NCBI GenBank assembly: GCA_963787835.1
Contig: CAWBEI010000002.1
Location: 64,001-128,000 of the forward strand
DNA length: 64,000 nt
Reading direction: 5' to 3'
Source of the DNA: Ignavibacteriota bacterium
GTDB taxonomy: Bacteria; Bacteroidota; Ignavibacteria; Palsa-1295
Shown in pieces: positions 1 to 64,000 of this stretch (positions are counted from its first letter, which is position 1; the number at the start of each line of letters is the position of its first letter). A model generated the notes under the pieces. That model did no database searches, had not been told where the DNA came from, and saw only the letters and a program-made list of their open reading frames with translations. The position numbers were made by a program, and so were the translations under genes.

Positions 1-31
1 ATTCCATTATCTCATTTAAAATAGAATTTTT

Positions 32-115
32 TGTAGCGCCGGCGTCCTCGCCGGTCCCCCATCCCCAATCCCGTGCTAACGGGGATGGGGGACCGGCGAG
101 GACGCCGGCGCTACA
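32..115. repeat. GTAG-type REP doublet (REPIN-like), perfect 35-bp inverted repeat
   Basis: TGTAGCGCCGGCGTCCTCGCCGGTCCCCCATCCCC (32-66) and its exact reverse complement at 81-115. Confidence 0.9.
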
Positions 116-148
116 TGAAGGATTGAAAAAATATTTTGGATTGTGGCG

Positions 149-156
149 TATTTTTG
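149..156 (+). promoter_or_regulatory. Bacteroidota-type -7 promoter box (TAnnTTTG) upstream of maf
   Basis: CG-TATTTTTG just upstream of ATG 164; the identical CGTATTTTTG recurs upstream of the genes at 3206 and 54944. Confidence 0.55.
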
Positions 157-163
157 CAGTGAA

Positions 164-796
164 ATGCTGCGCACACTTTTTCTTGCATCGGAATCGCCAC
201 GGCGGGCTTCGCTTGTGAAATTACTTGGGGTGAAGCGGATTAGCATCCGCCCCGCGAACCTGCACGAGGTGATGGATGCGGTGCTAACTCCCCAAGAAAA
301 CGTCGAGCGGCTGGCGCAGCATAAGGCTCGGAAAGTCGCTGCAGAATTGGATAATGTGCCCTCCCCTAACCCCTCCCGCAAGCGGGAGGGGAATAATAAT
401 GGCGTGGTCCTCGGCGCAGATACCACGGTTTGGATCGGCGGTAACATGCTTGAAAAGCCCGTCGATGCTAAGGATGCTGAGAGAATGTTACTTGAACTAA
501 GTGGGGCGACGCATACGGTCTATACCGGCGTTGCGCTTTTTGATACTGAGACAAAACGGGAGCATTCGTTCGTCGAAGCAACGGACGTAACCTTCCGCAA
601 TCTTTCTATTGAAGAAATCCGGGAATATATTGCAACAGGTTCGCCAATGGATAAAGCCGGCGCCTACGGTATTCAGGAAGATTTCGGCGCAGTGTTCGTC
701 AAGCGCATCGATGGCGATTACTATAATGTGGTGGGGTTGCCGATTTGCAGTTTGTATTTAGCGCTAAAAGATTTCGCACCAGCACTATGGCGATAG
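164..796 (+). CDS. maf: Maf/YhdE nucleoside triphosphate pyrophosphatase
   Basis: LASESPRR, VLGADT, LEKP and MDKAGAYGIQ motifs; ATG 164 preferred over GTG 143. Confidence 0.93.
   Translation: MLRTLFLASESPRRASLVKLLGVKRISIRPANLHEVMDAVLTPQENVERLAQHKARKVAAELDNVPSPNPSRKREGNNNGVVLGADTTVWIGGNMLEKPVDAKDAERMLLELSGATHTVYTGVALFDTETKREHSFVEATDVTFRNLSIEEIREYIATGSPMDKAGAYGIQEDFGAVFVKRIDGDYYNVVGLPICSLYLALKDFAPALWR
359..393. repeat. Palindromic repeat inserted in-frame in maf (encodes PSPNPSRKREG)
   Basis: CCCTCCCCTAACCCCTCCCGCAAGCGGGAGGGG with a perfect 10-bp stem, 370-379/382-391. Confidence 0.8.
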
Positions 797-1734
797 TTGA
801 TAGTGGAAAGTGGATAGTGGATAATAAAGGGAGCAATCAATCGCGACCCCGAAGTGCCTTATCCACTATCCACTTTTCACTATCCACTGAAACCTGGCTG
901 TTGCTTTCGCCATGGCTCGTCACGCTCATCCTTTTTTGGGCTTACCCGCTCGTCTATGCACTCTATCTCTCCTTCACAAAATATTACACGCTGACGAACC
1001 GTACAGTGTGGATCGGTTTTGGTAACTATATAAAACTGGCGCACGATCCCGTTTTTTGGCAAGCGTTGTTGAATACCGGAATTTTCGTGATCGGCACGAT
1101 CCCCTTTACGATGATCTTCGCGCTTTTTTTTGCGGCGCTCCTTGTGCGCGTCGAGCGATTTCAGCATTTTTATCGCTCTGCGCTTTTTTTGCCGAGTGTG
1201 ACTTCATTGGTGGTTATAGCACTCATCTTTACGAATCTTTATGCATCAGGCGGCTATATTAATTCACTGTTAAAAATGGCTGGGTTTGGAGCGCCAGCGC
1301 GAGGCTGGCTGTTGCAGCCGGGACTTGCACTGCCGGCCATCATGGCGATGGATATCTGGATCTCCATCGGATATTATGCCGTGCTGTTCCTTGCCGCGAT
1401 GCAAGGGGTTTCGAAAGATTTTTACGAAGTAGCAGAACTCGAAGGAACCTCGAAATGGAAACAGTTCTTTACGGTCACGCTGCCGGTCATAAAACCCACG
1501 CTGTTATTTGCACTGGTATTGAATACGATAAAAAGTTTTCAGGTGTTCACCGAGATCTATGTGATGACGCGCGGCGGCCCGCTTGGGCGAACGACAACGC
1601 TTGTGTATCAGGTGTATTCCAACGCCTTTGAATCGGCAGATACGATGGGCTACGCCTGTGCAATAGCCTATGTGCTGTTTTTTATTATTGCAGTGTTCTC
1701 ACTATTTGAAGGTAGAATTCTTCGGCAAACCTAA
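787..1734 (+). CDS. Carbohydrate ABC transporter permease
   Basis: WIGFGNY, EAA-like YEVAELEG and FTEIYVMTRGGP motifs; about 6 TM segments; ATG 787 overlaps the maf stop. Confidence 0.9.
   Translation: MAIVDSGKWIVDNKGSNQSRPRSALSTIHFSLSTETWLLLSPWLVTLILFWAYPLVYALYLSFTKYYTLTNRTVWIGFGNYIKLAHDPVFWQALLNTGIFVIGTIPFTMIFALFFAALLVRVERFQHFYRSALFLPSVTSLVVIALIFTNLYASGGYINSLLKMAGFGAPARGWLLQPGLALPAIMAMDIWISIGYYAVLFLAAMQGVSKDFYEVAELEGTSKWKQFFTVTLPVIKPTLLFALVLNTIKSFQVFTEIYVMTRGGPLGRTTTLVYQVYSNAFESADTMGYACAIAYVLFFIIAVFSLFEGRILRQT
792..888. repeat. Inverted pair of heptamer tandem arrays (GATAGTG)n...(CACTATC)n within the permease 5' end
   Basis: 795-824 matches the reverse complement of 859-888 at 28/30 positions. 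Confidence 0.85.
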
Positions 1735-1774
1735 CACTTTTCGCCAGCTAAATCCATCACTACACACCGCACTC

Positions 1775-3127
1775 ATGGCTGTTACACCTGTTGCAACCCA
1801 CTCGCCTCGCGTCATTGCCCCTCAAGCAGCCCCTCCTTCACCGGGCAAGGATCTGATCGAGATACGCGACGTTGGCATGACGTTCACCACGCCGAGCGGC
1901 AAACCGCTTCCGGTGCTCGAGCATATTAACGTCAGCGTGGCGGAGAACGAATTTCTCTGCATCTTAGGCGCGTCCGGTTCCGGCAAATCGACGATCCTTC
2001 GTATTATGACCGGATTGCTCAAGCCAACGATCGGAACCGTGACCGTCGAAGGCAGACCGCTCCGTGGAAATAATCCGCTCACGGCGATCGTATTCCAATC
2101 CTTCGCACTGCTGCCGTGGCTCACGGTCGAGGAGAATATCGGGCTTGGGCTGGATGCGCTGCATGCTCCGCACGAAACGATCATGGCGAAGTCAAAGCGC
2201 GCGATCGATCAGGTTGGTCTGGAGGGATTTGAAGAGGCGTATCCAAAGGAACTATCCGGTGGCATGAAACAACGCGTTGGGATCGCGCGCGCGCTCGTGG
2301 TCGATCCGAAGATCCTCTGTATGGATGAACCGTTCAGCGCGCTCGACGCCCTGACTGCCGAGAACTTACGTTCGGAGGTTCTGGATCTCTATCATGCGAA
2401 CGCCGGAACACTAAGTTCGGTGGTGATGGTCACGCATTCTATCGATGAAGCGGTGGAACTCGCGTCGAGAATTATTGTGCTCGATGCGCATCCGGGCCGC
2501 ATCAAGGCAGAGTTTGCGAATCCGCTCCCCTACCCTCGCGATATTCGGTCGCAGGAATATATCGATCTTTCGAGCCGCATCCACTCGCTTATTACGAATG
2601 CTGTGCTGCCGTTCACGGAAGCACAAACGGCGGTTTCGAAAACAGAGATCCTTCCCGCGGCTAATATCGAAGAAATTTTTGGATTGCTCGGAATTCTTGC
2701 GGCAGAAGGTGGCAGGCTGGGAGCCGGGGATCTCGCCGAAGCTGCAAGCAGACGCTTCGACGAAACACTGCAGATCATCAAAGCTGCCGAACTGCTTTCA
2801 CTTGTGGAATCACCGGGACAGGATGTGGTTATCACCCCGCTCGGCAAGGAGATCGTTGAGGCGGATGTTAACGAACAGAAGATCCTGCTGAACAAGCAGC
2901 TTCGCGGGCTTCGCACGTTCCAGCTTCTGCTCGATACGCTTCAGCAAAATGAAGGCGAGGTGCCTTACGAGGTCCTTATCGAAGATTACGCAACGCGGAT
3001 GCCTTACGAAGAGCCCGCGCAGTTGCTGGACACCGTTATCGACTGGGGCCGCTTTGCTGAACTCATTGGGTATCGATCCAAGGATGATGTGGTGTATCTC
3101 GATACCGGCGAGCTTACGAAGGAATAA
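1775..3127 (+). CDS. NitT/TauT-family ABC ATP-binding protein with C-terminal AAA-associated domain
   Basis: GASGSGKS, LSGGMKQR, CMDEPFSALD; C-terminal WGRFAELIGY. Confidence 0.9.
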   Translation: MAVTPVATHSPRVIAPQAAPPSPGKDLIEIRDVGMTFTTPSGKPLPVLEHINVSVAENEFLCILGASGSGKSTILRIMTGLLKPTIGTVTVEGRPLRGNNPLTAIVFQSFALLPWLTVEENIGLGLDALHAPHETIMAKSKRAIDQVGLEGFEEAYPKELSGGMKQRVGIARALVVDPKILCMDEPFSALDALTAENLRSEVLDLYHANAGTLSSVVMVTHSIDEAVELASRIIVLDAHPGRIKAEFANPLPYPRDIRSQEYIDLSSRIHSLITNAVLPFTEAQTAVSKTEILPAANIEEIFGLLGILAAEGGRLGAGDLAEAASRRFDETLQIIKAAELLSLVESPGQDVVITPLGKEIVEADVNEQKILLNKQLRGLRTFQLLLDTLQQNEGEVPYEVLIEDYATRMPYEEPAQLLDTVIDWGRFAELIGYRSKDDVVYLDTGELTKE

Positions 3128-3165
3128 GTAAACCTGTGATTTGCGGTTAGGCTCTAATTCTTTCG

Positions 3166-3173
3166 TATTTTTG
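3166..3173 (+). promoter_or_regulatory. TAnnTTTG -7 promoter box
   Basis: CGTATTTTTG about 33 nt upstream of ATG 3206. Confidence 0.55.
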
Positions 3174-3205
3174 AAGAGATATTAAAGCATTCTTAAGCAT
3201 TTGTT

Positions 3206-5077
3206 ATGAAACGATTATTCCTTAGTGCCGTCACGTTCGTATTATTTTCCGTCTCACTTGGTACGCTGCAAGCCCAGACGACCATCCTTCGCCCAGCCGT
3301 GGCATTCGTGAAGGCCGATCGCAGCATTCTTTATATTAAGCAGCCGGACTCTGCGGTGCAAGCCTTCGATCTGGCGGCTATCATTGATAGCGCGACGTTC
3401 AACCTGGCCGGGCTTGATTCTATCCGGCATATCGGGATCATCGGAATGTCAAGCGCCGGTGACCGGCTTATAATCGGAGCGGATGTCTATTATCTGGACC
3501 CTACCAGCGATGTGCATGTCTCGTTTGAGGGGTTGGTTTCCATTCCCTGGCCGGTTAGCACATTTTCCCTGACGAACACGCTCCATCGTTTGCTTCCTTC
3601 TCGCGGAAATGGAAGTTTTCGGCCGGTCGGGGTATTATCTGCCGATGGGAAGCAATGGTGGGCTACCATGTCAAGCGCTTCCGACGGCGACGATTCTCTC
3701 ACATTCTATCATGGGAATACCGATGGCACCGGCACGATCGATTCCACGACGTATCAATATGAAATGGTATCCGGGTTCCACATGTCCAATATAGCGCTCG
3801 ATACGAAAAATAACACGATGCTCGCCATGTCCTTCGATGGTTTGCAATCCCCCGATCAAGCCACGGATGCCCACGTCCGTTTCTATCAATGGACCCTCGG
3901 TAATGAGGTTGAAGGAACAGAATTTACGGGAGTCTATCGCAACATCAACACCCACTATTTGCTCCGTACCGATAGCCTGTTCGGCCTGACCATGATCCCT
4001 AATAATGATGGTACAACTGCTTTGATGGGATTGACGCCAGGTTATGACAACACTATTAGTCTCTATAGTTTTCCTTATCTTTCGAGCAATTTCGATATTT
4101 CAAGCCCCACCACACAGATCCCCAGGTCAATAATTCCGCAAAGCCAGAACTTTTTCGCGGGCAAGAATTGCGGCGCTTATACCGAGGACATTGCGGGTGA
4201 GGATAATTCCCAGTCCGGCAATGCCGGGGATGTCTCTGTAAATTCGATCGGTGGAGATACCATTCTGTTCATTACGCACGAATCTTCCTCCAGCTGCCTT
4301 GACCGCGATGCTAATTCGGCGATATGGTCATACAATCTTAATACCGGACAAGCTCAATTCATTTACAATGATTCTTCCGCTCAGGAATTACAGCCGGTGT
4401 GGGTGGTGACGCCATACACGGTGCCACATTATCCTGGGATCGCATGGCAGAATGTAGCGACAACCAATTTCGGGACGGTGGATACGGGAAAAACCTCATC
4501 TCTTACATTCACGGTCGTCGATAGCTCTCAAGAAACGCCCGTCGTGGTCGATTCCGCTAATATTACTGGCACTGCTACTTCGGAGTTCACGATCACCGAC
4601 GGAAAATCAATGGCAACATTACAGCCAGGCAAGACAGAATCGGTGACCGTATCTTTCGCACCAATCGCTCCGGCGGGATTGAAGAATGTTACGTTAACCG
4701 TCTATTTCGAGGGACAGAACAGCGGGGGACCGATACAAAGTACGATCACGGAACAATTGAGTGGCACGGCAAACATTCCCCTGAATGGCGTAAGAGAAGA
4801 TGCAGTTCTTTCCTCTTCCATGTCCATCGACCCGAATCCGTTCTCATCTGCAGCCTCAATCCAGTTGACTGCACCCGATGCTGGCGCGCTTGGGATCGTT
4901 GTACATGATGCGCTCGGGCGAACGGTTTATACTTCGGAGCTTCGTGAGACCGGCGCTGGACAAACCCAATCGTTCACATTCGATGCAAAGGCGCTCGGAC
5001 TTCCGAACGGTGTCTATTATGTGACGGCCTTCCTCGGCGAGCGGCAAGCTTCGCGCGCAGTAGTGTTTACAAGATAA
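3206..5077 (+). CDS. Secreted protein with ASH/choice-of-anchor-D Ig domain and T9SS type A C-terminal sorting domain
   Basis: Signal peptide; NFGTVDTGKTSSLTFTV Ig motif; PNPFS...DALGR...LPNGVYYV CTD pattern. Confidence 0.8.
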   Translation: MKRLFLSAVTFVLFSVSLGTLQAQTTILRPAVAFVKADRSILYIKQPDSAVQAFDLAAIIDSATFNLAGLDSIRHIGIIGMSSAGDRLIIGADVYYLDPTSDVHVSFEGLVSIPWPVSTFSLTNTLHRLLPSRGNGSFRPVGVLSADGKQWWATMSSASDGDDSLTFYHGNTDGTGTIDSTTYQYEMVSGFHMSNIALDTKNNTMLAMSFDGLQSPDQATDAHVRFYQWTLGNEVEGTEFTGVYRNINTHYLLRTDSLFGLTMIPNNDGTTALMGLTPGYDNTISLYSFPYLSSNFDISSPTTQIPRSIIPQSQNFFAGKNCGAYTEDIAGEDNSQSGNAGDVSVNSIGGDTILFITHESSSSCLDRDANSAIWSYNLNTGQAQFIYNDSSAQELQPVWVVTPYTVPHYPGIAWQNVATTNFGTVDTGKTSSLTFTVVDSSQETPVVVDSANITGTATSEFTITDGKSMATLQPGKTESVTVSFAPIAPAGLKNVTLTVYFEGQNSGGPIQSTITEQLSGTANIPLNGVREDAVLSSSMSIDPNPFSSAASIQLTAPDAGALGIVVHDALGRTVYTSELRETGAGQTQSFTFDAKALGLPNGVYYVTAFLGERQASRAVVFTR

Positions 5078-5081
5078 ATAT

Positions 5082-5372
5082 TCAACCCACTCTCCAGAGA
5101 ATATCGCGAACCAGTCCGGCGCCCACTTCGGACGCGATCTTTTCGAGGATCGAAGCTTTTTGCATCGTGAGTTCATAACGCCAGACTGCGTTCTTCACGC
5201 GAATGGTCAGAATTCCCTTTTCGAGCTTTTCGGGAACGGTTACGCTCGCTATTTTCTCTCCGACCATTCGCGGCCAATCGGTAAGCACGGAGTAACCGCG
5301 CGCCTTTTTATCGAGGCCGAATTCCTTCAGGACTTCGGAGATAACGTTTTGGAGTGAAAGCGGTTGTGGCAT
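5082..5372 (-). CDS. DUF721/DciA family protein
   Basis: W..MVGEKIASVT.P...GILTIRVKNAVWRYEL; canonical position after recF; alternative TTG start at 5399. Confidence 0.85.
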   Translation of the reverse strand: MPQPLSLQNVISEVLKEFGLDKKARGYSVLTDWPRMVGEKIASVTVPEKLEKGILTIRVKNAVWRYELTMQKASILEKIASEVGAGLVRDILWRVG

Positions 5373-5395
5373 AGCGTCGAACGTATCGGCAAACG

Positions 5396-6538
5396 TCAAT
5401 GAACGGTGCCCGGTTCTATGGAAAGAATGCGATGATGCTCCGAGTGCTGTCCAAGCAACGTTTCAAATCGTTCGCGTTCCGTCGATGTGATGAACGTCTG
5501 CCCGAGATTTCCTGTCAGCGCAAGTTCCAGCAACATTCGGGCGCGGTCATGATCGAGTTCGCTGAAGACATCATCGAGCAGCAGCATCGGCGTTTCACCG
5601 GCGGCATCTTTTAGATATTCGAACTCCGCAAGTTTCATCGCGACGAGCAGCGTTTTATGCTGGCCTTGCGACGCATACAGCCGGGCCTCCTGATCGGGAT
5701 TGATAAAGAACATCAGTTCATCGCGATGCGGACCGAAGAGCGTAGTTCCTCGCCGGATCTCTTCGATCTCGCAACGTTTCGCCTGATCCACAAGGAAGGT
5801 TTCCAGGTTCCCACTCGGTTCATTCGATCCCATTGGCAGATAAAGCAGGGAAGGTTCCTCGCGGCTTTGGGAAAGCACACGGTACCACTGCAATAATTTC
5901 GGGCGAAATTCCTCGGTAAATCGTGTGCGCCGCTGCATGATACGAACGCCGTGCTTTGTGACAAGATCGGTCCACGGAGCAAGCAGCGGCTGGATCGCCG
6001 TAAGCGACTGTCGCCTCTGGCGCGCATCGGAAAGAATAGCGTTCCGCTGCTTTAATGCACGGCGATATTCCAGTTCATCTTCGAGATAAGCGCGGCTCGC
6101 TTGCGAAAGCACCATGTTCAGGAAGCGCCGCCGCTCTGCGGGTGGCCCGCCGGTGATGATCTTCTCATCCGGAGTCAGTACCACAACCGGCGCGCGGCCT
6201 ACAAGATCGGCGGAAGTGCGAATGCGTTCGCTGTTGGCGAGAATCGTTTTCTTTAGTCGTGCGCTCGCATCGATCTGCACCGACACATGATAGGCTACAT
6301 GATGGTCGCTAATGAAATGAGCATCGACGGCAAGCGCGGACTCCCCTTGCCGAATAAGAACGGCGTCGGACGCGGAAGTAAAACTTTTGGTGAGGGTTGC
6401 AAGCGAGATCGCTTCAAGAATGGAAGTCTTGCCTACGCCGTTCGGCCCGACCAACACATTGATCTTCGGCGCCAGATCGCGAACAAACGTATCGGCATGG
6501 CTGCGAACATTCTGAAGGCGAATTGAATCGGTGCGCAA
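5396..6538 (-). CDS. recF: DNA replication/repair protein RecF
   Basis: GPNGVGKT, GPPAERRRFLN, GPHRDEL, SQGQHKT, LLLDDVFSELD. Confidence 0.96.
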   Translation of the reverse strand: MRTDSIRLQNVRSHADTFVRDLAPKINVLVGPNGVGKTSILEAISLATLTKSFTSASDAVLIRQGESALAVDAHFISDHHVAYHVSVQIDASARLKKTILANSERIRTSADLVGRAPVVVLTPDEKIITGGPPAERRRFLNMVLSQASRAYLEDELEYRRALKQRNAILSDARQRRQSLTAIQPLLAPWTDLVTKHGVRIMQRRTRFTEEFRPKLLQWYRVLSQSREEPSLLYLPMGSNEPSGNLETFLVDQAKRCEIEEIRRGTTLFGPHRDELMFFINPDQEARLYASQGQHKTLLVAMKLAEFEYLKDAAGETPMLLLDDVFSELDHDRARMLLELALTGNLGQTFITSTERERFETLLGQHSEHHRILSIEPGTVH

Positions 6539-6563
6539 AACTTGTTTCTGCTTACATCGTTCA

Positions 6564-6645
6564 TGTCATTCCCGCAAAAGCGGGAATCCAGGTGGTGTCA
6601 ATGAGGTAATTCGGGCGATGGATTCCCGCTTTCGCGGGAATGACA
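6564..6645. repeat. GTCATTCCCGC-type palindromic repeat doublet
   Basis: TGTCATTCCCGCAAAAGCGGGAATCCA ... TGGATTCCCGCTTTCGCGGGAATGACA. Confidence 0.9.
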
Positions 6646-6673
6646 AGGAATAGGTCAAATAAGCCAAAAATGA

Positions 6674-7789
6674 TTACCCATTCAGCCGAACCGGCATCAC
6701 GAGCATCAACAGGTCTTCCTCGTTCGTGCTTGCCGGCTCGACGATCGCCGCGCGCGTCGGCGTGGAGAATTTGATGGTGATGTCTTCGGTATCGAGATGA
6801 TTGAGTGCATCCTCGATAAAGCGACCATTGAACCCGATCGTCAGTTCATCATCGGAATAATCGCAGGGGATCTGCTCGCGGGCTTCGTTACCGGCATCGT
6901 AATTCTCGGCGAGTACGGACATCTGATCTTTCGCAAGCTGGAAGCGAAGCTGCCTCGTGTTAGCATTCGCGAAGATAGAAACGCGCTTTACCGAGCGGAG
7001 CATGGCATCCTTCGAGATCACAAGCTGCTTGTCATTCTCGCGGGGAATAACAGCCTCATAATTCGGGTAGCGTTCGTCGATGAGGCGAGAAAGGATCGTT
7101 GTTGTGCCGGATTTAAATTCAACATGCGTTGGGCTGAACCGAAGCGTGATCGAGTCGGTATCCTCGAAGGATTTCGTAACAAGCCCAAGCGCTTTGGAGG
7201 GCACAATAATATCAAGCTCGGTTTCTGTTTTGAGCGCCGTGTTCGTAAAACGAACCAGACGATGACCATCCGTAGCTACAGCACGAGTGCTATCCGGAGA
7301 AAACTGGAACAGAACGCCCATCATGCTGGGGCGGAGATCATCCGTCGAAACCGCGAACAATGTTTTCGAGATAAGACGCTTGAGCGTACCGGCCTCGACG
7401 GTAATCGAGCCTTCCGGCTTGAAATCCGCAGCGGCATTCGGAAGCTGCGCCGTTTCATCGACGGCGATCTGATAATTACCTTGCGCCGTTTGCAGCGTGG
7501 CGCGGCGCGTGGTCTTATCGAGCGTGAAGGTCATCTCGCCATCGGAAAGCGCGCGGACGATCTCATAAAAAAGCTTTGCCGGTATGTTGGCCGTGCCATC
7601 CTTGACGCCACTGACCTCCATTGCGGCGTTCACCGTGATCTCGAGATCGGTACCGGTGAAGGTAAGTGCATCGCCTTTTAGCTCGACGAGCACCGTTTCA
7701 AGTTGTGGCAGAGTGGATTTCGTGGGGATAACTGCGATCACTTTCGACAGTGTATCCTGCAGGGGCTTGATTTGCGCGATGAATTTCAT
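6674..7789 (-). CDS. dnaN: DNA polymerase III beta clamp
   Basis: GTDLE, VATDGHRL, SRLIDERYPNY, IGFNGRF, LVMPVRL. Confidence 0.97.
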   Translation of the reverse strand: MKFIAQIKPLQDTLSKVIAVIPTKSTLPQLETVLVELKGDALTFTGTDLEITVNAAMEVSGVKDGTANIPAKLFYEIVRALSDGEMTFTLDKTTRRATLQTAQGNYQIAVDETAQLPNAAADFKPEGSITVEAGTLKRLISKTLFAVSTDDLRPSMMGVLFQFSPDSTRAVATDGHRLVRFTNTALKTETELDIIVPSKALGLVTKSFEDTDSITLRFSPTHVEFKSGTTTILSRLIDERYPNYEAVIPRENDKQLVISKDAMLRSVKRVSIFANANTRQLRFQLAKDQMSVLAENYDAGNEAREQIPCDYSDDELTIGFNGRFIEDALNHLDTEDITIKFSTPTRAAIVEPASTNEEDLLMLVMPVRLNG

Positions 7790-7864
7790 AAATGGAATGG
7801 GAGCAATAATGTCCGATTACGCAGAACAACAGAAATTCACTGGTGGAATTCCCGATACCATTTA

Positions 7865-7894
7865 AAAACCCCACTCGGCCACGAGAGGGGTTTT
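7865..7894. terminator. Hairpin, probable intrinsic terminator for the minus-strand gene 7959-8942
   Basis: AAAACCCCACTCG-GCCA-CGAGAGGGGTTTT stem-loop flanked by A/T tracts. Confidence 0.55.
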
Positions 7895-7958
7895 AGCGGC
7901 GAAAGATTATGGGGATTTCCTTCACTCGCCTTTTGAATTTCGTATTTCGTAATTGAGA

Positions 7959-8942
7959 TTATTCCTTCGTAAGCTTTAGCGTTCGCACTTCATTGTTCGC
8001 CGTTGAGATACGAACGTAGTATGCACCCGGTGGTGCATTATCCATATTTAATGGGATAGTGCGGGAACCTTGCTCGAAGACCCCTTCATAACCAGCCCCG
8101 GCCAACTGCACACTGAGAATATTATAAATCCCAATCGTTACATACGCCTCACGCCCAATGGAAAGAGCGACGCTTGTGGAATTTTCAAATGGATTCTCAG
8201 TAATACTGGCGCTCATAATAATTTGCGGTGTGGGCGCGGCATAAGTTACGCCAGCTTCGCCATTAATTATGAGCACCGAATCCAAACCCAATTGCTGCAT
8301 AGTGGGAACTGTGGAATCAAACACGGCTTTCCCGCGTGCTGTATCTTTCCATATATTATACTGACCAATTAGCAATTGCCAATATTCAGTAGAGTCGCCC
8401 GAATAACCGGAAGCGCAGCGCGGATTATCCATAAGGTATTGAAGAACAGCTCTGGAATCACGATAATCACCAGTTTTAATATTGTTAGAATCTCTAAATG
8501 TACCGACCAAGTTTGCAACAAAAGAGCAGAACCAATCGTCGTCATTTCGTAGTGTCAGACAGTGAATGATAAAACTTCGATAATCGAGTAAACTATCCAT
8601 TGTGGTTAGCACAGTGGGATTGGCAGTACCAGACAATGCACCCGCCGTTTCTCCGGCTATAGCAATCGGGTAACAGTGCGGAATATACCAATAACGCATG
8701 GTGTCATATCCTTCCCGATATTGGAAGTCACTGATGAGGCCAGAAACAAATAAAGGAAAACCAACGCTGCAAGTATCTGTATCATCTTGTATCCCCATTG
8801 GCTTCTCGCCTTTCGGTTTCGAAGTAATATCACCTCCGCTGCCGCAAGTCCAAGTGGATGTTGAAAACAATTCCTGCGCGTTTACTCGATAACTGACGAA
8901 TAGAAGAATCAACAAAATGACGAACGAGGCTGTTTTCAGCAT
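7959..8942 (-). CDS. Hypothetical secreted Cys-containing protein with T9SS C-terminal sorting domain
   Basis: Signal peptide; ENPFEN...IYNIL...APPGAYYVRI...LKLTKE CTD; visibly more AT-rich than its neighbours. Confidence 0.75.
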   Translation of the reverse strand: MLKTASFVILLILLFVSYRVNAQELFSTSTWTCGSGGDITSKPKGEKPMGIQDDTDTCSVGFPLFVSGLISDFQYREGYDTMRYWYIPHCYPIAIAGETAGALSGTANPTVLTTMDSLLDYRSFIIHCLTLRNDDDWFCSFVANLVGTFRDSNNIKTGDYRDSRAVLQYLMDNPRCASGYSGDSTEYWQLLIGQYNIWKDTARGKAVFDSTVPTMQQLGLDSVLIINGEAGVTYAAPTPQIIMSASITENPFENSTSVALSIGREAYVTIGIYNILSVQLAGAGYEGVFEQGSRTIPLNMDNAPPGAYYVRISTANNEVRTLKLTKE

Positions 8943-9050
8943 TACTTTACCACTTTACGAATACTCTCGAATTCATAGACAATATCTGATTTAGAGAATT
9001 CACAACTCCCTAATATTCTTCGGGTAAAGGTGGTTCCAGCTCTTCCCTCC

Positions 9051-9124
9051 GGTGTACAACGGGTTTTAACCCGTTGCTCGTCCCCGCTCAGAATTATGCA
9101 CCGGGTTGAAACCCGGTGTACACC
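9051..9124. repeat. REP-like doublet (GTAC variant)
   Basis: GGTGTACAACGGGTTTTAACCCGTTG ... CACCGGGTTGAAACCCGGTGTACACC; each arm is itself a hairpin. Confidence 0.8.
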
Positions 9125-9129
9125 TATCG

Positions 9130-9403
9130 AGAAAATTTCGGAAAAACTTGACAATGCCATTTTAATTGCGTAGATTGCGATTGCTTTGATGGGCACCTGT
9201 CCGGGGAAAAGATGAAAGATGAAGTATGAAAGATGAAATGGGGAGGCTGCAAGTTCATTGACAAATTGGTGAAATAGTTTTCTTTGCGGAGGAGATTTAT
9301 GAATTCCTAATGCAAAAAAAAATATTTGGAGACACGAACTGGCGAAAATGCTTCAAATTCGAGGGTGATCGGGAACTCGCAAGAAAAAGAAATGGCACCT
9401 ATT
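9130..9403 (+). ncRNA. Candidate non-coding element, copy A (paralog at 60348-60608)
   Basis: TTGACA-17nt-TAGATT (9148-9176), GGCACCT, four heptamers, boxA-like GTTCATTGACAA, and a 35-bp block identical to 60574-60608. Confidence 0.5.
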
Positions 9404-9440
9404 TCTGTAGAAAAAGCACGGGGACGATACCCGGGTGAAA

Positions 9441-10952
9441 TTACCGCCAGGTAATTTTTCTTCCGGCGGCTTTGGCTCGCTCCCAGATCCATCGGAGGAG
9501 TAGCGCCCATCCCTGGCTGATCGACATATCGGATTCGAGCAGGAAGTGCATATCGCGAATATCTTCGTCGGACATCGGAAGCTGCGCCGGAGCCGCAACG
9601 GGATCTCCGCCATTGCCGTCGCCGTGGTTAGGAGAACCGAGATACTCCGCAAGGAGCGCTCGCAAATGCTGATCCATGGCGCTCAATCGTTCACGAAGCG
9701 CGTCATCGGTTTCATACTGCTGAAGGAATTGGATGTGATCGTGAAGCACGGCCAGCTTTTTCGTCAGTTCGGGAGTCAGGAACTCTCTGGCTTCTTCTTC
9801 GAGCGCGAGGACGAGGGCTTCCAGATCGCCGATGGTTTCAGAAGTGGCTCGGAACCCTTCTAACTCGCTTAGGTCATCGATATTGACATAGACGTTTGAA
9901 AGCTGCTCCAGTTCATGGCCGAAGGGAACCCGACGCTGTGCGATCTGCGCTCGGACGCTGGCAAGCATTTGTTCGAGCACATGCCGCCGCGCCGCGCCTT
10001 CGGTGACCCGAAGCTGGTGCTCGATCTCATTCTTTTGGGACTGAAGATCGAGCAGCGTGCGGTCAGTGATCTTGCCGCGCGCGACCATATCGGCGATCTG
10101 GGCATCGCTGGCATGGACTTCGACATGCCCGATCTTGACGGAATTAATAATGATATGCTCATCCATGCTCGCGCGGATCACAGCTTCATCCAATTGCACG
10201 GCTCCATCGGTAATAACGAGGATCTCCGCGCCGGAAAGATGTTCCATTTCCTGAATATCCGAGAGCGCCTGAAGGAGCGCCTTTTGCAAAACCGTTCCCT
10301 CGCCCAAATGGGCGATACGCAATACATATCGCATCAGGGCATCGTAGCTGCCCTGATCGACCGCCGTGTGGAGATCGCCGACGTGATCGTCAAACGTTCT
10401 CAGGCTGATATGTCCAAGCTCTGCTTTATTGCGCTTGAGGAACATATACAGGATCGCTTTTGCAAGATGGATGCGATGGTGCGTCTGCATCGACCGGGAG
10501 GTATCGAAAAGGACATACACTTTTTGCTTGCGCGTATCGAAGGAAAAACTCGATCCGGTATCATCGACCGGCAAGATAACGCCGCTCTTTACGACCGGCA
10601 TCCACAGTTCCCGAAGCACGAGGCGTTCGAGGAATATCTCATCCGGCAGCAAAAATTGATTTGGATAGACACGGGAAACATCATGGTAACTTTTAATGAG
10701 ATCGGCAGCATACCGGTCGCCGGCAGGAAGGTAGCGATGCGGATCCTCGGGTTCCACGGAGGATGGATCCTGCCCATCCATGCCGGGAAGTTTCAGAACA
10801 GAAGAAAGTTTTTGAGAGAGCGCATTCGATTCATCTTCAAGAATGCGTGCAATTTCGAAGACAGCCGTAAAGTCCTTCGGCAGCTTCTCGTAAATATGCG
10901 AGAAGAAGCCGAACTCCTCCATAACCGAAAAAAATGCGCGCTCCGTGGACAT
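9441..10952 (-). CDS. VWA-domain protein (ViaA/CoxE-like partner of a MoxR ATPase)
   Basis: MIDAS motif VLFDTSRSM, GEGT, VITDG; helical C-terminal region. Confidence 0.8.
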   Translation of the reverse strand: MSTERAFFSVMEEFGFFSHIYEKLPKDFTAVFEIARILEDESNALSQKLSSVLKLPGMDGQDPSSVEPEDPHRYLPAGDRYAADLIKSYHDVSRVYPNQFLLPDEIFLERLVLRELWMPVVKSGVILPVDDTGSSFSFDTRKQKVYVLFDTSRSMQTHHRIHLAKAILYMFLKRNKAELGHISLRTFDDHVGDLHTAVDQGSYDALMRYVLRIAHLGEGTVLQKALLQALSDIQEMEHLSGAEILVITDGAVQLDEAVIRASMDEHIIINSVKIGHVEVHASDAQIADMVARGKITDRTLLDLQSQKNEIEHQLRVTEGAARRHVLEQMLASVRAQIAQRRVPFGHELEQLSNVYVNIDDLSELEGFRATSETIGDLEALVLALEEEAREFLTPELTKKLAVLHDHIQFLQQYETDDALRERLSAMDQHLRALLAEYLGSPNHGDGNGGDPVAAPAQLPMSDEDIRDMHFLLESDMSISQGWALLLRWIWERAKAAGRKITWR

Positions 10953-12022
10953 TATGCTTGCTTTGGCGTCACTTCATAGAACTCATAGAGCCACCAGGTC
11001 GTGCTCGCGGTGGGATAGACACCTCCCCAGCGAACACTCGATCGGTCCTCGATCTCTCGATACGCGGTCATTGCAAGAAGGCCATTTTCGTCATAGGCAT
11101 TCACCGTTTCGGATTCAATATTTGGGCCAAGGGTATGAAGGCGGACAAGTCGTTGTTTTTCATCGAACTCCTGAAGCGTATCCGTTTCGCCATTGGAATC
11201 GAACAATGATTGTTTTATACAATTTCCATTCTCGTATGTTGATTCCCTCTGCTGAAGCGTTTTACCGGCTGCATCCAGTTCCGACCAGCAGACTTCGTTG
11301 CCAACATTGTCATATTCATAAAGTTCTCTCAGCCATCGGGAACCGGTGGTTTCGATCGTGCCAATTTCGAGAAGCTTTCCATCTGCATTATAGGTGCGAT
11401 ACTCACCCTTGTAATCCCCGGTAGCTGGATCTATCTCCACATGCTCGATCACCCGGCCCTTTTCATCGAATTGGTCTTTGTAGCGGGATTCCATCTCATC
11501 TGCGCTGGTGGTCACCACTTCGTCAGTTGTGCCAGTCCAGATATGAGTGGTCTTTTCCTGGCTGCCATCGGAGTAATCGACAACCGCCGAAGCGATCCTT
11601 CCAAATGCATCGTAGTGCCGAAGTTCTTCTTCATTATTCTGCTCAATCGGATCTTGAAGCGTTCTTCGAATAAGTCTGCGGTCGTCATCATACCAAAACT
11701 GCTCACGTTCAGTCAGCGTATCTCCGTCGAACGAGCGTTTGTCTATCAAATATCCAGCTTCGTTATAGATGGATTCGGTATGATGTACTTCCAGCACAGG
11801 CTCCGTTGGATCGATTACAACTCCAGAATACGGTCCGCGATAACCCCTCATGCGAGGTGTAAATTGGAACACAACATTCGCATCCTCGGCATCGGGAATA
11901 GGCGCGACTTCAAACTTTTCGCTGGGATTCGGCTCGTCTGCAGCCCACCGGGGAACGGTGAACTCGACGATCAGCCGAATTCTTGGAATACTCGATCTAT
12001 AATCCTCGATCTCGTCGATCAT
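10952..12022 (-). CDS. Acidic YD/RHS-like beta-hairpin repeat protein
   Basis: Repeats YDDDRRL, YDAFGRI, FDEKGRV, YNADGKL, YDNVGNE, YDENGLL; no signal peptide; stop overlaps the VWA start (TAATG). Confidence 0.7.
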   Translation of the reverse strand: MIDEIEDYRSSIPRIRLIVEFTVPRWAADEPNPSEKFEVAPIPDAEDANVVFQFTPRMRGYRGPYSGVVIDPTEPVLEVHHTESIYNEAGYLIDKRSFDGDTLTEREQFWYDDDRRLIRRTLQDPIEQNNEEELRHYDAFGRIASAVVDYSDGSQEKTTHIWTGTTDEVVTTSADEMESRYKDQFDEKGRVIEHVEIDPATGDYKGEYRTYNADGKLLEIGTIETTGSRWLRELYEYDNVGNEVCWSELDAAGKTLQQRESTYENGNCIKQSLFDSNGETDTLQEFDEKQRLVRLHTLGPNIESETVNAYDENGLLAMTAYREIEDRSSVRWGGVYPTASTTWWLYEFYEVTPKQA

Positions 12023-12088
12023 ATCATTTCAGAATAATTTTAGTTGTAAAGGATAATATTCTGAAAAGAAATTCCAGCGTGCTATTAT

Positions 12089-13270
12089 TTAATTGTTTGT
12101 AACATCGATGCACATGATTTCCGGCGTATTCCCGATCCGTATCGGAGGTCCCCACGTGCCCGAACCGCAGGAGACATACACATGCGTTTTACCTTTCAAC
12201 TTATATCCCCAACTTACCTCATATACTCGTCTGGTGATGTAGCTCCATGGCCAGATCTGTGCATGGTGCGTATGGCCGGAAAGCTGGAGATCGATACCAT
12301 TTTGCTCTGCTTCCTCAAGATGGAAAGGTGTGTGATCCATTAAGATGATCGGCTTCGATCTATCGAGCGGAGCTACCAGATCTTCCAATGATTTTCGTTC
12401 CATATATGCAAATTGTTTGGCTGCACGATCTTCACGACCCACCACATAGACCCCTGCAACTTCAATCGCAGCATCACGGATCATTTTTATTCCGTGCGCT
12501 TCCAAATAGGCACAGCTTATTTCCGCGTTGCCAATATATTCATGGTTACCCGTGATGGCAAACACACCATACTTGCTCTCGATCTTTTTGAGTTCGCTTC
12601 CCAGATCGAGCTGCATGACCGGATGAGGGTTCCCATCTACCTGATCGCCGAGCATAAGCACGATATCGGGCTTTATTGCATTGATCTTCCTCACCATTTG
12701 TCGCACCATGCTGCGCCCGATCATCGATCCCATGTGCATATCGGAAATAGCGGCGATCCGAAGCGGCAATCCATGTTTTTCGATCTTGATCGAAAGTGGT
12801 TTAACACGGATGCGTCTGGCGTTCAGAAATCCGAGAAACATTGAGGCAAAAATGACTACAGAGAGAATAGCCGTGATCCATTCTGTAGTTTCTGTTCCCT
12901 TAAGAATACTCAAAGAAAGCAAACCAAATATCAGCCTCAACAGATCGATGATAACGAACGCAAGGAAATACCATGAGAGCGCTCCAAGCCAGAAAGAACC
13001 CACCCACGTCAGCACATCACTGATAAAATTACTGGATCGATATTCAAGAAACTGTCCCGCAATAAAACTCAGCGATATGAAGAGAAATACTGGAAGCAAG
13101 ATAGGATGGAACCATGAGTCATTCGGCACCGCCTGATTCAGCCGAGCAAAGATATACCCATTGATCAGCGCATAGACCGTAAAGAAGATCGAAAAAAATG
13201 CAAGGAACGAGCGCCGGCGATCCTGTTTACGCTCGCGGGTTTCGAGAATCGAATTGTTAGGAGAGGGCAT
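12089..13270 (-). CDS. Membrane-anchored metallophosphoesterase (YkuE/YaeI-like)
   Basis: N-terminal TM helices; DMH, GDQVD, GNHE, SGHTH motifs; start placed at ATG 13270, outside the IS arm. Confidence 0.9.
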   Translation of the reverse strand: MPSPNNSILETRERKQDRRRSFLAFFSIFFTVYALINGYIFARLNQAVPNDSWFHPILLPVFLFISLSFIAGQFLEYRSSNFISDVLTWVGSFWLGALSWYFLAFVIIDLLRLIFGLLSLSILKGTETTEWITAILSVVIFASMFLGFLNARRIRVKPLSIKIEKHGLPLRIAAISDMHMGSMIGRSMVRQMVRKINAIKPDIVLMLGDQVDGNPHPVMQLDLGSELKKIESKYGVFAITGNHEYIGNAEISCAYLEAHGIKMIRDAAIEVAGVYVVGREDRAAKQFAYMERKSLEDLVAPLDRSKPIILMDHTPFHLEEAEQNGIDLQLSGHTHHAQIWPWSYITRRVYEVSWGYKLKGKTHVYVSCGSGTWGPPIRIGNTPEIMCIDVTNN

Positions 13271-13288
13271 CAGATCAAAATTAGGTGA

Positions 13289-13931
13289 AGTCCCGTCAGG
13301 GACGAAAGTGTTCCAGCCCAGCACGTGAGTGCTGGGATAATAATACAAGAATGCCCCAAAGTCCCGCCAGGGACGACAGAATTACCCGAGCGTGTATCTC
13401 TCATCATATTCAATATTATTCGCCTTCAAAAATGCGATATACTCTTCTTGAAAACTTCGTTTCCGATGATGTTCTTCCTGGCCTTCGATATATGCTGTAA
13501 CTTTTCCCACTTGTGAGGTACTCACGCTGAATGCACTATAGCCCTCTTGCCATTCGAAAGACTTGAGTTGTGGAAACGCCTCCGACAGCCATTTCGAAGA
13601 GTTAGCTTTTATAAGCTGAACGATCTTCGACAACGAGATCGTGGATGGTATCTCCATTAGAATATGACAATGATTCTCATGTCCACCTACAGCAATAGGC
13701 GTTGCCTTAGCATTTCGAATGATACCGGCTATGTAATCCCACAAACGAGCACGAATTTCGGGATTTAAGCAATGAACACGATTTTTTGTGCTGAAAATGA
13801 GGTGGATATAGTTGCGAACATAAGAATGAGCCATTTTTCTGTCGTCCCTGACGGGACTTGCTGAAATTTATTGTTTCTTTTTCCCAGGACTCACGTCCTG
13901 GGCTGAAAACACTATCGTCCCTGACGGGACT
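13289..13931. mobile_element. IS200/IS605-type (RAYT-like) element: tnpA flanked by ~93-bp inverted arms of REP hairpins
   Basis: Arms 13289-13381 and 13837-13931 are inverted copies; each has two GTCCCG(T/C)CAGGGAC palindromes and a CCCAG-AC-GTGA-GT-CTGGG hairpin. Confidence 0.9.
13382..13834 (-). CDS. tnpA: IS200/IS605 family Y1 (HUH) transposase
   Basis: HLIFSTKNR, HUH motif NHCH, KANSSKW, WQEGY.AFSVS, YIEGQEEHH. Confidence 0.93.
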   Translation of the reverse strand: MAHSYVRNYIHLIFSTKNRVHCLNPEIRARLWDYIAGIIRNAKATPIAVGGHENHCHILMEIPSTISLSKIVQLIKANSSKWLSEAFPQLKSFEWQEGYSAFSVSTSQVGKVTAYIEGQEEHHRKRSFQEEYIAFLKANNIEYDERYTLG

Positions 13932-13962
13932 GGGGGTGCACGATGTTTACTTGGAAACCAAG

Positions 13963-15339
13963 TTAGAAATGCTCAACGTGGTCGGCAAACACGGTTTTGA
14001 TCTGTTGCTCCAAATGGGTTTTCAATATCTTCAAGTCCTCGGTTGAAGGATGAATGCTTTGAAGGAAACCCTCGGCAAGCCTGCGTTTATGCGAGGCAGA
14101 TGGATCGGTGACCCCAAGCGTCTCTTTTGCCCACGCAACAATGGATCGCTTGGTGGGAACCCCTTCGAGTTCCGTGAGCGGCTTTGACATCATCGAGGGA
14201 TCGTTCTTCAAACGCGAAAGCACATCGTCAAGCGTGAGCAAAGCTGATAGCTGGTCGAATGCTCCTGAAACCTGATAGAGTTGAAGCAGCGTGTCATACG
14301 ACCGTTGAAATAAAGTCTTCTCCTCTGGAATTCCTGAGGTGCATAGCAACAAATGTAACTTAGGAATATCCGCTTTCTCTGCATAGACACGTCCGTGAAG
14401 AAATGCAATGGCTCGAAGCACGTCCAGCGATTTTGCCTGCGTACGTGGCGAGATATAAAAATCTTTCGTTCGCAGATGCGCCTCGTGTGGCCGTTCATGC
14501 AACAGCCGGTTCCGCTGAACCTCGTAATGCCGAACGACAAGATTCATAAAATAGACGAGGTCCGGCGTAATCTGAATATGGTATTCCGGCACCTCGCCTC
14601 TGACAATATGCGAGGCGTAATCGAGATCCTCATAACGGAGCTTCTTAGGCGGCTCTATGGCATTGCCAAGATTTTTCAGATATTGTTGGGAGATCTTATA
14701 TTGATAAAAGGCATCCTTATCCGGATGGATAAGCGCCTTGAAAAGAAACCGGTCGAGCAAGGCTTCCGTAATCTCGGAGAGCCGGAGATAATTCGTGGCA
14801 GCGATGACGGTGTGAACATTGGAATGCACGCGCTGCACGCCGCGAATAAGCTCGCGTTCATTTAATAAGGAAAGCAGCGCGCGGAGCGTGTAATCGTTCG
14901 CATCGAAGATCTCGTCAATAAATCCGAACTCACTTTCGACAAGGGAACCTTCCGTATTATGGATGAGCCTGCCTTGCTTAAGTTCATCCAAAAGCAATCC
15001 ACCAAAATAGGTATCCGGCTGTTGCTCTTTGCTGGCCTGCACTTTGAAGATGCGGGCGCCTTCGAACATCCGGAACACTTGCTCGGCGAGCAGGGTCTTG
15101 CCAACGCCGGTCCGGCTTTCGAGCAGGATGTGCTCGCCAGTGAGCATGGCAAGAAAAATTTGCTCGACCACTTCTTCGCGATTGACGACGCGCTCCTGCA
15201 CGAATTCTATCGCGTCATTCACTCCGGCGATGATCGCCGAAGTATCGCGCGCGTTGCCATTACGCGCAGACCGGTTGGTCAGCGCGCTCACTAAAATGCT
15301 TTTCGATATTGTCTCTGCCATAAGGGATACGATGCTCAA
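13963..15339 (-). CDS. MoxR/RavA-like AAA+ ATPase
   Basis: GEHILLESRTGVGKT Walker A, FIDEIF Walker B, LLSLLNER, AATN, ALLDRF, ISPR. Confidence 0.85.
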   Translation of the reverse strand: MSIVSLMAETISKSILVSALTNRSARNGNARDTSAIIAGVNDAIEFVQERVVNREEVVEQIFLAMLTGEHILLESRTGVGKTLLAEQVFRMFEGARIFKVQASKEQQPDTYFGGLLLDELKQGRLIHNTEGSLVESEFGFIDEIFDANDYTLRALLSLLNERELIRGVQRVHSNVHTVIAATNYLRLSEITEALLDRFLFKALIHPDKDAFYQYKISQQYLKNLGNAIEPPKKLRYEDLDYASHIVRGEVPEYHIQITPDLVYFMNLVVRHYEVQRNRLLHERPHEAHLRTKDFYISPRTQAKSLDVLRAIAFLHGRVYAEKADIPKLHLLLCTSGIPEEKTLFQRSYDTLLQLYQVSGAFDQLSALLTLDDVLSRLKNDPSMMSKPLTELEGVPTKRSIVAWAKETLGVTDPSASHKRRLAEGFLQSIHPSTEDLKILKTHLEQQIKTVFADHVEHF

Positions 15340-15461
15340 CCGAATAATAGCTCTTTATAGGAATGCCGAGAATGGGTGAGAAAGTTGCGCCGCGCCGGAC
15401 ATTCCTGTCACAAACCAAAAAATGTAGTGGACGAAAGTTCATATTTCATCGTTTACAGCGC

Positions 15462-15965
15462 ATGCTTGATCTTATAGAAACCTATTACGGATACAATTCC
15501 TGGGCCACGGACATACTGCTCACTTCATGCGAGGAGCTTCCTCTCGAAGAATACTATGAACTCGGTTGCAGCGGGCATGGCTCGATCGGCGACACCCTTT
15601 CGCACCTTGTTCTCGTCCAGGAAGGGTGGGTTACCTGGTTCGAGGGTGGAGTGGAAATGAAGGATGCCGTCACAGTGATGACAGGCGAAAAGCTACTCAC
15701 GCTTAACGATGTAAGAGAGCGATGGGAGATTGTAAATGATCGGACCAATCGATTTGTCGCAGGTCTTACCGATGAAGCCCTCAGAGAAATTCGCACCTTC
15801 ACTCGTTCAAACGGAAAGAAGGAATCGAAGCCGCTCTGGATGTTTATGCTACACACCGCTAACCATGGTTCGCATACACGAGCCCAAGTTGTTGCAGCGA
15901 TCCGGCGATCCGGGCATGCGCCTCAGAATATAGATCTCTTGAATTACATGTTGAACGTGGGATAA
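15462..15965 (+). CDS. DinB family protein
   Basis: YNSWA, SIGDTLSH, HTANHGSHTRAQ. Confidence 0.85.
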   Translation: MLDLIETYYGYNSWATDILLTSCEELPLEEYYELGCSGHGSIGDTLSHLVLVQEGWVTWFEGGVEMKDAVTVMTGEKLLTLNDVRERWEIVNDRTNRFVAGLTDEALREIRTFTRSNGKKESKPLWMFMLHTANHGSHTRAQVVAAIRRSGHAPQNIDLLNYMLNVG

Positions 15966-16242
15966 TGCGAGAAGATCGAATAACCCAGGCCAAACGGAAT
16001 ATGGCCGAACAACAAGAGGTTCTTCGTGACATGGGTCCCTACATGACACTTGGTATCCAGCTTGTCCTCACGATCCTCGTTTTTTTGGGATCGGGTATTG
16101 GCTGGATCAACATTTCAAGACCGGCTCTCTCTGGACAGCTATTTTCACAGGTTTTGGGGCGTTCGCGAGTCTAACCTATTTTATTGTCACCATAATTCAG
16201 CTTCAAAAAAAGGAAGACGCCAGAACCAAAAAAAGTGAATGA
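15965..16242 (+). pseudogene. AtpZ/AtpI (ATPase gene 1) family protein with an apparent frameshift at T7 (16080-16086)
   Basis: 5' frame gives PYMTLGIQLVLTILV; the -1 frame continues FFGIGYWLDQHFKTGSLWTAIF...KKSE* to 16242; may be a sequencing error. Confidence 0.75.
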
Positions 16243-16450
16243 GTTGACGTTCATTTTTGAAACGAAATCAGAGTTAAAAGCATTTGGTGCGCGCGCCTGG
16301 GTAATGATGCCATAAAAGGGCATCCAGCATCTCTTTCTTGAAGCTAAAAAAGTAACAAAAAAGTGACTTTGCCGTATTTAGGCACACCAATTGCATACTG
16401 GTTTGCAAACTGGTATCGCACAAGTACCAAATCACGCGAAGGAACACGCA

Positions 16451-16933
16451 TTGAGCATTGACCCAAAATCCCAATTGACGACAAACGCCGCAGGTGCTCA
16501 GGCCGTATTGCCTGCTCCAAGGAATGTTGCCGACCTCCTGCTTAGTCAGGAAGCAAGCCGGTATTTTATCCAGCGGTATTTCCTTATGACTGGTGGTTTA
16601 TTGTTCGTTGGCTCCGTTCTCATGTATTCTTTTGCAAGCCCGGCTTTTATGAAGGGATGCTATTTCGGGATGGCGCTTCCGATCATTACGAGCTTTATTA
16701 GTTTTCTGGTTACGGAATGGGCGTTCGAGCAGCCAACCATGATGTTCATGATGGTTGCGATCATGAGCATGATCCTCCGAATGTTTAACCTGCTCCTTGC
16801 GTTTTGCGTCGGTTTCATTATTCTCAAAATGAATCCGGCGGGAGTGATCATCGGGTTGCTGGTAACCTATTTTTCCTATCTCACGATCGAGATCGCGTAC
16901 ATGCACAATAAAGGAAAAATTCTCGGACAGTAA
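16451..16933 (+). CDS. ATP synthase protein I-like membrane protein
   Basis: Four hydrophobic segments immediately upstream of atpB; start uncertain. Confidence 0.6.
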   Translation: MSIDPKSQLTTNAAGAQAVLPAPRNVADLLLSQEASRYFIQRYFLMTGGLLFVGSVLMYSFASPAFMKGCYFGMALPIITSFISFLVTEWAFEQPTMMFMMVAIMSMILRMFNLLLAFCVGFIILKMNPAGVIIGLLVTYFSYLTIEIAYMHNKGKILGQ

Positions 16934-18069
16934 TGGCAGCAGACACCACCCTCGCCCAGACCCCCGCCACCGCTGCTCCTCAAGAAGCGGTAAAGGAGAA
17001 CTTTTTTAGTGAAGGATTCCGCGAGCTTGGCAATCACCATACGGTAAATTTCATGCCGATCGGTGAACTTCCTTTGCCCTACATTTTCTTCGATCAAGGA
17101 TCGCTTCATGTCTATGCAAGCGCGGAATCGATGAAAGAAAGCGGCGTGTACACCACAAACTTAGACCCAAAACTTGATTCTCTAAGGATTAGCCGCAGCC
17201 AACCTGATTCCAAGACCATAGAAACCTCACCATTAGCGGAAAAGGGATCGGCTGTTCGAGCTGTTGATGGGAAACCTGTCGGGCTCGATCTTTCTATCAC
17301 TTCGAATCTCTTTTTCTTAGGCTTTGCCGCTTTGATGCTCGTGATCGTTCTTCGCATTGCGGGGTCGAAAGCAAAAAAATCCCTGGTGCCGAGCGGGATC
17401 AGAAATCTGGTGGAAGTGCTGATCGTGTTCGTGCGTGATGATATCGTCATGCCCAACGTAGCGGAGCCGTATGGCTCAGCGCTTCTGCCCTATTTTTTGA
17501 CGGTCTTTTTCTTCATTTTATTTGCAAATCTTACAGGGCTTCTGCCCTGGGCACACACCCCAACCAGTTCTATCGAGGTAACCGCCGCGCTTGCGATATG
17601 TACCTTCGTTGTTACACAATTCGTCGGATTGTGGACGATGGGCGTTAAAACATTCCTGCTGCACTTAACGGCCGGCCTTCACGAAATGGATCTGCCGGTC
17701 GCCATGAAGGCGCTTCTGTTACTCATTATGGTTCCAATCGAGCTCATGGGGATCTTCACAAAGCCGTTCGCGCTGTGTGTTCGTCTGTTCGCCAATATGA
17801 GCGGAGGGCATATTATCATCATTTCGCTGATCTGTCTTGCCTTCCTATTCCATTCTGTTATCGTCGGCGCATTAGTGACGGTGCCATTCGGATTATTCGT
17901 TTATTTCCTTGAGCTTTTTGTTGCAACGTTGCAGGCGTATATTTTTACGATACTTTCCGCGCTGTTTATTGGCATGATGGTGCACTCCGATCATGAAGAA
18001 CATGTTAAAGACCATGACATGACTCATGCACACGATGCCAGCCATTCGATCGTAACCGCGCACATATAA
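16933..18069 (+). CDS. atpB: F0 subunit a
   Basis: FFFILFANLTGLLP, KPFALCVRLFANM.GGH, LQAYIFT; His-rich C-terminal tail. Confidence 0.96.
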   Translation: MAADTTLAQTPATAAPQEAVKENFFSEGFRELGNHHTVNFMPIGELPLPYIFFDQGSLHVYASAESMKESGVYTTNLDPKLDSLRISRSQPDSKTIETSPLAEKGSAVRAVDGKPVGLDLSITSNLFFLGFAALMLVIVLRIAGSKAKKSLVPSGIRNLVEVLIVFVRDDIVMPNVAEPYGSALLPYFLTVFFFILFANLTGLLPWAHTPTSSIEVTAALAICTFVVTQFVGLWTMGVKTFLLHLTAGLHEMDLPVAMKALLLLIMVPIELMGIFTKPFALCVRLFANMSGGHIIIISLICLAFLFHSVIVGALVTVPFGLFVYFLELFVATLQAYIFTILSALFIGMMVHSDHEEHVKDHDMTHAHDASHSIVTAHI

Positions 18070-18118
18070 TTTTTTTAACAACGCATTTCATCACGTAATC
18101 AGAAAAACAAACTAAGAC

Positions 18119-18346
18119 ATGAACCCATCAGGATTAGCATTTTTGGGAGCAGGAGTTGGCGCAGGTATCGCAGTGCTTGGCGCAGGACAGGGCATCGGCA
18201 AGCTCGTAGCTTCCGCGATCGAATCGCAGGCGCGTCAGCCAGAGATGGCCAGCGGACTCCGCACCACGATGATCATCGGTGCAGCGCTTATCGAAGGTAT
18301 CGCCCTCTTCGCGCTCGTTATCTGCATTATTCTCGCCACCAAGTAA
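18119..18346 (+). CDS. atpE: F0 subunit c
   Basis: GxGxG helix, ARQPE loop, ALIEG. Confidence 0.97.
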   Translation: MNPSGLAFLGAGVGAGIAVLGAGQGIGKLVASAIESQARQPEMASGLRTTMIIGAALIEGIALFALVICIILATK

Positions 18347-18363
18347 CGCGTAATGTAGCGCAC

Positions 18364-18423
18364 TGTAGCACAAATTTTAGTTTGTGATCCCGATGGGGGT
18401 CGCAAACTAAAGTTTGCGCTACA
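18364..18423. repeat. GTAG-type REP doublet between atpE and atpF
   Basis: TGTAGCACAAATTTTAGTTTGTGA...TCGCAAACTAAAGTTTGCGCTACA. Confidence 0.8.
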
Positions 18424-18443
18424 TGCGATACAAATGAATAATT

Positions 18444-18938
18444 ATGCTTTCAATCAATCCCGGTTTGATGATCTGGACGTTCATCATCTTTCTGTTGCTT
18501 CTCGTTATTTTAGCGAAAGTAGCATGGAAGCCACTGCTCGCTTCTCTTAAAACACGAGAGAATGCTATTGCCGATTCGCTATCTCGCGCCGAGCAGGCTC
18601 GCTCCGATGCCGAACGTTTGATCGCCGAAAACAAGCAGGAACGCGTAAAGGCGGAAGAGGAAGTCCAAAAAGCCCTGCGCGAAGGCCGCATCTATGCCGA
18701 ACAAATGCGGCACGATCTGGTCGAGAAGGCCAAGGAAGAAGCCGAGAGAATGCTCACGCAAGCACGCGGCGAGATTGAACGCGATACCCAGCGGGCATTG
18801 CGCCAGCTACGGGAGGAAGTAGCCGATCTTGCTGTTATGGCAACATCGAAACTGCTCGACGAAAACATGAACGAAGAGCGGCATCGTAAAATGGTGGATA
18901 AAATGATCGCCGAAATATCGACGGTCCCCCAATCTTAG
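18444..18938 (+). CDS. atpF: F0 subunit b
   Basis: PGLMIWT..F..LL..L.K.AWKP followed by a coiled coil. Confidence 0.95.
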   Translation: MLSINPGLMIWTFIIFLLLLVILAKVAWKPLLASLKTRENAIADSLSRAEQARSDAERLIAENKQERVKAEEEVQKALREGRIYAEQMRHDLVEKAKEEAERMLTQARGEIERDTQRALRQLREEVADLAVMATSKLLDENMNEERHRKMVDKMIAEISTVPQS

Positions 18939-18947
18939 GAGCATACT

Positions 18948-19502
18948 ATGAACCGAAGAGTTGCAGCCCGTTATGCTATTGCGTTAATGGATCTTGGTGA
19001 AGAGCTTAATGTGCTCGAACAGGTCGCGGAGGATCTCCGCGACATTGAACGCACCGTTCATGCCTCGCGCGAACTCGAACTTGTGCTGTTAAGTCCGGTC
19101 ATTACTCCCGGACAGAAGTTAACTATTCTTACAGAGATCTTTGGTCGCAGTTGCGGCGAGATGACCATGAAGTTCATCACGCTGCTGGTGCGCAAGGGCC
19201 GATCGGAATATCTGGTCGCCACGGCTCAGGAATTCCTTCAGATGCTCGACGCAAAGAATAATATCACGGACGCTCGCATCGAAAGCGCTGTCAGGCTTTC
19301 GGAAGAGGAGCAGCGTCAGCTCATCGCAAAGCTCGAACGCATGACCGGCAAGAGTGTACGTCCTGAATTTAACCTTGACCCCACGCTTCGCGGGGGTTTT
19401 GTCGCTCGTATTGGCGATGAGATGATCGATGCAAGTCTGAAGCGGCAGCTCGAACTTCTGCGAGAACAATTTTCGCAAGGCGGTTCGCCTGTTTTGAACT
19501 GA
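18948..19502 (+). CDS. atpH: F1 subunit delta
   Basis: VAARYA.AL; DPTLRGGFVARIGDEMIDAS. Confidence 0.95.
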   Translation: MNRRVAARYAIALMDLGEELNVLEQVAEDLRDIERTVHASRELELVLLSPVITPGQKLTILTEIFGRSCGEMTMKFITLLVRKGRSEYLVATAQEFLQMLDAKNNITDARIESAVRLSEEEQRQLIAKLERMTGKSVRPEFNLDPTLRGGFVARIGDEMIDASLKRQLELLREQFSQGGSPVLN

Positions 19503-19530
19503 GCAAACTTTGTTCATTGAAAATCAGAGG

Positions 19531-20355
19531 ATGGTACGGAAGGTAGCTACGCTGGCGATGCTGCTCATCTCCAGTTCGCTGATGGCCCAGCCATCGACTC
19601 CAACGCCGAATGAGCCTCGCATGCATCTGAGTACTGTGCCAACACAGGCATTTCATCCAACTTGTAATCTCGATTCTAATTCGGTTGCTTTTTATTTTTT
19701 TCCGGCCAATCTCGGCGCAAGATGGACCATGCGAACCATCTCGCAGATCCTGGATATCAACAGTAACGTATTGAGGGCCGATACCACCTTTAGTTTCGAA
19801 CGGATCATCTCCGACTCCAACCGCACGCTTCAGGGCTTGCCCATCTTACAGTGTGAATCGTCGATGCCATATCATGCTGGCGGAGAGGATACCGTAAAAC
19901 GGCAGATCGTAGAATATTATGTGGATGATTCGGTGGTCATGACGGTCTTTAATCATTCGAGCATGAGCGCATTGAATCATACGTTGCTCGTGAATCCACT
20001 CCGAATGGGAAATTCGTGGAAAGATGACGAGGACGATACCATTCGCACTAGCGTTATCGCGACCGAAGAACCCGTTTCCACACCGCTTGGAGATTTCTCA
20101 AAATCGTTAGTCGTTCAGACTCCGGCGCGGTTTGGAGAAATGTCGAAATATTTTGTAAAAGGCATTGGGATCGTTAAGATCGTTTTTAGAGGAATTCGCC
20201 CGCAGCAGGATGGAACCTTCGTTGTCACATCGGAACTCGTCGCGCTGGATCGTGGCGATCCCAAACGAAGCATTAAGTATCGGTTTCAGGCTGGGAATGC
20301 TCGGAAATCCTCTGCCCATAAGTTGAAAAAGAAGAAATCAGCAGTAACACAGTAA
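19531..20355 (+). CDS. Hypothetical secreted beta-rich protein within the atp operon
   Basis: Signal peptide; FFP...G.RW, E.V.TP.G.F, YFVKGIGIVK pattern; basic C-terminal tail. Confidence 0.7.
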   Translation: MVRKVATLAMLLISSSLMAQPSTPTPNEPRMHLSTVPTQAFHPTCNLDSNSVAFYFFPANLGARWTMRTISQILDINSNVLRADTTFSFERIISDSNRTLQGLPILQCESSMPYHAGGEDTVKRQIVEYYVDDSVVMTVFNHSSMSALNHTLLVNPLRMGNSWKDDEDDTIRTSVIATEEPVSTPLGDFSKSLVVQTPARFGEMSKYFVKGIGIVKIVFRGIRPQQDGTFVVTSELVALDRGDPKRSIKYRFQAGNARKSSAHKLKKKKSAVTQ

Positions 20356-20365
20356 GAAATAAATT

Positions 20366-21907
20366 ATGTCATCAGTACGTCCGGATGAAGTAAGTGCGAT
20401 CCTGCGTCAGCAGTTATCGGGATTCGAAAAAGAAGTCGATATTTATGAAGTCGGCACCGTCCTTATGGTCGGTGATGGCGTCGCTCGTGTCTATGGCCTT
20501 ACCAAGGTTATGGCGAGCGAGCTGCTCGAATTCCCTAATGGTGTGTATGGGATGGCGCTCAACCTCGAAGAGGATAATGTGGGTGCTGTTCTTTTTGGCG
20601 ATGAAACCCTCGTCAAAGAGGGCGATACAGTTCGCCGAACGGGTCGTATTGCATCCATGCCCGTAACCGATGACATGCTTGGGCGCGTCATCAATCCACT
20701 TGGCATTCCGATCGATGGAGGAGCGGAAATTAAAAGTGATAAGTATCTTCCCATCGAGCGTAAGGCGCTTGGTGTTATGCAACGCCAGCCGGTTAAAGAA
20801 CCACTTCAGACTGGGATTAAAGCTATCGACGGCATGATCCCTATTGGCCGTGGCCAGCGCGAGCTCATCATTGGCGACCGTCAAACTGGAAAGACCGCTG
20901 TCGCCATCGATACGATCATCAATCAGCGTTCTACGCATACACCAGAAGCGGCAGCTCGTGGCGTCCAACCCGTTTATTGTATCTACGTTGCTATTGGTCA
21001 AAAGGCATCGACGGTTGCTTCCGTCCGCACGAAGCTTGAAGAGCACGGCGCGATGGGTTTCACAACGATCATCGCTGCTACGGCATCCGATCCCGCGCCT
21101 CTCCAATTTATCGCTCCGTATTCTGGCGCAACGCTTGGCGAGCATTTCCGCGATACCGGACGTCATGCGCTTGTGGTGTTCGATGATCTTTCGAAGCAAG
21201 CTGCCGCATACCGCGAAGTTTCGCTTCTACTGCGCCGCCCACCGGGACGCGAAGCTTATCCTGGCGATGTATTTTATCTTCACTCACGCCTGCTCGAACG
21301 TGCCTCGAAGCTTTCTGCCGATCTCGGTGGCGGCTCGCTTACGGCGCTTCCGATCATCGAAACGCAGGCGGGTGACGTATCAGCTTACATCCCAACGAAC
21401 GTTATTTCGATCACGGATGGCCAGATCTATCTGGAACCCAATCTTTTTAACGCTGGCGTTCGGCCCGCCATCAACGTAGGAATTTCCGTTTCACGCGTGG
21501 GTGGTAATGCTCAGATCAAGGCGATGAAAAAAGTCGCTGGAACGCTCCGACTCGATCTTGCACAGTATCGCGAGCTCGAAGCCTTTGCAAAGTTTGGCTC
21601 GGATCTCGATAAAGCTACCCAACAGATGCTCCGACGCGGTCAACGCCTCGTAGAACTGCTAAAGCAAGGCCAATACCAACCTATGCCTGTTGAAGAGCAG
21701 GTGGTGGTGGTTTACGCAGGTACGAACGGTTATATCGATGCGATTTCCGTTGAGAACGTGCGCCGCTTCGAGATTGGACTTCTTGAAGCCATGCGCCTGC
21801 GCCATGCTGACCTGTTGGCCGCCATTGCAGATAAAAAAGAGCTGACTCCGGAAATCGTCCAACAACTCAAAAAAGTTATTGGCGATTACGCTACAAACTT
21901 TAAATAA
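20366..21907 (+). CDS. atpA: F1 subunit alpha
   Basis: [30 protein letters not shown]. Confidence 0.98.
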
Positions 21908-21953
21908 TTGATGATACGGTGAAGCGTTGCTTGCACCCTATTGCTTTTTACGC

Positions 21954-21961
21954 TACTTTTG
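21954..21961 (+). promoter_or_regulatory. Possible internal TAnnTTTG promoter upstream of the GWxTD gene
   Basis: TACTTTTG with TTG at 21931-21933 (20-nt spacer). Confidence 0.4.
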
Positions 21962-21989
21962 ACGTGCTCGGGTGTTTCTTGTAAGGTAA

Positions 21990-23165
21990 TTGAATACTTC
22001 TAATTACCGATCCCAGCTCCCCCCAGCACTGATAAGAGCGTTCGTTCTTTGGCAGATGATCTTTGTGTGCGTGATCGCGGGCTTATCCCCTGCGTACTCG
22101 CAGCAACCTGATACCACCCATGCGCATGTGCCGCTTCGTGCTGATACAGCGCGTCAAGTAATCTTTCCTACAACGGGCACGGGAATGTTCCTTCCGAAAC
22201 CTCAGCGAACCATCGATCTGGCACTTACCGGAGGAGCTGGATATTACCGTGAAGGCGCGATCTCAGAATTTCAGCCATCTGCTAATGCTGATTTCTTCGC
22301 ACGAACGAGCGATCTCGATTTTTCCGTAGGGGCTCATTGGGGATTTTCCGATCCTTCCACGAAAGCGCTTACGCTTGGGCTTCGATTTCCGATCAAGGAG
22401 TCAGAGGATATGTCCTCAGGTTTTTATGCTGATGCCGATCTCATGTTCATCGACAACGGCGAAGATTCCGGATCGTTTTCGACCGGCCTTCGCGCTGCAC
22501 TTGCTGCCAGAACCGGAGCACTGGAATTGCGTGTCGTCGGAGAGATCCAACGATTTCCGTTTGGCGGTGACCAATTTCAGGCGTGGGGTGGAATCGAGTT
22601 GGGCTTCGTAATGAATCTTCTTCGTGAAGAAATTTCGGAACCAACTCCAAAAGATTCTCTTCGTCAGGCGTTGCGCTATATCGCAACTTCGGATGAATTA
22701 GAACAATTAGACAAAGCACAAACGAGCACGGAGATAGATCAATGGCTCGACCGGTTTTGGCAAGCAAGGAATGTGACGGGGTCTCCTCGAAACGATGCAC
22801 GGGCAGAATACATGCAGCGGGTTCGCACCGCGAATGAGAAATATGGTACGCCCCGCACGATGGGAGTCTCGACAGATCGAGGCCGCGTCCTGCTTCTATA
22901 TGGCAAACCTGACCGAATAGAAACCGCCAACTCGGTAAACGGACCAGATCGAAGGTTTGAATTATGGATCGATGAAAACCGTGTGCAGGGACATCAGATA
23001 GCGTTCTTCCTTTTCGTTTCGTCGCAATTCAGTGCCGCGAAAGGAATTTACGAAGGCCACGGAGATTATCGAGAGATCTATTCGAATGTTGGAGGAGAGC
23101 CTTCGGATGGTTTACCATCTGATCTTCCAGCCTCGATGCAGAATTATATTGAAGGATTTAGATAG
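21990..23165 (+). CDS. GWxTD-domain protein with N-terminal beta-strand-rich region
   Basis: LRYIAT..E, FWQ.R, EY..RV..AN, GVSTDRGRVLLLYGKPD; signal-like N-terminus. Confidence 0.8.
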   Translation: MNTSNYRSQLPPALIRAFVLWQMIFVCVIAGLSPAYSQQPDTTHAHVPLRADTARQVIFPTTGTGMFLPKPQRTIDLALTGGAGYYREGAISEFQPSANADFFARTSDLDFSVGAHWGFSDPSTKALTLGLRFPIKESEDMSSGFYADADLMFIDNGEDSGSFSTGLRAALAARTGALELRVVGEIQRFPFGGDQFQAWGGIELGFVMNLLREEISEPTPKDSLRQALRYIATSDELEQLDKAQTSTEIDQWLDRFWQARNVTGSPRNDARAEYMQRVRTANEKYGTPRTMGVSTDRGRVLLLYGKPDRIETANSVNGPDRRFELWIDENRVQGHQIAFFLFVSSQFSAAKGIYEGHGDYREIYSNVGGEPSDGLPSDLPASMQNYIEGFR

Positions 23166-23175
23166 CAAATTTTAA

Positions 23176-24075
23176 ATGGCTACATTACGTGAGATAAGAC
23201 GCCGCATTGCTGGCGTACGTTCGACAGCTAAGATCACGCAGGCGATGAAAATGGTCGCCGCCGCAAAACTGCGGCGTGCGCAGGATGCGATAGGCGCTGC
23301 GCGCCCATACGCAAAAGCTCTCGAAGGACTGCTAAAAGATCTTCTGCAATCGGCAACACTCGAATCTGCTCAATCGCCGCTTCTCATTGGCCGCCCTCAG
23401 GATGAAAAAGAGCGCGTAGTGCTCGTTGTAGTAACCAGCGATCGCGGACTTGCTGGAGCATTCAACTCCAATCTGCTTAAATTTACGGAAGCGCGCATTC
23501 GCGATCAATTCGCTGAGCACAAGGCATCAGGCAGGCTTTCGATCGTCCCTTTAGGACGGAAAGCTACCGAATATTTCACGAAGCGCGGATATTCCATAGC
23601 AGGGAAATATCCCGGCATTTTCTCGAAGCTCGAATTTGACATTGCTCGCACGATCACGCTTTTTGTCACGAGCCTTTATAATCGGGCCGAAGCCGATCGC
23701 GTGGAAATTATATTCAACGAATTTCGCTCCGTTGTTTCGCAAAAGCCCATTGCCGAGCGGCTTTTACCCGTGCTTGATCCCTCCGGCTTCGTAGAAGGAA
23801 AAAAGACCGAGCGCGATTATATTTACGAGCCAGATCCTATTTCCATCCTAAACGTACTTGTTCCACGCCATCTCGAAACCATGCTCTGGCGCTCGATGCT
23901 GGAATCCAACGCAGCCGAACAAGGCGCGCGCATGACGGCAATGGATTCTGCCACGCGCAATGCGAAGGACCTCGCAGCGGCGCTGCAATTATCCTTCAAT
24001 AAGGCGCGTCAGGCAGCGATCACGAAAGAAATTTTGGAGATCGTTGGCGGTGCGGAAGCGTTGGCGAAGGGATAG
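23176..24075 (+). CDS. atpG: F1 subunit gamma
   Basis: KITQAMKMVAAAKL, SDRGLAGAFN, ARQAAITKEILEI. Confidence 0.97.
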   Translation: MATLREIRRRIAGVRSTAKITQAMKMVAAAKLRRAQDAIGAARPYAKALEGLLKDLLQSATLESAQSPLLIGRPQDEKERVVLVVVTSDRGLAGAFNSNLLKFTEARIRDQFAEHKASGRLSIVPLGRKATEYFTKRGYSIAGKYPGIFSKLEFDIARTITLFVTSLYNRAEADRVEIIFNEFRSVVSQKPIAERLLPVLDPSGFVEGKKTERDYIYEPDPISILNVLVPRHLETMLWRSMLESNAAEQGARMTAMDSATRNAKDLAAALQLSFNKARQAAITKEILEIVGGAEALAKG

Positions 24076-24084
24076 TCAGAACCT

Positions 24085-24115
24085 GGATTACGCGGATTAA
24101 AACGGATTACGCGGA
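24085..24115 (+). repeat. Short 9-10-mer tandem repeat
   Basis: GGATTACGC GGATTAAAAC GGATTACGC GGA between atpG and yggS. Confidence 0.6.
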
Positions 24116-24121
24116 CGATTT

Positions 24122-24808
24122 TTGGATTATTCAAATCTTGAAGTAGTCGAAAAACGGATTGCAGGTGCTTGTGAGCGCGCTGGTAGAATGCGTCATTCAG
24201 TTCTAATTCTTCCCGTCTCCAAAACTCAACCTACTGATGCGATCCGCGCGTTTTACGACCTTGGGTTCCGCGATTTCGGGGAAAGTCGCGTGCAGGAACT
24301 TCTAAAAAAGCGTGATGAACTACCCTCCGATATTCGCTGGCATTTCATCGGCCACCTTCAATCGAATAAAGCGAAATATATTGCGCCATTCGTCCACACC
24401 GTCCATTCCATCCACAATCTAGGAATCGCACGAGAGCTTTCTAAAAGAGCGGAAGAATCGGGCCGAACCATAAAAGTATTGATAGAAATAAATATCAGTG
24501 TCGAAGAACAAAAGCAAGGTGCAGCACCCGACAACACCGAATCGATGGCGCTTGAAATTGTAAAGACCTGCCCAAACCTATTACTTTCTGGTCTCATGGG
24601 CATGGCTTCGGAAGAAGATGATGTCGAGAGAACCCGTCCGCAATTCCACCTGCTTCGCGAACTGCGAGAGGAAATTCAGGAACGACATCCAGAGTTAACA
24701 AGCTTTACCGAGCTATCCATGGGCATGTCGAACGATTTTGAAATAGCCATTGAAGAAGGCGCGACGATCGTCCGCATTGGGAGTGCATTGTTTGGGGAAC
24801 GGGAATAA
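24122..24808 (+). CDS. yggS: YggS pyridoxal-phosphate homeostasis protein
   Basis: VSKTQ, FGESRVQE, WHFIGHLQSNK, LSMGMSND, VRIGS. Confidence 0.95.
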   Translation: MDYSNLEVVEKRIAGACERAGRMRHSVLILPVSKTQPTDAIRAFYDLGFRDFGESRVQELLKKRDELPSDIRWHFIGHLQSNKAKYIAPFVHTVHSIHNLGIARELSKRAEESGRTIKVLIEINISVEEQKQGAAPDNTESMALEIVKTCPNLLLSGLMGMASEEDDVERTRPQFHLLRELREEIQERHPELTSFTELSMGMSNDFEIAIEEGATIVRIGSALFGERE

Positions 24809-25761
24809 TGGCAAAGACTCGGGCACCAAGAAATCGTACGCTTCCACTCGATGAAAGAGAGCGTGAGCACCACAGATCAAAGCTATTGCATCTTGCTGCA
24901 TCTGCCAATATCGAAACAATTCTGAATCGAACAATTCACGGTGATATTCATAAAGTTGCTAAATTTTTGCCTCCATCATTCGTTGATCTTCTGATCCTCG
25001 ACCCTCCTTATAATCTTAGTAAGACGTTTCACTCAAATTCATTTTCACAAAAGTCGATCAGTGATTATAGCCAATGGTTTGAAGAGTGGTTTGTTGCGCT
25101 GGTTCCTCTCTTGAAGCCTGATGCCTCGCTCTACGTATGCTCAGATTGGCAAACTTCAACAGCGATCCACAGCGTGCTCGAAAAGCATACACACGTTCGC
25201 AACCGCATAACCTGGGGCCGAGAAAAAGGACGCGGCGCCAAGGCTAACTGGAAGAATAGCATGGAGGATATTTGGTTTTGTACGATGTCGGATAAATATT
25301 ATTTTGATGTCGATGCTGTAAAAATTCGCCGCAAAGTAATCGCACCATATAAAACGAACGGACTGCCGAAAGACTGGACGGAATCCGACACAGGCAATAC
25401 TCGCATTACCCATCCCAGTAATTTTTGGGATGATATTACGGTTCCCTTTTGGTCCATGCCAGAAAATACTGACCATCCTACTCAAAAACCGGAAAAGTTG
25501 ATTGCAAAATTAATTCTGGCAAGTTCTGCCCCGGGAGCCATTGTGCTCGATCCCTCCTGCGGATCGGGCACCACTTCTGTCGTGGCTAAAAAACTTGGGC
25601 GGCATTTTGTCGGTGTGGAAATGGATGAAATGTACGCCTGCTTGACTGAGAAACGATTGCAGCTTGCAAACAACGATACACGGATCCAGGGCTTTTCCGA
25701 TGGTGTATTCTGGGAGCGGAATTCTATCCCGGCGCGACAAAAATTATCTGAAAATTCATGA
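24808..25761 (+). CDS. Orphan N4C/N6A DNA methyltransferase (beta class)
   Basis: DPPY precedes HPTQKP and LDPSCGSGTT; no adjacent REase. Confidence 0.9.
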   Translation: MAKTRAPRNRTLPLDEREREHHRSKLLHLAASANIETILNRTIHGDIHKVAKFLPPSFVDLLILDPPYNLSKTFHSNSFSQKSISDYSQWFEEWFVALVPLLKPDASLYVCSDWQTSTAIHSVLEKHTHVRNRITWGREKGRGAKANWKNSMEDIWFCTMSDKYYFDVDAVKIRRKVIAPYKTNGLPKDWTESDTGNTRITHPSNFWDDITVPFWSMPENTDHPTQKPEKLIAKLILASSAPGAIVLDPSCGSGTTSVVAKKLGRHFVGVEMDEMYACLTEKRLQLANNDTRIQGFSDGVFWERNSIPARQKLSENS

Positions 25762-25819
25762 GAATCGCAATCGGCACCTAATTTGTTCTGTTTAATAGAC
25801 TGTACTCACAACCACGAAC

Positions 25820-26317
25820 ATGCCTGACCGATTAAGCGCCCTCGACCTCAAGAAAAAAGAATTCCAGCACGTTTGGCGCGGTGACGACGCGAATGAAGTA
25901 CGCGCCTTCCTCGACCGCGCCGCTGCGGAAGTAGAACAGCTCACTATCGAGAAACGCGATGCAGAGGATCGCCTCGTCAATGCGTTAGAACGGCTCGAAT
26001 ATTACGTCTCTCTCGAGCAGACGATCGAAAAAACCCTTGCCGCGTCGCAGCAGACCGTCGTTAAGATGGAGGAACAAGCAAGAAAGGAATCTGAACTAAT
26101 CCTTCGAGAAGCACGCCAGGAACGAGACCGGAGCGTTAACGAGGCGCGCTTGGAATTAGAACGACTCCAAGCCGATATTGCTCGCGCGCGAAGCGAGTTC
26201 CTTGCCACCGTCGCAAGAATGCGCTCGACTATCGTAGGATTCGAATCCTTCATGCAGGCGCTCGAACAGGAAGCATTGCCGAGTACCGCCGCCGCAACTG
26301 ATGCGGCGAGGCGATAA
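25820..26317 (+). CDS. DivIVA-domain protein
   Basis: LSALDLKKKEF...RG....EV.AFLD followed by a coiled coil. Confidence 0.85.
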   Translation: MPDRLSALDLKKKEFQHVWRGDDANEVRAFLDRAAAEVEQLTIEKRDAEDRLVNALERLEYYVSLEQTIEKTLAASQQTVVKMEEQARKESELILREARQERDRSVNEARLELERLQADIARARSEFLATVARMRSTIVGFESFMQALEQEALPSTAAATDAARR

Positions 26318-26322
26318 GCACT

Positions 26323-27255
26323 GTGACGCCCACTCGAATTAGCGTCATCATCATCACCAGGAATCGCGCGGCCTATCTGAAGGAATGCGTCGATTCGATC
26401 TTGATGCAGGATCATCCCGATTTCGAAATTCTCATTGGTGATAATGGCTCGACGGATGGTACAATAGAGTATCTTCAAGAACTTTCCCGAAATGAGCCGC
26501 GTGTAATAGCACGTTTCAATGGCAAAAATCTTGGTTCCTGTCTTGGGCGAAATTTATTGCTTCAGCAAGCGAAGGGCGAACTTTGGTTCATCATCGATGA
26601 CGATGCAACGTTCCAATTCAAAGACGATCTGCGAAAAGCTGCTTTAGAATTCGAGAAACACCCCAATGCCGGTGCGATAGGATTCACCGTTGTAAACGCG
26701 AACGATCCAAAAACGCTGAACTTATGGATGTATCAAGCGAAGCCCGAATTAGCGAGAAATAAAGAATTTCGTTCCGCGCAATTTGCAAGCTGCGCTGTTT
26801 GTTTTCGGCGCGAGGCAATGGAAGCAGCAAAATTCGCTCCGGGAGAGTATTTCGTAAACTCGTTCTTTTATAGCTGGGACGAATTCCCTATTGCGTGGCG
26901 GTTGCTTGAAACAGGATGGGAATGCTGGTACTCCCCCGCTGTCGCCATTCGCCACTATGGTTCTGCGACAATAGATACGCCAACCGCACACCGCGTGAAT
27001 CTCGATGCAAAAAGCGTGGGACAGTTTGCCGGACTTATCCTTCCATTTCCGTATGGATGGCGGAAGTACGTCATTCATCTCAGCCTCTGGATGTTGAAGC
27101 GCGCTTGGCGAACAAATACGATAAGCGCCTGTCTCTCTGGATTTTTGCAGGGCATCCCGGCGTTCTTCTCCGAACAACGAAAGCATCTTAAGGTTAGACC
27201 CCAGACAGCGAAGGCATTTATTGCCTTGGTCGAAGCAGAAAAGAGAGTTTCATAG
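26323..27255 (+). CDS. Glycosyltransferase family 2
   Basis: ISVIIITRNR, DNGSTDGT, IDDD. Confidence 0.9.
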   Translation: MTPTRISVIIITRNRAAYLKECVDSILMQDHPDFEILIGDNGSTDGTIEYLQELSRNEPRVIARFNGKNLGSCLGRNLLLQQAKGELWFIIDDDATFQFKDDLRKAALEFEKHPNAGAIGFTVVNANDPKTLNLWMYQAKPELARNKEFRSAQFASCAVCFRREAMEAAKFAPGEYFVNSFFYSWDEFPIAWRLLETGWECWYSPAVAIRHYGSATIDTPTAHRVNLDAKSVGQFAGLILPFPYGWRKYVIHLSLWMLKRAWRTNTISACLSGFLQGIPAFFSEQRKHLKVRPQTAKAFIALVEAEKRVS

Positions 27256-27283
27256 AAAATCTTCGATTAAGCCTTTCAAGGAA

Positions 27284-27387
27284 CGTCATTGCGAGGAACC
27301 CCGGAGGGGTGACGAAGCAATCTGTTGAGATTCAGCCGAATCCCAACAGATTGCTTCGCCTCTCCTTCGTCGAAGCTCGCAATGACG
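27284..27387. repeat. CGTC/GTCATTGCGAG-type palindromic repeat
   Basis: CGTCATTGCGAG...GAAGCAATCTG...CAGATTGCTTCG...CTCGCAATGACG; second copy at 33842. Confidence 0.9.
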
Positions 27388-27403
27388 ACCACTAAAATTT
27401 TTA

Positions 27404-30400
27404 ATGCATAAATACGAGCCATTACCAGCAACCTTCTCTCCTGATGAGCGAGAACATCGCATTTTGGAGAGATGGAAGGAGAAAAATATATTTCGCCGCT
27501 CCGTTGAGGAGCGCGATGCGGAGCGTGTTTTTTCTTTTTATGAAGGGCCCCCCACGGTTAACGGCACACCGGGCATTCACCACGTTTTTTCGCGTACTAT
27601 TAAGGATGCCATCTGCCGTTACAAAACGATGTCTGGATTTCGCGTGGAGCGTAAGGCCGGATGGGATACGCACGGCCTTCCCGTCGAGATTGCGATCGAG
27701 AAAGAGCTTGGATTTCGCCATAAGAACGAGATCGTCGAGTATGGTGTCGGCAAATTCAATGAGAAGTGCAAAGAGCTTGTCTATAGCAACATCAGCCGCG
27801 ATGCCGGCTGGCGCGAACTGACCGAGCGCATGGGATATTGGGTCAATATGGATGACCCTTACATCACCTGCACGAACGATTATATCGAATCCGTCTGGTG
27901 GGCGATAAAGAAGTTCCATGATGCGGGACTGATCTATAAAGGCTTCAAAATTCAGCCCTATTGCCCCCGCTGCGAGACGGCGCTTTCGTCGCATGAAGTA
28001 TCGCTTGGATACGATACCGCGAAAGATCCAAGCGTGTATGTAAAATTCAGACGAAAGAATGTTCCGGAAGAGGAATTCTTCCTCGCATGGACCACTACGC
28101 CTTGGACGCTGCTTTCGAATGTAGCACTCGCCGTGCATCCCGATGTAGAGTACGTCACGGTAATCAATACGCGAAAAGACAAGATCGAACGCCTAATTCT
28201 CGCTGAAGCATTGATCGGCAAGCTCGAAGGAGAGACGGAGATTGTTGCTCGTACACTTGGAAAAGATTTGGGAGGGCAGCACTATGAACCGCTGTTCGAT
28301 TATCTATCCAAATCCTCCTACCCGGTTTTTGATAGGCAAAAACTGGAGAACGCATACAAGATTGTTGTCGACACCTATGTTTCCACCGAAGATGGAACTG
28401 GAATTGTTCACCAAGCTCCCGCTTTTGGTGAGGACGATTATCGCGTATCGCAACGTGAAGGTCTGCCGCTTGCCATCACCGTTTCGAGTAATGGAGAGAT
28501 AAATCTGGATTCTCCATACAAAGGAAAGTTTTTCAAAGATGCCGATCCTGAAATAACGGCGGAGTTAAAAGAAAAAGGCTTGCTATATCGTCGCGAGACG
28601 ATCGAGCATACCTACCCCTTTTGCTGGCGATGTGATACAGCACTGCTCTATTATGCGCGTGATTCGTGGTATATCCGCGTGACGGAATACAAGCAGAAAC
28701 TGATCGAGCAAAACCAAACTATAAACTGGCAACCACCGGAAATTCGAGATGGCCGGTTTGGCAATTGGCTGGAAGAACTAAAAGACTGGGGATTTTCCCG
28801 TGAGCGTTTTTGGGGAACTCCGCTGCCGATCTGGGTGTGCGAAAAATGCAACGTACAAAAGTGTGTTGGCTCGTTCGAGGAATTCGCAAATGGGAAGGAT
28901 AAGAATTTCGATCCGCACAAACCACATGTTGATGAACTCACATTCGTCTGCTCCTGTGGCGGAACAATGAAGCGCACTCCCGAAGTGATCGATGTTTGGT
29001 TCGATTCCGGTTCAGTGCCATTCGCGCAACACCATTTTATGGGTGAGACTACGAAGCCCATCAATTATCCTGCCGATTACATTTCGGAGGGTATCGACCA
29101 AACACGCGGATGGTTTTACACCATGCATGCGATCAACACATTCCTGTTTGGCGAGCGCGCGTATAAGAATGTGATCGTCAACGACATGCTGCTCGATAAA
29201 AAGGGTCAGAAAATGTCGAAGTCGAAGGGAAATATCGTTGATCCTTTTTCCGTGATGACAAAATATGGTGCCGATGCCACGCGCTGGTATCTGCTCTCTG
29301 CTGCCGTGCCGTGGAAACCGCGCGCCTTCAATGAAGACGATCTCGGCGAACTGGAACGCAAGCTCTTTGGCACACTCACGAATACGTATGGATTTTTCGC
29401 ACTCTATGCGAACATCGACAACTATTCTTACGATGCGAAAAAAATAATTCAGGTGCAAAAACGCGCCGAAGTTGACCGCTGGATCTTATCCAAGCTGAAT
29501 TCGCTCATTAAAGAATGCCGCGAAGAACTTGACGCTTACGACCTCACAAAACCGGCACGTGCTATCCAGGAATTTGTGATGGAGCAGCTTTCGAATTGGT
29601 ACATTCGCCGCAATCGCCGCCGTTTCTGGAAAGGAGAACAAGGCGAGGACAAACAAGCAGCCTACGATACGCTTTACGAATGCCTGTTAACTATTTCGAA
29701 GCTGATGGCTCCGCTCGCGCCATTCTTTTCGGATTGGATGTATCAGGCGCTTTCCGGTTCTGGAGATTCGGTACATCTTACTCTGTATCCAGAAGTGAAC
29801 GATATCGCGATTGACGCTCCGCTTGAACGTAGAATGGAATCAGCACAGATCGTCTCATCGCTGGTGCGGCAAATGCGGGAGCGCGCGAAGCTGCGCGTTC
29901 GCCAACCCCTTTCGCGCATTCTTATTCCCGTTGCGCGGCGAAATGAGATAGATGAACTGCGAAAAGTCGAAGACGTGATCCGCGAGGAAGTGAACGTCAA
30001 GCGCGTGGAATATGTCGAAGCCGGTGACAGCGATGTCATAAAACTAAAAGCGAAAGCGAATTTCAAATCGCTTGGCTCGAAACTTGGTGGTATGATGAAA
30101 GCTGTAGCGGCGCGAGTACAGAAGTTATCGCAGGATGAAATCCGTGCATACCAAACCGTAGGCAGTCTGGCATTCGAGATCGATGGGGCTAACGTCATTC
30201 TCGAACATGGCGACATCGAAATTATTGCGGAGGATGTCGAAGGATGGCTTGTTTCAAGCGAAGGTGCGGTAACGGTCGCGCTCGATACTGCAATGACTCC
30301 TGAACTCTTACACGAAGGCATGGCTCGCGAATTCGTGAACCGCGTTCAAAATCTCCGCAAAGATTCTGGATATGATGTAACGGATCGCATCGAGATCTTC

Positions 30401-30574
30401 GTAACATCGGAGTCGCCGGAACTGATGGATGCCGTGCAGAAATTTGCTGGATTTATTCAGCAGGAAACGCTCGCGAATGGGATTTCCCGGAATGCTCTTG
30501 AGGACGGGAGCCCATCCACGGATCTGGACATTCTTGGGTACGCGGTGAACGTTCAAATAGCCAGAACCAGCTAA
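27404..30574 (+). CDS. ileS: Isoleucyl-tRNA synthetase, type 2
   Basis: GPPTVNGTPGIHH, GWDTHGLP, WTTTPWT, DQTRGWF, KMSKS, REFVNRVQNLRK. Confidence 0.97.
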   Translation: MHKYEPLPATFSPDEREHRILERWKEKNIFRRSVEERDAERVFSFYEGPPTVNGTPGIHHVFSRTIKDAICRYKTMSGFRVERKAGWDTHGLPVEIAIEKELGFRHKNEIVEYGVGKFNEKCKELVYSNISRDAGWRELTERMGYWVNMDDPYITCTNDYIESVWWAIKKFHDAGLIYKGFKIQPYCPRCETALSSHEVSLGYDTAKDPSVYVKFRRKNVPEEEFFLAWTTTPWTLLSNVALAVHPDVEYVTVINTRKDKIERLILAEALIGKLEGETEIVARTLGKDLGGQHYEPLFDYLSKSSYPVFDRQKLENAYKIVVDTYVSTEDGTGIVHQAPAFGEDDYRVSQREGLPLAITVSSNGEINLDSPYKGKFFKDADPEITAELKEKGLLYRRETIEHTYPFCWRCDTALLYYARDSWYIRVTEYKQKLIEQNQTINWQPPEIRDGRFGNWLEELKDWGFSRERFWGTPLPIWVCEKCNVQKCVGSFEEFANGKDKNFDPHKPHVDELTFVCSCGGTMKRTPEVIDVWFDSGSVPFAQHHFMGETTKPINYPADYISEGIDQTRGWFYTMHAINTFLFGERAYKNVIVNDMLLDKKGQKMSKSKGNIVDPFSVMTKYGADATRWYLLSAAVPWKPRAFNEDDLGELERKLFGTLTNTYGFFALYANIDNYSYDAKKIIQVQKRAEVDRWILSKLNSLIKECREELDAYDLTKPARAIQEFVMEQLSNWYIRRNRRRFWKGEQGEDKQAAYDTLYECLLTISKLMAPLAPFFSDWMYQALSGSGDSVHLTLYPEVNDIAIDAPLERRMESAQIVSSLVRQMRERAKLRVRQPLSRILIPVARRNEIDELRKVEDVIREEVNVKRVEYVEAGDSDVIKLKAKANFKSLGSKLGGMMKAVAARVQKLSQDEIRAYQTVGSLAFEIDGANVILEHGDIEIIAEDVEGWLVSSEGAVTVALDTAMTPELLHEGMAREFVNRVQNLRKDSGYDVTDRIEIFVTSESPELMDAVQKFAGFIQQETLANGISRNALEDGSPSTDLDILGYAVNVQIARTS

Positions 30575-30752
30575 AATGGTCGAATTTGCTTATTATTTTG
30601 AGGAATAGATAATTCTTTGAATATTGAGCATTAGACGGATTCTTTCGGGCAACGGGTTGTTTTGACACATCTGTATTAAAAAATCCCCTGATCACAGCGG
30701 TAAAACGGCTAAATACAGGGTGTTTTTAAGCTTAGGAGGTCAAAAGTAACCT

Positions 30753-31667
30753 ATGGCAATAGCGAAAAAGTCTAGCTCGGCCAAGCGATCGGCACCACCC
30801 ACCTCGCGTGCTAAATCCTCGGCCAAAAAGGTGCAACCTGGCGCAACCCGCACGGTTGCAAAAAATGCTCCTGCAAAGGGAGCCAAACAGGGCACAAAGT
30901 CCATCGCACGCAAAGCAAAAACGCCTCGCATTGCAGCAAAGAACACTCAGTCGAAAAAAGCTATCACATCGAAGCCACGCATAATCTCTAAGCCAGAATC
31001 TGGAAAAGCCGCTGTAGCACCTACACAAAAAAGCGATACAAAAACAATTGCGACGCAGGTCGTTCAAGCACCTCCCATTGCTAAACTCCCTGCGCAACAA
31101 CACTCAACTATGTCGAACACTATAAAGAACAAGATGGAAGTAGCACCCGGCGGAGGAATCGTCCAGCCGGCAACACGTACGATACCCGAAATGCGTTTGC
31201 TTGCGGATGACGCAGAAATTCTCGCGTCTGCCTCGGAGCGTTACGGGCGTAAAGATCTCGAAGCATTTCGAAAATTGATCCTTGAACAGGTGCAGGAAGC
31301 CCGCGAAGAATTTGAAATTCTCAGCCAGAATATCCTGGATACCTCCGGGGAGTTCGAAGCCGATAATCAGACCTACTCCTTACACACCGCCGAACAAGGC
31401 ACGGATGCGATCGAGCGAGAGAAAACTTTCCTTCATGCCCAGCGCACCAGTGATTTTATTAAAAAGCTCGATGCTGCGCTCGAGCGCATCGACCGTGGTA
31501 CCTATGGTATTTGCGTTGTTTGCGGAGGGTTGATCGAAAAGGAGCGCCTTCAGGCAGTGCCCATTACGCAAAAACATGTGGATTGCAAAAATCGGACACA
31601 AGTTCGCAAGCCCGGAAACGGCAACAGCGGATTTCGTGACGAGGAACCACCCCCGAATGTCGATTAA
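30753..31667 (+). CDS. TraR/DksA zinc-finger protein with Lys/Ala-rich N-terminal extension
   Basis: ALERIDRGTYGICVVCG..I..ERLQAVP; TAGGAGG RBS; position between ileS and lspA. Confidence 0.85.
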   Translation: MAIAKKSSSAKRSAPPTSRAKSSAKKVQPGATRTVAKNAPAKGAKQGTKSIARKAKTPRIAAKNTQSKKAITSKPRIISKPESGKAAVAPTQKSDTKTIATQVVQAPPIAKLPAQQHSTMSNTIKNKMEVAPGGGIVQPATRTIPEMRLLADDAEILASASERYGRKDLEAFRKLILEQVQEAREEFEILSQNILDTSGEFEADNQTYSLHTAEQGTDAIEREKTFLHAQRTSDFIKKLDAALERIDRGTYGICVVCGGLIEKERLQAVPITQKHVDCKNRTQVRKPGNGNSGFRDEEPPPNVD

Positions 31668-31713
31668 GACTGCCCGAACTGACGTTCGCTTCGCCTAATT
31701 TTAGCCTCTGCGC

Positions 31714-32325
31714 ATGGCTGTACTCTGGATAACTTTTATTGTCGTTTTGATCGATCAGGCTACCAAGCTGATGGTCAAGGGTTCCCCGTGGCATTGGCTC
31801 CCTTTTTCGGGCATGCCCTATGGGCACTCCATTCCTTTTCTCGATGATATCGTTCGGATCACCTACATTGAGAATCCTGGAATTGCCTTCGGGATCACGA
31901 TCCCCGGCTTTAAAGTATTCTTCGCAGTGTTCTCTATCGTCGCATCCGTTGCGATCCTGATCTATCTGAAGCGCAATCTTCATCGATTACGATTGGGCGA
32001 GCGAGTGGCGTTGGCAATGATCTTAGGCGGCGCAATTGGGAATCTGATCGACCGTGTTTTCTACGGAGTCATCTTCCATGAACAGCCGCTTTTTTATGGC
32101 AGGGTCGTCGATTTCATCAACTGCGGCCTTCACCGAAATATGTTCCCAGTTTTCAACGTCGCAGATTCCTCTGTGAGTATCGGCGTCGGTGTTCTTGTCA
32201 TCCTGCTTATGCGGCATAAACAAACTGCGCCAGTCCTCGCTGAGAATACATCTCCAGCCGAGCATTCCTCCGATAGTTCGATGGATGCGACCTCCCATGA
32301 GGCTGCTGAATCCTCGCTGATATGA
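31714..32325 (+). CDS. lspA: Lipoprotein signal peptidase
   Basis: DQATK, NPGIAFG, GAIGNLIDR, VVDFI, FNVAD. Confidence 0.95.
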   Translation: MAVLWITFIVVLIDQATKLMVKGSPWHWLPFSGMPYGHSIPFLDDIVRITYIENPGIAFGITIPGFKVFFAVFSIVASVAILIYLKRNLHRLRLGERVALAMILGGAIGNLIDRVFYGVIFHEQPLFYGRVVDFINCGLHRNMFPVFNVADSSVSIGVGVLVILLMRHKQTAPVLAENTSPAEHSSDSSMDATSHEAAESSLI

Positions 32326-33377
32326 TCTCGCTGGAGCAGGCTGCCACCGAATCTTCGCGGCACGTCCTTGACATCTTAGTTCCGAAGGGCGAGCACCCCG
32401 AACGGGTCGATCAATACCTTTCGCGCGTGATCGCACATAGCTCTCGCTCGAAAGTTCAGAATGCCATTGCCGCCGGCGCCGTTCTACTTAATGGGAATAT
32501 ATTAGATCGACCATCCTATAAAGTCCGAGGCGGCGATGTGTTCCAGATAACGATCCCGCGACCAGCACCAAGCCACGCGGAAGCGGAAAATATTCCGCTC
32601 GATATTGTTTTCGAAGACGATGCGCTCATTATCATCAATAAACCCGCAGGGATGGTCGTGCATCCCGCGCACGGGTCTCGCAGTGGGACGCTTGTCAATG
32701 CGCTATTGCATCACATTCGCGAATTCCGCGCCGATCATCCCGGCAGCGATCCCGAACGTCCGGGAATTGTTCATCGGCTCGATAAGGACACATCAGGATT
32801 GCTTGTTGTTGCTAAAACCGAAGAAGCACATCGTAATCTCGCAAAACAATTTTTCCATCATACGGCACAGCGAATCTATAATGCAATTGTGTGGGGAAAT
32901 TTCAAGGAACGATCGGGACATATTGAAACGCTCATTGGTCGCCACCCGCGCGACCGCAAGAAATTTGCCGTTATCAATGAAGCACCACTCTATTTAAAAG
33001 AGAAAGAAGGCGGCGGCGGTAAAATTGCAATTACCGATTACGTTGTCCTGGAAGACTTTCTTGGGTTTTCGCTCGTCGAGTTGCGGTTGCAAACGGGCCG
33101 CACACATCAGATCCGCGTTCACATGCAGCATATCGGACACCCTGTGTTTGGCGACGCAGTATATGGCGGTCGCGCAATGAACGTCATGCGGCAGGATATT
33201 CCGCAATGGAGATCGAAGGCAGAGCATCTTTTAGAGTTGCTTCCGCGTCAGGCGCTACATGCCCGCACGCTGAAGATTCATCATCCTACAACCGGCGATC
33301 TCATGGAGTGGTCGGTACCATTGCCAAAAGATATGGAGCGAGTGCTCGAGGGAATGAAAGAGATAACCAAAGATTAA
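32322..33377 (+). CDS. rluD: RluA/RluD pseudouridine synthase
   Basis: S4 domain, NKPAGMVVHP, VHRLDKDTSG, TGRTHQIRVH. Confidence 0.9.
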   Translation: MISLEQAATESSRHVLDILVPKGEHPERVDQYLSRVIAHSSRSKVQNAIAAGAVLLNGNILDRPSYKVRGGDVFQITIPRPAPSHAEAENIPLDIVFEDDALIIINKPAGMVVHPAHGSRSGTLVNALLHHIREFRADHPGSDPERPGIVHRLDKDTSGLLVVAKTEEAHRNLAKQFFHHTAQRIYNAIVWGNFKERSGHIETLIGRHPRDRKKFAVINEAPLYLKEKEGGGGKIAITDYVVLEDFLGFSLVELRLQTGRTHQIRVHMQHIGHPVFGDAVYGGRAMNVMRQDIPQWRSKAEHLLELLPRQALHARTLKIHHPTTGDLMEWSVPLPKDMERVLEGMKEITKD

Positions 33378-33826
33378 TCTAATCCTGTCACGATCTTCCA
33401 CTCTTTCTCTGTCACCGGAGTGATCGAAAAACGGGAGCCTTTTTGAAGGATACCCATTTTTTCGAGACCTTTGGTCTTGCGAAGCTCAGCAAGCGTGATC
33501 GGCCGTTTGAGGTGCTTAACATATTTTACTTCCACGCACATCCAGATCGGATTTGCCGGAGTTGATTTGGGATCGTAGTGGCTGTCCTTGGGATTAAGCG
33601 CGGTTTCATCAGGAATAGGCCCACTGGCAACTTCACAGATGCCGACGATAGCAGGCTCTGCGGTGCTCGAGTGATAGAAAAACCCTTTATCGCCAACTTT
33701 CATTTGATCGCGCATGTAGTTCCGCACCTGGTAGTTGCGAACACCCGTCCAGGCGGTGGTGCCGTCGCGTTTCAGGTCATCGATGGAATACGATTCTGCA
33801 TCCGTTTTTAAAAGCCAGTATTGCAT
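33374..33826 (-). CDS. EVE domain protein
   Basis: YWLLKTD, W.GVRNYQ.RN, FFYHS, SITPVT. Confidence 0.92.
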   Translation of the reverse strand: MQYWLLKTDAESYSIDDLKRDGTTAWTGVRNYQVRNYMRDQMKVGDKGFFYHSSTAEPAIVGICEVASGPIPDETALNPKDSHYDPKSTPANPIWMCVEVKYVKHLKRPITLAELRKTKGLEKMGILQKGSRFSITPVTEKEWKIVTGLD

Positions 33827-33841
33827 AGGAGTAAATTAAAA

Positions 33842-33980
33842 GTCATTGCGAGGAGCATCGAACGACTCGCGTGATCGGTCATGCGTGAGGGAGTTCGATG
33901 TGACGAAGCAATCTGTTTCCACGAAGGGATTGCTTCGTCGAACTTCTCCGCTATCGCTCCGAAGTTCTCCTTGCAATGAC
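33842..33980. repeat. GTCATTGCGAG-type palindromic repeat, second copy
   Basis: GTCATTGCGAGG...GACGAAGCAATC...GATTGCTTCGTC...CCTTGCAATGAC. Confidence 0.85.
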
Positions 33981-34031
33981 ACTTTAGATAGAAGGAACAT
34001 TCCCGAAGTACTTTCACTTTCACGTAAGTTC

Positions 34032-35042
34032 ATGTACATTCCTCGATACCACCATCTCTTTGCCTCCGGTGAGCTTGCTCGCCGAGCGGAGCAGTTGAAC
34101 GCCATGCTTGCTTCATGCAATATTTGCCCACTCGATTGCAATGTGAACCGGCTGGAAGGCGAGATTTCGCGATGTTATTCTGCAAAGCTGCCTATCGTTT
34201 CATCCTATTGCCCTCATTTTGGTGAAGAACCGGCATTGGTTGGTACTCATGGTGTGGGAAATATCTTTTTTGGCAACTGCAATCTAAAGTGTAGTTATTG
34301 CCAGAACTATGAGATCAGCCAGCGATGGAAAGAGGAACGGAAGAACGAAGTTTCTATCGACCGTTTAGCAGAAATGATGATCGAATTGCAGGATGTCCAC
34401 CATTGCCATGCGATCGGTTTTGTTTCTCCAACGCATTTCGTGCCGCAGATGGCCCAAGGAATTCTGGAAGCCTGTAAACTCGGATTGGATGTCCCAATCA
34501 TTTATAATACGAATGCGTATGATTCGGTCGAGGTGTTGCAAATGCTCGATGGCATCGTCGATATTTATTTGCCGGATATTAAATATTCGGAAGATGAGAT
34601 GGGTTACCAGTATTCCGGTGTGAAAGAATATGTGCGGCATTCACGCGCTGCACTTGCGGAGATGTACCGACAGATGGGTGATGAACTTCTGATCGGTGAT
34701 GACTGCCTGGTAAAACGTGGTCTTATCATTCGGCATCTCGTGCTTCCTAACGATCTCGCCGGCAGCCGTGAGACGCTTGAATTTATATCAGATGAGCTCT
34801 CGAACCGGGTAACGCTTTCGGTGATGTCGCAATATTACCCCACGAATAAAGTTACTATTGAGAATGCCGACAAATTCGAATCACTGCAACTACTCAATCG
34901 CCGGATTCGTGAGCGCGAATATGACAAGGTGCTCGACCTGCTCGATGAATTCGGTTTCGAGCATGGCTGGGCACAGGAATTCGAAAGCCAGGATTATTAC
35001 CGGCCGGATTTTTCCAATCGGGTAACGCCATTTTCTTTGTAG
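34032..35042 (+). CDS. Radical SAM protein (PflX-like)
   Basis: CNICPLDC.VNR, HFGEEP, CNLKCSYCQN (CxxxCxxC), YLPDIKY, RHLVLP; the ORF-track 5' extension is repeat sequence. Confidence 0.88.
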   Translation: MYIPRYHHLFASGELARRAEQLNAMLASCNICPLDCNVNRLEGEISRCYSAKLPIVSSYCPHFGEEPALVGTHGVGNIFFGNCNLKCSYCQNYEISQRWKEERKNEVSIDRLAEMMIELQDVHHCHAIGFVSPTHFVPQMAQGILEACKLGLDVPIIYNTNAYDSVEVLQMLDGIVDIYLPDIKYSEDEMGYQYSGVKEYVRHSRAALAEMYRQMGDELLIGDDCLVKRGLIIRHLVLPNDLAGSRETLEFISDELSNRVTLSVMSQYYPTNKVTIENADKFESLQLLNRRIREREYDKVLDLLDEFGFEHGWAQEFESQDYYRPDFSNRVTPFSL

Positions 35043-35097
35043 CCGTGACCTTTAGGTCACGGTGTATCTCGCACCGTAACCTAAAGGTTACGGCTAC
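35039..35097. repeat. GTAG-type REP doublet between convergent genes
   Basis: GTAGCCGTGACCTTTAGGTCACGG ... CCGTAACCTAAAGGTTACGGCTAC. Confidence 0.85.
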
Positions 35098-35726
35098 TTT
35101 CGTATTTCTCCCGTCTCCATGCTCCAGAATAGAAGATCAAGCTCATCCATTGAAATGTCAATACGTTTCGCGAATCGCTTCCATTGCTTTTCGATCTCAA
35201 GATAACGTCTCGTGGTCAGGCTTGCAGGTATCTCCTTAATGACATGCAGGCGAAGCAAATGTTTCAGAATATGCCGGTCGAGAATTGCCAGCCCACGCAC
35301 ACCGATATTGCGTAGAAAATGGGATGATTCTTTCAAGCCTAATCCTTTTACTGAATCGAGCATGATGTCTCGCTTATGTTCTGCGGTAAGCGTTGAATTA
35401 GTGAGGTGTATAAGAAATTCCGGAAAAGACTCTCGTATCACAAGCAACCGTTTCGCTTTTGTGTTGTGGAACCGAATGTAATGTTTGGGATCTCTTAAAT
35501 AGGATGTTGGATCGAACCCTCTTCCGAAAAAATCATCGCGTTCAAGTTCGATGATCGTCTTCTCAGCATTTATTGCGCTTGATTGCGGCGTAAGGATGCA
35601 AAATGCGAGTTCATAAAAATAGTGCGAAGCTGGAACAGCAGCAAAATCTTCGAGCCTGTTACGAATGGCTTCGCTTCGCTCGGCATACGTAGTGTTCCAC
35701 GGCTCGGGGAGTTTAGCCTTTGGCAA
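35094..35726 (-). CDS. ogg: 8-oxoguanine DNA glycosylase/AP lyase (Ogg2 type)
   Basis: ELAFCILTPQS.A, RFHNTKA, KGLGLKESSHFLRNIG, ILDRH, GEIRK C-terminus. Confidence 0.88.
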   Translation of the reverse strand: MPKAKLPEPWNTTYAERSEAIRNRLEDFAAVPASHYFYELAFCILTPQSSAINAEKTIIELERDDFFGRGFDPTSYLRDPKHYIRFHNTKAKRLLVIRESFPEFLIHLTNSTLTAEHKRDIMLDSVKGLGLKESSHFLRNIGVRGLAILDRHILKHLLRLHVIKEIPASLTTRRYLEIEKQWKRFAKRIDISMDELDLLFWSMETGEIRK

Positions 35727-36633
35727 GCGTAAACACTCCTTCCTCAGACTGGGTAATGAATCCTTCTTCTGTTAACAAAAATAAGATAGAGGTGACGAAT
35801 GGGACAAAGCCAGGTTCGGAAATTTTATAAATTTTTCTTAACTCTGACAAAAGATTGCGTTTGGTGATGGTTTCACTTTTTGAAATGAGATGAAGAATTC
35901 TCCCACGCCATATCCGGCGAGGTTGTCCAAAATGGCGCCTTTCAGATGAGGTGACGCTTTCGGAAACTTCTGAAGATAGCTTCCCTGCACTTTTGCAAAA
36001 TTTCTGAACGGGACATACGCTGCATTTCGGAGCCTTCTTCGTGCAGACTGTCGATCCAAGATCCATCAGAGCTTCGTGCCATGCAGATGATTTCCCTTTG
36101 GGAAAGATCGAGGCATCCAACTCGTAAATATCGCGCATCGGAAGTTTATCATTGGAATGCTTCATTGGCTTCCACCACCGAGATAGAACGCGTTCGATGT
36201 TGACATCGACGACGGGAACATCCTCATTATAGGCAAATGCAAGAACTGCACTTGCCGTGTAGAGACCAACGCCGGGCAGCGATCGCAATTCCGACAAAGA
36301 TTTCGGGAAGGTTCGTAACGTACTAATAGCTTTGGCTGTTTGATGCAAATTCAAAGCACGGCGATTATACCCAAGTCCTTGCCATGCACGAAGCACATCG
36401 GCGCGAGACGCAGATGCAAGCTGTTTAACGGATGGGAATTTACCAAGAAATTCCGGAAGTTTTTTCTCGACCTGCTTTACGCCTGTTTGTTGCAGCATGA
36501 ACTCGCTTACCAATACCTCGTACGGAGACCGTCGAAGTCCTCGCCAGATGAAGCTGCGTTTGTTTGCGCGATGCCACTCCAAAAGGATCGGCACGGCTCG
36601 ATGCAATCGCGCACGCGTAGCATGGTGAAACAT
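35713..36633 (-). CDS. mutY: A/G-specific adenine glycosylase (short form)
   Basis: VSEFMLQQT, WQGLGYNRRA, LPGVGLYTA, VDVN, C-x6-C-x2-C-x5-C. Confidence 0.9.
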   Translation of the reverse strand: MFHHATRARLHRAVPILLEWHRANKRSFIWRGLRRSPYEVLVSEFMLQQTGVKQVEKKLPEFLGKFPSVKQLASASRADVLRAWQGLGYNRRALNLHQTAKAISTLRTFPKSLSELRSLPGVGLYTASAVLAFAYNEDVPVVDVNIERVLSRWWKPMKHSNDKLPMRDIYELDASIFPKGKSSAWHEALMDLGSTVCTKKAPKCSVCPVQKFCKSAGKLSSEVSESVTSSERRHFGQPRRIWRGRILHLISKSETITKRNLLSELRKIYKISEPGFVPFVTSILFLLTEEGFITQSEEGVFTLAKG

Positions 36634-37040
36634 TAGCTTGGAATTCCTTCGTGAATTAATCGCTCCAATATTGCTTTGTTACCGGAAAGATGCAACAGTG
36701 TGGGAAGAACTTCATTTGAGATCCATTCGACGCGATTAAATTCCATGTTGGAAATTTCTCGGTTCCATTGCCGAACAAGAAAATAGGAGATGCCATAGGT
36801 CATTCCGTTGGAATATGTCGCAATCTCCGAATCCCATAATTCCGCGTCGGACATTTCGATCCCAAGTTCTTCGCGTAATTCGCGCTGAAGCGCATCCTGC
36901 GCGGTTTCACCGGCTTCAATTTTACCTCCAGGAAATTCCCAGTGTAAGGGATAGACTTTGTCTGTCCTTCGCTCCCCCATGAGGACTAAGCCATCCCGAA
37001 CCAACAGCGCAACAGCAACCCTCACTATCGCGTGGCTCAT
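36633..37040 (-). CDS. NUDIX hydrolase, MutT/NudG-like
   Basis: WEFPGGKIEAGETAQDALQRELREELGI Nudix box. Confidence 0.88.
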   Translation of the reverse strand: MSHAIVRVAVALLVRDGLVLMGERRTDKVYPLHWEFPGGKIEAGETAQDALQRELREELGIEMSDAELWDSEIATYSNGMTYGISYFLVRQWNREISNMEFNRVEWISNEVLPTLLHLSGNKAILERLIHEGIPS

Positions 37041-38296
37041 GCGAATCTCAATGCTTCAAGCGGCTGCATCTTTGCAGCGATACGTGCAGGGACCAGTGTC
37101 GCGGAAAGCGCAAGAACGAGCGAAATAACAGATACCAGAGCATAATGCTGCCATTCGATCGAAACCGGAACCGAGGACATAAAATAAATTTCCGAGCGCA
37201 GCTTAAAAAAATGAAAATACGATTCAGCAGAGCAAAGGATCAATCCAAGCAGATCTCCCAACAGAGTTCCGACAAGCGCGATCATCATACCCTGCGTGAT
37301 AAAGATTTGTGAAATTCCGGGAGTGCTTGCGCCCAGCGATTTCAGAATTCCAATAGATCGCGTTTTCTCGATCACGATCAGAAGCAGCGTAGAGATCATA
37401 TTGAATGCCGCGACAAGAATAATAAGTCCTAGAATGATAGGAATAGGTTTCTTTTGGAGGTCGATCCACGCAAAGATAGTGGGGTACACATCATACACGC
37501 TGCGCGCAATGTAAGGATAGAACAGCACGTGATTGAGCGAATCAGCAACCGGGCCCGATGCTTCGAGTGTTGGCGTTCGAATATCATATCCACTCACTTG
37601 CGTCGAACTGAAGCCGTTGAATATCTGAGCTGCGCGGAGGGTGGTATAGGCAAGCATATCATCATATTGAGACATGCCGGTTGCATAGGTTCCAACGATC
37701 CGGAACCGATGCAAATTAGCGAGAATGTCCTCGCGGGTTCGAAGCCGTTCGTTGAAACGGATCGCGGCGATATTCTTTCCTGTCCCCGTAAAGAGCTGCT
37801 TTGCCAACCCTGCACTGATAATAATGGGATCCACAGAATCCGGCAACGATTCAGCAAGCGCCTTGCCGGTGACCATGCGCTTCATCGCCAACACGGTCGT
37901 ATCCGATGGAAGAATACCCCTAAGTTCTACGCCAGCCACGCCACGCGGGGAGCGTAAAATTGCTTCATGTTCTACGAACGGGCTTAGTTGAGTGATTCCG
38001 TGAACTTTCTGCGTTAGGAACCGGGAAGTTCCTTTGTAATCCGGTAGCGGCCGGTTACCGTAGGAAGAGATCTCAACATTCGAGGTGAACCCGAGCACAT
38101 TCTCGGTCAGGGTTTTTTCAAAACCGCTAAGAATGGAAAGCGTGACGACCAACGCAGCGGTGCCAAGCATGATCCCTCCGGCAGAAATAAAAACAATTCC
38201 TGAGATCCATCGGCGTTTTGTTGCGCCATCCGCCCCCTCGCGCTCACTGCGCCGGGAAAGAAGATAACGGGCTGCTATGTAACGTGGGTAACGGAT
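37037..38296 (-). CDS. LolC/E-type lipoprotein-releasing ABC permease
   Basis: YIAARYL...GIMLGTAALVVTLSILSGF, VAAFNMIS, IGILKSLGA, PLEALR; family similarity extends upstream of ATG 38170 to an ATC at 38296. Confidence 0.85.
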   Translation of the reverse strand: MRYPRYIAARYLLSRRSEREGADGATKRRWISGIVFISAGGIMLGTAALVVTLSILSGFEKTLTENVLGFTSNVEISSYGNRPLPDYKGTSRFLTQKVHGITQLSPFVEHEAILRSPRGVAGVELRGILPSDTTVLAMKRMVTGKALAESLPDSVDPIIISAGLAKQLFTGTGKNIAAIRFNERLRTREDILANLHRFRIVGTYATGMSQYDDMLAYTTLRAAQIFNGFSSTQVSGYDIRTPTLEASGPVADSLNHVLFYPYIARSVYDVYPTIFAWIDLQKKPIPIILGLIILVAAFNMISTLLLIVIEKTRSIGILKSLGASTPGISQIFITQGMMIALVGTLLGDLLGLILCSAESYFHFFKLRSEIYFMSSVPVSIEWQHYALVSVISLVLALSATLVPARIAAKMQPLEALRFA

Positions 38297-38323
38297 GGGT
38301 GCGCTAGAGAATATGATCTAAAT

Positions 38324-39082
38324 CTATTCCTGATCGATACCGATAGTTCCGGTGGCCATCGGTCCGGTTGCCCTCAGCGTATAATAGGCGCCACTTTCGC
38401 AAAGCTGCACGGTTTGAAATGGAACTGGTGGCTGTGGGTTCGAGGGATCATCAATTCTCAAATAGAATGTGTGCTCGCCAGCCGGAATCAATGCATAATA
38501 ACTAAAATTGAACGCGGGAATGGATTGTGGTTTACCATTTGCAAAAAAAAGGGAATTACCTACTGCGCCCGTATCGACGAAAAATGGCCCCTCAGCATCG
38601 GCGATCCCATTGATCATCCTGAAATAGCAGTAGCCCGGAGGAGGAGGTGTAAATTTTTCAGAATCATAGCTTCGGACGAGTTCCAAGCTGCTATCGACAC
38701 CATTCGTAAGCAAGAACAGCCCGTAAGTGTTCATCGTCTGTCGAAGCGGAGGAATAGGTACCAATTTATACCCACCTAAGCTCGGAATGTTTGCGTAGAA
38801 AGTCGATGACGTATCCGGACGAATAGGAATGTAGGTGTTCGGGCAGGAATTTCGAGCGGTTGTGAATGGGGTAGAATCCGCCTGATAAAGATTGATCAAG
38901 GTGGCTACATTTCCCGGGAACATCGATACGAACCGAATCCAAGCCCGTCCGACCGTATCACGAACGGAATCCACAACGGTTAAAGAATCTACTTTTGTCG
39001 TCTCAACCGTCTTTGTACAGGAGTTCACCGAGATAATAACGATTATCCCAAATGCAAATGGCCACCAGCGATGAATCTTCAT
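38324..39082 (-). CDS. Putative lipoprotein with DUF4397-like beta domains
   Basis: Lipobox-like VNSC; WIRFVSM and YFRMING repeated modules. Confidence 0.65.
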   Translation of the reverse strand: MKIHRWWPFAFGIIVIISVNSCTKTVETTKVDSLTVVDSVRDTVGRAWIRFVSMFPGNVATLINLYQADSTPFTTARNSCPNTYIPIRPDTSSTFYANIPSLGGYKLVPIPPLRQTMNTYGLFLLTNGVDSSLELVRSYDSEKFTPPPPGYCYFRMINGIADAEGPFFVDTGAVGNSLFFANGKPQSIPAFNFSYYALIPAGEHTFYLRIDDPSNPQPPVPFQTVQLCESGAYYTLRATGPMATGTIGIDQE

Positions 39083-39172
39083 AATTACATAACACCGTTC
39101 TCGTGAAAAGATTTTGATGCTAATAATTATGGGATTTGTTGTGACTTTCTGGCTCTAACCTGTGTCTTATTA

Positions 39173-41272
39173 GTGATGCGTAGTCCAGAAAATCGGTTTT
39201 TGAGGATAGGATTGCTCGGATTCCTGATCGTGTTGAGCGTCCAGGCACTGATCGTGGGCAATGCTTTCGGCAATGTCCGGCTTGCTTTTGATTCGACCAG
39301 CCTGGATTTTGGCAATTTGGCCATCCTTGGCTCTCGAGAACTCGCGCTTGAAGTCTGGGATACGGCTACGGTAGATATCGAGATCGATAAGCTCTCAATA
39401 GCAGGTTCTGCTGCCGGTGATTTTAGTATCGTTTCCCCCACTCAATTTCCGGTCGTTCTGACACCCGGAGCTGTACCTACGCAGATCATCTTGAAATTCA
39501 AGCCTCCGGTGGTAGGGAGCCGGTCGGCACAACTTGCGATCGAAACCACGGATGGTTTGGTGACAATCCCGTTGCTTGGATATGGAGTAGCCGGTGCAAC
39601 GCTTTCGTGGTCCGTTCCAAGTATTGCCTTTGGGGCAATTCCTCCCGGTATTGCGCTCGACACCATTATTGAGCTATACTCTGAAGGCACGGATACTTCC
39701 GAGATCGACGAGCTTTTGGTAGCTTCCTCCGATAATTCCTTCACGGCCCAATTTGCTAATGGCATTACACCACCGATATTTTTAGCACCGGGAGATTCGG
39801 TGGCCGTGCAGATCGATTTTCAGGGACTCCCACTCGAAGGAACAAAGGACGCATCTTTGACAGCAATCGGTACCATGTTAAACAGCCCCACTTGCGATCT
39901 ATCGGGAGATGTTGAATTGGGATCGTTTGAGATCCTTCCATCACCAACCTTCGATTTTGGAGTGATGTATATTGGGCAAGTATTGGATACCACGATCAAG
40001 CTGGTCAACACTGGCAATGTGAGCTTAGAGTTTGAATCACTTAACCTTTCCCCTTCCGGTGAAGATTTCACCATTCGGAACCTTCCTCCACTTCCCTTTA
40101 CACTTCCGGTCGGGGACACATTGTTGATACCTATCGAAGTAAATCCTGGAATTTCAACCGGCCACCGCGCGCAATTGCAGGTGGTCTCGCAACAAGCGTT
40201 ACCCAATTTTATACCGGATAACCTCGTCGTTTCCGTAACAAACCCTCCGATCTCTGAACCATCGGCACAAACATTGTCCTATTATTGTGCAACGCGCGTT
40301 CCCATCTTTGATACCATACCGGTGGTCAACTCCGCATCACAAATCGTTGTACTATCAGGCGTGGAATCGAGCGATTCCTCTATTAGTCTTCATTCCAGTG
40401 TTTCCTTCCCAGATACCATTCCAGCGGGAGCCACACAGCCGATCGTTATACAGTTCGAACCCTCGGCATCCAGTTCGGACACACTTGTTCTTTCGATGCT
40501 CGGAGGATCGCAGGTAATGATCTCTGACTCATTGTTGCTTCAACCGTTGCCTACGAAAGCTAATACAGGCATTATTGGTGCTGCGGCTGCGGGATCGACA
40601 AACCAGCATATCGAAGTGAGCACCGTTAATGGGCTGGCATCCTTCGGTCTGGACTCGATCATCGTTCATATTGCAGTAGAGAATCCGAACGTAGCAACGA
40701 TCGACCCTTCTACAATACTATTGGCCCCTGGAATTGCAAATGCGATCATCGCTTCGATACAACCCGAGCCCGGTGGCTACGCAATTACGATCTCATCGAC
40801 ATCTCCTCTTGCGATCCCCGCAGGGAATTCGATCGTCGTGATGAATCTCAACCGATATGTCTCAAATACAGATTCAACCGGATTCACCGCTATGATCGAA
40901 ACTCCGGCACTTGATGGGTGTTTGGATTGGACAGCAGATACCGTCACAGTGAACGGCCCGATGATCTGTGGCAGCGCTACTCTTCAGGCCTTTCTTTCAC
41001 AGAACCCTCTGAATATCCTTGCATCCCTTCTTGAAAACCCTGTGTCCGGCCAGCGAGCCGATCTTTCCATCACTTCAAGCCAGACTTGCGATACCCACTA
41101 CGACTTGATCAATGCCCTTGGTGAAATTCGGTCCCAAGGCGCTCTTCATCTTGTGTCTGGATCGAACGAGTGCAATATTTCTTTTTCGGGATTTCCCGCT
41201 GGTATTTATACGTTTCGGCTCATCTCAGAACAAGGGCCGACCGTTACACTGCGATTAGTGAAAATCAATTGA
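39173..41272 (+). CDS. Secreted protein with multiple ASH/choice-of-anchor-D domains and a T9SS CTD
   Basis: Repeated LDFG/IAFG/FDFG Ig modules; ENP...NALG...PAGIYTFRL...LVKIN. Confidence 0.8.
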   Translation: MMRSPENRFLRIGLLGFLIVLSVQALIVGNAFGNVRLAFDSTSLDFGNLAILGSRELALEVWDTATVDIEIDKLSIAGSAAGDFSIVSPTQFPVVLTPGAVPTQIILKFKPPVVGSRSAQLAIETTDGLVTIPLLGYGVAGATLSWSVPSIAFGAIPPGIALDTIIELYSEGTDTSEIDELLVASSDNSFTAQFANGITPPIFLAPGDSVAVQIDFQGLPLEGTKDASLTAIGTMLNSPTCDLSGDVELGSFEILPSPTFDFGVMYIGQVLDTTIKLVNTGNVSLEFESLNLSPSGEDFTIRNLPPLPFTLPVGDTLLIPIEVNPGISTGHRAQLQVVSQQALPNFIPDNLVVSVTNPPISEPSAQTLSYYCATRVPIFDTIPVVNSASQIVVLSGVESSDSSISLHSSVSFPDTIPAGATQPIVIQFEPSASSSDTLVLSMLGGSQVMISDSLLLQPLPTKANTGIIGAAAAGSTNQHIEVSTVNGLASFGLDSIIVHIAVENPNVATIDPSTILLAPGIANAIIASIQPEPGGYAITISSTSPLAIPAGNSIVVMNLNRYVSNTDSTGFTAMIETPALDGCLDWTADTVTVNGPMICGSATLQAFLSQNPLNILASLLENPVSGQRADLSITSSQTCDTHYDLINALGEIRSQGALHLVSGSNECNISFSGFPAGIYTFRLISEQGPTVTLRLVKIN

Positions 41273-41311
41273 GCCCTCCTTTACGACCAATAGATAGCCC
41301 CGTTTGAAGGG

Positions 41312-41902
41312 ATGGAACAATTTACCGTTCAGGATATTCGCCGGGATCTTCGTGTGCGTTTACTGCGAGAGCGCGATGCGCTATCTACGGAAATGCGTCA
41401 TCGCCTGAGCCAAACGATCACGGAACGATTGTGGAGCTATCTCCATGAAAAGCACTGCCGATCCTTTCATTGTTATATCAGCTTTCGATCTGAAGTAGAA
41501 ACGCAGCCATTCATTATACGATCGCTGGAAGATGGACTACGTGTAACAGTTCCTATTGTCCAATTGGACGGAGAGAATCGCTCCCTTGCCCATTCGGAAA
41601 TCCACAGCCTTTCTGATCTGGCGGGTGGTGCATTTGGCCTCCAAGAGCCCGTCGAGCGAATTCCAGCGCGGCTCGATCTGTTGGATATGGTGATCGTACC
41701 GTTAGTTGGATTCGATCGAAGAGGAACTCGGCTTGGGTATGGCATGGGTTTCTACGATGCGTTCCTGCGCGAACTACCCCGAACAACCGAACGCATAGGC
41801 CTGGCCTTCGGAATCCAGGAAGCGGATCTCATCCCTCTACTGCCGCACGATGAACCGCTCGATACGATCATCACGGAACACGAAATAATCCACGTTCACT
41901 GA
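41312..41902 (+). CDS. 5-formyltetrahydrofolate cyclo-ligase
   Basis: VPLVGFDRRGTRLGYGMGFYD, PHDEPLD.IITE. Confidence 0.93.
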   Translation: MEQFTVQDIRRDLRVRLLRERDALSTEMRHRLSQTITERLWSYLHEKHCRSFHCYISFRSEVETQPFIIRSLEDGLRVTVPIVQLDGENRSLAHSEIHSLSDLAGGAFGLQEPVERIPARLDLLDMVIVPLVGFDRRGTRLGYGMGFYDAFLRELPRTTERIGLAFGIQEADLIPLLPHDEPLDTIITEHEIIHVH

Positions 41903-41904
41903 AT

Positions 41905-43173
41905 TTGCGAATTTTATTCAGACCTCGCTCCGGCCGCACGATCTGCGGTGTCGCAACAGGGCTTGCCGAACGCTATGGTGTTCCAACTGCTGCTGTGCGT
42001 GCCGCATTTATTGCGGCGTTCTTCGCTTCCCCATTTGCGATCCTTGCCTATTTACTTCTCACGCTTTCCATGCCATCGGAAATAACTGTGGCAGGAACAC
42101 TGCGGCTCGCGCCATCCGATCGCTCACGCTCACCCCGGGATCGATTTGAGCATCTATCACAATTGCTTGTTGATCGTCTGCTTGAACAATCCCCTTCACG
42201 CTTATTACCCGGCTATCTTCTCTCTATCTGGCTTCTTCTATTTGCGGTGCTTCTCGAACTTCCTCGCATGGGCAGCGGTGGAGCTTATGTTGCCCATTCT
42301 TACGCGGGGACTCTCATCAGCAATCTTTCATTCTATGGAACTCCCCTTTTCTACCTCAGCATAGCAGCGTTGCTCTTATTCGACTGGAAGAGATCGGAAC
42401 ATACCATTGCATTGGAAGTGCCCACTCGTAAAAAATTTACTTGTGAGCAGGGACCTTCGAAAATGATAGGGGGTGTTGCTGTGGGTATCTCGGAGGTACT
42501 TGGTTTAGAACCCGCCTACATTCGAATCCTGTTGATTCTTTTGAATATTCTCACCATGGGTCTTGCCGGGGCTGCATATCTCATGATGTGGTATCTTTAT
42601 CGGCGCAAGAACGAAGCGGATATTGAGTTGGTCGCCATTGATGATTCATACTCACCGGAACGATCGCTTCGCATCTTTCGGATCTGCCTCGGGGTCTTAT
42701 TTATTCTCCTTGCGGGCGCGCATAGTGTAACGCGATCTCGGCTCTTTTTCTTTAATGAGGCGATCCTTCAAGGTTCCATGATGTGCCTGACTGGTATCGC
42801 ACTGGTCTGGAGCGGCCTTCGCACGAACCGCAAACAAGTCAAGCTTTGGGTTGTAGGAGGGGCTTTTGTCTTTTTTTCAGGCGTGTATGAGCTTGTTACT
42901 ACCATTGCACACCTACACATCGCTAACGTCGAGAGCTTCGAAGTTGCGGAGATCCTAATTGCACTATCGCTCATCTACTTCGCCTTGGTATCGCTCCAGG
43001 GATATGCACGGTGGTTAGGGCTTGGACTGGCAGGCGTATTCACCCTTTCGACTACCTTGATCTCGACTCATTTTATCCCATCCATTTACCTCGCGGAACT
43101 CCTGCGGTTCTATGATTTCTTTTACCCCCTGATCTTTGCAGGCCTTGGGATTTGGACCCTGTTTGATCGATGA
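41905..43173 (+). CDS. Membrane protein with two PspC domains
   Basis: LFRPRSGRTICGVATGLAE and KMIGGVAVGISE...RIL; multiple TM segments. Confidence 0.75.
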   Translation: MRILFRPRSGRTICGVATGLAERYGVPTAAVRAAFIAAFFASPFAILAYLLLTLSMPSEITVAGTLRLAPSDRSRSPRDRFEHLSQLLVDRLLEQSPSRLLPGYLLSIWLLLFAVLLELPRMGSGGAYVAHSYAGTLISNLSFYGTPLFYLSIAALLLFDWKRSEHTIALEVPTRKKFTCEQGPSKMIGGVAVGISEVLGLEPAYIRILLILLNILTMGLAGAAYLMMWYLYRRKNEADIELVAIDDSYSPERSLRIFRICLGVLFILLAGAHSVTRSRLFFFNEAILQGSMMCLTGIALVWSGLRTNRKQVKLWVVGGAFVFFSGVYELVTTIAHLHIANVESFEVAEILIALSLIYFALVSLQGYARWLGLGLAGVFTLSTTLISTHFIPSIYLAELLRFYDFFYPLIFAGLGIWTLFDR

Positions 43174-43174
43174 A

Positions 43175-43981
43175 CTAAATTCCGTAGCCCTCTGGCGGCC
43201 GGTCCGAGATGATGTTGTTGAACACGTTGATCTGTTTATCTTTTGCCTTCGAAAGATCCACATCTACAGTAATAATTTCCTCATCCTGTTCTGAAGCAAC
43301 AGACAGCACCTCCCCGTTCATGCCAATGATAGCGCTCTCGCCTCTGAATTGAAGGGTTTCCCCACTGTTTGTTTCTAAACCCGTCCGGTCGGCAAAGGCA
43401 AGTCCTACTTTATTTTCGAATGCGCGGGTTCGGAGCGTGACATGCAGCAACCCGGTAGTTGTCACGATATTCGATGGGATCGCAATTAACGCTGCGCCAT
43501 TCAGGGCCAGTTTGCGGGCTGCTTCCGGGAAACGCCAATCATAGCAAATTAACATTCCCATATCCACGCTATTCGAACGGGTCGCTAAGGAAAAAATGGG
43601 AAACCCCAAATCGCCTTTTGCGAAGATCTGAGTTTCATAATAAAAAAGATGAACTTTGCGATAATGCCCAACAAGCTGGCCGTTCGCATCGAAGGCGAGA
43701 GCCGTATTATAGAACGTTCCGTTCGATTCTTCGAGGAACCCTGTAACAATAGCCTTTCTCTCCTCATGTGCAAGCCTGCTTAGAGCCGCACAAGTCTGAC
43801 CATGTATCGATTCCGCTAGCGGTGCAATCTCGGTCTTACTTTTAAAGAAATACCCCGTTAAGCAAAGTTCCGGAAATATGACGATGTCGCCCTCAGCATG
43901 TTTTGCGAAAAGACGCATTCGATCCAGGTTACCCTTGACATCGCCATAGGCCGGAGTAAACTGCACACAGGATATCTTCAT
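43175..43981 (-). CDS. Carbon-nitrogen hydrolase (nitrilase superfamily)
   Basis: FPELCLTGY, YRKVHL, ICYDWRFPE, RAFEN. Confidence 0.92.
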   Translation of the reverse strand: MKISCVQFTPAYGDVKGNLDRMRLFAKHAEGDIVIFPELCLTGYFFKSKTEIAPLAESIHGQTCAALSRLAHEERKAIVTGFLEESNGTFYNTALAFDANGQLVGHYRKVHLFYYETQIFAKGDLGFPIFSLATRSNSVDMGMLICYDWRFPEAARKLALNGAALIAIPSNIVTTTGLLHVTLRTRAFENKVGLAFADRTGLETNSGETLQFRGESAIIGMNGEVLSVASEQDEEIITVDVDLSKAKDKQINVFNNIISDRPPEGYGI

Positions 43982-43989
43982 AAACTATT

Positions 43990-46086
43990 TTAAAAGGTAA
44001 GCGTCGTCGTCAAGGTGATGTTGATAAGGGTATAGCTATAAAGCGGTTCGGTCGAAACAACGTCCGCTAACTCGAGCTTTGCTTCCAATAAAAGGCCATT
44101 GAATACGCCGATCCATCGGTTCTCAAATGGAAAAAGTTTGGAGAGAGATGCGTTCAAAAATTCACCATTTTCGGTGCGGCTGCTGTCGCCATAGAGTACA
44201 GCTCCCTTTGGTCCTACGGCTGCCCCATAGAGGCGGTGTTCATACGAAAGATCGAGGCCGAAATCGAGATCTGCAAAAATTCGGGCATTCGAAAAAATGG
44301 AGTATCGGCTTAAATTGTAGGTGTATTCATCATCTGCGAGTTGGGCTGCGGCGCGGACTTTCTTGGTAGCAAGTTGGGCATTCGTTACATAGGCTCGAAG
44401 ATTCGGGTTATAATTAAAATCCATGAGAGCGCCAAGCACCCAACGCTCGCCAAGGAATTCCGCGATTCCAAGCCCATACGAATATTGCTGAAAATTAGAG
44501 GCGGCAGTTCGTGTAACTAATTTTTTTATATCTTTGATCACCGGTTTAATGCTAATGATCTTCCCTTTGGCACCTCGAGTAGTATCATAACCCGTGGTAT
44601 CATATCTAACCAATTGAGAGTCCGAGACAATAAGCGGATCAAGATATTGCCGGAATCCAACCGCAGCCTCGCCGATCAGGGCCGTCGTTTTCCCTAACGC
44701 CAGCCGAGGGGTTATGGTAAAACGATTTTCTGTGCTTGCATAGACAGAGTCGAACGGAAAATTGTCCAAGGTATAATCGTAGCTGCCACGAAAACTAAAG
44801 TTCGTGCTGCTTAGTCCCTCGATGGCGCCACCGAACGTCAGCGTCTTATTATCATTAGGGTTCCCGCCATAATTTCCTCCGAACAAGATCGTATCTGCCG
44901 GTGAATAATGTACTCCGGCATGATTGGTGTAGGCCACGGGGATCGTGAGCGCTGCAGCCATCGTGGTTGCTCCAGAATCCTCCACATCCTCGTGAATAAT
45001 TGCATCGTTATATCCGAACATTCTCAACCGGGTGCTCGATGTCAGAAGTGTGACGTTCGAGGCAGAAGGAGTGGCCGGTTCAGCCGCGGGAATGGTGGTT
45101 TGAACAGAGGCAAGTGAATGAATGAGTTGCTTGGACTCAACGCTCGTTCCAGGAGGTGCGCTGGGGGTCGGGGCTGTCGGAAGGAAATCTGTTTCAGGTT
45201 TGGCCTTCTGGAGTGCGTGAATAGCCACATCCAGCAATACAGTATCGGTGTGAAAAGGTTTGGTTTGGGGCATTAGCCCGAGAAGTGGCCCGCGTACCCC
45301 TTGCAACTCTGCAACAACCACTTCCGCCGTACTCTCGCTATACCCTGCCGAATCGAGAAGATCCGCGATCGTGGAAATAACCTCCGAAATGGAATCGCGA
45401 AGGTCTTCAAGCTCCGACACACGGTCTTTCGAGATCCCCTTCGGCGAGATGTCGGTTGAATCAAGCTCTCCACTCAGCGTATAGAGAGCAGTCACCGCAA
45501 CATCGACCAAGGAATCGTTTTTGGATTGTGCGCTCGGTGATGCGGGATGCACAGGAGCAAATTCACGCGTCGAGAACGGCCCCACGGATTCCGCCATTCT
45601 TTCAGCAGCTTGTATCGCCCGCTCCATCCTCATGAGATGCGAAGGATGCGCTATTTTCGGTTCTGCATCGCTGTTTTCTTGTTCTTCCGACGTAATCGCT
45701 TCCTGATTCGAAAGATAAAACACGCCCGTTGCCCCGATCGATGTTTCATTGAAACTCAAGCCCGGATTGAGATTATAAAAATTTGGCGAATAGGAGCCCG
45801 TCAGGGAAATGGTCGAGACGCCCGATAGATGAACGTCATAATTGAGTTGGAACGCCGGAAGGAGAATTTGATCGGGAGCGATGGTGTCGAGGCTTTGCAC
45901 GTTGTTGGTAGCCTGTCCGCCTAAGGAGATCGAACCGCTGAGCATCGTTGGTGAAGACGACTGCGCGCGCGACATGCTCGCGATCCCTAACGCGAAACAT
46001 ATCGTGCCAAGCGATACTACCGCCCGGAAGGATCTTTGAAGCAACGAATTCAACGTCCAGGAAAGAAGGTAATTCGGGGAAACCAA
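43990..46086 (-). CDS. Hypothetical outer-membrane beta-barrel protein with a large insertion
   Basis: Signal peptide, alternating-residue beta strands, terminal ...ITLTTTLTF. Confidence 0.55.
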   Translation of the reverse strand: MVSPNYLLSWTLNSLLQRSFRAVVSLGTICFALGIASMSRAQSSSPTMLSGSISLGGQATNNVQSLDTIAPDQILLPAFQLNYDVHLSGVSTISLTGSYSPNFYNLNPGLSFNETSIGATGVFYLSNQEAITSEEQENSDAEPKIAHPSHLMRMERAIQAAERMAESVGPFSTREFAPVHPASPSAQSKNDSLVDVAVTALYTLSGELDSTDISPKGISKDRVSELEDLRDSISEVISTIADLLDSAGYSESTAEVVVAELQGVRGPLLGLMPQTKPFHTDTVLLDVAIHALQKAKPETDFLPTAPTPSAPPGTSVESKQLIHSLASVQTTIPAAEPATPSASNVTLLTSSTRLRMFGYNDAIIHEDVEDSGATTMAAALTIPVAYTNHAGVHYSPADTILFGGNYGGNPNDNKTLTFGGAIEGLSSTNFSFRGSYDYTLDNFPFDSVYASTENRFTITPRLALGKTTALIGEAAVGFRQYLDPLIVSDSQLVRYDTTGYDTTRGAKGKIISIKPVIKDIKKLVTRTAASNFQQYSYGLGIAEFLGERWVLGALMDFNYNPNLRAYVTNAQLATKKVRAAAQLADDEYTYNLSRYSIFSNARIFADLDFGLDLSYEHRLYGAAVGPKGAVLYGDSSRTENGEFLNASLSKLFPFENRWIGVFNGLLLEAKLELADVVSTEPLYSYTLINITLTTTLTF

Positions 46087-46089
46087 ACA

Positions 46090-46860
46090 TCAGGAAAAAT
46101 GGAGCAGCGCTTGATAGAGTGGGCCATAACTGGCTGGGTCCACTACGCTGAAGAGCCAGTATAACCCCCACATCGCACCTCCGATGGAAATGGGAACCGC
46201 AAAATTGTCATCTAAATGCAAGGACACGCTCGCGGCCTCTGCAAAACCTCCAACAATGGCGGCTATGCCTCCAATAACATACTCGATCGTGAGCGGTCCT
46301 GCTTTTGGAGTAATCATCACGACGATCCATGCTGTTACAATGAATGCAAAGGTACCCTCCAGGCTCTTATCGAAAAAACGATGCTTACCAAACGCACGAC
46401 CAAACAGCGCGCTCGAACTGTCCGATAGGATCAGGATCGAAAACGCCGTAACAGTGATCAACTTTGGAAAGACCGTTACGCAGATGAGCGCACTCACCAG
46501 CACATATGTAGCCCCGCTCAGCAATCCGGCACGGCGCTCATGCGGGCGGAGGATACGATCGAACAACTGCTCGACCATCCGATGAATAAAGGGAACATAG
46601 TGACGCCCTACATCGATAAAGATCGATAGAAGCGTCATTGGCAAGAGCAACGTTAACGCCATACCACGAGGTACGTAGTAATACATGATCGGGATCGTCA
46701 GCGATCCTAAGTGAATGCTCTTCCGAATGAGTTCGCTGGTAAATGAGATCTGGTCTTCCGAACGTGACTCTATGGCAGCAGACTTTAATGTGCCATTGGG
46801 CCCCGATGGAAATCCCACGGCAAGGTTTTCACGATTTTTTATGGTCGTTTGGGTGTTCAC
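46090..46860 (-). CDS. Dolichol/phytol kinase-like polyprenol kinase
   Basis: RKSIHL, DSSSALFGR.FG, KSLEGT, DDNFAVP. Confidence 0.85.
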   Translation of the reverse strand: MNTQTTIKNRENLAVGFPSGPNGTLKSAAIESRSEDQISFTSELIRKSIHLGSLTIPIMYYYVPRGMALTLLLPMTLLSIFIDVGRHYVPFIHRMVEQLFDRILRPHERRAGLLSGATYVLVSALICVTVFPKLITVTAFSILILSDSSSALFGRAFGKHRFFDKSLEGTFAFIVTAWIVVMITPKAGPLTIEYVIGGIAAIVGGFAEAASVSLHLDDNFAVPISIGGAMWGLYWLFSVVDPASYGPLYQALLHFS

Positions 46861-47164
46861 GTTCTACAAAAATACTCCATAAAAGCCTTATAACATACAA
46901 TAACCTAAAATCTTGAGGCACTTTAGGTTCAATTTCTACCAGCCTTTCGCGATTCCAAAGGCTAAAATACGGATTTCGAAAATCAGCATTACAATAAAGT
47001 AACAGCCAAATTCGTCAGTTTATTCGTTTGGCACGCTACATGTCGTTTTTGGCGTAACAAAATTGTTCTTTTCCGTCTAATGTTTCATTCGGCAACCGGT
47101 GCTTAATGGAAATAGGCTTTTCTTCAGTTTCTAAGCTATTTATTCCCGAGAATTGATACGTTTT

Positions 47165-48628
47165 ATGAGATTTCGATTATTCAGCATAGCTGCTTGTTTC
47201 ATTCTGGCCTGTTCATTCACCCCGTCTCTATCATTCGCTCAGCAGCCAGCGAGCCAATCGACCCCGAGCACGGCGAACATCCCGCGTACCATAACGCTCG
47301 ATGATGCCATCAAGGTGGCCATCGCACGAAATTACACGGTTCAAATTGCTCACAATTCCACCCGTACGCAGGAACTGGTAGCTACGGCCGCGAAAGACTA
47401 CATGTGGCTGCCAACCGTGAATGCCAGCGGCTCCTGGGGGTATAGTTACTCATTGAATCCGGTCTCTCAAGAAGTTCCGGTCGATCCCTATATTCCAGTT
47501 GTTGCACCAAATGGAGATACGGCGTATGCTTTTAACCCGAACCCCACGTATGTGCCGGTCACCCCACCAGCCGGAAGTCAATCGCTTTCCTATAGCGTCT
47601 CGGCAGGTTTGTATTTATTCCATGGCGGAGCCGATGCCGCACAAGTCAATGTAGCAGAATCAGCACTCGGTGCAGACAAGAATAATGATACCTGGACCCG
47701 ACAGATGGCAGCCGACAATGTGACACAAGCCTACCTTAATGTCCTCCTCGATAACGAACTCGTCAATGCAGCAAACTCAACCCTTTCGGAGGCATTGGCT
47801 CAGCTTTCTCTCGTGAAAGGGCAGTACGATGCGGGTGTCGTGCCTATCGTTCAGTACTATCAACAGGATGCTGCAGTCGGCCAGGACTCGCTCGCACTTA
47901 TTCAGGCGGTCAACAATTATAAGAATGCAAAGATAGCTTTACTCTTGACGCTCAACATCCCGCCGGAGCAATTCAATTCTTATACGTTCACTGCCGATGG
48001 GATCGATACTTCCACTTCAGCCGCATCGCGTGCCGCAGTCGATACTTCGATCTCTTCGTCGCGCTTCAATGCCGCGATCGATAAACGTCCGGATATTATC
48101 GCGCAACAGCAAACGATCGATGCAAGTAAATATACCGTCGATGCGACTCGGGATGCACTGTATCCTTCGTTAAAAGCCTCGGTTAGCGTCGGAGGTGGTG
48201 GAACCAATCAAACCATTTCCGATATACATTTTGCCAATACCTTTAATGCAGGACTTACGCTAAGCATCCCTATCTTCGATGCAATGCAAACCCGGCTTGC
48301 GATCGAGGAAGATGAGATAACGGTCGAAACCCAGCAATTACAGTTACAATCGGACGTACAGACCGTGCGAAGCCAGGCAGCGACTGCTGTGAATAATCTC
48401 CAGTCAGCAAGCGAAGCACTCGATGCCAGCGATGCTGCACTTCGCAGTGCGCAAGAGGGCTTGCGCCTTGCCGAGGAACAGCTTTCGGTCGGAAGCGGTA
48501 CGGAGGTATCGGTTGTGGTTGCGGAAGCAACGTTGGAAACCGCACGGACCAGCCGCGTCAACGCCAAGTACAATTGGGTATTCGCACAGCGCCAGCTTGA
48601 TTACATCCTCGGTAAATGGAATTATTGA
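47165..48628 (+). CDS. TolC family outer-membrane efflux protein
   Basis: ITLDDAIK.A...N, two OEP repeats, LSIPIFD. Confidence 0.88.
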   Translation: MRFRLFSIAACFILACSFTPSLSFAQQPASQSTPSTANIPRTITLDDAIKVAIARNYTVQIAHNSTRTQELVATAAKDYMWLPTVNASGSWGYSYSLNPVSQEVPVDPYIPVVAPNGDTAYAFNPNPTYVPVTPPAGSQSLSYSVSAGLYLFHGGADAAQVNVAESALGADKNNDTWTRQMAADNVTQAYLNVLLDNELVNAANSTLSEALAQLSLVKGQYDAGVVPIVQYYQQDAAVGQDSLALIQAVNNYKNAKIALLLTLNIPPEQFNSYTFTADGIDTSTSAASRAAVDTSISSSRFNAAIDKRPDIIAQQQTIDASKYTVDATRDALYPSLKASVSVGGGGTNQTISDIHFANTFNAGLTLSIPIFDAMQTRLAIEEDEITVETQQLQLQSDVQTVRSQAATAVNNLQSASEALDASDAALRSAQEGLRLAEEQLSVGSGTEVSVVVAEATLETARTSRVNAKYNWVFAQRQLDYILGKWNY

Positions 48629-48693
48629 CCGCGCCAAATAACGGCTGACCTTCCTTTCTTTTCGGATCTTCTTTCTTTTTCACACACCTCATC

Positions 48694-50043
48694 ATGCCGG
48701 TAGAAAAAACAACTGGGGGTACCACGACCTCCGAAGCCTCGGCGGGATCCAAGTTACAACTTTCGCAAAAAAAGCGAAAGCGAAGAACAAGAACGATCGT
48801 GATCGTGGTCGGCATCTTTGTGCTGCTTATCGTTCTTGCAGCCATTTTTGGCGGAGGTAAGAAAGATGCGATTGTCGTGCAAACGGAAATAGTGGGACGG
48901 CACACCGTTACCGAAGAAGTTCAGGCAACTGGAAAGATCCAGCCGCAGGTGATGGTCAAAGTTTCGCCGGAAGTATCCGGTGAAATTATCGAATTACCAT
49001 TCAAGGAAGGTGACCGCGTGAAAAAAGGCGATCTTGTAGCGAAGATTAAGCCGCTCGTCTTCCAGGAACAATATGACGCTGCAGAAGCCAGCTACAATTC
49101 TGCAAAGGCGGCAGTTGAGCAACAGCGCGCAACCATGATCCAGGCAGAGGCCAATCTTAAGCGCGGAAAAATGCTGAATGCAGAGCACTTGATGTCCGAT
49201 CAAGACTACGATGCCGCAAAAGCTGCATACGGCTCTTCCGTCGCAGCAGTAAATGCTGCAGATTACACCGCCAAAGCGGCCGAAGGGCAAATGAAGCAGT
49301 TGCAAGAATCTCTTAATTGGACGAACGTGCTTTCGCCGATGGATGGCGTCGTGACGTCCCTCATCTCACAACTTGGAGAAAAAGTCGTTGGTACGGCAAG
49401 TTTTGCTGGCACGGAAATGATGGATATTAGCGATCTTTCGCTTATGAATGCCATGGTCGATGTCGATGAGAATGATGTCGTAAACATCAAGCTTGGCGAT
49501 TCCGTAAAAATCTCGATCGACGCGTTTCCCGACCGGATCTTTACCGGAAAAGTGATCGAGATCGCGAACAGCGCAAAGCTTTCTGGAACCGGTACGCAGG
49601 ATCAATCGACCAATTTCACCGTTAAAGTTCGGCTCGATGATTTCGGCGCACAGGATCTTCGACCGGGCATGAGCTGCACGGCACGAATACAAACCCAGAC
49701 AAAAGAGAACGTCATTGCCGTTCCTCTGATGGCTGTAACTCGCAGGGATAATGAGGATACGCAGGCTGCGGACTCCCTCAAAAAAATTCGCGAGGCCAAC
49801 AAAGGGACCTTTCACCAGGAGGATGAATCCTACGCACTCGTCTTTATCGTCAATAAAGATACCGCAAAAAGTGTCACGGTTAAAACGGGACTTTCCGATA
49901 ACAACTATGTAGAAATTTTGGATGGCCTGAAGGGCGGCGAAGAAGTCGTGAAGGGAAATTTTAGAGCAGTCTCAAAGGAGTTGGAAAACGGCAAGATCGT
50001 AACGGTCGATAATTCCGGAAAGACTGGACCAGCAAAAGATTAG
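48694..50043 (+). CDS. MacA-like periplasmic adaptor
   Basis: ATGKIQP...VSGEI...KEGD.VKKG, SPMDG, LRPGMS. Confidence 0.9.
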   Translation: MPVEKTTGGTTTSEASAGSKLQLSQKKRKRRTRTIVIVVGIFVLLIVLAAIFGGGKKDAIVVQTEIVGRHTVTEEVQATGKIQPQVMVKVSPEVSGEIIELPFKEGDRVKKGDLVAKIKPLVFQEQYDAAEASYNSAKAAVEQQRATMIQAEANLKRGKMLNAEHLMSDQDYDAAKAAYGSSVAAVNAADYTAKAAEGQMKQLQESLNWTNVLSPMDGVVTSLISQLGEKVVGTASFAGTEMMDISDLSLMNAMVDVDENDVVNIKLGDSVKISIDAFPDRIFTGKVIEIANSAKLSGTGTQDQSTNFTVKVRLDDFGAQDLRPGMSCTARIQTQTKENVIAVPLMAVTRRDNEDTQAADSLKKIREANKGTFHQEDESYALVFIVNKDTAKSVTVKTGLSDNNYVEILDGLKGGEEVVKGNFRAVSKELENGKIVTVDNSGKTGPAKD

Positions 50044-50046
50044 CTT

Positions 50047-50796
50047 ATGGAAACAAATAATTTCATCGCCGAGATGGGGCATTCCGCCGAGAACTCTGTG
50101 ATCTTTATGGAGCAAGTCCAGAAGATCTACAAAATGGGCGAGGAGTATATCTATGCGCTTCGCGGGCTTACGGTAGGGGTCAAAAAGAACGAGTATGTCG
50201 CTATTATGGGCCCATCGGGTTCCGGTAAATCGACCTTGATGAATCTTATTGGCTGCCTGGACTCTCCCACATCCGGAAATTATTTCTTCAATGGCTTGAA
50301 CGTTGCAGGACTCGATGATGATGACCTTGCCGAAATTCGCAACCGCGAGATCGGCTTTGTGTTCCAAACATTTAACCTGCTTCCACGCAGTGACTCCCTC
50401 CGTAATGTCGAACTTCCTCTGATTTACGCTGGCGTAGGAAAAGATGAGCGCCGTGAGCGAGCACTCGAGGCACTCCATCAAGTTGGTTTGGCTGACCGAG
50501 CCGGCCATAAACCGAACGAACTTTCCGGAGGTCAGCGACAACGCGTGGCTGTCGCCCGCGCACTGGTCACGCGGCCATCTATCATTCTTGCTGACGAACC
50601 CACCGGTAATCTCGATTCGAAGACCGGCGAGGACATCATGCGCTTGTTCCGAGAACTGCGCGATCAGGGCAATACGCTGATCGTCGTCACGCACGAAGAA
50701 GATATCGCCCGCCATGCCGAACGCATCGTGCGCATCAAGGACGGCCTTGTCGAGCATGATGATTTTGTCCCACAAAACGAGCGCATCTTAGACTGA
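50047..50796 (+). CDS. MacB/LolD-type ABC ATPase
   Basis: [37 protein letters not shown]. Confidence 0.95.
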
Positions 50797-50815
50797 TCTA
50801 CCTTAGCAATCCACC

Positions 50816-52060
50816 GTGCCACGCAGCATTCAAGATACGATCGAAGGCATTGCGATGGCGCGCACGGCGCTCCGCGCTAATCCTCTGCGTTCGGCGCTCA
50901 CGATGCTTGGAATTATCATCGGCATTGTCACCGTCACGCTGATGAGTTCGTTCCTCACTGGACTTACCGATATGTTCCTCAACACCACGAGCTTCATGGG
51001 AACCGACGTCTATTACATTAACAAATTCAATTGGATGGGCGGCGATTGGTTGCAGCAGATGAATAGGCCGAAAGTTACCGTCGAGGATGCCTACCAACTT
51101 CGCCAACGCATGACCACGGCAAAGGCGATCGGACTTTCTGCCCAATTAGATCTCAACATAAAATACAAGCTTGCGGAAGTTGAAGATGTGACGGGCGAAG
51201 GAGTCGATGCCGGCTACGAAACGGCAAACTCCATCGAAATGGATCAGGGGCGATTTTTCGCTACCCAGGAGCTTGCAAGCGCACGTCCTGTTTGTATCAT
51301 AGGACATGATGTCTGGACTAACATTTTTCATAAGGCCGATCCTATAGGAAAAGAGGTTCGGGCGAATGGATATACGCTCCAGGTGATCGGTGTATCGAAG
51401 CAAGTTGGCGGGATGTTCGGCGAATTTGCGGATAACAGGATCTTGATGCCTTTGCAAACGCTTTTCAATGCATACGGGAACCCGGACCAATCGCTTACCA
51501 TCGCAGTCAAGGCGAAAAATCCTCTTGATAAAGAAGATACCAAAGCCGAAGCAGAGTATCAAATGCGAGTGATCCGCAAGCTTAAACCACAAGACCGAGA
51601 TAATTTTGGAATTAACAGCCAGGATCAATTCAACCAGACGTTTGATGCGCTCACAAGCGTTCTTAAAATGATCGGTTTAACGATCACCAGCCTTTCTTTG
51701 CTGGTAGGAGGCATCGGCATCATGAATATCATGTTCGTGAGTGTGAAAGAGCGCACGCGAGAGATAGGCATTCGTAAGGCTATTGGCGCGCGACGCCGTG
51801 TGATCCTCACACAATTTCTTTCCGAGGCATCAATGCTTTGCCTGATCGCGGGCTTCATTGGAATTGTCATTGCTTACACTGCGTCCGCGATCATCAATAG
51901 CTACGTGCTTAATGCAGATTCGGCAGTTCATTTACATTTTACTATCGGGCTGATCTTGATAGGGCTTGGACTTTCTATAGCGATCGGATTAGTGAGCGGA
52001 CTGCTTCCCGCCTGGCGCGCCAGCAAGCTTGATCCGGTGGATGCACTTCGATACGAATAA
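50816..52060 (+). CDS. MacB/FtsX-type ABC permease
   Basis: LRSALTMLGIIIG, GGIGIMNIM.VSVKERTREIGIRKAIGA. Confidence 0.93.
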   Translation: MPRSIQDTIEGIAMARTALRANPLRSALTMLGIIIGIVTVTLMSSFLTGLTDMFLNTTSFMGTDVYYINKFNWMGGDWLQQMNRPKVTVEDAYQLRQRMTTAKAIGLSAQLDLNIKYKLAEVEDVTGEGVDAGYETANSIEMDQGRFFATQELASARPVCIIGHDVWTNIFHKADPIGKEVRANGYTLQVIGVSKQVGGMFGEFADNRILMPLQTLFNAYGNPDQSLTIAVKAKNPLDKEDTKAEAEYQMRVIRKLKPQDRDNFGINSQDQFNQTFDALTSVLKMIGLTITSLSLLVGGIGIMNIMFVSVKERTREIGIRKAIGARRRVILTQFLSEASMLCLIAGFIGIVIAYTASAIINSYVLNADSAVHLHFTIGLILIGLGLSIAIGLVSGLLPAWRASKLDPVDALRYE

Positions 52061-53290
52061 ATGTTAGAGAACATTCGTCAGGCGTTCGCTTCCCTTCGCT
52101 CGAACAAGCTTCGGAGCGCGCTCACGCTGCTTGGGATCGTCGTTGGCGTATTTTCTATTATTGGTGTCATGACCGCGCTTGGCGCGCTTACTAATAGCGT
52201 CGATAACTCACTCTCGCAACTCGGCGCGCAAACGTTTACGGTTAAGAAATGGCCATCTATTCAGATCGGCGGCAGCGATTGGAGAAAGTACGCCCGACGC
52301 AAACCGATCACCTACGAACAAATAAAATTCGTTCGGCAAACGGCCGAACTTCCGCTTGCAATCAGCGCAGAAAATATGTACGCGCCGCTCACCGTTGCGT
52401 ATGGGAATGAAAAAAGCGACCCACAATTCCAGCTCTACGGATCGGACGAAAATTATAGCGTTAATCATAGCCGCGACATTGCTAAAGGAAGAATGCTAAC
52501 AGCAGCCGACGTGCAATATGGCCGCGATGTAACGGTGCTGGGGCAGGATATTGTTGATCGGGTTTTTAAGCACGGAGAAGACCCATTAGGAAAGACCGTC
52601 CGCATGAACGATCACAATTATCAGGTGATCGGCGTGTTCGAACGAAAAGGCGGTGGCATGGGACAAAGCGAGGATGGCTTCGCGCTCATTCCCGTTACCA
52701 ATGAAATTAAGTATTTCATTCAGCCGGAATATACTTCCCTTCAGATGACGGTTCGTGCGCGGTCAAAAGCGGCCTTTGATGAAACACAGGATGAGATCAT
52801 CGGCGCGCTCCGCTCGGTGCGCGGCGTTAAACCGGGAGCAGAAAATGATTTCGAACTTGAGAACAACACCAGCCTCACTTTGCAATTGGGTCCATTCATG
52901 GATTACACGAAGCTTATCGGATTTGGAATAAGTGCTATCGCAATGCTTGCGGCCTCCATTGGGATTATGAATATCATGCTTGTTTCTGTGACCGAACGGA
53001 CGAAAGAAATTGGCATTCGAAAAGCATTGGGCGCTACGAAGTTCGATATAGCCGGGCAATTCCTTACGGAGGCCGTTGTGCTTTGCTTAGTTGGTGGACT
53101 GATCGGCATTGCGATCGGCGTTGGTATCGGGAACATACTCGCGGTGTTCATTCATGCGAGCGTCTATATCCCGATTCTCTGGGTCTTTATCGGGCTTGGG
53201 GTTTGCGTGCTCGTAGGAGTGGTTTTCGGACTTATTCCTGCAATCAAAGCTGCGAATATGGATCCTATTGACGCACTGAGATTCGAGTAA
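52061..53290 (+). CDS. MacB/FtsX-type ABC permease (paralog)
   Basis: Same motifs as the upstream permease; DPIDALRFE. Confidence 0.93.
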   Translation: MLENIRQAFASLRSNKLRSALTLLGIVVGVFSIIGVMTALGALTNSVDNSLSQLGAQTFTVKKWPSIQIGGSDWRKYARRKPITYEQIKFVRQTAELPLAISAENMYAPLTVAYGNEKSDPQFQLYGSDENYSVNHSRDIAKGRMLTAADVQYGRDVTVLGQDIVDRVFKHGEDPLGKTVRMNDHNYQVIGVFERKGGGMGQSEDGFALIPVTNEIKYFIQPEYTSLQMTVRARSKAAFDETQDEIIGALRSVRGVKPGAENDFELENNTSLTLQLGPFMDYTKLIGFGISAIAMLAASIGIMNIMLVSVTERTKEIGIRKALGATKFDIAGQFLTEAVVLCLVGGLIGIAIGVGIGNILAVFIHASVYIPILWVFIGLGVCVLVGVVFGLIPAIKAANMDPIDALRFE

Positions 53291-53291
53291 A

Positions 53292-53549
53292 ATGAAAAAC
53301 AACATCCTCAAGATATTCAAGTCCCATGCTTCGGATGAAACGCTGAAACGATCCCTTACCAAAACGATTAGTTATCGGGTTATCATTTTAACCCTTGATT
53401 TTACAACGGTCTATCTTTTTACGGGGAAACTAACCATAGCATTAGGCTTTACGATTATCAGTAATACATACACGACCATCGGATACTTTCTGCATGAGCG
53501 GATTTGGGATCGAATTAAATGGGGCAAAATATCGGCTCAAAAGATTTAG
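53292..53549 (+). CDS. DUF2061 small membrane protein
   Basis: RSLTKTISYR...YFLHERIWDRIKWG. Confidence 0.85.
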   Translation: MKNNILKIFKSHASDETLKRSLTKTISYRVIILTLDFTTVYLFTGKLTIALGFTIISNTYTTIGYFLHERIWDRIKWGKISAQKI

Positions 53550-53573
53550 CCTGCGATCTTCGAGATTTTTCTA

Positions 53574-54275
53574 ATGACTTCTTCACACTATACTCCGGAA
53601 CGGCATAACACCAACAAAACCGGCTGGCTACGAGCTGCAGTATTAGGAGCGAACGATGGCATCCTTTCGACTGCCAGTTTGGTAGTGGGTGTGGCTGCGG
53701 CACATGCCGCGCACGATAGTATCCTGATCGCGGGTATCGCGGGGCTTGTTGCAGGGGCAATGTCTATGGCAGCCGGCGAATATGTATCCGTCAGTTCCCA
53801 GGCCGATACCGAGAATGCCGATCTGAAAGTCGAGCGTAGGGAACTCGCGACCAACCCGGAGTTCGAGCATCGAGAATTAGCGAAGATCTATGAAGGACGA
53901 GGATTAAATCCGCAACTTGCGCGGCAAGTTGCCGATGAACTGATGGCCCACGATGCCCTTGCCGCACATGCCCGCGACGAACTGGGTATTTCCGAAGCAG
54001 TAAAACCACGTCCTGTTCAGGCAGCGATGGCTTCGGCAGCTTCCTTTTTTGTTGGAGCAGCATTGCCATTGCTGGTCGTTCTTCTTGTGCCGGATGGGAA
54101 CCTCATTCCAGCGGTGTCTATTGCATCGCTTATTTTTCTTGCCACGCTTGGCGCTGTTGCGGCAAAAACCGGTGGCGCGGACATGATGAAAGGTGCGATT
54201 CGCGTTACCTTTTGGGGTGCGCTTGCGCTTGCCGTGACGGCTGGGATCGGTGCGCTATTTGGGACGGTGGTATAG
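53574..54275 (+). CDS. VIT1/CCC1 Fe/Mn transporter
   Basis: WLRAAVLGANDG, SMAAGEYVSVSSQ. Confidence 0.93.
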   Translation: MTSSHYTPERHNTNKTGWLRAAVLGANDGILSTASLVVGVAAAHAAHDSILIAGIAGLVAGAMSMAAGEYVSVSSQADTENADLKVERRELATNPEFEHRELAKIYEGRGLNPQLARQVADELMAHDALAAHARDELGISEAVKPRPVQAAMASAASFFVGAALPLLVVLLVPDGNLIPAVSIASLIFLATLGAVAAKTGGADMMKGAIRVTFWGALALAVTAGIGALFGTVV

Positions 54276-54281
54276 CTCTCC

Positions 54282-54773
54282 TTAATGTTGAGGGAGCAGT
54301 TTGGGTAGTATCGCTGGATCAGGCGAACTGCCTGGATCCGGAGTTTGCCGCCAATTGACGACGAAATTCTTCTCGAGCGTCACGCCTTTATCCGTCTTGG
54401 GCATCTGCACAAGCGTATCGACGGACTGCACGAACGTCCCCTCGATATGCACCCAATATTTTCTGCCCGGTTTGAGAATAAGCAGATACCGGCCTGATTC
54501 GGAATTTGCACGCCCGGCGGTCATTTCCTGAATAGCGCAGGTGGTGACATCGTTGGAGGTATCTTCATCGGCTGCGCTTTCTCCGGTTTCATGCACGGAA
54601 AGCCGCACAGTCGCGGGTTTCTGATCAGCTGTAAATACGCAGCCTTTTAGCACACAGACCGGCTTTGAAAATTGCGCCTGCGCGAGCGTTGGAATAAGAA
54701 CGATGCACGAAGCTGCAATTGTGAAAACAACGAAAGCAGTAGCGACGAAAGAACTCAAGTAAAAGCGTTTCAT
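54282..54773 (-). CDS. Hypothetical secreted protein
   Basis: Signal peptide ending AQA; beta-sandwich-like (GRYLLILKPG.KY). Confidence 0.6.
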   Translation of the reverse strand: MKRFYLSSFVATAFVVFTIAASCIVLIPTLAQAQFSKPVCVLKGCVFTADQKPATVRLSVHETGESAADEDTSNDVTTCAIQEMTAGRANSESGRYLLILKPGRKYWVHIEGTFVQSVDTLVQMPKTDKGVTLEKNFVVNWRQTPDPGSSPDPAILPKLLPQH

Positions 54774-54885
54774 TTTAGACAGGAATTAGCACTGATTTAG
54801 TGACATTAATGGTTAACCCATGCCGAAGCTTACGAGTTCACTTCGGTGGTTGGCAGGTTACGTGTTGACCGCCCATTTGCATTCG

Positions 54886-54893
54886 TATTTTTG
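54886..54893 (+). promoter_or_regulatory. TAnnTTTG -7 promoter box
   Basis: CGTATTTTTG 50 nt upstream of ATG 54944; TTG at 54865. Confidence 0.55.
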
Positions 54894-54943
54894 CCATCAA
54901 TTCATTTCTGGAATTCTTCAATTTTGACTCAGGATCGATCCTT

Positions 54944-57460
54944 ATGAAAGCTATCATCATGGCAGGCGGATTCGGTACGCGGCTCAGGCCGCTGACGATG
55001 AACTTACCCAAACCAATGGTCCCCATGATGAACCGGCCCATGATGGAGCATATCGTCAACCTGCTCAAGCGGCATGGGATGTCGGATATTACAGCGCTCC
55101 TGTATTTTCATCCGGATGCGATCACGTCGCATTTTGGGGATGGCTCGGCGTTCGGGTGTTCGATGAAATACATTCGCGCGGAGGCAGATTTCGGCACTGC
55201 CGGAAGTGTACGTAATGCAACGGGGCAGCTTGGGATGACCGAACCGGTACTTGTCATCTCCGGGGATGTGCTTACGGATTTCGATCTCTCGGCTGCCATC
55301 GCATTTCACAAAGAGAAAAAAGCGCTGGCGACGATCGTTCTGACCCACGCGAAAAATCCGCTTCAGTTCGGCATCGTGATGACAAATCCGGATTCCGAGA
55401 TCACGCGGTTTCTCGAAAAGCCATCCTGGGGCGAAGTGTTTTCAGATACCATCAACACGGGAATTTATATTCTCGAACCCGAAGCGTATGCGGAGATCCC
55501 CTACAAACGCGAATTCGATTTCAGCAAGGACCTCTTCCCTGCCCTTCTGAAAAAACCCGGCGCGCTCGTAGGATATATTGCTGATGGCTACTGGCGCGAT
55601 GTTGGGAATCTTTCGGAATACCATGAGGCGCACATGGATGCCCTGCACGGACTTGTAAATCTCGAAGTTCAGGGTGAGCGGCGAAATGGCGCTATCGTCG
55701 AGGAGGGTTGCGAGGTTGGTGGCGCGCGGTTTCGTGGGCAGAATGCCATTGCGAAGGGAACGAACATTGAAGATGGCGCCATCATTACGAATTCCATTAT
55801 CGGCGCGGGCTGCCACATCGAGGCGGGAGCTATTGTGGAGAATTCCATCCTGTGGGATGGCACTCGCGTAGGGCGCAATGCCAGCATGAGCCACGTCGTG
55901 GCATGCTTCAATGTCCTTGTTGGCGACCGCGCGACCATCGACGAAAATGTATTTATCGGCGAAGGATCGCAAGTTGCGGAGGCCGCGCATATTTTGCCGA
56001 ATGTAAAGCTCTGGCCCGGCAAACGGGTCGAGGCCGGGGCGACGCTGCAAACAAGTCTTGTCTGGGAAGACCGCTGGAACCGCGAGCTGTTTATGAACTC
56101 CCGCATTTCCGGAACTTCGAATATCGAACTCATCCCGGAATTTGCTGCGAAGGTTGGCGCGTCGCTTGGCGCGCAGGTGGGAATGGGTCAGCGGGTGGTC
56201 ATCAGCCGCGATAGCGACCCCGGCTCGCGCGTGCTTTCCCGCGCCCTCGGCACAGGACTGATGAGCGCCGGAATCATTGTGGTCGATATGCAGCAAACGC
56301 CGATACCGCTCACCCGGCATCATCTGCGCGATGCGCGGCAATCCGGCGGGGTGCATGTACGGAAGAATCCGATGGACCGGCACCGGTCGGATATGATCTT
56401 TTTCGATTCCGGCGGGTACGATCTGCCCTCCAGCAAAGGGAAATCCATCGAGCGGTATTTCTTTGGCGAGGATTTCCCACGCGCACCGTTCGATAAGGTG
56501 GGCACGATCGAGTTCCCGGCGCATACTGGTGAAATATACACCAAACGATTCACCGGCGCGCTGGATGTTGCGCTCATCACGCGCGCGCATTTTAAGATCG
56601 CCATCGATTATGCCAATGGTATTGCCTCGACGATCTTCCCGAACATTCTCGGCGCCTTCGGCTGCGAGGTGGTTTCCATGAATGCCTATCTTGAGCCATC
56701 CCGCCTCACGCGCGGGCGTGAAGAATTCGAGCGCTCTCTCCGGCATCTTGCCAATGTGGTGAAATCGTTGAGTTACCAGATCGGATTTATTCTGGACGCC
56801 GGTGGCGAGCGTGTCGGGATCGTCGATGAAACTGGCAACATTTATACGAACAACGATCTGCTGACATTACTGACCAAGCTCTTCCTCGAAAGCGAAGCGA
56901 AGCGCGGACGCACCGTCGGCAAGATCGCGGTTCCCGTCTCGGCCACCAGCGAGATCGAGGAACTCGCCGCACAGCATAACGTCGAAATAGTCTATACGAA
57001 GAATACGCACGCGGATATGATGCGCGCCAGTGGCGATGACGTGAGTTTCGTCGGTGGTACGCTGGGCGGCGCGATCTTCCCGGATTATTTCTTTGCCGTC
57101 GATGGAATGTTCACGGTGGCAAAAACGCTCGAAATGCTGGCGGTGCTCGGCAAGAACTTAGGCGATGTTGCACGCGATATGCCGCACCATGCGCAAACCC
57201 GCGTGCAGGTGCACTGCCCGACCGAGGAACTTGGGCGCGTCATGCGCTACGCGATGGACCACTCGCAGCACATGAAAAAAGTGCTCATCGACGGAATCAA
57301 ATTCTACCCACACCACGATGGCGCGTGGGTGCTGGTGCTGCCCGACAAAGAGCGCCCCTACTGCACCGTCCTAACCGACGCCGCCACGCAGGAGGAAGCT
57401 GATGCACTCTCGAAAGAGTATGCGATGTTGGTTGAAGCATGGCGAAAGGCGGGAGAATGA
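54944..57460 (+). CDS. Mannose-1-phosphate guanylyltransferase / phosphomannomutase-like fusion
   Basis: GGFGTRLRPLT..PKP NTP-transferase, hexapeptide repeats, PGM/PMM-like C-terminal half. Confidence 0.92.
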   Translation: MKAIIMAGGFGTRLRPLTMNLPKPMVPMMNRPMMEHIVNLLKRHGMSDITALLYFHPDAITSHFGDGSAFGCSMKYIRAEADFGTAGSVRNATGQLGMTEPVLVISGDVLTDFDLSAAIAFHKEKKALATIVLTHAKNPLQFGIVMTNPDSEITRFLEKPSWGEVFSDTINTGIYILEPEAYAEIPYKREFDFSKDLFPALLKKPGALVGYIADGYWRDVGNLSEYHEAHMDALHGLVNLEVQGERRNGAIVEEGCEVGGARFRGQNAIAKGTNIEDGAIITNSIIGAGCHIEAGAIVENSILWDGTRVGRNASMSHVVACFNVLVGDRATIDENVFIGEGSQVAEAAHILPNVKLWPGKRVEAGATLQTSLVWEDRWNRELFMNSRISGTSNIELIPEFAAKVGASLGAQVGMGQRVVISRDSDPGSRVLSRALGTGLMSAGIIVVDMQQTPIPLTRHHLRDARQSGGVHVRKNPMDRHRSDMIFFDSGGYDLPSSKGKSIERYFFGEDFPRAPFDKVGTIEFPAHTGEIYTKRFTGALDVALITRAHFKIAIDYANGIASTIFPNILGAFGCEVVSMNAYLEPSRLTRGREEFERSLRHLANVVKSLSYQIGFILDAGGERVGIVDETGNIYTNNDLLTLLTKLFLESEAKRGRTVGKIAVPVSATSEIEELAAQHNVEIVYTKNTHADMMRASGDDVSFVGGTLGGAIFPDYFFAVDGMFTVAKTLEMLAVLGKNLGDVARDMPHHAQTRVQVHCPTEELGRVMRYAMDHSQHMKKVLIDGIKFYPHHDGAWVLVLPDKERPYCTVLTDAATQEEADALSKEYAMLVEAWRKAGE

Positions 57461-57545
57461 GTCATAGCAGGCGTGAACCGGATAGGACAACTATTGTTCA
57501 TTAGAATGATTTTGCTATGAACACCGCAAATAATAGACAGTATAA

Positions 57546-59141
57546 TTGAATAAACTCTATTTCGGCGACAACCTCGATATTCTCCGCGAGCACATTGCGG
57601 ATGAATCGATTGATCTTATTTATCTAGATCCGCCGTTCAATTCAAAGCGCGATTATTCCGTGCTCTTTAAAACCCCGAAGGGACACGAAAGCGATGCGCA
57701 ACTTCAGGCTTTTCTAGATACTTGGCATTGGACTGAAGAGGCTGAGCGTGAATTTAACGAAATTCTGAATCAGCCTAATACCCAGGTTTCTGAATTGGTT
57801 GTTGCACTTCGAAAATTTCTTGGTGAGAATGACATGATGGCCTATATCACCATGAAGGCGATTCGATTGCTCGAATTGCATCGAGTGCTCAAGCCAACAG
57901 GTTCGATTTATCTCCATTGCGATCCAACCGCAAGCCATTACTTGAGAATTTTACTCGACGCCGTTTTTGGACCAACTCGATTTAGAAATGAAATCACATG
58001 GAAGAGAACGAGCGCGCATAATGACCCCACGCGATATGGGGCGAATACCGATCAAATCCTTTTTTATTCCAAAGGAGATAAGTGGACATGGAATGAAATT
58101 TACATGCCCCACGACGCTGAATATCTGGCAAGGTTTCGTTTCAAAGATCCCGATGGGCGCCGATACATGGACGACAATCTTTCTGCGAAAGGTCTCTCAG
58201 GGGGTGGATACACTTATGAGTATAAAGGAGCAACTTCTCTCTGGCGTGTGCCTTTAACCTCGATGGAAAGGCTCGATGCTGAAAATCGATTACATTTTAC
58301 TAATAAAGGTGGCATACGACTCAAACGATATTTGGATGAGAATAAGGGTGCGCCCCTACAGGCATTATGGGATGACATTTCTCCAATCAATTCCCAAGCT
58401 GCCGAACGACTTGGCTATCCGACGCAAAAACCTCTTGCCTTACTTGAACGAATCATCAAAGCATCATCTAACGAGGGCGATGTGGTACTCGATCCATTCT
58501 GCGGTTGTGGTACAGCGGTTCACGCTGCAGAGAAATTGCATCGGCAATGGATTGGCATAGACATCACGCACCTAGCTATTTCCCTTATCGAGAAGAGGTT
58601 GAAAGACGCATTTCCCGGAATCAAATTCGAAGTTGAGGGCACACCGAAGGATTTGGATGGAGCTAAGGATTTGGCAATTCGAAACAAATACCAATTTCAA
58701 TGGTGGGCTACTTCTCTTGTTAATGCTCAACCGTATCAGGGCAAGAAAAAAGGAGCCGACTCCGGCATTGATGGACTCATCTTTTTCCACGACGATAAAT
58801 CCGGCGCGAAGAAAATCGTGGTATCGGTCAAGGGCGGCGAGAATGTGAATGTTACGATGGTGCGCGATCTGAAAGGTGTCGTTGACCGAGAAAAAGCTTC
58901 GATGGGATTTTTTGTCACGCTGGCCGAACCAACGCGACCGATGCGCGAGGAAGCAGTCTCCGCCGGTTTCTACGACGCGACCCGCTTCGGCTCAGAATAC
59001 CCGAAGCTGCAAATCCTCACCATCGAAGGACTCATGAACGGCACCGAACGCCCCCGATTCCCGGATTTAACGCTGGGCCGCTCCACGTTTAAGCGGGCGG
59101 CCATAGAGGATATGGGGGCGGAGCAGGAGAGGCTGTTGTGA
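57546..59141 (+). CDS. DNA methyltransferase fused to a C-terminal Mrr-like endonuclease domain
   Basis: YLDPPF, YPTQKP, LDPFCGCGT; then GADSGIDG...VSVKGG...VRDLKG. Confidence 0.87.
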   Translation: MNKLYFGDNLDILREHIADESIDLIYLDPPFNSKRDYSVLFKTPKGHESDAQLQAFLDTWHWTEEAEREFNEILNQPNTQVSELVVALRKFLGENDMMAYITMKAIRLLELHRVLKPTGSIYLHCDPTASHYLRILLDAVFGPTRFRNEITWKRTSAHNDPTRYGANTDQILFYSKGDKWTWNEIYMPHDAEYLARFRFKDPDGRRYMDDNLSAKGLSGGGYTYEYKGATSLWRVPLTSMERLDAENRLHFTNKGGIRLKRYLDENKGAPLQALWDDISPINSQAAERLGYPTQKPLALLERIIKASSNEGDVVLDPFCGCGTAVHAAEKLHRQWIGIDITHLAISLIEKRLKDAFPGIKFEVEGTPKDLDGAKDLAIRNKYQFQWWATSLVNAQPYQGKKKGADSGIDGLIFFHDDKSGAKKIVVSVKGGENVNVTMVRDLKGVVDREKASMGFFVTLAEPTRPMREEAVSAGFYDATRFGSEYPKLQILTIEGLMNGTERPRFPDLTLGRSTFKRAAIEDMGAEQERLL

Positions 59142-59149
59142 ATGTTTTA

Positions 59150-59284
59150 TTAAGGGCTAAATAGGCGCGATAATGAATGCTCATTGAATCCATCTAAATA
59201 ACAATCCGTATCTTCCCAATTTACGAACGAATATGTAGCTTTATAAGCTGAAATATCTCGTGGAGTCTTTCTATAGTCAATCAT
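59150..59284 (-). other. 44-aa ORF, probably the frameshifted C-terminus of the SIR2-like protein
   Basis: MIDYRKTP...YSFVNW...DGFNEHSLSRLFSP*; ATGA overlap with the SIR2 stop, next to an A5 run. Confidence 0.5.
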
Positions 59285-60249
59285 TTTTGCTTAGTTTTTG
59301 GACCATGTCGCTCACCTTTTCGGTTCTGAAATTTGTCAACGATATCATATATTACCTGGGTAAGGTAGCGATCATGTGATGCAAGTGAAAAACCAATAAT
59401 ACTAACGCTGTTAGCATAGTACCCTGCGTTAGTGAGTTCTCGCCAAAGCCAACTCAAACGATGAATGTAGCCAAGTTTATGAGTTGATGGGGCTACAATA
59501 ATTGATCCCTCCCAAACGAAATTGTCTGCGCCCAAATACTCCCACATACTGCGTAGCCTCCTAAGCTTAGATAGAGGATTGTCATCTGGTATGGGATCAT
59601 TTGCTAAGCTCGAAAAGACGTAATGACGGTCGTCGCCAAACACAGGGTGCCATTTTGACTCTTGTTGTTCATAATGTGAAATATCAAACCAATCGATAGA
59701 ACCATGCAATTTCAGTACTTCAATTTCAGTCTCGTGTGGTGGATCGTCACTTGAAATACTTTGGTACCAAGGGGCTAACCGGAAAGCCACACCATTTCTT
59801 TCCATTGCTTCTTCAAGGAGCGTGTCATAGTTAAATGTTTCAACAGCGTCGTATTCCTTAAGTTGCTTCACAAAATCATCATAAATCTTCAGGTCGGGTC
59901 TCTCACCATGATCTTGTTTCAATTTTAGGGCAAGGGCAATCAGATTTCTAAGCATTATTTGGGATTCGTTTCCTTCATCCGACCAATGATCTGTTCCCTT
60001 CAGTCTGAGGATATGCTGAACATCTAAATACGAAATGAAATCTTCAAGATTGATCTCGCTCATCTGAGGCTGTCTGCCTGTCGTTTTCCCTATAAATCGA
60101 ATATATAGCTTAAGATCAATACCCAATTTTCCTTCCGTAAGATGCCTAATTTCAGCCAACCGCCAGACTTCGCCAAAAAGCTCATTTCCAAGCGGTAACC
60201 CAGCTGGCTTCGAAAATCCTGCACCAAGAATAAATAGTCTCATTGTCAT
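59281..60249 (-). CDS. SIR2-like (SIR2_2) NAD-binding protein, possible defence effector
   Basis: ILGAGFS..AGLP, TFNYD.LLE, LKLHGSIDW, IIGFSL; AT-rich. Confidence 0.82.
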   Translation of the reverse strand: MTMRLFILGAGFSKPAGLPLGNELFGEVWRLAEIRHLTEGKLGIDLKLYIRFIGKTTGRQPQMSEINLEDFISYLDVQHILRLKGTDHWSDEGNESQIMLRNLIALALKLKQDHGERPDLKIYDDFVKQLKEYDAVETFNYDTLLEEAMERNGVAFRLAPWYQSISSDDPPHETEIEVLKLHGSIDWFDISHYEQQESKWHPVFGDDRHYVFSSLANDPIPDDNPLSKLRRLRSMWEYLGADNFVWEGSIIVAPSTHKLGYIHRLSWLWRELTNAGYYANSVSIIGFSLASHDRYLTQVIYDIVDKFQNRKGERHGPKTKQK

Positions 60250-60347
60250 TTATACGATTGCTTTGATCAACTGATTCCTTTTCGTGGCAATTTTTCACAA
60301 CAACTTACCTACCGTCGTGCGGATTGTGCTGTCGCACCAGTGGTCAA

Positions 60348-60608
60348 AGAAAATTTCGAATTTCGTGGCGGGCGGGAAAAGTGTCGTATATTGCGAGTGA
60401 GATAATAGGCACCTATATCAATTACGAAGTAAGAATTAATAATTAAGAATGGGTGCTCAGTGGCTCATTGAAAATGGAAGCGATGGATTTCTTTATGAAC
60501 GAGTCCTTTGAGAAAACGGATTTCGCTTTTCCTTCAGAACAAACGTCGAAAACAGCTTGGAAACGAGGGTGTGTCGGGAACTCGCAAGAAAAAGAAATGG
60601 CACCTATT
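60348..60608 (+). ncRNA. Candidate non-coding element, copy B (paralog at 9130-9403)
   Basis: AGAAAATTTCG, CGTATATTGCGA, GGCACCTAT, four heptamers, GCTCATTGAAAA, identical 35-mer at 60574-60608. Confidence 0.5.
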
Positions 60609-60640
60609 GCCTTAGGAAAGGGGTTGCATGACTTTCAAAA

Positions 60641-62296
60641 ATGCTATCACGCCGCAATAGATATTTGCTCGCCGTTCTTTCCGGGCTGTTGCTCGGTCTT
60701 GCCTTTCCGCCTACGGGGCTTGGCGGAGGGTTGCTGGCATTTGTTGCGCTGGTACCGCTTTTGGTCGCGCTGGAGAATGGCACCCGGTTACGGGAGGCAT
60801 TCAAGCTCGGCTGGGTCGCGATGTTCGTGCTTGGCCTGGTCTCGAATTACTGGGTCGGCGGGTGGAAGTCGATGGGTGATGTCGATCCCTTCCTGATGGT
60901 CGGCGGGGTACTGCTGGCGATCGTGCATCCGTTCTTCCTGGTAGTTCCCTGGCTGTTGTATGATTCGGTTCGCCGGCGGTTCGGGCGAAGGGCTGCGCTG
61001 TACTCGCTGCCCATCTTTCAGGGGGGCTTCGAGTATGCGCATTCGTTCGGGGATCTTTCCTATCCCTGGCTGAACCTGTACAACACGCAGACGTACAATC
61101 TGGCGTTCGATCAGTTCATTGAAATTTCGGGGCCGTATTTGCTGAGCATGGTGATTGTGCTGGTGAATGTGGAAGTTTTTCAGATGTTCTTTACCAGTGG
61201 ACTCAATGGACGGGGTGGACGAAAGTGGCATTTGGTGACTTTGGTACTCTTGGTTTGTATTCCCTATCTTTATGGTTTGCACGCCTTGGGTCAAAAAGAA
61301 GATTCGCGTTCCTCGCTTCGGGTGACGATCGTTCAGCCGAACATCGACCCGTGGGCGAAATGGAGTTCCGATGAGGACCGAATACTCGATACAAACTTCG
61401 AAGCCACGGTGACGGCGATCCGCGCTAACCATGATTCGACGGATCTGATCGTATGGCCGGAAACAGCGATCACGTTCTACATTACTTCCCCTGCAAAGGG
61501 ATTTGAAATGGCAGAGCTAAATAAATTTGTATCCTCGATGCACCATGCGCTGCTGACGGGTTTTCCAGACCGGCAGGATTATGTGCAAGGTCAGGATTCC
61601 ATCCCAAGCGATGCGGTTCCCGTTGGGATCGGCGGTATCTACTACCGAAGCTGGAATGCTGCGATGATGCTCTATCAAGCGCCGGATGGAACCATGCACC
61701 GTCAGGCGTATCACAAGCAAAAGCTTGTGCCGCTTGGGGAGCATATTCCATTCGTGCAATACTTCCCAATCCTGGGCAAGTGGTTTCAATGGAGCGTTGG
61801 GATCGGAAGCTGGAATATCGGGGAGGGTTACGAGCCACTTTCGCTTCCGATGCCACAGCAGCATGATACGCTGGAGATTTCGCCGGCGATCTGCTATGAA
61901 TCCGTGTATCCGAGCTTCATACGGAATTTTGTGGATCACGGGGCGAACATGCTGGCGGTTATCACGAACGATGGATGGTATGGCCGAAGCTCGGGGCCGT
62001 ATCAACACGAACAATTTGCAGTGCTGCGCGCCATCGAGAACCGGCGATGGGTAGTGCGATGCGCCAATACGGGAGTCTCCACGATGATCGATGACCGTGG
62101 GCGATATATAAAATCGCTCCCGCTTTTTGTGTCGGGTTCCATCACGGAGCGGGTTCCACTCATCGAGCGCAAAACGCTCTATGTGCAATGGGGGGATTAT
62201 ATTGCGATCCCAGCGATGATCTATTCGATCATTGTTCTTATCGTAGCATTGGCACGTAGGATCATGAGAAGATTTTCAAAACCATCGGCAGGGTGA
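60641..62296 (+). CDS. lnt: Apolipoprotein N-acyltransferase
   Basis: VQPNI, VWPETA, KQKLVPLGE, ICYES, TNDGWYG, RAIENRR, NTGVS. Confidence 0.95.
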   Translation: MLSRRNRYLLAVLSGLLLGLAFPPTGLGGGLLAFVALVPLLVALENGTRLREAFKLGWVAMFVLGLVSNYWVGGWKSMGDVDPFLMVGGVLLAIVHPFFLVVPWLLYDSVRRRFGRRAALYSLPIFQGGFEYAHSFGDLSYPWLNLYNTQTYNLAFDQFIEISGPYLLSMVIVLVNVEVFQMFFTSGLNGRGGRKWHLVTLVLLVCIPYLYGLHALGQKEDSRSSLRVTIVQPNIDPWAKWSSDEDRILDTNFEATVTAIRANHDSTDLIVWPETAITFYITSPAKGFEMAELNKFVSSMHHALLTGFPDRQDYVQGQDSIPSDAVPVGIGGIYYRSWNAAMMLYQAPDGTMHRQAYHKQKLVPLGEHIPFVQYFPILGKWFQWSVGIGSWNIGEGYEPLSLPMPQQHDTLEISPAICYESVYPSFIRNFVDHGANMLAVITNDGWYGRSSGPYQHEQFAVLRAIENRRWVVRCANTGVSTMIDDRGRYIKSLPLFVSGSITERVPLIERKTLYVQWGDYIAIPAMIYSIIVLIVALARRIMRRFSKPSAG

Positions 62297-63465
62297 GTTC
62301 TACAAACAAACGGCTCGCCATTGTTACGCAGGATCCAGCCAATTATGGCGGTGTGCTTCGGTTGGTGGAATATATCTACCGGCGAGCAGAAGCGGCGGGC
62401 CGTGAACCCACGATCCTTCACTATGCAAAATATACAGATCATCCGGAACTCCATGCTTCCTTAAGCAATCTTTTTCGAGGCGAGTTAAACTTAATGCCAA
62501 AAGAGAAAAAGTATGAATTTCGAGGAATGCGGACACACGCCATTGGCGCGTTTTTTCCGGAATGGGAACCACAACGAATACGATCGAACGCATTATGGCG
62601 GCGGGCTCTTTCTGAATACGATTCCTTTATACTCGTGACCGGTTCGGCACAAACCGGCCTGCCACAGGCGCAGAGCGGGAAAGAATTTATTGCATGGATC
62701 TCAGCTACTGTTGAAGACGATCGTCGGAAACGACTTTCGAATGATCGTGGCATTACGAATTGGATAGAACGGGCTGGGTTATCTGCGATTCTTAAAGCAG
62801 AATCCGGGGTATTAAGATCGGCGACACGGTTGCTGGTGGTAAGTAATGATACTCAGGCGCACGTTGCGAAAACTTCTGGCCGAGCGGCGGAAGTATGGCC
62901 TTTCCCCGTTGATACTAATAAGTTTGGTCAGGGAAATGGGCGAGACAAATCTACAAAACCAAATTTTCTTTTTGTTGGCAGAGCAAATGACCCCCGGAAA
63001 CGTATCGAGCTATTTCTTGCAGCCGCAATCAACCTCAGACGAATGCATCCGGAACTTGATTTTTCCGTAACGATCGTCTCATCGGTTGCACCAGACCTTC
63101 GCAATGTACCGGTTCGTTCTGAATGGCTGGCGAATGTCACAGAGGAAAAATTGATCGACTTATATCGAAGTTCAACTGCTCTGATTCTCACGAGCGAACA
63201 AGAAGGACTCGGCATTGCAGCCATGGAGGCGATGGCTTGTGGCCTGCCAGTCATTTCGACCCGATGCGGAGGACCAGAAACATTTATCGAGGATGGAGCC
63301 AGCGGCTTCTTTGTAGCGGACAATGCGGAAGCCTTTGCAGGGTGCATGTTCGAATTATCAGCGAATGAGTCCCTTCAAACAACGATCAGCGAAGCCGCAA
63401 GAAATCGAATTGTGAATGATTTTAGCGAAAATTTTTGGAACGCCAAATTTGAAGGACTTTTATGA
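62293..63465 (+). CDS. Glycosyltransferase family 4
   Basis: FLFVGR...RKR, EGLGIAAMEAMACGLPVI. Confidence 0.9.
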   Translation: MSSTNKRLAIVTQDPANYGGVLRLVEYIYRRAEAAGREPTILHYAKYTDHPELHASLSNLFRGELNLMPKEKKYEFRGMRTHAIGAFFPEWEPQRIRSNALWRRALSEYDSFILVTGSAQTGLPQAQSGKEFIAWISATVEDDRRKRLSNDRGITNWIERAGLSAILKAESGVLRSATRLLVVSNDTQAHVAKTSGRAAEVWPFPVDTNKFGQGNGRDKSTKPNFLFVGRANDPRKRIELFLAAAINLRRMHPELDFSVTIVSSVAPDLRNVPVRSEWLANVTEEKLIDLYRSSTALILTSEQEGLGIAAMEAMACGLPVISTRCGGPETFIEDGASGFFVADNAEAFAGCMFELSANESLQTTISEAARNRIVNDFSENFWNAKFEGLL

Positions 63466-63691
63466 AATCCGGCAAAGATAATTCATTGATTGTTGAAAAT
63501 CTTTGAACTCTGCCAAGTATTAGACGGTTTTATTGTCAGGTCAGGTTATTAAGACGAGATTCGTCTTAATACAATCGGCGTCCGTCGCCGGTATGGTTCA
63601 GTTCTCTAACAGTTCATGCCAGAGTTGCTCAGTGTAAGGGTCATTAACTGTGCAATTGCAATGCAAACGTCAATTTTGATCGAGAGTCAAA

Positions 63692-64000
63692 ATGTACTTT
63701 AGAAAATGCTTCCCTTTCGTTGCCGTACTTTGTTCCATTTTTCCCGCATCCTCGCGATTGTGCGCACAACCCTCCGAAAATTATGAATTCGTTTGTGTGG
63801 ACTGGCATTTAGCAGGAATCTCAGAATATCAACACAACTGGCACAATGCCATCGATTATTATCAGAAAGTGATCCAGGAAAGCATGCCTTTGCCACTCGA
63901 AATTCGGGAATGGTATCGGGGTACAGCGTTCTATGGCATTGCCCGATGCGACTGTCAATTAGGGAAAGATACATCCATCGTTCGAACGGCACTCGAAAAA
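63692..64000 (+). CDS. Partial secreted TPR-like protein (runs off the window)
   Basis: Open from ATG 63692: signal-like N-terminus, AIDYYQKV, AFYGIARC; absent from the ORF track because it has no stop. Confidence 0.6.
   Translation, partial: MYFRKCFPFVAVLCSIFPASSRLCAQPSENYEFVCVDWHLAGISEYQHNWHNAIDYYQKVIQESMPLPLEIREWYRGTAFYGIARCDCQLGKDTSIVRTALEK

What the first reader, a model, noticed from the sequence alone, without database searches (positions are those of the whole stretch)
9130..9403. Unrecognised ~270-bp non-coding element present twice: promoter - GGCACCT - 4 heptamers - boxA-like - identical 35-mer (copy A)
Seen: 9130-9403 and 60348-60608 share ordered blocks at near-equal spacing. 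These are AGAAAATTTCG; CGTA(G/T)ATTGCGA (-10 box; copy A has TTGACA-17-TAGATT); GGCACCT exactly 21 nt after the -10 start in both; four tandem heptamers of different sequence (AAAGATG-type vs AATTAAG-type); G(T/C)TCATTGA(C/A)AA; CGAAAA..GCTT..CGAGGGTG; and a perfect 35-bp match TCGGGAACTCGCAAGAAAAAGAAATGGCACCTATT, which repeats GGCACCT. The spacers have diverged, and a 1-nt indel beside the 35-mer breaks any shared frame, so the conservation is not coding. Copy A points into the 3' end of a convergent gene, so it cannot be an mRNA leader. Both copies sit divergently upstream of an AT-rich accessory gene. Established: boxA recruits NusB/NusE antitermination in rRNA and some CRISPR leaders. Inference: a multicopy ~220-nt ncRNA, an orphan antiterminated leader, or a recombination-site-bounded (GGCACCT direct repeat) element marking cargo insertion sites.
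Basis: partly seen in the sequence, partly recalled or inferred. Interest (0 to 1): 0.85.

Follow-up and report, generated by a model that had tools for sequence, protein, structure and literature searches.

The report
SOS-promoter caps on gene islands
This bacterium carries about 70 copies of a ~300-base DNA element, typically at one end of a foreign-gene island and pointing outward; each copy is likely a DNA-damage-inducible promoter held shut by the LexA repressor at two helically phased sites, is predicted to make termination-resistant transcripts, and likely serves as an anchor for swapping island genes.

Summary
The blocks and coordinates are right, but the element is not present twice. 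The genome holds 54 copies of this type, 18 of a sister type, and a related lexA leader. GGCACCT is half of a family-specific LexA box (RTGC-N8-GCAC): it lies at 25 of 25 family lexA promoters, 12 of 20 recA promoters, and before ssb, dinB and recQ. The boxA-like block equals the 16S rRNA leader boxA of 14 of 14 family genomes. No RNA structure is conserved. Instead, spacing between the two LexA sites varies in ~11-bp steps, a DNA-level signature. Copies cap low-GC islands on one side only (31 of 31 point outward). The same cargo plus element sits at different core loci, and empty sites lack GGCACC and target duplications. Best reading: a lexA-leader-derived, LexA-looped, Nus-antiterminated outward promoter that likely doubles as a one-sided recombination anchor for cargo exchange. 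Binding, transcription and the mobilising route are untested. The scan noted an analogous SOS-promoter array in another genome (e1-5260253, unchecked).

The parts
9130..9414 (+). Copy A of the type I element (promoter to end of the 3' operator)
9148..9176 (+). Copy A sigma70-type promoter TTGACA-17-TAGATT (10 of 12); A/T tract 9130-9140 upstream
   Evidence: activity inferred
9181..9198 (+). Copy A 5' predicted LexA operator (TTGC-N8-GCAC-CT) over the expected start site
   Evidence: same box and position at 25 of 25 family lexA promoters
9208..9235 (+). Copy A heptamer module (AAAGATG type); exchangeable passenger
   Evidence: swapped among near-identical copies; follows the 5' box in 32 and the 3' box in 10 of 52 copies
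9253..9264 (+). Copy A boxA GTTCATTGACAA
   Evidence: same motif in the 16S leader; 43 of 52 copies
9369..9414 (+). Copy A conserved 3' block: 35-mer with half-sites GCAA 9379, GCAC 9395, GAAA 9410; 5'-to-3' GCAC spacing 202 bp
9057..9121 (.). Two inverted REP-like hairpins just upstream of copy A (flank, not part of the element)
   Evidence: sequence; further copies in the genome
7959..8942 (-). Cargo of copy A: 327-aa gene without Pfam match, GC 0.45; absent between dnaN and the vWA gene in G006 and G014
9441..10952 (-). Core flank of copy A: vWA gene, convergent
60348..60619 (+). Copy B of the type I element
60387..60392 (+). Copy B -10 box TATATT (no canonical -35)
60397..60414 (+). Copy B 5' predicted LexA operator (GTGA-N8-GCAC-CT)
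60420..60447 (+). Copy B heptamer module (AATTAAG type)
60463..60474 (+). Copy B boxA GCTCATTGAAAA
60574..60619 (+). Copy B conserved 3' block: half-sites GCAA 60584, GCAC 60600, GAAA 60616; spacing 191 bp
57546..60249 (.). Cargo of copy B: N6/N4 methyltransferase-Mrr fusion (57546-59141 +) and SIR2-like gene (59281-60249 -)
   Evidence: other cargo before lnt in G014 and G002
60641..62296 (+). Core flank of copy B: lnt, co-oriented, start 32 bp after the mapped element end

Best explanation
The element is one of 54 copies (plus 18 of a sister type) of a ~300-bp DNA module that typically caps one end of an accessory gene island and points outward; it is likely an amplified lexA promoter-leader, likely held shut by LexA at two helically phased operators, predicted to fire a boxA-antiterminated transcript into the flanking core gene after DNA damage, and likely used as a one-sided recombination anchor for cargo exchange. 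Shown: copy number, polarity, motif identity with the lexA/recA/dinB/ssb promoter box and with the rRNA boxA, ~11-bp quantised spacing, shared modules with the lexA leader, the same cargo-plus-element unit at different core loci. Inferred: LexA binding (about 0.85); boxA loading NusB-S10 against Rho (about 0.8); a LexA-bridged loop or phased nucleoprotein complex over the 146-240 bp between operators (about 0.5); spread by RecA-dependent recombination in the conserved 3' block with an illegitimate or REP-mediated joint at the far end of the cargo, which would replace old cargo and leave the core gene intact (about 0.5). Where the core gene is co-oriented (37 of 51), the module would also restart transcription behind an AT-rich insertion.
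For: LexA box: (G/A)TGCT-N6-RGCAC plus tandem boxes at a 16-bp period in 25 of 25 family lexA promoters, 0 of 5 other-family ones; 12 of 20 family and 0 of 10 other recA promoters; before ssb, two dinB, recQ/ruvA, a radical SAM and an alkylation-repair gene in G000; the -10-plus-box pattern in 24 of 24 family relatives, 0 of 16 other families, reversed control 0. The 3' end keeps G at +16 in 98% of 106 copies across five free bases. boxA: 14 of 14 family and 20 of 24 total 16S leaders; 43 of 52 copies here, 43 of 54 in relatives, 0 of those 54 antisense; variation almost confined to three columns; nusB and rho present. Phasing: period 11.2 bp, R 0.64, n=50 of 52, 0 of 3000 null resamples; 35 distinct lengths R 0.50, 1 of 3000; same phase in 52 relative copies; three segments vary in 10-11 bp steps while their sequences are only ~65-80% alike. 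Polarity: GC lower upstream in 50 of 51 copies, 42 of 52 in relatives; 31 of 168 low-GC runs have an element at an edge, 31 of 31 outward, none at both edges. Mobility: 91% identity over 1.46 kb of cargo and the element up to GGCACCTATT at two different loci (G000 C2:1819284, L088); three G000 paralogs likewise; different cargo before lnt in three genomes; species-specific 3' variants. Origin: a sister-type module profile scores 27-44 bits on six lexA leaders.
Against: No binding, transcript or recombination was observed. G000 recA has only a weak box and uvrA, uvrB-type, recN, ruvB and ruvC show none; 8 of 20 family recA promoters lack it. The type I 3' segment matches lexA leaders only weakly (13 bits at best), so the direction of descent is open. 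Best period in relatives is 10.5-11.05 and G006 alone is not significant (p 0.16); sister-type spacings are not in one phase; ATGAA/TTCAT motifs are not phased to the 5' box overall. Copies are related, so the tests overstate. Many elements in G003 and G013 lack a full 3' GGCACC. Homologous anchoring does not explain how new sites are first seeded: 28 of 58 relative loci have no box at the matching G000 site. 14 of 51 copies face a convergent gene, where a restart promoter is of no use. 137 of 168 low-GC runs have no element.
Confidence: 0.5

Rival explanations
1. The element is the fixed end of a non-autonomous, one-ended mobile unit: a HUH (RAYT/Y1) or tyrosine recombinase acts at the conserved 3' block, the phased sites form its accessory complex, and LexA occupancy gates the site until DNA damage.
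For: Strict polarity and no fixed left end; no target duplication; similarity between transposed units ends at GGCACCTATT; 10 Y1 transposase hits; REP-like hairpins within 220 bp upstream in 10 of 52 copies against 28 of 532 intergenic regions; high site turnover; the unchecked analogue e1-5260253 is reported as an island landing site.
Against: No Y2 (IS91/ISCR) transposase in G000 or the four other expanded genomes; only three tyrosine recombinases, none beside an element; no recombinase among 112 of 144 listed cargo proteins scanned; no XerD arm (at most 6 of 11); empty sites hold no core sequence.
Confidence: 0.25
2. The copies are mainly a titration network: 70 DNA platforms soak up LexA (and DnaA), and the boxA-bearing transcripts made in SOS would draw NusB-S10 away from the single 16S leader, slowing ribosome synthesis; position at island ends is secondary.
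For: 43 boxA copies against one 16S leader; several operator half-sites per copy; 9 of 38 perfect TTATCCACA boxes lie at type I copies, 0.37 expected; boxA kept in 13 of 14 convergent copies; an element lies upstream of the 16S leader in G000, G002, G003 and G014.
Against: Does not explain the one-sided link to cargo or co-movement with cargo; copy number ranges from 1 to 58 among family genomes with near-identical LexA; no terminator-like structure in 48 of 52 copies, so no discrete RNA is defined.
Confidence: 0.15
3. A structured multicopy small RNA.
For: A promoter in 52 of 54 copies; a RIBOSUM-scored fold can be drawn.
Against: Default consensus folding gives 0 pairs; mean z -0.75 sense against -0.61 antisense on 26 of 52 copies; when boxA position 2 changes T to C its partner stays A in 13 of 13 copies; length changes come in DNA helical turns.
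Confidence: 0.07

Closest known systems
Phage lambda early promoters (pL/OL/nutL, pR/OR/nutR) (recalled, no call)
   Same: S24-family repressor on tandem operators over the promoter, release by RecA, boxA shortly after the start, repressor-bridged looping between operator clusters.
   Different: Chromosomal, about 70 dispersed copies, host LexA, no N protein or boxB found, loop of 146-240 bp, no match in viral contigs.
rrn and CRISPR leader boxA antitermination (PMC13753749, passages seen)
   Same: Same boxA as the family's 16S leader; long untranslated leader; nusB and rho present.
   Different: Under a LexA box, at island ends, reading into protein genes in either orientation.
Integrons (attI/attC, LexA-controlled integrase) (recalled)
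   Same: SOS link; exchange of defence, toxin-antitoxin and secreted-protein cargo at fixed chromosomal places.
   Different: No integrase beside the sites, no arrays, no attC palindrome, promoter points away from the cargo, sites dispersed.
Promoter-bearing miniature elements (Correia, ERIC, RUP, REP/BIME) (recalled)
   Same: Short, non-coding, intergenic, species-specific concerted evolution, portable promoter.
   Different: No terminal inverted repeats or target duplication; directional; travels with kilobases of cargo on one side.
LexA boxes of Bacteroidetes (GGA-N5-TCC recalled; CTAA-N5-TTAG seen in PMC8565304 passages) and Balneolaeota (TTACACATATTTTWTACATA, PMC7739468 passages)
   Same: Lineage-specific SOS box at lexA, recA, Y-family polymerases and a radical SAM gene.
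   Different: Different motif (RTGC-N8-GCAC in tandem 16-bp units); PMC8565304 main text has no occurrence of Ignavibacteri, Chlorobi, Kapabacteria or GCAC.
Intergenic heptamer repeats (PMC4679880, abstract and outline seen)
   Same: Tandem 7-mers of 2-6 copies in intergenic DNA.
   Different: Here an exchangeable passenger directly after the LexA boxes, of other sequence.

Membership tests
LexA operator (SOS box) | Conserved at lexA promoters of the clade, overlapping the promoter | tested here: met
   25 of 25 family, 0 of 5 others
LexA operator (SOS box) | Present before canonical SOS genes | tested here: met
   recA 12 of 20; dinB x2, ssb, recQ/ruvA, radical SAM; not found before uvrA, recN, ruvB, ruvC in G000
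LexA operator (SOS box) | Bound by LexA, released on DNA damage | not testable with these tools
   needs EMSA or ChIP
boxA (Nus antitermination) | Same motif in rRNA leaders, sense strand only | tested here: met
   14 of 14 family 16S leaders; 0 antisense in 54 relative copies
boxA (Nus antitermination) | NusB-S10 binding and Rho bypass | not testable with these tools
   nusB and rho genes present
Structured ncRNA family | Rfam match | tested here: not met
   0 matches at gathering score
Structured ncRNA family | Conserved fold with compensatory changes | tested here: not met
MITE / IS end | Terminal inverted repeats and target-site duplication | tested here: not met
   ends are direct half-sites; no duplication at empty versus filled sites, though genomes are ~80% alike
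Integron att site | Integron integrase adjacent; core site retained at the empty locus | tested here: not met
IS91/ISCR one-ended rolling-circle element | Y2 transposase in the genome | tested here: not met
   0 in G000, G002, G006, G009, G014; 1 of 25 genomes
IS91/ISCR one-ended rolling-circle element | Cargo on one side, variable far end, no duplication | tested here: met
Xer dif/cer/psi site | XerD arm 6-8 bp from the XerC-like arm | tested here: not met
   best 6 of 11 against a recalled arm in 52 copies
REPIN/RAYT unit | Element bounded by REP hairpins | tested here: inconclusive
   REP-like upstream 10 of 52, downstream 1 of 52, background 28 of 532

The most novel reading that the evidence does not exclude
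A distributed, integrase-free counterpart of the integron: about 70 LexA-looped, antiterminated platforms, bred from the cell's own lexA leader, open together on DNA damage, and their transcription and shared 3' block trigger one-sided exchange of defence and surface-gene cargo among island sites, coupling genome shuffling to the SOS response.
Probability: 0.25. Interest if true: 0.92.

Novelty: categorically new. Interest (0 to 1): 0.76.

Why it matters
It gives a likely new SOS box for an uncultured Ignavibacteriota family and shows a regulator's own promoter-leader amplified into a genome-wide repeat. If the model holds, host LexA and Nus factors control where accessory genes land and when they are reshuffled, without a dedicated integrase. 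The 11-bp quantised spacing across 100 natural variants makes LexA-mediated looping, known for its phage relatives (recalled), directly testable. The copy number also bears on how operator decoys set the SOS threshold.

Tried and rejected
Rfam and tRNA scans: nothing. RNA structure: rejected. Coding potential: frame-breaking indels among copies. GGCACCT as att core or circle junction: empty sites lack it; 'goes back' joints in public contigs are explained by G000 copies whose 3' box is followed by the same heptamer module, so they show no circle. Expression: the one RNA run (X7, share 0.07, contigs only) shows raised depth on the element, but so does DNA run X6, as expected for a repeat; no evidence either way. 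No reads were laid on copy B. Xer site, Y2 transposase, adjacent integrase: not found. Shared left end of cargo: none visible by eye in 52 junctions. AA/TT periodicity inside the element: none. Global phasing of ATGAA/TTCAT motifs: weak. Second internal promoter from the TTGACA inside boxA: spacer to a -10 not conserved. Direction of gain or loss at two empty sites: flanks unlinked in G001, G005 and G010, so unresolved. Viral contigs: 0 matches. Ten literature searches listed no paper on such an element or on this motif; the library lacks most subscription journals and no supplements were read.

Full report
Observation. The element is not a pair. A profile of its last 81 bases finds 62 hits in the 3.57-Mb genome, 54 of them at 45 bits or more, and none in the reversed genome; 52 of the 54 have the -10 box and the 5' GGCACC. 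A sister type with the same promoter and a GTTCATTAAATGAC module adds 18 copies. An exact 3' pattern occurs in 5 of 25 genomes searched, all of one genus; in the 185,579-species collection it gave 33 matches, all in records titled Ignavibacteriota or Ignavibacteriae MAGs, and none in viral contigs. Rfam gives nothing.

GGCACCT is likely a LexA operator half. The same -10 box followed by ATRGGCACC precedes ssb, two Y-family polymerases, recQ/ruvA, a radical SAM gene and an alkylation-repair gene, and lies twice before lexA (TIGR00498). In 25 of 25 family lexA promoters the site reads (G/A)TGCT-N6-RGCAC, followed by two more boxes at a 16-bp period; 0 of 5 lexA promoters from other families have it. 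It lies before 12 of 20 family and 0 of 10 other recA genes. The -10-plus-box pattern occurs in 24 of 24 family relatives (1 to 47 copies; 58 in G000) and 0 of 16 other families. Against: G000 recA has a weak version, and uvrA, recN, ruvB and ruvC have none (genes picked by recalled motifs). The 3' end of the element carries half-sites at -16, 0 and +16, with G at +16 in 98% of 106 copies across five free bases. Binding is inferred, not shown. The motif differs from those in PMC8565304 and PMC7739468 (passages seen).

The boxA call is right. The single 16S leader of G000 has GTTCATTGAAA about 410 bases before the 16S start, as do 14 of 14 family genomes with a 16S and 20 of 24 genomes in all. 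The motif is in 43 of 52 copies here and 43 of 54 in relatives, never antisense in the latter, with variation almost confined to three columns and random flanks. nusB and rho are present. BoxA loads NusB-S10 and blocks Rho in E. coli, lies before CRISPR arrays and suhB, and binds NusB in Bacillus (PMC13753749, passages seen). A terminator-like hairpin was found in only 4 of 52 copies, so read-through into the neighbour is predicted.

It is constrained as DNA, not as folded RNA. Consensus folding of 44 copies gives no pairs; single-sequence z-scores average -0.75 sense and -0.61 antisense on 26 of 52 copies; the one attractive stem shows no compensation in 13 of 13 informative copies. The distance between the two GCAC half-sites clusters at 146, 158, 169, 180, 191, 202, 213, 226 and 235 bp: period 11.2 bp, R 0.64 for 50 of 52 copies (two with internal boxes, 267 and 303 bp, left out), 0 of 3000 smoothed resamples; 35 distinct lengths give R 0.50, 1 of 3000. 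In 52 of 54 relative copies the phase at 11.2 bp is the same (0.07 against 0.06), the best period is 10.6, and G006 alone is not significant. Three segments vary in steps of one turn: 38 or 48/49 bp, 33/34 or 44/45 bp, and 39, 61, 72, 84, 94, 106, 117, 128 bp, although same-length spacers are only 65-82% alike on average. Copies are related, so these tests overstate. A helical repeat near 11 bp is what in vivo looping studies report (recalled). Sister-type spacings are not in one phase. Perfect DnaA boxes are enriched: 9 of 38 at type I copies, 0.37 expected; their role is unexplained.

Position. The gene upstream is low in GC (median 0.46) and the gene downstream is core-like (0.54; genome 0.50); upstream DNA is lower in GC in 50 of 51 copies and 42 of 52 in relatives. 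Of 168 low-GC runs, 31 have an element at an edge, all 31 point outward, none has two. The downstream gene is co-oriented in 37, convergent in 14, absent in 1. Cargo includes restriction-modification, toxin-antitoxin, SIR2, TIR, STAND and secreted proteins; no recombinase among 112 of 144 listed proteins scanned. At copy A, dnaN and the vWA gene are about 130 bp apart in G006 and G014, and hold other cargo plus an element in G009. At copy B, lnt is preceded by an element with other cargo in G014 and G002, a 3' half in G009, a lone box in G006 and nothing in G001. Of 58 relative loci whose downstream flank mapped to G000, 17 have a type I copy there, 13 only boxes (one a contig-edge artefact) and 28 nothing. 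Empty sites have no GGCACC and no duplication, while filled ones hold 2-4.5 kb of cargo ending in the element; gain and loss cannot be told apart. The same cargo and element occur at different core loci, alike up to GGCACCTATT and unlike beyond; the heptamer module is swapped among otherwise near-identical copies. Each species has its own dominant 3' variant.

Origin. The lexA leader has the same promoter layout, GGCGAA block, GTTCAT module and second box. A sister-type profile scores 27-44 bits on the lexA leaders of G000, G003, G005, G006, G009 and G014; the type I segment scores 13 bits at best. G003, G013 and G020 have their own multicopy families with the same promoter and box, many without a full 3' box. 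The architecture is family-wide and the sequences are lineage-specific.

Mechanism. Best reading (0.5): LexA holds an outward promoter shut from two phased operator clusters, likely by a loop; DNA damage frees it and boxA makes the transcript resistant to Rho; the conserved 3' block serves as a one-sided anchor through which incoming cargo-plus-element DNA replaces old cargo. This accounts for polarity, mosaic copies and concerted evolution, but not for the first seeding of new sites. The main rival (0.25) is a one-ended mobile unit served by an unidentified HUH or tyrosine recombinase: ten Y1 hits and REP-like hairpins upstream of 10 of 52 copies are leads, but there is no Y2 transposase, XerD arm or adjacent integrase. 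A titration role for LexA, DnaA or NusB (0.15) and a structured RNA (0.07) follow.

Novelty. It works like a lambda early promoter with its operators and nut site, and like an integron in linking SOS to cargo exchange (both recalled), but fails the membership tests for Rfam families, MITEs, integrons, ISCR and Xer sites. Ten literature searches listed no description; the library is incomplete and supplements were not read. The scan's note e1-5260253 describes an analogous SOS-promoter array with phased repeats at island landing sites in another genome; it was not checked here and is not independent support. Interest 0.76.

Noticed in passing
G000:C6:57595-58440 (L012) and L013-L036: Likely new SOS box RTGCT-N6-RGCAC in three tandem 16-bp units at lexA of the whole family; other families of the class show other palindromes (for example TAG...CTA in L037, L038).
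   Followed up: yes
G000:C4:405860-406480 (L279), L277, L280, L274: An element lies upstream of the 16S rRNA leader in G000, G002, G014 and G003; the 16S is followed by a terminator-like hairpin and the 23S lies on another contig (C6), so the rRNA genes look unlinked.
   Followed up: partly
G000 type I copies, for example C2:583759; also C5:4155 and C7:3648: Perfect DnaA boxes inside or beside elements and near a dinB promoter; no cluster of three boxes within 400 bp was found in the genome, and dnaA (C2:1019169) is far from dnaN.
   Followed up: partly
G000:C2:2470-12752 (L058): Large inverted duplication with two outward SOS-box promoters, BrnT-like genes and a boxA-like motif on each arm.
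   Followed up: no
G000:C2:1212089-1215466: 1125-aa gene with a Cas9-like N-terminus (recalled motif) directly upstream of an element.
   Followed up: no
window 13382-13834 (-): Y1/IS200-type transposase (RAYT-like) inside the MoxR-vWA cluster.
   Followed up: no
window 57546-59141 and G000:C4:132065: Methyltransferase-Mrr fusion recurring as cargo in several genomes, one copy with its own SOS box.
   Followed up: partly
L036 (G006 lexA); G014 and G001 recA: Frameshifts in essential-looking genes, probably assembly errors.
   Followed up: no
G020 loci L200, L203, L212, L218: A different multicopy SOS-promoter family with an extra box upstream of the -35 and its own conserved blocks.
   Followed up: partly
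window 19512 (G000:C2:83512): boxA-like motif inside the ATP synthase gene cluster, upstream of the alpha-subunit-like gene.
   Followed up: no
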